From: Gonapodya sp. JEL0774
Lineage: Eukaryota
Length of the DNA stretch: 35,481 nucleotides
NCBI GenBank assembly: GCA_027604505.1
Contig: JADIIX010000185.1
Span: 1-35,481 of the forward strand
Direction: 5' to 3'
Made by a program: the position numbers and the translations under genes. Of the stretch, positions 1-35,481 are shown one piece after another (the first letter of the stretch is position 1; each line of letters starts with the position of its first letter). The notes under the pieces are model-generated. The model saw nothing but the letters and a program-made list of their open reading frames with translations, was not told the DNA's origin and ran no database searches.

Positions 1-1403
1 ACACATCGCTCGCTGCGGTGAAAGCTACCCCTTCGAAGTTGTTCTCAAAGTCGGTGATAAGGTCGTCAAGCAGGAGGGTCGGGTTACCAGGATAATCGGT
101 CACGATTCCTTGGTAGTAGTTCGTCACTGGGGAGCCAGTCTTGTCTCTGCGGTGGTTTTTGAATTTATCACTACAAAGTTCGACTCTGGGAGATCACTGG
201 TCTTTGCAACTTACCTCATAAATGTGTCATAGATGTACGGAGGTGCCCAATGTGCCCATAAGCCACTTGCATACAAGTAAAACGCTGGGGTTAAGTACCC
301 CTGTCCAACTGCATGTGCATTGACAACACTGGTTAGTCGAAGCAAGGGCGAGAGACCGAAAGAGAGGGGAAACCGAGGAGGGACTGCGATTCGCACCGTA
401 AAACCACTCGTTCCATCCTGAGAGGAAACCTAATCCATGCAGGAACTCATGTGTCGCTACAGTCTCAAAATCAAACTGACTTGATCCCATCGCCCCATCA
501 CCCTGAAACCACCAAGACATGTCGGCATTGAACAGAGCTCGGATGTCGAACTCAGTTGATTGCGCTATTGGTGGAGGTCCCAACCCAGCCGGAGCGGTGT
601 TCTCGGCGGATCCAAAAGCGGTACCCCCATTCTTGTACAGTGCCTATTGATGACGTGAATATAATTGGTTGCTTTATTACAAGGGAGGTAACTAGACTCA
701 AGCAATTGCGCTCACCTGGGGAATGAGCACTTCGGTGCCGCCCCACATCACCGAGACTTGTGACGCAGGAGCTGCTTGACCCAGTATGTTTGAGTTGCAG
801 CTAGAGAAGGTGGAGCAATAAGAGGTGAACGTTGCAGTGACGTAAACTGTGGGGACGTTGATTGTGATGATGACTTTGTGGAAAGACGCAGATGCGTTGA
901 ACAAACTCACTGGGCGAGGTGATACCAATTACTGCCGAAATGCGTGCGCCTGCATTGTGAAAGGCGGTGTCCACTTTTCCACAAAGGGCCACGTCTGCCA
1001 CGGTGCAGGTGAGTGAGATTACAAACATGGACGGAGACTGCCGTTTTCTCCGTCTGTGTTGGAAATTAGATGTATCCGGGCTCCAAAAGTTTGGCTGATT
1101 TGCTGTAGCGGGCATCAGGTCGGAGATGTTCACAAACGGAGATTGTGGTCCGTGTGTTCCAGCCAGTTCGTCGCACACAGGATAAAACTTCGGCGGCTCG
1201 TTTGGTCGCAAAGGATACGCGCGGTAGCTGGTTACTGTACACGTTGCATTTCTCCCGTAAGTTGTTATCTGATGCGATGGTCGGTACGTGATAGGGGAGA
1301 CCTTGACTGCAGAACTGTTGAGAGCATCCACTCCTTGCGAGAGCCAAGCCGCAACTACGATTGCTGCAGCAAGCGCATGGACGCGATTAGATCGCCACGA
1401 CAT
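1..1403 (-). CDS. Secreted zinc metalloprotease-like protein, paralog 1 (multi-exon, runs off the left edge)
   Basis: Signal-like N-terminus MSWRSNRVHALAAAIVVAAWLSQGVDA (ATG 1403). Prodomain CTVTSY..PKFYPVCDE and basic site RRRKRQ. Then ILGQAAPA and DFETVATHEFLHGLGFLSGW (HEXXH at about 437-451). GT-AG introns lie at positions matching paralogs 2 and 3. Confidence 0.85.
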
Positions 1404-1852
1404 TCCGGTTTGGAATCGTCGTCCTGCCCCGGTGCGAGACCCCGAATTTTCTGTATGTCTCGGGGAATGTTTGAGCCCCAGGCTAGGGAGCCTCAACCAA
1501 ATCGGGATAACAGTACCAAAAGAGAGCACAATTGCTAATCGGTGAAACACTTAAATTCCAGAGCGGGTCTAAAAGGTGACAAACGCCCCACTCTAAAGTT
1601 TTTATTCAAAGTCTGGCTGAGGGTTCGTCGTATGCACAAATATTGTATTCAGCTGAAAGAAGAACGAACGAGTTGAGGCAGTTCGTTTTCTAAACAAACA
1701 AAAAGATACATCGGAAAAACTTTCTTAGGCAATTTTTCTTTACTCTCAAAAATGCAGACGTTGTTGAAAAAGGTGCACTTCTTGTTGTCGGAAAGATCGT
1801 CGTCCTGGACCTCGGAATGATAACTTAATTACTCACAGGGAACACCCACTCA

Positions 1853-2135
1853 CGTCCTTGTATCTTTAGCTGATGCTGCTGAAGCAGTAGTGTGCGGCAA
1901 TGTCGCTGATGATGTGCTAATAGGAGCTGTCGCGCTTGATGTAATGCGTGGCGCTCTACTGGGGTTGTAAGATTTCAACTGCGAGTAGGTGAGGTCCAAA
2001 TGGACCGTACTTGTAGTTACCAGTCGCCACAATCTTGTTGCTCAAGGTCCCTTGCGCCGGAATAGTTCCGCCCGGAAGAAAATCCGGGGTGTTATCATAC
2101 TCTTGTCCTCGAAATTGTCACCTAGGAGATATCAC
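1853..2135 (-). pseudogene. Decayed fourth copy of the metalloprotease family (C-terminal part of the catalytic domain plus Ser/Thr linker)
   Basis: About 2100-1975 translates YDNTPDFLPGGTIPAQGTLSNKIVATGNYKYGPFGPHLLA, which aligns with paralog 3 LENTPDFLMISFARAGSTLDSKVMAAGSYAYGAMGPHLLG. It is bounded by stops and frameshifts and followed by a T/S/A-rich stretch ending AC|gtgagt. No intact HEXXH was found upstream; faint traces may extend to about 2620. Confidence 0.7.
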
Positions 2136-2892
2136 TGGCAGACAGCGTCAACATAATGTGAAGAAATACATGACAACAGTGAATAAAACTGTATCCCTCT
2201 CCTCCAGCTCACCTGACAGACACCGACAATCCAACGTTGAGAAGTCTGTCAGGCAGCCCGTACGGCTAATCCAGATCTAACGGGTCCCAAGGGCACTCCA
2301 TGGTACCGCCAGTATGCCCATGGGGGTGTTAGCGAAGGGCTGAGAGCAGGAAGGGAAGTTGCTGATATATATTTTGTAGTGGGGAGTGATACTGATACAA
2401 GTTGGGCCCAAGACAACAAGTATTCGATGGATTATCCAATAGCCGTTCGAGCTGAATAGATCTTTCATGGATTCATCTGCAGTATTTATACTCAACCTTA
2501 ATCCACCTCAAAATAGCACGGCAGGGAAGGTGAGCCACCTCTCTAGCTCACGGTTGGCGTTGCATGGTGTTATCAGTACCGGTGAGACTGTTGGGTGAAG
2601 GGAACAAGACGTAAACTGGTTCTGGAATAATAAAATAAAGTCCGAATGCATCACACAAAAGTGCGACTTCCAGAACTAATCCAACAGAGATGCCATTACC
2701 GACACAGCGATGAAAATTGAAAATTCAGATCCCCCATGTGTGTATTGTCGTCTGTCAGGCTGGAACTGAAAGTTTGATAGAGAGTGCAGGTGGGTACAGT
2801 CTATAAGGATGACTTATGTACTAAGTAGGGCCTTCAGGGGACTTCAACTTATTGTTTTCCGAAACTTGATTGTGGGCAAACGTCACCACCGC

Positions 2893-3523
2893 TTAGCCCA
2901 TACAAATCTTTGCAAACCCTTGAGTAATCTCGTGATGCCAGCGATACCCGAACTTTCGATTGTAAGGCGGCATTAGCTCCAGCGTCCCTGTCTCCACATA
3001 CAGCACCTCGATCGTTTGCTGTTTTCCATTTTGGGTCACTTTGATTGTGAACTTCACACAAAGGATCAAGAGGCTTCGTGCGAAAAACGCACTTCTTGTG
3101 AGTTTCCCGGTGACAGAGTTGATGAAACAACCGGACGCCGCATTGTTGTACCAGGACGGAGTGCAACCTGGGTTTGTGTACCGAACATACTCCAATGAAG
3201 GGGTTATTTCACTGGAAGCCGTGGGGGCAAGAGTTAAACATCCACAGACGGGCCAAACAGCATGAATGGAGTACAGCATACAGGTTATTGAGATAGTACT
3301 GAATGTTGATCCTCACTTCATTTGGGCATGCTTTGAGCCAAACCGCACTTTGCAAAAGGAGATTAGTTCAATCAGCCGAGGAGGGCACAGGAGTGATGCC
3401 GACAAAGGCGACACATGCGAGCAGAACCAAGAGCGGCCAGGTTGAAGAAGAGTGGTTGCGGCGCATTGCTGTTGCACTGGTATGTGCGGGAAGACAAAGT
3501 TGTTGGAGTACAAGGTGGGAGCC
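2893..3523 (-). CDS. Probable small multi-exon hypothetical protein
   Basis: An intron gtatgc...ttccag (about 3281-3212) joins AVWLKACPNEVRINIQYYLNNL in frame to EITPSLEYVRYTNPGCTPSWYNNAASGCFINSVTGK. The start and the last exon are ambiguous and no family was recognised. Confidence 0.4.
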
Positions 3524-4063
3524 ATTTCTGGGTTGAACCCTACGCACATTTGCCGTGGAGCGCACTTTGTGGATTGGAGCAATGGGCAAGTTGTCCGGTT
3601 TCGTGAGCGCAAACGATGCTCAGATATGCTTGAATGAAAAATATACGCTGCTTCGGGTGATCAGATCTGTCCTAATATATTGTTGCAGAGATCAGTTGAA
3701 ATCATGACATGTTCATGATATGAACGGCTACTAAATTTGGTCATGCAAAATGTACATATACCATATTCTAGTAGCGAAACCTACAATCCATCTGTGAGTG
3801 AGCGGGGTAGACAAATGCGTGTGCTCCTTCATCCACAACAGCACGTGTCGCCATTTGACGTCCTTGGCCTCGACACCACGTCTTGGGATTGGTGATTCTC
3901 ACTCGATGGCGTTACTGGAGGATCCTCGGAGACGATAACGGATATACCATCGCACCTGACTTAATTGTTTTATGTGTTTTCATATATTTGATGTGCCCCC
4001 GCACCATTCAGGAAGTCGCGGTCCTTTGGGACATGTCGCCTCAGTAATGACCCCAACTAACAT

Positions 4064-5399
4064 TCAAATCTTCCCTGCCCCATCTTCAACTTCTGTTCTA
4101 CCGCCAACAACATTCCCAACTTCGACAACTTGCTCAGTACCAGGGTATTCAGGCAGATTCAATTCGAGACGGTGGGCCATTGCGCTGATGGGCAAATTAC
4201 ACTGACTGTAAGCTCACAGATGCTCCTTTTTGGTTCCCACGAAATCTTACCCGGGAACAAATCGCCCACCCAACCAATGTTTTGAGCCTTTAAAATGTTG
4301 AGCACAGAGTTTGGGGGCGGTGAGAGAAATGAGAACCGATGGGTTTGAAATGTGAAGAGAAGAAGGTGTAGGGCCTATGATCCCGTAATTTAATGCATGA
4401 AGACGAAGACGCAAGCTGACGTGCAGGTACCCAGTTCAACGTCCCATCCCGAAGGGATGTCTATTGACACAATGGGAGTGCCTTGCGACGATGCGGCTAA
4501 GTTCAAAAGCTGTTGAGAAAAGCAACTTCGTTCTAGGTCGCGGTTAACATAATCGTATCTCACAAGTACAAACCTTTATTACGTCGTCCCACGGTGATCT
4601 CACACCGTCCGCGCCTTTGAACGAGAACCCGAATATTCCATCAAGAACCACATCCGTGGCATGATGAAGCGTGCCCGAAAAATCCTCCAGGGTGGAGATG
4701 AAGGGTAGATTCAAGTTAACAAGCTGCGTGGCGAGTCCCTACTTGGGTATGTTAGAGGTGGATTGGGCAAGGCGCATTGTGCGGTCCCAGGTAATCGAGC
4801 CCACCGTGAACAGTGCCGATTTTGCCGGCTTGGGGTAGTACACCACAGGCTTGTAACCAAAGTGCCAGAGATGGCGAGCTGCGACCAACGCGTCCCCACC
4901 ATTATTGCCTGAGAAACCACTTGCCGCGTTGGCAGAGTGAAAAAAGATCCGAGACGAAGTCGACGAGACTCACCGGGTCCAGCACACACCAGAACTCGTG
5001 AAAACTGAGCACTTGAGTATGATTTTGCTAGCGCCTGTGCGCATGACAGGCCCGCTTCGAAGTAGACAGGCACAACACAGAGACAGGGAGAACCCAATAC
5101 GATTCGGGAGTCCCAGAAATGGGCGCGATATAGTTTCAATGAGTGACAAAAATTAATTAGTGGTCTTGAATTCGCTGGATTGAATGGATCGCGGTTGCCC
5201 AACCAAGTTCCATCAACTGATCAATGGAGAAGCCACCCAATCGCGGATCCATGAGTTCCACATCAATAGCTTTCGCGAGATCCTGGCCAAGAAGCTGTTT
5301 CGTAGAACGTCATCGGATGATGGGCGACACGAAGACGAAAAAACCATCACGCAATCCACTGAAGAAGCAACGACAGACATCACTCACTCTGAGTGCCAT
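4064..5399 (-). CDS. NAXE: NAD(P)H-hydrate epimerase (YjeF_N family), 8 exons
   Basis: Spliced product [121 protein letters not shown] contains the hallmark motifs, with canonical splice sites. Confidence 0.96.
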
Positions 5400-5829
5400 T
5401 GGCTAGTGGGATGCCTCTACGATGGAATGTTCCTGCAGGTTTGAAAGGTGCAGAATAGATTCACGTCATATTACGGTATGTCTACGGACCGAAGTGATAG
5501 AACTGCCCTTGGGCGAACCTATGAGTACGCACATTCTTCAGTATTTAAACATTTGCGATTCACTTGTGTTGAATTTTAATGTCTGTGTATCAAGACTCCC
5601 ACATGCATTAGCTGTCTCTTACTTCGTGAAAGTGAGGCCAGAATCATTTGGAGACACTTCGGCAGACTAGCATTATATCTGTGAAAGCTACACAGCACAA
5701 TGAGAAACGGCGTGAGATTCATCCCAAATATCCCAAATCGGGAATAATTTGTTTGTCCCTGTTCGTATCCCAACACAGCCGGTACCTCTCAGTTGACCAT
5801 CCAAATCAGGACATTGGGATCATTCTTTC

Positions 5830-8793
5830 ATGGTTCTTTCACGCTGGCTGGTGATTCTTGTGATCGCTGCCTTGCACTCCTTTGCTGCGGGCGATGAATC
5901 TGCGAAATGGCCATCGACAAAAAGCTGGTCGAAATCAGCACGATCCGTCGAGCGGAGAACCCCTCGCGACAACCGGCCATGCACCGTCAGCCAGTACAAA
6001 TCATTCCCACTCATTCCTGGAAAACCCATTCGATTCTTTCCTGTCTGCGACGAGGATGGTGAAGACGAACCGAACGAGTTTGAGGTGGACGAGATTGAAT
6101 CAGAACCCCGAACGAAAACAGTACCCAAGGGAACCAGAAAAACTCCAAGATCTCTTCCTACACATTTTGAAAAGCGACAGAGTGCGCCGTTTCTAATTTC
6201 GTTGTCTTGTGGATTGCAAGATGGACTGTTATGCTCTAAGGCTCAGGTCGGTTTTGTTAATGCTGGAATGCGGATTTCTCTCGCCATTAGCATCAACACA
6301 CAAAGTGAGTGGACATAATTTGTCTAATATAGTGAATGGTGAATGGCAACTGTTGAGTCTGTATCTTGATAGTTCGAGTAAATGCGCAATTCGTCCCCTT
6401 CTGTAAGGTTTACGGTCTTTGCAACACCAACATCCTGGGTGTCGGAGCCCCTGCTTCGCAGTGGGCAGTTGACACGGGAGACGGCATTTACTTAATTCCA
6501 CAATCACTTCTTTTAAACATGGGACTTGGTGGATCTGTTCCGACCAATTCATTCGACATCAATATGGTCTTCAACTCGGAATACACTTGGTGGTTCCAGG
6601 GCGATCCACCCATTGGCCCATCACAGGAGGATTTTGAGCAAGTAGCTACTCATGAACTTATCCACGGAATGGGCTTCATCACCGGGTGGCGGCAGTGGTT
6701 TACAGGTGGCTCTGCGAAAACTTTATGATGTGTTTCCGCCCGACCAAACAAGTCTTCCATTTGCTGTTCAGATACGCAAACCTACTTGACTCCAACTTAC
6801 TACTCGTGGAGCGATGGAACTTTCGCTTTTTGGGGCAATCAGTACATATTCGATGGGTTCTTATAGTAGGTTTTTGTCGGTTTCACTCGATGAACACGTT
6901 CTTAATCGCTTCTTCTGCGATCTTGTCTCTCAGTGAAGCGGCGACAGATCTCCCTCTCTCATCAAACTACGACCGTATCCTGAATGGTTTCACGTACAAC
7001 TCTTCTATCCCTGTTGCGAGCTTCGGCAATACTTTCGAGAGCAGTGGTGGTGACGCCATCGCTTCAGCGCGAAGTGTTTACGGAATGGCGAGCTCTGGTA
7101 ACAGGCGCCTTTACTTTCAACCAAAACAGAACCCCGTGGCCAATGATCCGATCTATCTATGGTCAGCAAGGTACGCAATGCCGCTCAACCTCCAAGACTA
7201 CCTTTCAACTCTCTATGATCACCATCATTTTAGCTGGTACTCAGGTGGATCCGCTATTTCTCATTTCGACGACGGATATGAATATACTCCCGATCTCCTT
7301 ATGATTTCGTATTCTCGCATGGGAGCGACACTGGACCAGAAGGTAGCAGGAGCGGGAGGGTTTGGTTATGGTGCCATTGGACCTCACGTTCTGTCTGGTG
7401 AGCTGGAAAGGCGAACAATACACACTCATATCGCAAGAGTTCACATTTGCTGTTGCTTCCAGTTTTAAATTCCATCGGATGGAACATCAACGCATTAGCT
7501 TCCCCTCTTGAAACAGCTACATCCACCTCCTCCGTTCAAGTCGACACCACGACACAAACCGCCACCACCACAAACACAGTCACAACTTCAATAACATCGA
7601 CAATACCGATCACCTCAACTTCTGTCACAACGTCCACAAAGTCGACAACATCGATCACCTCTTCCACAACCCGAACGACCAGTCGCACGACCACAACCAC
7701 GACGACGAGTCTTTCTACAACCACAATTGCAAGGACCACCACGTAAGTTGCCGGCACTGATTCCGGTCGGAAGGCCTTGTCAAACTCAGTAAATGGCGGT
7801 CAAATAATAGGTTGTTGAGTCCATGCAATGGTGGACTAACTTCCTGTGTCGATGGGTCCAGCTTTCCTGCCTCCATTTCACAAGGCGCTCAGATATTTGT
7901 CTTCCCCGTGCGGTTGTGGACGGCATCACCGATGGACGTGTTTGTGGAGCTTCACGAAGTAAGCTATTACTGCCCTGTTTCGGCCAAACCGTTGGCTGGA
8001 ACTTTTGCGTCTTCAGTCCACTTCTGGTGCTCTGGTATCAAACTACGCCTATAACCCAGCCTCTGGAGCATCGAGCTCAGGCTGGGCAGCGTACAACTTT
8101 ACGGTCACTCCCACTGTATCACTTACCAATAGTGCATATAACTGGTTTACGTGGATGACACCGCCTGGTGCGGGCTGGTCTGGCAATGTATTTACTCAAG
8201 TCGTCCGCGTCACAATTCATGCTCCCGTTACTTCCACTATCACCACGAGCTCTATTGGCGCAATTAGGTAAGCGCAACTTGTGTTGAGTTATCTCTCGTT
8301 CGTTCATTCCTCTGATCAGTCTCACATCTTCTGATAAACCGTCTAGAACAAGGTGGGTTACCGCAGAAACTTTGTGAGTATCCTGATTGTTTCCCGTAAA
8401 CTAATCATGTTTGGCTGGCACAACTTCGTGTTATGTGCTTGATAATAGTAGGTGAGCCCACAGCTGTAATGATAGTATTGTCTTGGAGACTGAGCGTTGA
8501 CTATTTCCGCAGTACTTCCACCAAATCCCGCACTGCAACGTGAGGCCGCGGCCGTTTTCTCGTTTTATCGCTTGTAACGACTGACCTCATATCCTCCTAC
8601 TCTACCAATGCGGAAGCGCTCCTGCCGCACCCAAGACGACGTGAGCAGACACATTGTTTCTTTCTACCCCAATGATCACAAATCCCTGACTCTTCACTGC
8701 CCCAGTACCACGAAGCTCCCTAAGGGAGCAAGATGCACGTCTTCTTCCATGTGCCAGAGCGGACAGTGTTCTTCACGTGGAACCTGCCTCTGA
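5830..8793 (+). CDS. Secreted zinc metalloprotease-like protein, paralog 2, with Thr-rich linker, beta-sandwich domain and C-terminal 4-Cys module
   Basis: Signal MVLSRWLVILVIAALHSFAAG, CTVSQY..RFFPVCDE, EKRQ, DFEQVATHELIHGMGFITGW (HEXXH 6651-6665), YSGGSAISHFDD..PDLLM. Thr-rich region about 7510-7742; ends LPKGARCTSSSMCQSGQCSSRGTCL*. Confidence 0.88.
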
Positions 8794-9284
8794 AGGGGCG
8801 TTTCCTGTCACGACACAATCTCGAAGTTGGGATCTGACTTTTAAATTGCCCCCGGCGAGAATCTGAGACAGGTATTAAGGTTGTGCCGGATTTGGATGCA
8901 ACAGGGATCAAAAATGAACACACCCACGACTTTGGACTTGGCAACTTGCATGGAAATGAATATCCAATGTACTTTACGGACTTTACCTTTTGAAAGCTAT
9001 ATGCCTTTCTATGTAGACAATTAGCATCAAGGAGATCTAATTATTCACACGGATTGCCCTGTAGTGGATACAGAACGGTTAGTGTGCCCACAGCACCTGA
9101 CCTCAACGTGGAATCGTCAGAAAGCCGTCCTCTGCTTTGAACAAATCCGTCGTGCATGACAGATTTCCGTTGAATGTTCGATCTTCTGACCGGATCCATC
9201 TGAATTTCATTGGCGATTGGTCGGCACGAGACCTGTGCAACAATTACATCTTTTGCTGTCAACGTGGGGCACGAGCGTAAATTG

Positions 9285-12092
9285 ATGGAAGAAACACCGG
9301 TGACGCCCAGCTCGGCAGAGAGCCCCGTGGCATCTGTGGACGGGCCGGGTGGTTTTGGTGTTCCCTTGTGGGGTCCCGGAGAGGGCCTGGATATTCTTCA
9401 ACGCGGCATGAATGAGCACACCCTTAACGCTGAAGAAGTTGTAGACGTGCTTGGTGGACTAGAGAGTGGAGGCCCTGGCGACTCTGGGCGGGTTGTAGCT
9501 GAAGCGGGGCCTCCAACCCTGAACGATACTGAAATCGACCTTGGACCAGCATCAGCGCCAATAACGCCGGATGTTCCCTCACCTTCTCCACCACATCTCG
9601 GTCACACAACCGCGAACTCTGCGGCATCACCTTCAACATTAATTGCCCCTCTCGCACCGCAGCCCACAATCGCCGTAGTCCCCCCACCTTCCACCGGAAA
9701 GCCACAGTCTTCTTCCTCAATTGACCTGCTCTCTTTCAACTCTCCCGCATCTACAGCCCCAACGCTCCATCTCCATCCAGCACTCGCAGCTGCTCCCACA
9801 GATCCTTTAACTCAATCCTCTGCATCCCTTATTGACATGTCAACACCTGTTGTCGCAGGCCTTCCCGCCGTTAATTTACCTGCAACGGCACAGTCGCCTG
9901 GTGTACAGCAACTCGATCGGTCGTCGCCACCACTCGGACTCCATCGACCTGCACAGGCAACCACGATTTTCGATCCATTAACTGGGATTGCTGAATCGAC
10001 GGTGAGTAGCGTCTGTGGAAGTATGAATGCAGGAGATAAACCAGTGTGGTTACCATCAGTGAATGTAAATACAGCACGACGCATGTGTTGGTAGAGGAAC
10101 TTATCCGACATGTTCACATTTCAGAGCGCGTGATCGTGCTCCATGCGCGACATTCTGGATGCTTTATCTCTACATGTCTCGTGAACAGCGACGGCGGTTC
10201 ATTTGTCCCGCCGGTTGACAATTTCATTTCTTCCCTTCGACCTCACTCAGAAACCCCTACCTCCCCCGCCCTCGACAACCCCCTTACCACCCACCAACCC
10301 ACCCCTTTCACTTCACCAATCCTCGTTCCTCCCCACTCGCGCCGACCTGCAGCTCGCCCCACAGCCTGTTCCAAGTCCAGCTCTCAGCGATGCGAGTTCC
10401 TCCTCCAACTCCAACAGTCTGCCGGGCCCCACGCCATCTATTGCCCCCCGCCCTACAATACCCCCTCGCGCCGAATCTCTTAGTTACCCCGTGAACTCGA
10501 ATCCCCTGTCTGCACAATCCTCCACATCGCTACCGGATTCACTTTCGAGTCGTGCGAACGTGCCACCGACGAAACCTGCCGCTAAGACCGAAAGTGGTGT
10601 CGTTATGGTCGGGTGGGTGGATCCGGGAGTGATGGGTGAGGTACAGAGTGAGTATCCTTGAGCGCCATTCTTCTTGATGATGGTATAAGGGAGGGGTGAG
10701 AGGGGAGGTATTGTGGGCATCTAGATGGCTTTCAAAACAACCTGACATTAGCATGCCATGGACCTGGTAAAGTGGTGGAAAGATGATATCAGTAATTTTT
10801 AGGGCTCGTCCTACACTCTGTGTAACAGTTCCAAACCCTCTTTTGTTCCCTCCAACGCCAGACTCAGACCCCCTCCAATCTCTAATCGCCTCTCTGACAC
10901 ACCAGCCTGCTACACGTCGCCCTCCACCGTCCACCAACCCCCCAAACATCAACACTCTCGCCCAACTCCTGAGCAAACGCTACTTCCACGCCGCTGTCAA
11001 CCTCACCCGCCAGCTTATCACCACTTCGGATCCCTCCGATCTTCCAACCCTCACCACACTCTGGCTCGCGCGCATTACCGCACTCCATCGGCTTTCTCAC
11101 TTCCCCACAGCCAAAGCAGAGCTTTCTGCTCTTGATCTCGACGGTCCCACCTTGCGTATCGAGAACCGTCCTACTGGCATAATGCGTCGCGTTGGGGACG
11201 CATTGGATGCGCCAAGAGCAGACTCGAGGGGCAGTGTTGCGCCATGGGAGCTGAGGGTGGCGAAGTGGAGGTGTGAGGGGGAAGTTGTGGGGAAAGAGGT
11301 GTGTGTGAATGGAGTTTGGGCAATGGCCAGGGAGGCAGCAGCCGAGGCGAGGCGTTGGAATGAGGAAATGGCGAAGGCGGCGCGAGGTGAACCGGCTTCA
11401 GACCCTGACCCTGACGCTTGCGCTGCATACGCAAGAATTTGGAAAGGAAGGGAGCAGGAGTGCCGGCTGGTTGCCGCAACGGCGCTTGCGGAATTGGGTG
11501 ACTGTGACGCTGCGGGGGAGGTGGTGGGGTCCATTGCGAGAGAGCACGTGGAGGATGTAGGGGTAGCCCTAGCCGTTGGACGCTTGCTGCTTATGTGTGG
11601 GGACGTCTCTGGTGCCGGCAAGATCTTTCACATGGCTGTGGGGACGGCAGGCGGTGATCCTGCGATCCGTGAAACTTGTGATGCAATGCTAGCGATTGCA
11701 CGAGGAGACTTTTCTGCCGCCTTGGACCACTTTGCTGCCCGATGTGCCTTACCCGAGCATCCATGTGCAACAATTGCATCCGCTCGGAACAACGGGGCTG
11801 TGTGTGCACTATACGGTGGTGATCTGCGAGGAGCCACAGAGGCAGCTGAATCGCTGGTGGAGGAAGACGACGGAGCGGCTGGGTGTGAGGCCGTAGCATT
11901 TAATCTGGCGACTATGTATGAGTTGTGTGAGGGAGGAGTTGAGAGAAAAGGAGGTGTGGTGGTGAACAGGATTGGGAGCACTGCCGGAGGTGAGTTTGAA
12001 AGTTATTGTTGACTCAAAACATCCTACATGAGTACTCAACGTTTCTTTTATCAGATGACTTTCAGATCGACTGTCTCAAGTACCCTCTTTGA
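9285..12092 (+). CDS. TRAPPC12: Trafficking protein particle complex subunit 12-like TPR protein with a long Pro/Ser-rich N-terminus
   Basis: LWLARITALHRL..AELSAL, PWELRV, NNGAVCALYGGDL, EAVAFNLATMYEL and the terminal exon DDFQIDCLK match TRAPPC12/TTC15 motifs as recalled. The N-terminal exon structure is less certain. Confidence 0.85.
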
Positions 12093-12467
12093 TAGAGCAG
12101 TGGTTTGAGCGAACAATAGGGAGCAATCACTGTGCAACTTGTTAGGATGATAACATTACAGCGCCGGAGTTCCCATTGAGGCCAGTCCTTTTCAAGTCGT
12201 ACTAGCAGTCCAATATATTTGTTTCACGAAATGCAAAGCTATGTTTTACGTCAGAATATAGGCAAAATGTAAGCAGATACGATTCACTTCTCCAAAGTCC
12301 TTCAAAAGCATATAATGATTTAGTGTCAAATAAATTCGAATCATCCAAAAAATCCCAAATCCTTTGTGCAACTCATGCTGTTTGTACGTAGTCGATATGA
12401 AATCCGCAACAATTGACAATCTTGCGTGTCGTGGAAGTCTCCTATTCGAATAGAATTTGAAGGTATG

Positions 12468-15400
12468 TTATGCGCAACGCAAACGCAAGCATCGTCCGCT
12501 TGAACACTGAGTTCCCTTGGAACATGCCTTGCCCCGTACGAGCAAGGGTGGAGTGGCGACAATTTGTTGTGTCGTCGACGTTCGAGTTGTGCTACGACGT
12601 ACGGCGATAGTTTGGGGGTTGATTTTCGTTGGCACCGCTCTCGTCTTTGCAACAACCGCAGCAGGGTTGATTGACGGGTCTATTGGATTTTGGACCCCAA
12701 TCAAATTTTGGGTATTTGTTGGTGTTGTTGCGCCACCCGCAGTTTGAATGGAACTACTCGGGGCGTTTCGAACATTGCTCAGACTGGAGTGTTGCCCTGC
12801 CAGGGCCGATGTCGTCTGACTTCGGACCGAACTCTCCATTTGCATGATGGTCCTCGAATTCGTAGTTCCTGGACTTTCAGTTCGAGCTGTAAGGGCGGCA
12901 ACCGTACTCGTCGACACGGAAGACGAGGCGGGCCCAATGTTCTTTGCTGTGAGAGTTATGACCGCGGTAGGAATTGTTTGAAGTTTCATTGAGCTGCTCG
13001 TGCTTTGTCGAATTCTGGCTTGAGTAATTGTACCATCACCCGCCAAAGTCACCAAGGTTGTGGTCCAACTGGACGTCGTGACAGTTTGCAATACTTGAGA
13101 TTCTTTGTTGCCGAAGCTAGTGAGCAATACTGTTCGAGTATCGGTCATTTGGATACAACTGAGCGCGAAACGCTTACTCGACTACTTGATTGAGATCAGC
13201 TTGCTTGAGCCCCCTGATAGTCGTTTTTGTTAGTGTAGTTGTGATGGCTCAACTCAAAACCACCACGGCAATCTTACATTGTTATAGTTGTCCTTCGAAG
13301 AGAAGAGCTATATCAGATAGGTATTCCATTTAGGAAACACGGCATTAAACTTACGTTGCGATCGGCAGTATGCCAGAACTTTGTGGGGTGGTGAACTCTG
13401 TTGGAGACAAACTCTGGGAATTCGAAGTAGTCATCGATAACGCCTGAGATGGGAATATCACCCATTCACTCGTTGTAGCTGACCACAATTCCGAGCTGGT
13501 TCTAGTTGCAGATACCGGTTTTGAATTCGTGAAGCTCTTCGATGACGTCAAGGAAGTGGCCACCGTAGCTGACGAAGTTTGAGAGCTGGTGGAAGTTGCC
13601 GACCATGTTTGAGAACTATTAGCTGTCGATGAGGACATGAAAAAAGTACTTTTTGTGGCAGACGAGGTCTGAGAGCTGGTGGTCGAGGTTTGGGAACGGG
13701 TGCCAGTCCTGGAGGACGTCCAAGAGCTGCTCCATGCAGCCGAGGAGGTCACAGAGTTCGTGGCAGTCCTCAAGGAAGTCCACGACGGGCTCGTCGTGGC
13801 CGACGAAGTCTCAGAGCTGGTAGAAGTTGCCGATGACGTCTGAGAACTGGTCAACGTCCTCGACATTGTAAACAAGGTGCTCTTTGAGGCGAACGGGGTC
13901 TGGGAGCTGCTGCTCCACGTTTGGAAATTGGAGCCAGTCCTCGAGGACGTCGAAGAAGTGCTCGTTGTGGCCGAGGAGGTCTCAGATCTGGAAGAAGTTG
14001 TCGAAGGCGTTTGGGAACTGGTGACCGTCCTGGACGTTGTCAAAGAAGTGCTTTTTGTGGCCGACGAGGTCTGAGAGCTGGTGATCGAGGTTTGGGAACT
14101 CCTGCCAGTCCTGGAGGAGGTCCAAGAGGTGCTCGTTGTACCCGAGGAGGTCTCAGATTTGGTCACAGTCCTGGAGGAAGTCCAGGTAGGACCTGTTGTA
14201 GCCGACGAGGTCTCCGAGCTGGAAGAAGTGGTCGACAGCGTTTGGGAACTGGTGACGGTCCTCGACGTACTAAACGAAGTGCTTTTTGTGGCGGACAAGG
14301 TCTGAGAACTCGTCGTCGAAGTTTGGGAACTGGTGCCAGTCCTGGAGGACGTCCAAGAGCTGTTCGTTGTAGCCGAGGAGGTCTCAGGGCTGGTGATAGT
14401 CCTCGAGGAAGTCCAAGATGGGCTCGACGTTGCCGACGAAACCTCAGAGCTGGTAGAAGTTGCCGATGACATTTGAGAACTGGTGAACGTCCTCGATGTA
14501 GCAACCGAACCGCTTTTTGTTGCCGACGAGGTTTGAGAGCCGGTGATCGAGGTTTGAAAACTCGTGCCAGTCCTAAAGGAGGTCCAAGAAGTGCTCGTTG
14601 TAGTCGACGACGCCTCAGGACTGGTCACAGTCCTACGGGAAGTCCAAGTAGGACTTGTTGCAGCCGACGAGGTCTTCGAGCTGGTAGCAGTGTTCGATGG
14701 CGTTTGGGAACTGGTGACCGTCCTGGACGTTGTCAAAGAAGTGCTTTTTGTGGCCGACGAGGTCTGAGAGCTGGTCGTCGAAGTTTGGGAACTCGTGCCA
14801 GTCCTGGAGGAGGTCCAAGAACTGCTCATTGTAGTCGAGGACGCCTCAGGACTGGTCACAGTCCTGGAGGAAGTCCAGGTAGGACTTGTTGCAGCCGACG
14901 AGGTCTTCGAGCTGGTAGCAGTGGTCGATGGCGTTTGGGAACTGGTGACCGTCCTGGACGTTGTCAAAGAAGTGCTTTTTATGGCCGACGAGGTCTGAGA
15001 GCTGGTAGTCTGAGTTTGGGAACTGGTGCCACTCCACGATGACGTCCAAGAAGTGCTCGTTGTACCCGAGGAGGTCTCAGAACTAGTCACAGTCCTGGAG
15101 GAAGTCCAAGTAGGACTCGTTGTAGCAGACGAAGTTTCCGAGCTGGTAGCAGTGGTCGATGGCGTTTGGGAACTGGTGACCATCCTGGACGTTGTCAAAG
15201 AAGCGAGCTTTGTGGCCGACGAGGTCTGAGAGCTGGTCGTCGAAGTTTGGGAACTCGTGCCAGTCCTGGAGGAGGTCCAAGAAGTGCTCGTTGTACCCGA
15301 GGAGGTCTCAGAACTAGTCACAGTCCTGGAGGAAGTCCAAGTAGGACTCTTTGTAGCCGACGAAGTCTCCGACCTGGAAGAAGTTGTCGAAGGCGTTTGG

Positions 15401-18400
15401 GAACTGGTGACCGTCCTGGACGTTGTCAAAGAAGTGTTTTTTGGGGCCGACGAGGTCTGAGAGCTGGTGATCGAGGTTTGGGAACTCGTGCCAGTCCTGG
15501 AGGAGGTCCAAGAGGTGCTCGTTGTACCCGAGGAGGTCTCAGAGCTAGTCACAGTCCTGGAGGAAGTCCAAGTAGGGTTCGTTGTAGCCGACAAAGTCCT
15601 CGAGCTGGAAGGAGTTGTCGATGGTGTTTGGGAACTGGTAATAGTTGTCGAGGAAGCAAAAGAACTCCTTTTGGCCGACGAGGTCTGAGAGCTGGTTGTC
15701 GAAGTTTGAGAACTGGTGCCAGTTTTCGAGGACGTCCAAGAGCTGCTCGTTGTAGCCGAGGAGGTCTCAGAGCTGGTGACAGCCCTCGATGAAGTCCAAG
15801 ATGGGCTCATCACGGCCAACGAAGTCTCAGAGCTGGTAGAAGTTGCCGATGACGTTTGAGAACTGGTGAACGTTCTCGATGTAGCAAATGAACTACTTTT
15901 TGTGCCCGAAGAGGTCTGAGAGCTGCTGGAAGACGTTTGAGAATTGATTACGATCCAAGAGGAGGTCATCGTCTGGCCCGTTGACGCGGAAGAAGTCTGA
16001 GAGCTCAATGAAATTGCCGAAGACGGTTGAGAGGAACTACTGACAATTCTTGAAGTAGTAAAAGTACTACTCTTTGAAGTTGACGGGGTCTGATAGATGT
16101 TGGTCGACGTTTGGGATCTGGTGAATGTCGAAGTCAAAGCGGGGCTCGTTGTTGCAAACGAAGTCTGAGAGCTCATAGGAGTCCTTGAGGGAGTCAAGGA
16201 CGCACTCGTTGTTGCTGAGGAGGTCGCAGGGATGGTGGTACTTGCCGTTTGGGGACTGATGCCGGTGCTCGAGTCAGTTGAAAAGGTAATCTCTGCAACC
16301 GACGAAGTCTGAGATGTCGTTGTGGCTTCGAACGCGCCCTGAAACCTTGTGGAAGTAGTCAAGAGTGTCTGGAGGGCAGTCCCGTCACCCGTAAACGTTC
16401 CCCATGCCTCAACGCTCCACGTTAACATTTCGGACGTGAACTTGTTCTCAGAAGAAATTCGCGGGGAAGCAACAGGCGGAGCACTTGTAGTGTCCACGAA
16501 ATTTGGTGCAGTTGTAATGGTAATTGACGACATTTGTGAGGAGGTAGCATCCATTCTAAATCATATTGTAGTCAGGGTTTGCGCATATAAGATAGTCTCA
16601 TAGCAACTCACGTCAGCGAAATCCAAGTAGTCGGGAGAGCTTCTGCAGTCGATTGAGTCCTTAGTTAACCAGTAGACAAAGTTAGAACCACACCGTGAAG
16701 TGGTGCAACCGAGAAAATCTCACGATGTCATTCCCGACAAGGATTCCGAAGAGGAGGTGGTAAAACTGATAGTTGAAAACGAATTAAAAACTCCAAGAAT
16801 GAAATTCCTTGTAAACAACTGTCACTTACTTGATGTCTGGTGAGGTTGCATTGAGGGCGGAGGCAAATGGTGGGGTTGAGCTCGCAACCACCCGCAGATT
16901 GTTGACAGTCCACCCAAGAGAGCTCATCACTGCAGCATGACAGCATGCGACCGTAGTTGGTGGCTTTGAAATGTCACAATATTCAACAAGAAACTCTTAC
17001 CGCCGAGTAGATGTGGGCCCATCGCCCCGTAAGCGTATGATCCAGCTGCCATTACTTTCGAATCCAGAGTGGACCCCGCCCTGGCGAAAGATATCATGAG
17101 AAAATCGGGGGTGTTCTCAAGTCCGTCGTCGAGATGAGAGAAGGTCGTTCCTCCCGAATAGTATCGCCCACTCCAGATAGGGAGGGCATCCGCGACAGCA
17201 GAACTCATTGCGGGTTTAATTCGGACGTAATCTGGGCCTGACGTCGCTAACTGGTACACCTTCTGGGCTGCCGCGAAAGACCCTCCGCTAGCTCTTTGGA
17301 ATCGCAACAGAAAAGCCCCTATAGACGATCCTGAAACCCCTTGGTAGTTCGTTATTTGGTCATAATAATTCGAGATCAGGGTGCTAGTCGATGTTTCACT
17401 GAATCAGGAAGTGCAGATTCTCGATTAAGCTGGTTCACTCCTTCGAAAGAAGATCCACTGCTTACATCATAAGTTTGTCGTATATGTACTGAGGAGCCCA
17501 GAACGCCCAACTGCCATTCGCCCAGGTATAATACGGTGGTGTCAGGAAAGTCTGGCCCGGTACGTCTATCGTGCTTTGGTCAATCACTCTAGAGCCACCC
17601 GGACAAGGGGAGAACAACTCACAATTGCTGAACCACTGGTTCCATCCAGTCATAAAACCCATTCCATGCACAAATTCATGCATGACAACTCCTTCAAAGT
17701 CCTCTTGTTCGGGGGTGATGGGCTGGTCTCCCGTGAACCACCACGCAAAATCGGCATTGAATAATGCTGTGATGTCGGTGTCGCTGTAGTTGGGCCCGTC
17801 TCCGTAGACGTTTTTAAGAAGAGCCTACAGAAATCGCAATTTGGGCGAATCTGCTCGATCGCACCCCTCGGTTCTGACCCCGACTTACCTGGGGAAGCAT
17901 GTAAACTCCATCCTCTGTATCTACCGACCAAAGCGCCGCAGGACTCGCTTGGCCCAGTATGCTCGATCCGCAAAAACTCGTATCAATGGATTCGCAGTAA
18001 GAGACGAACTTAGCTGATACCTTGACTGTTTTCAGAAAGTCAGGTGTGGAACGCACCACGAAACGCGGAGCCGAAGACTCACTTTCCAGAGTAATACTGA
18101 TAGCCACTGCTATGCGACGGGCCGCATTTAAAAATCCCGTCTGAACCTTGTCACACAAGGCCGAATCGTTGACCCTGCAATCCAGTGAAATGCTGAACGG
18201 GGACCCTCCATCGCGACCCGCCAATCGGGTTCTGCGCTGGTTTGAGATTCCAGTTCCCACTTTCCACTTTCTCGATGGGTCCTCTAGATCTGAAGAGTTT
18301 GCAAATGGAGTCTCCGATAGGCTGGACCCAGAGGATTCGTCGCAGACCGGAAAGAACCGGGGTCTTTTCTTAGGCTGGATGGAAGCGGGTAACGCATCGA

Positions 18401-18599
18401 ATCTTGAGACGGTACAGATTTTCCCATTGTCAAGTCGCTGTCTTCGGCTGCGAGGCGTCCAGTTTCGTTTTGGCGTTGGAGTCCGCAACGGATTTTTGGG
18501 AGTCCCGGTAGCTCCCGCGACGAGCCCCACGAAAAACACCAGAAACATGAGCCAAAGGACAATAGTCCGCAGTGATTTGAGGTGTCCGTGTTTCATCAA
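12468..18599 (-). CDS. Secreted zinc metalloprotease-like protein, paralog 3, with a >1000-aa mucin-like Ser/Thr stalk and C-terminal 4-Cys module
   Basis: Signal-like IVLWLMFLVFFVGLVAG, CTVSRF..RFFPVCDE, ILGQASPA, VMHEFVHGMGFMTGW (HEXXH about 17666-17680), YSGGTTFSHLDD..PDFLM. Exons 16765-16724, 16659-16612, 16555-13355, 13307-13278, 13213-13178 and 13116-12468 join in frame; ends GKACSKGTQCSSGRCLRLRCA*. Confidence 0.87.
13560..15930 (-). repeat. Coding tandem repeat, about 10 units of 231 bp (77 aa, Ser/Thr-rich)
   Basis: The anchor gacgaggtctgagagct (or variants) lies at 13661, about 13892, 14063, about 14294, 14525, 14756, 14987, 15218, 15449, 15677 and 15908. Spacing is 231 bp except for one 171-bp and one 228-bp unit. 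Confidence 0.95.
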
Positions 18600-18741
18600 G
18601 ACATCTGTGTTTGGGAGGGGTGAGCGGACAATGAAGTGTGCTGTTCAATCAGGCCAGGGCAACAAATCATTCCCGATTTGGAATTCGATGCGTGATGAAG
18701 AAACGGGATAGTCACCAAATTCTGGAGCGATTCACATATGA

Positions 18742-19581
18742 TTATGTTGAAACTCTCTCTATCTGCGCGAGTGCGCTGGTTATCAAACCCCTCGCCTCAT
18801 CATCCAATTCCGACTGCGCCAACAAATACCTGAGTCCATCGACCCAGTAACTCCATCGCTCTAGATTATATCCAGTCCAGTTTTTATTGGACAGTGTGCT
18901 CCCCTCCATAGCACTTCGCCCTGCGTATTGTCTGCTTTTGTTGCAATTCTCAAACAGTGCGGGGCTTGAATAAATGAACCAAAGAACGCAGCCACAAATG
19001 GCACGAGAAGGGACTTCTCTCAAAATTTGGTTTCGCGGGTGGTCCTCGAGCACGTCTCGCATTGCCCAGATGCCGTACAAGGACATGTCCAGAACATCCT
19101 CACTGGTAAGACGGGCAACAAATGCGTTTAGCTCACAAAGCTCTTCATTGGCTTTTACGAGTGGGAATACAGTTGATAACAGTGACAGAAAACACGCCGC
19201 GTAAGCCAAACGGGAGATTCAAAGTACCACGAGAAACTCACGCCGGTTCCACGATTCTCGAAAAGCTGGTCCTAAAAGTGGCAGATCCAGCCATGTAACC
19301 TGCGATTCCCAAACCGTCATGATCGGACTCTCCTTGGTGTGTTTTAGCTCTCGCAGAAGGTCAACGAGCTTGTTCTGCTCCCCATGTGGGACACGCATGA
19401 CGACACTGATGAGCGAATTCCAAGTTTCCCAAAGAAAATTTTCGCCTCCCCCTCTGATGGCGAACGCGATTCGGCCTTGTCGGACGATTTCGCCCGCAGC
19501 GGCCGACGGTGATTTCCGACCGCGAGTCACTGCAAGAAAGAGATTCTCGGCGTGCGGATCACTTGTTGGGTGGGGAGTCAT
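18742..19581 (-). CDS. DUF3632-family fungal protein (2 exons)
   Basis: FLWETWNSLI, QNKLVDLLRELK, WLDLPLLGPAFRESWN, LNAFVARLT, LYGIWAMRDVLE and WTGYNLERWSYW resemble DUF3632 motifs as recalled. One intron starts gtgagt near 19241. Confidence 0.8.
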
Positions 19582-19753
19582 TTTTGTGTGGGCACCAGAT
19601 GTTGATGATTGCTGCTGGATGGTCAAAACTAACAGTTGGCTGCTTTTGTGAAGTGGAGTGAATCCAGAGCTGATCAGGATGGGGTGCAGGCCGCAGCCCG
19701 CCAAGATCGGAACACGACCTCATCTGTCCCGTTTGATTTGATTGCTTACAGAC

Positions 19754-20350
19754 ATGCTGAAATCAAGTGTTGCATCCAAAGCTGCCGTACAAGTCGCCCC
19801 ATCATCACGTGAATCCGCTAAGCCCCGCCGCTCATTGTTTGCGGTCTCCTTAGCAGTGCTGGGAGTCGCCCTCATCTCACATCAACTCTTCGCACGGGAA
19901 TCTTTTCGCAGTCGGGCTATTGTCACTTTTAGCGACATGTGTGGAGCTGTACCTGGATGTGGGCAATGGCTTGGAGGTGAACTCCTGAAGGGCAGCGTGA
20001 GGGTGAAGAGATCGCTCCAAGAAGAAGATGGTGCGCCTCAAGGATCCAACGAAGAGGAACTGGTGAACAAAAAGGTCAGGAGGACAAATGGGGAGAGGCT
20101 CGGGTGGGGAACACATGAGTATGTGATGCTTTTTTCGTTTCGGTGACGATTGCGCTTCACACGATGCGTTGATCTTTATGCTTCTACAAGTGGTTCTCAA
20201 AATGCAAACAACGACCAGCAGCCTGGAGAAGAAACTCTGGAAGAGGGCGAAACGGTAGGGAAAGTATTGCTGAAGAGGTCGCACAAGAAGCCTAGCGGGA
20301 AAGGCGAAAGTCTTGGACGCGGAGATGCCGGGTACGCATCACTGAAATGA
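19754..20350 (+). CDS. Small hypothetical protein with one hydrophobic segment (2 exons)
   Basis: MLKSSVAS..SLFAVSLAVLGVALISHQLFA followed by a charged tail; the intron gtatgt...tacaag (about 20119-20190) joins the two ORFs in frame. Confidence 0.5.
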
Positions 20351-20839
20351 CTGGAGGGTCAGAGAGCTGGTGTTAATTGCACTGAGTTGGTTACACAATC
20401 AGGAAATACCCTGGCGATTCCGGGAACAATGTCGTGCCCCACGATCACTCAGTGCATCGACGGGACACCAATAACGAAGGTGGAGTGGGCAAAATGTGGA
20501 AGAAACACAAAGCACACGCCGAGAAACTCGGTAGGGGTGACGCACTGGAGTGAGTCTTGGCTGAGTTGTCAGGTGTTATCAATCGACATTCTGCCTAACA
20601 GACACGGCGCGCTGGAATAGTGCTAATACGCAGAAGGCGGAGCAACAGCTCCCGGCGTCGCAATGAATACCATGTCAAGTTGTTTGGATATACCGTCAAA
20701 GTGGTGTTTCCATTGCAAGAAAAGACAACGAAAAAGACTCAGTATCAGATTTATGTGTAGCGCGCACAGTGCATGTAGTCAGGGAAGGGTGAACATTGCA
20801 CGCGCGACGTCTGGCAGATGTTGAAACCGCGTCCGCCAG

Positions 20840-23800
20840 ATGCAAAACAATGTCCAATCCATAACAGTAAATCCATCCAATCCAGCCTCGACGCCGCCTG
20901 CTGCTCCTCCCATCTTATGCGACAGTGATTCGCAGAATTCGCGTTCCCCAGGGGAGCGGGCGCAGCCAGTTCAGTCCCCACTAGCCGATGCTGCGATATC
21001 GCCTGCGAGGGTCTCTGCGCGTTTGGCACCGTCTCTAGCGGTGTTCAGAGACCAACTGGCGGCGAAGGAGCGCGAGCTTTCTGAACTGTACATCGCGCAA
21101 ATGACGGTTTTAGAGGAGACACTGGCACTGAAAGAGGCAGAGGTGGGGTTTTCGCATTTATCGATTGCGTTGACTGTCAAGCAAGCGATTCTCCGCTTAG
21201 TTATTGCATGTTGTTAACTCGTTTACATTGCCTGACAGCGTGCAGACCTCGAATTCAAGTTGGGACAGCTCCGATCAGATTTCTGCTATAACCTCTCTCT
21301 CATTGACGGAAGGGACAAGGAAATCGAGAAGCTGGAGCGGCAGGTCGATGAGCTTACCAAGGATGTCCATGACCGGTGAGCAGACTCCTGCTCTCACACC
21401 CATGGAGCTCGTGGACGACGGAGACTGAAAATTGACTGCTCTGTCGTCACGAATTCTCGACAGAGAAGCTCGAATATCGGACTTGAAGGTTGTCGTGGCG
21501 GAAAGGTCTGATCAAATGGCGAACCTCCGTACTGCCGCACTTTCGCTTGAGGCTGCAGCCGCCGACCAAGCGAGAAAGGCGAAGCGGGAGCTAGAGGTAT
21601 TTTCTCTTGGTGCCTCTTTCCGTTTCTCAGGATATCGCAATCACATCAACTACCGTCATGGTGTAGGTATTGCAAGCGTCTCACTCCGACGCTGTCCGCC
21701 TCCTTCGTGAAGACCATGACCGCGCAGTCGCCATTCATCTCGCACGGTGTCGGGAGCTTGAACGTGCTGTGGAGGACGAAAAGTATGTTCCCCCCTCCGA
21801 TGCATCTCAACCCTCGCCTACGCTACGTTCTCACCTCCTTCGTCACCTTATTTCGTCGTGCCTCCGCACTTCCCAGAACGTCACATGCGTCTTCCCTCGC
21901 ATCTCTTACCGCCGCCCACCAACACGCTCAGCGAGAGATGCAACTTGCCCAGGACGCAACGGTCGCCCAGACGCTTCGTGATATAGAGGATGCTCGAGAA
22001 GAAAGAAATAGAGCGGAAGCGGAACGAGATGGGTGGAAGACTAAGTGGGAGGAAGGCGAGATGGGTCGAAGGTGGGTTGAAGGATGGTCTTGAACCGTTC
22101 AGAAATCTGTTGCAGTTCCCGATTTTGACGTGCCTGTACGATTCCCAGAGCACTCGAGAAAGCTTGCAAGGATCTTCGGTGGGACTTGGAAGATGAACGG
22201 CGCACACGCGGAGTCGAGGTCAGGGAGCTGACGGTCGCTGTGGAAATGGTACTATTTCATGGTTTCGGTTTACTGACCTGCTCGAGATCGACATTCCCTG
22301 CCAATTCAATAAAAGGCGAAGCAGGATGCCAAGGATGCTCGGGATGCTCTTGAAGAAACGCGAGAGCGGTTCCTACATGAATCGGAGGAGGTTGCCAAGG
22401 TATTGCTCCCGTCAGCGGTCATGCTCGTTCAGTTGTTCCAGTGAAGACTTACTTTGAACAACATCAGTCTCATACTCACACCATCACAGTTCTTCAGGCT
22501 CAACTGGCGGACTTGTCTCAGCGTCTTCAGGAAACACAGTCAACCCTGGTTTCAGCTCGAAGCGAAGCCACCTTGCGATCGAGAGAGATGGACGATTTGC
22601 GCAAAGCCCGCGATGACGAGCGAAGGAGGGTGGAGGAAGAAGCAAAGGCTGATAGAGAGGTTTGGGAAGCGAGAGAGGCAGAGTTGATCGAGCAAGTGAG
22701 CGCTACATGTTCCGATTTTACCTCTCACTCATTTTTTTGACTCAATTTTTCTGTCCAGATTCGTATTCTCTCATCAGCTACTTCCTCTGCTCGTACTAAG
22801 CTGGATGCTTCCGAGAAGGATGCCGCCGACCTGCGTAAGCTGCTTGCGGAGGCGAGGGCCGAGGCGGTGAAGCGTGGAAAGATGGAAGATGAGGCACAGC
22901 GAAGAGCGGAGGAAGGTGCGTTATTTTGAGCTGGCTTGCATCCCCCCCCCAAACAATATTCTGTGCGATGTTGTAGTGAACCTCGAGTGGGAGCGAAAGT
23001 ATGACCAGCTCGTACGGCGGAGGGCACGCGACAGGGAAGCGTATGTGCGCGAAGTGGCTGCACAGAGGGATAGGGCAGAAGCAAGGGCTAGAGTTGCGGA
23101 GGCAAGAGTAAAAGCAGTGCTCGGAGGGGAAAAGGTACGACATTGGAGTGCTACGAAGTGTTTTAATTCCGTTTGCTTAGGCTGTGTGCAAAGCTACGCG
23201 CGTCAATGCTGGTGCCCAGGACAGGGGTCGAGGAACCTCTTCACCTGCTGCCACCGATCGCCCCATCACCCGAGGTGGGACCCGCCCCACCTGTCACTCC
23301 CGCACCGTATCCCCATCTGCCTTCAGCAACTCAACACAAACCTAGGTCTCGTGCTTCTTCATCAGATTTGAGAGGTGGACTTGCTTCCCAAAGTGTTCCG
23401 CCGCCGGTCCCCGTTCCTCTACAAACTACAGACAATTTTCTGGAGCAAACCTCACGAGACCACGGACTTGCTTCCCAAAATATTTCACCGTCCGTCCCCG
23501 TTTCTCTCAAGGGTGTGGATGGCCTTCAGGAGCGGCCCACGCGAGACCACAGCCACGACCACGATCCTCCAACCGTGCTTCCCTCCCCTGTGCATACTCC
23601 GGATCGAAGATCGCAAAAGTTACTGGATGCAGGCTTGCCATCAGATTCAGGCCTCAATGCATCGCGTGCTGGGTCTGTTGGACTTGGTTTGTTTGATGGT
23701 GACGGACCTGAGGGAATATTGAAAGAGCTGGAGTTGAGGGAGAAGGAAGTCCTTGGGATGGATCGAGAGAGGGACCTACTGGAGAACAGAGAAAGTGGAG

Positions 23801-24747
23801 AAAGTGGACAGGACTCTGGACGAGCCTGGGAGCGTGGTGGAGATGAGCGACTCAAAATGGAGGCATTGGTGAGGGCGGTGAGTCCATGGAGGGGAGGGGT
23901 AGGAAATGACCAGAAGGATATTCACGTATTTTTTCCTTAATGTTATTGTCAGAATACGGCGCTAAGTGCAATGGTGAGGGATTTGCGGAGAGAACTCGAG
24001 GAAGTGCAAATGGATGGGCGAGAAGGTGCATCTGCGAATGAGGTTCTTGAGATGGTAAGTACCACGAATCTGTCCAGTTGTTTTTGAATCGTCAGTACTG
24101 AACTTGCAACGATGTTCGCCTGTTCGCGTGACTTGGAACTTCATTTTCAGCAACAAACCATTACCCACCTCGAAACCCAACTCCAAGACGTGCAGGCAAA
24201 TCTCTTGGAGCAACGCAAGCTTGTCGCAAACCTTCGCTCCCAGCTTGCTTTCCACCAATCGCAAATGGGTCCCGATGATCAAAATTTTCTTGCCATCTTC
24301 GCATCACTGGAATCCGAGCGGGACCGCCTCCGAGTGGAGAACTGCCGCCTGCGTGACACTCTGCGGTCGGCTGTTGCAGACTTGCGAAAACTTTCTGCGG
24401 AGAGGGAGCACCTAGTGGACATGTGTAATGCCCTCAGGGCGGAAATCCGCGCTTGGGAGGACGGTATCAACGAAGAACCATTGGAGGGTCCTCCCGCGCC
24501 AGACTTTGGTACTGATCTTCTGCACGAGAGTGGGCGTGTGCGGAAACAACTGGTGGGAGGGCTCGTGGGGACACAGATTGGGACGACGGTACCTAATGGG
24601 CGAGGCGTGTCGCCACCGAGGCGGGGGGTGGGTTTGCGTAGAGGAGCGGGTTCCGCGGGGAATAAGATCGAAACTGACAATGCGAGGAGACTTGAACAGA
24701 GGAAAAAGGGAGTGCGGAATTGGAATGATATGGACGAGGATGTGTGA
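20840..24747 (+). CDS. CCDC57: CCDC57-like centriolar coiled-coil protein (multi-exon)
   Basis: QLAAKERELSEL, QLRSDFCYNLSLIDGRDKEIEKLE (exon from 21239), NTALSAMVRDLRRELE, EREHLVDMCNALRAEI and terminal VRNWN resemble recalled CCDC57 motifs (DFxYNLxxxxERDxELE; ERxxLIxxxNxLRA; IRNYN). The protein is coiled-coil throughout. Confidence 0.75.
23377..23550 (+). repeat. 87-bp (29-aa) in-frame tandem duplication within the CCDC57-like gene
   Basis: GLASQSVPPPVPVPLQTTDNFLEQTSRDH / GLASQNISPSVPVSLKGVDGLQERPTRDH; ggacttgcttcccaaa occurs at 23377 and 23464. Confidence 0.8.
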
Positions 24748-25001
24748 TACTCAGAAGGTAATGACCGTCGGAAGGATTAATTATTTTGGTTTAGGGTCGC
24801 ATTCATGTTGTCGGCGATTCCATATATTAAAATAAGAAAATGTATCCCGCAAGGAGATACATATTATATATTCGTCAATGATTCCTTTTCTGCTTTGTTG
24901 GTTCACGTTATCCTGGCGGTCCTCTGTGTCCCGGGCGAAGCAGGTGCCACTGATGGACAGATCGGTATTCCCCTCGCTGACTTCAATCCGGTCGTGCCGG
25001 C

Positions 25002-26166
25002 ATGCCCCTCATGTCGCTGATGGACCGACTGCCAACTGACGAACGTGCACTTTTTAATGGTAGCGTGAAAGGGTTCTACTATGTGGGGATCGCCGTATTC
25101 CTCGTATTGCAATTTTTGCAAGCTCCCTTTGGTGAGTGGTGGAAGCGATCTCCCATCCGTGAACGGTCCGATTCACTCGTTCGTCTCCTGATAATCTTGA
25201 AATTGCGCGATCGTCCTGTGTCCAGGTCGATTCGTCCACAACGACACACTCAAATCGTTGTGGGGACCCCGATTGAACGGCCGGATTGCGTGGGCGATCC
25301 AGGAAACCGTGCCCCTCGTCGTGTTTCCTCTTATCGCATTGCGGCCGGCGACAGTGGCGGATGCCGTTGGGAAGCTGGTGTGTCACAGGAGACTCGAGTT
25401 TGCAATTTTGGCCGTTTTCAATTTATACGGACGGACACTTAAAACAGCGCACGGTCTCGCCCCTCCTGAATCCCGTCACCATGGTTCTGTCGCTCATGTA
25501 TTGGGGCCATTACATCCACCGGGGGATCATCTTTCCCTTGAACTCACCTGGTTCGAGTCCCAGCAACCTCTTTGTGATGTCCTCGGCCGCTTTTCACAAT
25601 GTTGTGATGGGTGCGTTGATTTTGAAGAATGTTTTCGCATGTCACTCTCGATTGTATATGACCGATTCGTGTGCTTTGTTCGCGACTTAAATCCGTCGAT
25701 CTCCACAGCGTACATCCAGGCGCGAGGAATCACCATCTTTGGGGACACCATTTACGCCAACCCCCGCGCTTTCTTCGATCCCAGAACCAACCCTACCTTC
25801 TTCCTTGGTCTCTTTCTCTACATAGTGGGCATCGTTAGCAACATCACATCTGACTATCACCTCTTTCACCTCCGGCGCAACCCCCCGCCGGGCCAAACTG
25901 TCACTACTGCTTCTGGATCGAAGTACTCCATTCCAACCGCGGGCCTACACCGATACCTGGCCGCACCTGGCTATGTAACGGAGATTCTGCAGTGGACCGG
26001 TTACGCTATCGCGACAGGGGGACACGCTTGGGGTTGGTCCTTCCCCTTCTTTACGGCAATGAACTTGGTGCCGAGGGCGGTGGCCACAGACAAGTGGTAT
26101 AAAGACACGTTTGGTGCTCGGTATGAGAAGATGGGGAAATGGAAGTTGCTTCCGTTTGTATATTGA
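25002..26166 (+). CDS. 3-oxo-5-alpha-steroid 4-dehydrogenase (SRD5A/DET2 family)
   Basis: APFG|RF, LNGRIAWAIQE, HYIHRGIIFP, NITSDYHLFHLR, YSIPTAGLHRYLAAPGYVTEILQWTGYAIA and NLVPRAVATDKWYKDTF. Confidence 0.92.
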
Positions 26167-26625
26167 ATGTGTTCGAACACACTCCTCATTCTGCATTTGT
26201 TGCGTTGTACGTACTCCAACGATTTTGAACATCGGATCATATGTACCGATTGCGTAAGACTTTAATACCATGTATGAGGGCAGATCTGTCTTCCGTGTAC
26301 CAACTTATTATACATACTGATCCATTTTACTTATTGCATCAGATTCCGTTACTGCCGAAGGATTTAACGCGCCATACCCGCAAATCCAAAATTTCAATCC
26401 GATTCTCTTCAATACGCCGATTTTATGACCGCATCGTTAACTTCTCACTCGGCTTCCTCGGGTAGCAGCAACCGTTCATCCTCTATCTCCACGGTTGTTC
26501 CCAACCGACCACCTTTTCAAGAGATGTTGCACTCCGAGGTTCAGGTGAATTCTTCGAGTCGGACATTTCAGTGTTTTTCTGGCTATACGGTGCTTCTACT
26601 TAGAAATTGATCGACCTGGATGTTC

Positions 26626-28602
26626 ATGGTTTCGATGTATCCCACCATGTTTCAACCAACCCGTCCAAGTAGTTCCCGTTTATTCAAACCACCAAGTCCT
26701 CTACAAACGGCAACGTTAATGGAAACGGTGTTTCGCATTCTGTCGCTCACACCACAGCGGTGACCCCAGGAAAAGCGAGCATAGAAGACACGTCGGTGTT
26801 GCCACAGGTTGCCCGGTTCCAAACGTACCTGCGTATCAACACCGCACAGCCTAAACCTGACTATGATTCGGCTACTGCATGGTTCAAGACCCAGGCTGAG
26901 GAAATTGGACTCGATTTCCGAACTTACGATGTGAGTTTCATTGAAGCGCTCTTCCGCGCCTATCCCTGCACACATTCAACATTCTGCACCTGAATATTCA
27001 CCAGTGCGTTCCGGGCAAGACCTTCTCCATCCTCACTTTTCACGGCACCGATCCCACACTCCCGACCCTCTTCCTTAACTCCCACATTGACGTGGTTCCG
27101 GTAGACGAACAGTACTGGACTGTACCCCCCTTTGCCGCAGTGCGAAGACCCAACGGTGACATTGTGGCTCGTGGTGCTCAAGATATGAAAGTTGTTGGTG
27201 TGCAGTAAGTATGCTACCTAAACTCTTGCAGCAGTGTGCATCTCCCTGCGACTGAATTCTCGATGGCTGCTGTCTCGGTATCTCACGACCTCTCCCCCCC
27301 AGATACCTCGAATCAATCCGAATTCTCAAATCCCGGGGATGGGTGCCTCGTCGCACCATCCACGTTTGTTTCACACCTGACGAAGAAATCGGGGGCGTGG
27401 AAGGGATGGGCCCCTTTGTCAAGTCCGAATTCTTCAAACAACTCAACGTGGGCTTCGGGCTAGATGAGGGAATTTCAAACCCAGGGGATGTGATCACGGT
27501 GTTTTATGCCGAGAGGACTGGATGGTCAGTTTTCAGTCGGAGAATGACTGTTGTTCCACCTTGAACTAACGGTATCGATATCGTGCGTCTCTGTCTCGGG
27601 TCAGCCATACTCTCATCTCGACACACGGTAACACCGGCCATGGCTCGCAATTCATTTCCGACTCTGGCACGGAAAAGCTACTCCGCATTATCGCCAAGTT
27701 CAACGAGTTCAGGGCCCAGGAGGAGACCCGATTAAAGGTTGGTACTTTCAACGCCTCTTGTTTCAGTATTGCACAACACCTGCCATCAGCCAAAATCAGT
27801 AACGCCGTGACCTTTCGGGAAGACATCCGCCCATCCGGATGGCTCCCCTCTAGCGCTTGGCGACGTTACCACTCCCAACCTTGTTCTCCTCAAATGCGGT
27901 AACGCCCCCAATATTGTTCCCGGTGATGTGAGTTCGTCACTTCTGCACTCTACCATGATTGTCTTGTGGTAAATGAACCCCACACCTTCTCCATCTCGCT
28001 CCACACGTCCAGGCCCAAGCCCTCTACGATATCCGCGTCTCTCCTCGGACCGACTATTACGCCTTCCGCGCTCAACTAGAGTCCTGGGCCGCCTCCGAAC
28101 CCGGAGTGCATCTTACCTTCTACGGCCAACCTACCGTAGCCCCTCTTCCCGACCTCGACGCTCCCCCGTACGATGTTTACTGGCGCGTTTTGCAAGACGT
28201 AGCCGGAAAGAGGGGAGTGGCGCTAGAGCCGCGGATATTCCCCGCCGGGAGCGACGCGAGGTTTGTGAGACAGGTGGGGATTCCCGCACTGGGTGTGTCT
28301 TATTTGAAGAACACGCCAGTGCTGTTGCATGATCATGACGAATATGTGAATGAGAAGGTGCGTGGTGTTGATTGGTTCAGATTCGTTAGTGATCGCCTCA
28401 TGCCATTTTTTGTTTCCCCCGCCACTTCATCGTATCCCCTTAACGCGCTGTGCTGACCATCTGCTCACATTTGTACGCTCTGCTTACATTGTCCGATCCA
28501 TGCGCTATCGCACTCTCGTACCTTTCCTCGTACCACACTCAGTTGTTCCTCGAGGGTATTGACTTCTATGTTGATCTCTTGCCACGTCTCGTGGAGATAT
28601 AA
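26626..28602 (+). CDS. ACY1: Aminoacylase-1 (peptidase M20A family), multi-exon
   Basis: RFQTYLRINTAQPKPDY, LNSHIDVVPV, ARGAQDMK, FTPDEEIGG, LDEGISNP, GNTGHGSQF, IFPAGSDARFVR, LLHDHDEYVNE. The start is inferred as ATG|intron 26629-26696. Confidence 0.95.
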
Positions 28603-29339
28603 GGTGTATGAATGCTAAATCAACAATAAACAAACAAGTGCAGAAGGAGGCTGGGCAGAGAATTTGAGTTGATGGAGCCTGAGAAACGGTGGTCAAGCTT
28701 GGAACACCCTCTCACTGTGGCGGTTTGTTGGCCCCTGTGGAGTGGTGACAACTCCGGGAGGAGGGTTGAGTTATTAGACTTGTGATGTGGAGGAGTGGGC
28801 AAGTGGGTTTGTACTGAGGCTTTCGACGTTGACTTTTTCATAGGAGCAGATTTCACGGGCGTATAGTTTTAGAGGTCACATCTGAGAGGGCCATTGTATC
28901 CCGCAAAAATCAAAATATGTACACTAGGTACGCATATCACGCGTGTCTGGGTCGTTGGGCACAAGGGCAGAGTATCTAGGCGGCATGTTTCCAGATTCGG
29001 AAAGGCACAGGCGTGGCAAGACCGTCACTCTATCCAGGTGCGCAACTACAGAATTCATGTGAACATGAACGCAATCTCTCTAGCTGGCCCGCACGAGCAC
29101 ACACGGAGGAGATACACAGCACACATGGTTTGATGGCTTGTTTGATGGATGGATGCTTGATTACTTTTGTCCCACGGAGGTGCGACACAACTTCGTTCAA
29201 CCAAAGTTTACTACTACTGTAAAAATAGCACGGTATTCCATATCAGTGTCTTGAGATTTCCTCATTACGCAACCAGGATCATTCACGAGCTGAGCCATCC
29301 ACCAGCAGCCCACTTGAGATCTCAGAACCGTACCCGGTT

Positions 29340-30419
29340 TCATCGTGTGGTCATCGCGGACCCCTGTTGCGGTCCAAACACGACTTTCATTTCGCCGAGA
29401 CAGACCAAGAAACTGGAATCGCTCTCGTTCCCGTTCGCATCCGCTCCTTCCGCGCCAGCGCGGGCACGAACCAGCTTTGAAAAATATTTGCGCACGTGGT
29501 CGTTCGCCGCTTCGTCCACTTTGATGGTGTGGGTGGTGAAGGAGAGGTGTGATATGTGGGGTGGGAGTGTTGGTGTTACGGGAGGGCGAGGGCGAAGGCG
29601 AGCGTGAGGAAGTGGTGCAGTGAGGGGCTCGCCTTTGGTGGCGGTAGACGGGGTAGGAAGGGGTTGAGGGCGGGATTGGAATGGGGAAGGCGAGGACGGA
29701 TCGGAATTGGGAGCAGGGGGAATACTGGGATTGGTGGTGGCGGTCGAGGAAGGTGTAGTGGATATGTCGTTTGAACTAATGGTACCGGCCATTTTGGCGC
29801 TCGTACTGGCTTTGACGCCCGACGGGTGCGATCCGGGACGAGCGGAAGGCACTGCAGAGTTCTGATGTCGATCGGCACCCCACCCAGAGTCCATGAAATC
29901 GTCGTCACTTTCCCAGTTCTCACGAGATGTACCGTGCACCAAGGCTTGACCCAGAACGTCGTCTTCAACATTTTCTTCTTGATCCTCGAGGTCTTCGTCT
30001 TGGTCCTCGATGATGTCTTGATCCTGCTCGACCCACTCTCCCACGTCCGTCGTGAGCTCGACGGCGTCCCCGACGTCAGTGTTCCGAGCGACATTTGTGA
30101 CGGTCCAAGTTCCACCGCGATAATCTGTGACCTGCACGTCGTAAAACACCGGGGCTTCCCGTGGTGTCGGTGCCATACAAGGGTGCAAACGTGGCGGGTT
30201 CCGAGCGGGAGTGCCCAGCACGCCGAGGTGGCGTGGGAAGAGGGTGTGGGTGGGCTGGGGGATAAAATGAGCCTGGAACCAATCACGTGACGGAAGAGCG
30301 CTTCTGGCGGTCTGCAAGCCGGAATCCGGGAGAGATGGAATAGGCTGATCCGTTTCCAGTTTAGCCTCCACTATTGCTATATGTCCACTTCCGCTGAGTG
30401 CGATGGAGTGCGGTCGCAT
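29340..30419 (-). CDS. Intronless hypothetical protein (359 aa) with acidic and Pro/Ser-rich central region
   Basis: Long ATG-initiated ORF with the acidic tract EQDQDIIEDQDEDLEDQEENVEDD and folded-looking ends; no family was confidently recognised. Confidence 0.65.
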   Translation of the reverse strand: MRPHSIALSGSGHIAIVEAKLETDQPIPSLPDSGLQTARSALPSRDWFQAHFIPQPTHTLFPRHLGVLGTPARNPPRLHPCMAPTPREAPVFYDVQVTDYRGGTWTVTNVARNTDVGDAVELTTDVGEWVEQDQDIIEDQDEDLEDQEENVEDDVLGQALVHGTSRENWESDDDFMDSGWGADRHQNSAVPSARPGSHPSGVKASTSAKMAGTISSNDISTTPSSTATTNPSIPPAPNSDPSSPSPFQSRPQPLPTPSTATKGEPLTAPLPHARLRPRPPVTPTLPPHISHLSFTTHTIKVDEAANDHVRKYFSKLVRARAGAEGADANGNESDSSFLVCLGEMKVVFGPQQGSAMTTR

Positions 30420-30793
30420 TGGCGGCAGAGGTCGACGTGGGTGAAAAAGTTGCTGGGAGAATTTGAAACTTCAAGCAGGCCCACACGGACAACCACAGCA
30501 TGTCCGAGCTTCGCATCGTGATTTCCCTGCAAAAAATGTGAGGAAATTAGTTTCAATTTGCATGCTTACGTATGATTTGGCAATACCTAGCGGGAATACA
30601 TAAATATTACAGTTGGACAATTTTGCGAATCTCGGGAATGCCTGATGATCATCGGGGACCCCAACCCTCTATGAGCAGAAAGTCTTGAGTCTTTCAACAT
30701 AATTGCACGAGCCATGAATAAACGAGCTTAGATACATCTGCGCCGATCCAAAATTTTAAGCCTTGTCGCTTCAGAATTGAAAGCGGTGGAATG

Positions 30794-30846
30794 TTTCACC
30801 TCTGAAAATCGGAGGTCCGGCGAACCCCTTATTTTCAGAGGTGAAA
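30794..30846. repeat. Perfect 16-bp inverted repeat with 21-nt spacer
   Basis: tttcacctctgaaaat (30794-30809) and attttcagaggtgaaa (30831-30846). Confidence 0.9.
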
Positions 30847-31379
30847 TCGTTTAGCGTCGCTACAAGCGCCATTCTGACAAATGACCGCGCAAACCCAGTC
30901 TGTGAAAGCTTGCTCTAGCGTTTTGTGGCTTATACGAGAGCCGCTCATTGTACCGGCCAACTGCTTCAACGCAGGCGCTCATCAGAGTTCGCAACCATCG
31001 CACCACGGACCAAATCAGTATGTTCATTGAATACTCTTGTGAAGCATTTGCACAGGTCAAACTCAAGGACTCGCCGCAGTGGCCGGCTTGAGAATGCAAG
31101 CTACATATACGTGCTCGTGTGTAACAATTTGATTTCGGCGGAGCTCGCTTACGAGCGAAAATGAAACAGAATCGTCGTCATCCCATGAATGCACTGGAAT
31201 ACCGACCACTCTTGGTGTGTGCTCCACTTTTCCAAACAGATGACGCAACAGATCTGATCAGGTGCATCCTTTCTACACAATATCCACATCTTGCAACGCC
31301 GGACCTCACGGACAGAAGCTCCGATCAACTACTGCAACATAACATGGCATTCTGGTGTATGCTAATCTAATGCCGCATT

Positions 31380-34300
31380 CTAAATGTGGCCGGAAATGGG
31401 CTTCGGCGCATAACTCTCCTCCAAGTACTTGACTAGAATCGTATGCGTAAGAAGTGTGATGAGACGAAATCTCAACAGATACACGGAGCCAAAGCCAGAC
31501 AAGGTGGCTCCCAAAAAAAGTACTCACTGTCAGCCCCACTCAGTTTCAAATCGATCGCCCCCACCAAATCGTCAATATACTTGGTCTTGGACACTCCAAC
31601 GATAGGCGACGTAACGAATGGTTTAGAATACCTGAAGTGTCACCACACGGAAATACATCAAACGCCGAGCCACCAAATAGACGGAAAAAATGCAAATGGA
31701 ACGAGGACATCAATAAACATCATATAGTATGCCTTTACGAACAGACAACGCCCGGACAGAACACAGAACACTCACACCCATGCCAACGCCACCTGAGACG
31801 GAGTCGCCTTGATTCTCCCCGCAACTTCGATGCACCGGTCCACAATCTGGTCTTCAAAGGTCTTTGTCGGTGCAGGGGCAGGATCAACGTGAGATGAAAA
31901 CGGTACGGGTTTCGACATCAAGTCTATTCATAGATGTCCGTTTCGGCAAATGAACGGCCTGCCGGTCGGTATGGACACCTACCTTGGCCATCCTTCTGAT
32001 CATGGGGTCAGTACCTTGGCGCACAGAGTTGCGGTTCTTGCCCGTAAGCATCCCGCGAGCTAGTGGGGACCAAGGAATCCTAACGGGTGAACAGGAATTC
32101 GTGGGTGATATCGAGTGCCGGGTACAATGGTGCGGGGTGAGGCAAGATGTGATCAAAGGGAGAGTTAGTGCACGCTACGGTGCGGAGTACCCGAGCAACT
32201 AGGTCTCTGTGCATTCCCAACTCTGTCAAGGAGGGTTTAGAGGATGACGCACATGCCAACTCCTTGGTCTTGAAGGAGCTGTGTGGACCCAATGCGGTTG
32301 TCACAGATTCAATGTTGAAAGTCACCGGTGAGCACCAGTTAGTTCGTGCTGGCAATGAGTGTCTTTGGTCTCGAGGGATAACGCACCGGGATCATTTCAC
32401 GTTCTCTGAAAGTAGAAACAAGGGCGGTGGGTTGAGTGCGGTTGGAGAGTGGGAGGTTTCATTGATGCGGAAGATGGGGAGAAGGTGAGGTTTGGACAAA
32501 CATCAGTCAAATCACAAGCTGCCAACCCTCGAAATTGACTCACTCCTCTCTACCATCGTTGCAAGCAACCGCACGTTACGGCAGGGAGGCACAAGGAACG
32601 ACGCGTATTGAGTGCGAAATTGAGGGTGAAGAATGGTATTTAATGCAAGTGTAATGCAATGGATCTTAAAAAGCACTGACCGGTACACTAAGTTTGAATC
32701 ACGATTCGAGTTGAAGATGACAAGAGAATTTTTGTTGTGTTACGTCAGGAGTGATTGTCATTCATCAGATGAGATGGAGGGTCCGATTGGTCAGAATACT
32801 CACACTACACATTTGGTTCATACAAATGCGGCGACATCGTGAGAGTGTTCGAAAACATGGAACAAGGGCGGGAGAAATTTCACAGACAGCAGTCATGGGT
32901 CGGGAGGACGGGGGTTTCAAAAACAGGCAAAACAGACACACGCCACTCATGAAAAGCAACACCCTAGCCGGTGACTGGTAGCATTTGGGGATCACGAAAC
33001 TCACCCTGAAAGTTGGTGGGGTCATGGGTAGGAATAGAAAACAAGTGAGGTGTTATGACAATCGTGTGCAAATAGCAGAGGCGGCAACCGAGAGCTGAAA
33101 TTCTCAGATCACCTGAAACTCACACTGAAAGGTTCCGAAGTCATTGCAATGTCGTGTTTTTAATATGTTGAGAGTACCAATTAGTGACCAACGATATCAG
33201 GTAGTAATGATAAAATAATGGGGTTTGGAGGCCCAGACCGATTACCATACACAACGATGATGATGTACTTTCTGACGATATAGTACTCACGCTGTTATTT
33301 GTGTGAACAGAGGTGAGAGCATGTTGTAGGTCACCGAAAAAGGTTGCGAAATTGGTGGCATGAGTATGTGAATTGGAGCAGTGAACACCGTTGTCGCTAC
33401 TACCACATGTTCTCACGTTATAGAAGTTTTGCTGCAAGCGAGCCCATGTCAGAGGAGGTGAAAACCAGAGATTTAAGGTCATCAGGTTCAAGTTTCCATA
33501 GAACTTAGTTCACTGGGACCCACCATGGACACAAATGGAGTCCATCCGTTCAGCTTGGCGGTGTACTGGGCCTTGGAAAATTGCCAAGCGTACATCGAGG
33601 AGGCACCAAGGTATCGGACTTTGCCGGCCTACGTGTTCCGTAAATTGCATTAAACGGTTTCGGGTGAACCCAAAGTGAGACCAATGTGTAAATTTGAGAG
33701 AGAGAGTAAGGCAAGGGTAAACCATAGTGGGAGAATGAATGAAAAAACGTACCCGCACGAGGTCGTCCAACGCACGCATAGTTTCGTCGATGGGAGTTTG
33801 TGAGTCATACCTAAAAGTACACGTATGAAAAACAAAACAGAGCAGAAAGTTAGGTCGAACGCATTTCATGCCACACCAAAAAGTTACGCAAAATCCTTGT
33901 CATCCCGATTGATCCCGAGAGTTTATTTTCATGTCCCCACTCACAGGGTTGCCACTCACCTATGAATCTGGTACAGGTCGATATAGTCCGTGCCGAGACG
34001 CTTGAGGGAGCCTTCGACTTCCTTTTTGCGTGTTCGTTTGGTTGTTGGCGGTGAGAAGCACCGTTAATCCAGAACCATTCAAAGGAAGAATGTCAAATGT
34101 GAACACGCACTTGCATGATACACTGGTGAAGGCAAGTCATAAAAAAGTGAAATGCGATTGCGACCTTAAGGATTTATCAGTAACTCAATCACACCTTTCG
34201 GGAAAGTCCGCCCCTGTTGATGTCAACCACGCCAGGCCTGGCAGAACTGCTAAGGCTACGATATCCAATATCTGGCGGTTCGGAGTTGATAGTTGGAGAG

Positions 34301-35315
34301 AAGGATGATGCACTTTGTTAGATCTTTGCGTCAGGCATCACAACTACCTTCAGGGTATGTGGAGGAGAAGACCTTGGCGCAACGATATTCAATAATCACA
34401 TCAACATCAACGACACAAACAGATTTATGATGGGGGGTTTCCAGTTGCAGAGCGTACCTTGGTCGCGATAACAACTCGATCGCGAGGGATGCTGTACTTC
34501 TTCAGCGCGTTACCCGTGATGGTCTCCGACACGCCGTTAGAGTACACATTTGCAGTGTCCCCTGAGGATTCGGAGATTGTACATCAGAAGATGGAATAAC
34601 GGAGGTATGCGCGGTGAGTTGTGTATGTGGATAGACAGCCGCGCCATTCTCATCCTGCAGAGTATGAGCCACACGTACAAAAATTGATTCCACTGTCCCA
34701 CTGCATTTTGAGGAAGAATCGTAATTCAATGTTCGAGTCTCTGAGTAACGCCAATCGCAGAGAAGAAACACTCACAGCGTACTTGATAACCGGAAGAGCT
34801 TCTTCTTCCTCTATAACCCTTTTACAAGAAGTACCGAGGGTAAACCCCAAGATTTCCTTTCCGTGAAACGCTAGAATTCAACAAACCACTCAGCCCAGCG
34901 CTTGTCTGATTGTGAAATATTAAGTATTGAGACTTCGTCGTTCATAACTTGGCCATCGAGTACATACCTCCATAAGACATCATGCCCAGACATAATCTTC
35001 AGAGAGTGGGGGGCATTCTGATTCTGAATATGTCACAAGGATAGCTTCCAACCAATCGATTACCTTGAAACCTTTGGTGGAAGCAAAACGGATTTGGTCG
35101 CCGGTCAACACTGCATCACCGATCGACTGTGAATTGCCTCACGCAGCTCACCTGAAGGCCGGTTTTGCCCAGTCTCACGCTTCGTGATTCGTTGGGGAGA
35201 CGGGATCGGAAGTTGTTCCAGCCGACAAGACATGGAATAGTCGGCCTCCAGACGTTGGGGTCATCACTCACTATTTCATTTTGGCGAGATTTTCGGCAGC
35301 AGAGAGTTCGGCCAT
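31380..35315 (-). CDS. Aldo-keto reductase (aryl-alcohol dehydrogenase-like), 27 exons including four 1-nt exons
   Basis: Spliced product [146 protein letters not shown]. The catalytic D/Y/K/H residues are present and all introns are GT-AG. Confidence 0.95.
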
Positions 35316-35428
35316 CGTGCGGAATTGATTGACTCAGTTGAACTGTGAAGTTATTGCGTCTCTGAGAATTTTTGTGGTGGAACGGTTGGGGATGGGGTGC
35401 GGATGCGTCTGGAAACCTGGGTCCCAAG

Positions 35429-35467
35429 TTAAGTGACCTTAAGTGCCATTAAGTGCCACGGTCACTT
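35429..35467. promoter_or_regulatory. Candidate upstream element of the AKR gene: three 10-bp direct repeats plus an inverted copy
   Basis: ttaagtgacc ttaagtgcca ttaagtgcca (35429-35458), with aagtgacc inverted as ggtcactt (35460-35467), about 115-150 bp upstream of ATG 35315. The repeats are seen directly; the function is inferred from position only. Confidence 0.4.
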
Positions 35468-35481
35468 CACAACACTTGAAT

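What the first reader, a model, noticed from the sequence alone, without database searches (positions are those of the whole stretch)
32387..33431. Four consecutive single-nucleotide exons build a conserved AKR motif
Seen on the minus strand: exon 33431-33417 (CAA AAC TTC TAT AAC), then aacag|C|gtgagt (33291), ttcag|T|gtgagt (33124), ttcag|G|gtgagt (33005), tgtag|T|gtgagt (32804), ttag|TGTACCG|gtcagt (32687-32681), gtag|AGAGGA|gtgagt (32549-32544) and tcag|AGAACGTGAAATGATCCCG|gtgcgt (32405-32387). Joined they read CTG TTG TAC CGA GAG GAA GAA CGT GAA ATG ATC CCG = LLYREEEREMIP, the motif expected after QNxYN in this AKR subfamily. One Leu codon is therefore split over three exons, and 36 coding nt are spread over about 1.1 kb. 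Omitting all four 1-nt exons shifts the frame to a TGA within 9 codons. Isolated 1-nt exons have been reported, but I know of no run of four. Inference: strictly ordered, recursive-like splicing, since adjacent splice sites one base apart cannot be occupied at once. Standard annotation would miss it.
Basis: partly seen in the sequence, partly recalled or inferred. Interest (0 to 1): 0.96.

Follow-up and report, generated by a model that had tools for sequence, protein, structure and literature searches.

The report
Four one-base exons in a row
In an enzyme gene of the water fungus Gonapodya, four single bases (C, T, G, T), each between its own pair of introns, spell two conserved leucine codons when joined, so the gene likely has four consecutive one-base exons; RNA from this species has not yet been checked.

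Summary
All eight exons are at the stated coordinates. The locus is an aldo-keto reductase gene of Gonapodya sp. JEL0774, modelled with 27 exons and 350 aa. In 729 nt, the four best of 54 possible donors are all GTGAGT, each one base after a YAG; 0 of 20,000 shuffles gave even two such sites. Joined, the bases give Leu-Leu at the family's fixed spacing (226 of 226 matched homologues) and 17 of 17 identity to an intron-less orthologue contig. A single 4-nt exon tied in one crude alignment, but needs a GAG acceptor, over-long introns and Trp or Phe; a trained model puts it 35-49 bits lower. The public model of the syntenic G. prolifera orthologue skips the same block. No RNA of this species was seen. 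Most likely five ordinary introns are removed one at a time by intron definition; strict order or true recursive splicing is not shown. Single one-base exons are published; nine searches found no run. This scan earlier noted a run of two in another fungus. New variant of a known kind.

The parts
31380..35315 (-). Aldo-keto reductase gene, modelled as 27 exons, 26 GT-AG introns, 1,053 coding nt with stop, 350 aa
   Evidence: Spliced alignment to P0009 and to P0005 gave the same model; 281 identities to the 344-aa P0009; P0009 and P0002 match Pfam PF00248
33524..33628 (-). 105-nt exon upstream of the block, ending at the Met where both public Gonapodya models go wrong
33417..33431 (-). 15-nt exon (Gln213 to Asn217); CAG acceptor, GTGAGA donor
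33291..33291 (-). 1-nt exon C, first base of the Leu218 codon; CAG acceptor, GTGAGT donor
33124..33124 (-). 1-nt exon T, second base of Leu218; CAG acceptor, GTGAGT donor
33005..33005 (-). 1-nt exon G, third base of Leu218; CAG acceptor, GTGAGT donor; flanks resemble those of 33124
32804..32804 (-). 1-nt exon T, first base of Leu219; TAG acceptor, GTGAGT donor
32681..32687 (-). 7-nt exon (end of Leu219, Tyr, start of Arg); TAG acceptor, GTCAGT donor
   Evidence: chosen in every run
32544..32549 (-). 6-nt exon; TAG acceptor, GTGAGT donor
   Evidence: chosen in every run
32387..32405 (-). 19-nt exon closing the block; CAG acceptor, GTGCGT donor
   Evidence: chosen in every run
33292..33416 (-). 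Intron 15, 125 nt
33125..33290 (-). Intron 16, 166 nt
33006..33123 (-). Intron 17, 118 nt
32805..33004 (-). Intron 18, 200 nt; holds the weaker decoy sites at 32999, 32963 and 32945
32688..32803 (-). Intron 19, 116 nt
34111..34122 (-). 12-nt exon (four residues) elsewhere in the gene; the G. prolifera public model lacks exactly these four residues

Best explanation
Four single bases at 33291, 33124, 33005 and 32804, each with an AG before it and a GTGAGT after it, spell Leu-Leu when joined and are likely four consecutive constitutive one-base exons of a working aldo-keto reductase gene, whose five flanking introns are predicted to be removed one at a time. Shown: the sites, their order, the reading frame, the match to the family. 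Inferred: each 116-200-nt intron is recognised as a unit (intron definition), so exon size hardly matters; neighbouring introns cannot be spliced at the same moment, so one goes first while the unspliced neighbour stands in as flanking 'exon'; no fixed order is required by the sequence; skipping any one, two or all four bases shifts the frame to a stop at codon 225-227, so selection (and probably nonsense-mediated decay, from general knowledge) keeps the full set; skipping three leaves a protein one residue short at a position of fixed length in the family. Inferred origin: introns gained locally in this Gonapodya orthologue, possibly one by copying a neighbouring splice junction.
For: Four best of 54 GT sites in the 729 nt are these donors, scored with a matrix trained on the 21 introns outside the block. 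0 of 20,000 shuffles with two or more sites. Spacing fixed in 116 of 116 matched homologues (of 120, picked by the upstream exon alone) with Leu first in all 116, and in 226 of 226 matched (of 235), first residue Leu 222, Val 3, Ala 1. Of 21 possible chains of 4 nt, 6 give Leu first and all 6 use at least two one-base exons; only 2 of 21 avoid one-base exons. Trained log-odds: this chain is best in 4 of 4 settings, 35-49 bits above the best single-exon chain and 25-27 bits above any one base alone on signals and lengths. Intron-less orthologue contig L001 is identical at 17 of 17 residues of the block and shares the CTG codon. Gene under purifying selection against L001: pN 0.13, pS 0.73 over 344 codons. 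The syntenic G. prolifera orthologue's public model lacks 12 residues starting exactly at intron 14, and the four residues of the 12-nt exon.
Against: No RNA reads or cDNA of this species were seen, and no genomic DNA of any orthologue, so neither inclusion nor conservation of the four sites is shown. L001 is from another organism and shows only what an intact orthologue encodes. A hand-weighted spliced alignment is not decisive: the one-base chain only tied with a single 4-nt exon for 8 of 9 homologues (it was returned for 1) and lost to another parse for the ninth, and without splice weights a single 4-nt exon won for 9 of 9. The homologues are not independent (many Streptomyces and Anaerolineae). 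The log-odds model is trained on only 21 introns and leaves out the prior of a one-base exon; a tie would need each one-base exon to be about 450 to 5,000 times rarer than the fourth root of the prior of a 4-nt exon. The third base could also come from 32963 (10-11 bits worse, same mRNA). All four donors being GTGAGT (4 of 4 against 6 of 22, p 0.014) may simply reflect that donors without an exon-side G tend to be GTGAGT in this gene (5 of 9 others, read).
Confidence: 0.88

Rival explanations
1. One ordinary 4-nt microexon (TGGC at 32945-32942, giving Trp-Leu, or TTTC at 32999-32996, giving Phe-Leu) fills the gap and the four YAG-N-GTGAGT sites are unused.
For: Keeps frame and length; needs three fewer introns; tied or won in the crude alignments.
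Against: Both need a GAG acceptor (0 of 26 modelled introns here), flanking introns of about 250-470 nt (21 others are 62-173 nt) and Trp or Phe where 0 of 226 homologues have it; 35-57 bits below the four-base chain; leaves four perfect sites unexplained.
Confidence: 0.03
2. The four sites are real but alternative: any one base is included, giving in-frame proteins one residue short (Asn-Leu-Tyr from three of them, Asn-Val-Tyr from one).
For: Each single inclusion gives an open 349-aa frame and would explain why all four sites look functional.
Against: 0 of 226 matched homologues are a residue short here; in genomic order the four bases spell the family's Leu-Leu, which random bases would do about 5-7% of the time (codon arithmetic); each single inclusion needs one or two introns of 280-610 nt; three of four products would be identical.
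Confidence: 0.04
3. The sites are steps inside one long intervening sequence (ratchet points or nested twin introns) whose single bases are partly removed, for example G at 33005 plus T at 32804 rebuilding a GT donor as in a [D1,2] stwintron; or the gene no longer makes a full protein.
For: Removing intron 18 first does create AG-GT-GTGAGT, and GTGTGA is used as a donor by intron 10. Stwintrons of this geometry are documented in ascomycetes (PMC12403724, passages).
Against: That reading keeps only two bases and stops at codon 225. The other 22 exons show no stop or frameshift and the gene is under purifying selection (pN 0.13, pS 0.73). The block's own codons differ from L001 almost only at silent sites.
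Confidence: 0.04

Closest known systems
Constitutive single-nucleotide exon of Arabidopsis APC11 (Guo and Liu 2015, PMC4674806; parts 1-2 of 3 of the text read) and plant VPS55 (Yu et al. 2022, PMC8831610; 12 of 19 passages read)
   Same: One base between AG and GT, needed for the frame, missed by annotation; intron definition with one-after-another removal proposed.
   Different: Those are single exons with reporter or RT-PCR proof; here there are four in a row followed by 7- and 6-nt exons, one codon comes from three exons, and RNA proof is missing.
One-nucleotide exon of Fusarium CYP621A (Nelson and Syed 2026, PMC12940212; parts 1-2 of 3 read)
   Same: Fungal; lies inside a conserved motif of fixed length; inferred from an intron-less relative; public models wrong at the site.
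   Different: Single G exon, conserved in 20 orthologues and backed by 18 reads; here four exons of three different bases, conservation only indirect.
One-base exons of Coprinopsis cinerea (PMC12230235; passages read)
   Same: Shows that intron-rich fungi splice 1-3-nt exons: 13 one-base exons by long reads.
   Different: The 13 lie in 13 different genes, so none has two; the supplement was not opened.
Recursive splicing at zero-nucleotide ratchet points (PMC8605326 and bioRxiv 10.1101/006163; search listing only)
   Same: Acceptor and donor almost abutting; stepwise removal of a long intervening stretch.
   Different: Ratchet points leave no base, sit in very long introns and create the next donor by the first splice; here a base is kept each time, introns are 116-200 nt and donors pre-exist.
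[D1,2] stwintrons of Hypoxylaceae and Xylariaceae (PMC12403724; passages read)
   Same: Two U2 introns one base apart, removed consecutively by intron definition.
   Different: There the single G is part of the outer intron's donor and is removed; here removal of the bases breaks the frame.

Membership tests
Constitutive single-nucleotide exon | One base flanked by a canonical acceptor and donor, with full-size introns on both sides | tested here: met
   4 of 4 sites YAG-N-GTGAGT, introns 116-200 nt
Constitutive single-nucleotide exon | The base is needed for frame and conserved residues | tested here: met
   Of 16 subsets only all-four (350 aa) and any-one (349 aa) stay open; only all-four matches the fixed family length
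Constitutive single-nucleotide exon | The base is present in the species' own mRNA | not testable with these tools
   No reads of this species could be obtained; L001 is an orthologue from another organism
Constitutive single-nucleotide exon | Sites conserved in orthologous genomic DNA | tested here: inconclusive
   Only the protein model of the G. prolifera orthologue was available; its gaps match this gene's exon borders at 3 of 4 edges
Recursive splicing (ratchet points) | Acceptor directly followed by donor, no base retained | tested here: not met
   One base lies between AG and GT at all four sites and is needed
Recursive splicing (ratchet points) | Obligate order shown by splicing intermediates or lariats | not testable with these tools
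   Needs nascent-RNA or lariat sequencing
[D1,2] stwintron | Inner intron splits G and T of an outer donor; both bases end up removed and the mRNA is in frame | tested here: not met
   Geometry exists at 33005/32804 but the product stops at codon 225
Aldo-keto reductase (Pfam PF00248) | Full-length domain match | tested here: met
   Orthologues P0009 (E 2.5e-77) and P0002 (E 9.6e-67) match; the spliced model has 281 identities to P0009
Aldo-keto reductase (Pfam PF00248) | Asp-Tyr-Lys-His catalytic tetrad | tested here: met
   D66, Y71, K99, H157 in the model; their role is recalled knowledge, and activity and substrate were not tested

The most novel reading that the evidence does not exclude
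A spliceosome builds a conserved codon one nucleotide at a time: four one-base exons, shared by at least two Gonapodya species, are added in a fixed ratchet order, and the cluster arose by local copying of a splice-junction unit (the flanks of 33124 and 33005 are still alike), a route of intron gain that piles new introns one base apart inside a motif that cannot change length.
Probability: 0.25. Interest if true: 0.88.

Novelty: new variant of a known kind. Interest (0 to 1): 0.74.

Why it matters
Published one-base spliceosomal exons that I found are isolated. Four in a row, with 17 coding bases in six consecutive exons, would be a natural limit case where exon definition is impossible and five neighbouring introns each block the next. 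One RT-PCR of partly spliced RNA would show whether order is fixed or free and how often bases are skipped, which is the open question raised for APC11. It also bears on intron gain (26 introns in 1,053 nt, against about 5 per kb in a neighbouring gene) and on annotation: both public Gonapodya models lose a conserved stretch here, so intron counts for the genus reported as the most intron-dense of 263 fungi (PMC8476143) are probably too low.

Tried and rejected
No whole genome is held for this window, so no genome-wide scan for YAG-N-GTRAGT was possible. No sequencing reads of this species were examined. The metagenome scan returned 80 loci; only L001 was close (100% to its own query) and the other 79 were 48-59% identical, so no intron-bearing orthologue was found; that scan covered 29 of 64 parts of the collection. 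A hand-weighted spliced alignment picked the four bases but tied or lost, so I do not rest on it. A branch-point scan was uninformative: loose motifs occur in 5 of 5 block introns and 16 of 21 others, at scattered distances. Introns flanking the one-base exons are somewhat longer than the rest (p 0.04), but introns lengthen towards the 3' half of the gene anyway. Whole-intron duplication was not supported: introns 16 and 17 are not among the 8 best of 325 intron pairs by local alignment; only the junction flanks are alike. A paralogue as source of confusion was rejected: the one other model from this isolate among the hits (P0089) differs in the block. Literature searches for runs of one-base exons, or microexons in this group, found none; the library lacks most subscription journals, and supplements of PMC12230235 and PMC8831610, not opened, may list adjacent very short exons.

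Full report
Observation. The introns between them are 125, 166, 118, 200, 116, 131 and 138 nt.

Source and gene. A search with the upstream exon returned, as best hit, a public 265-aa partial model named Gonapodya sp. JEL0774 on a contig of 35,481 nt, the length of this window. That model skips the whole block. A spliced alignment of the minus strand to either of two homologues, allowing exons of any size, gave one model: 27 exons, 26 GT-AG introns, 350 aa, 281 identities to the 344-aa P0009. P0009 and P0002 match Pfam PF00248 over its length. The model keeps D66, Y71, K99 and H157, which I recall as the family's catalytic tetrad. The gene has 24.7 introns per coding kb, against about 5 in the neighbouring aminoacylase gene (6-7 introns, one of them doubtful) and 4.5 reported for G. 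prolifera, the highest of 263 fungi (PMC8476143, passages).

More than chance. In the 729 nt between the 15-nt and 7-nt exons there are 54 GT dinucleotides. Scored with a matrix trained on the 21 introns outside the block, the four best are the four GTGAGT, and each follows YAG plus one base. In 20,000 dinucleotide shuffles 19,934 had no such site, 66 had one, none had more; with a looser pattern 8 had two and none more. Elsewhere in the window 2 of the other 33 GTGAGT follow YAG-N.

The family fixes the answer. Of 120 proteins found with the upstream exon alone, 116 matched a pattern across the block, all with the same spacing and all with Leu at the first of the two positions; the four misses are the two Gonapodya models, one frameshifted and one truncated protein. 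Of 235 proteins, 226 matched a looser pattern, all with the same spacing; first residue Leu 222, Val 3, Ala 1; second Leu, Val or Ile in 220. Five of the nine misses carry the motif at normal length by eye. These proteins are related to one another and are not independent samples. Exactly four bases are therefore needed. All 21 chains of GT/GC-AG exons totalling four bases were listed: six give Leu first and all six use at least two one-base exons; only two avoid one-base exons, and these give Trp-Leu or Phe-Leu from GAG acceptors.

Result against my reading. The hand-weighted alignment that chose the four bases did not do so cleanly when repeated on the block with GC donors allowed. For 8 of 9 homologues the score with one-base exons allowed equalled the score with them forbidden and both parses gave the full-length block (the four-base chain was returned for 1, the single TGGC exon for 7); for the ninth another parse won; and with no splice weights the single TTTC exon won for 9 of 9. 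That method depends on an arbitrary intron cost. I therefore scored all chains by log-odds from trained donor and acceptor matrices, an intron-length distribution (fitted, or deliberately heavy-tailed) and down-weighted family frequencies. The four-base chain was best in 4 of 4 settings, 35-49 bits above TGGC and 42-57 above TTTC; the runners-up, 10-11 bits lower, were also chains of four one-base exons using the G at 32963. On signals and lengths alone it is 25-27 bits above any single base and 33 above no exon. The model is trained on 21 introns and omits the prior of a one-base exon.

Orthologues. L001 is a 1,171-nt contig that encodes P0009 without introns, as a transcript would. It groups with the window model and G. 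prolifera P0002 (98/94). Across the block it is identical at 17 of 17 residues, shares the CTG codon and differs almost only silently; over 344 codons pN is 0.13 and pS 0.73, so the gene is under purifying selection. P0002 is the syntenic orthologue: it and the aminoacylase lie three accession numbers apart on a 625,054-nt scaffold, as their counterparts lie two apart here. Its public model lacks 12 residues starting exactly at intron 14 and resuming inside the 19-nt exon, and lacks the four residues of the 12-nt exon. Public models of three paralogues (P0121, P0181, P0089) keep the motif intact, which suggests, without showing, that the cluster was gained in this orthologue line. No RNA of this species was seen.

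Mechanism. Shown: sites, order, frame and family match. Inferred: each intron is a normal short unit recognised by intron definition, as argued for APC11 (PMC4674806) and stated for ascomycetes (PMC12403724). Neighbouring introns must then be removed one after another, the unspliced neighbour serving as flanking sequence. Nothing forces a fixed order, because each donor is complete before any splice; in plants the intron downstream of a microexon more often goes first (PMC8831610). Of the 16 subsets of the four bases, 11 stop at codon 225-227, four give a protein one residue short and one gives the full protein. All four donors are GTGAGT (4 of 4 against 6 of 22, p 0.014), but so are 5 of the 9 other donors that lack a G at the exon end, so this need not be special. 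One trap exists: joining G and T first creates AG-GT-GTGAGT, a stwintron-like decoy whose use would be unproductive.

Origin. The flanks of 33124 and 33005 are alike over 30 nt at 77%. Their acceptor contexts are the most similar of 325 intron pairs (13 of 22 bases, mean 5.9), and the junction alignment score was reached by 0.18% of 5,000 random pairings that all carried GTGAGT donors; it is the best of six pairs tested, so about 1% after correction. The intron bodies do not align. This hints at copying of a splice junction and is no more than a hint.

Comparison and novelty. Single one-base exons are published for Arabidopsis APC11, plant VPS55, Fusarium CYP621A, and 13 in 13 different Coprinopsis genes; organellar cases involve group I or II introns. 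A 2026 review gives 3-15 nt as the typical microexon size (passages). Nine searches showed no run of one-base exons; the library is incomplete and supplements were not opened. Unchecked notes of this scan describe a run of two one-base exons in another fungus and a 3-2-2 run in another eukaryote; none covers this gene or genome. The block fails the tests for ratchet points and stwintrons and meets those for constitutive one-base exons that could be run.

Verdict. Observation confirmed. Four consecutive constitutive one-base exons, confidence 0.88; strict ordering unproven. New variant of a known kind, interest 0.74.

Noticed in passing
window 35315-31380 (-): The whole gene is extreme: 26 introns in 1,053 coding nt, 9 exons of 15 nt or less; 7 of 26 acceptors are AAG and none GAG.
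   Followed up: partly
window 33123-33107 (-): An AG directly followed by GT lies 11 bases into intron 17 (33113/33112), inside the stretch that resembles the flank of 33005; its donor scores weakly. Possible relic or decoy.
   Followed up: partly
window 25201-28602 (+): A steroid-reductase-like gene (PF02544) and an aminoacylase gene (PF01546) are fused in one 731-aa public model, P0236, named adenylate cyclase; the name does not fit its domains.
   Followed up: partly
window about 5400-4060 (-): A multi-intron gene that by eye resembles NAD(P)HX epimerase (name recalled, not tested by a tool); its 12-nt first exon ends at 5388 and explains one background YAG-N-GTGAGT match.
   Followed up: no
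window 8260-8730 (+): A run of short exon candidates with strong donors, including a 7-nt one at 8367-8373 and a 0- or 3-nt one near 8449-8452; gene not identified.
   Followed up: no
window 10647 (+): Another CAG-A-GTGAGT site; could be an ordinary exon end or a further one-base exon.
   Followed up: no
window 13351-16560 (-): A 1,069-codon uninterrupted frame with no Pfam match at E 0.01, unusual among these intron-rich genes.
   Followed up: no
window 18745-19719 (-): Two frames match the two halves of DUF3632 (PF12311).
   Followed up: no
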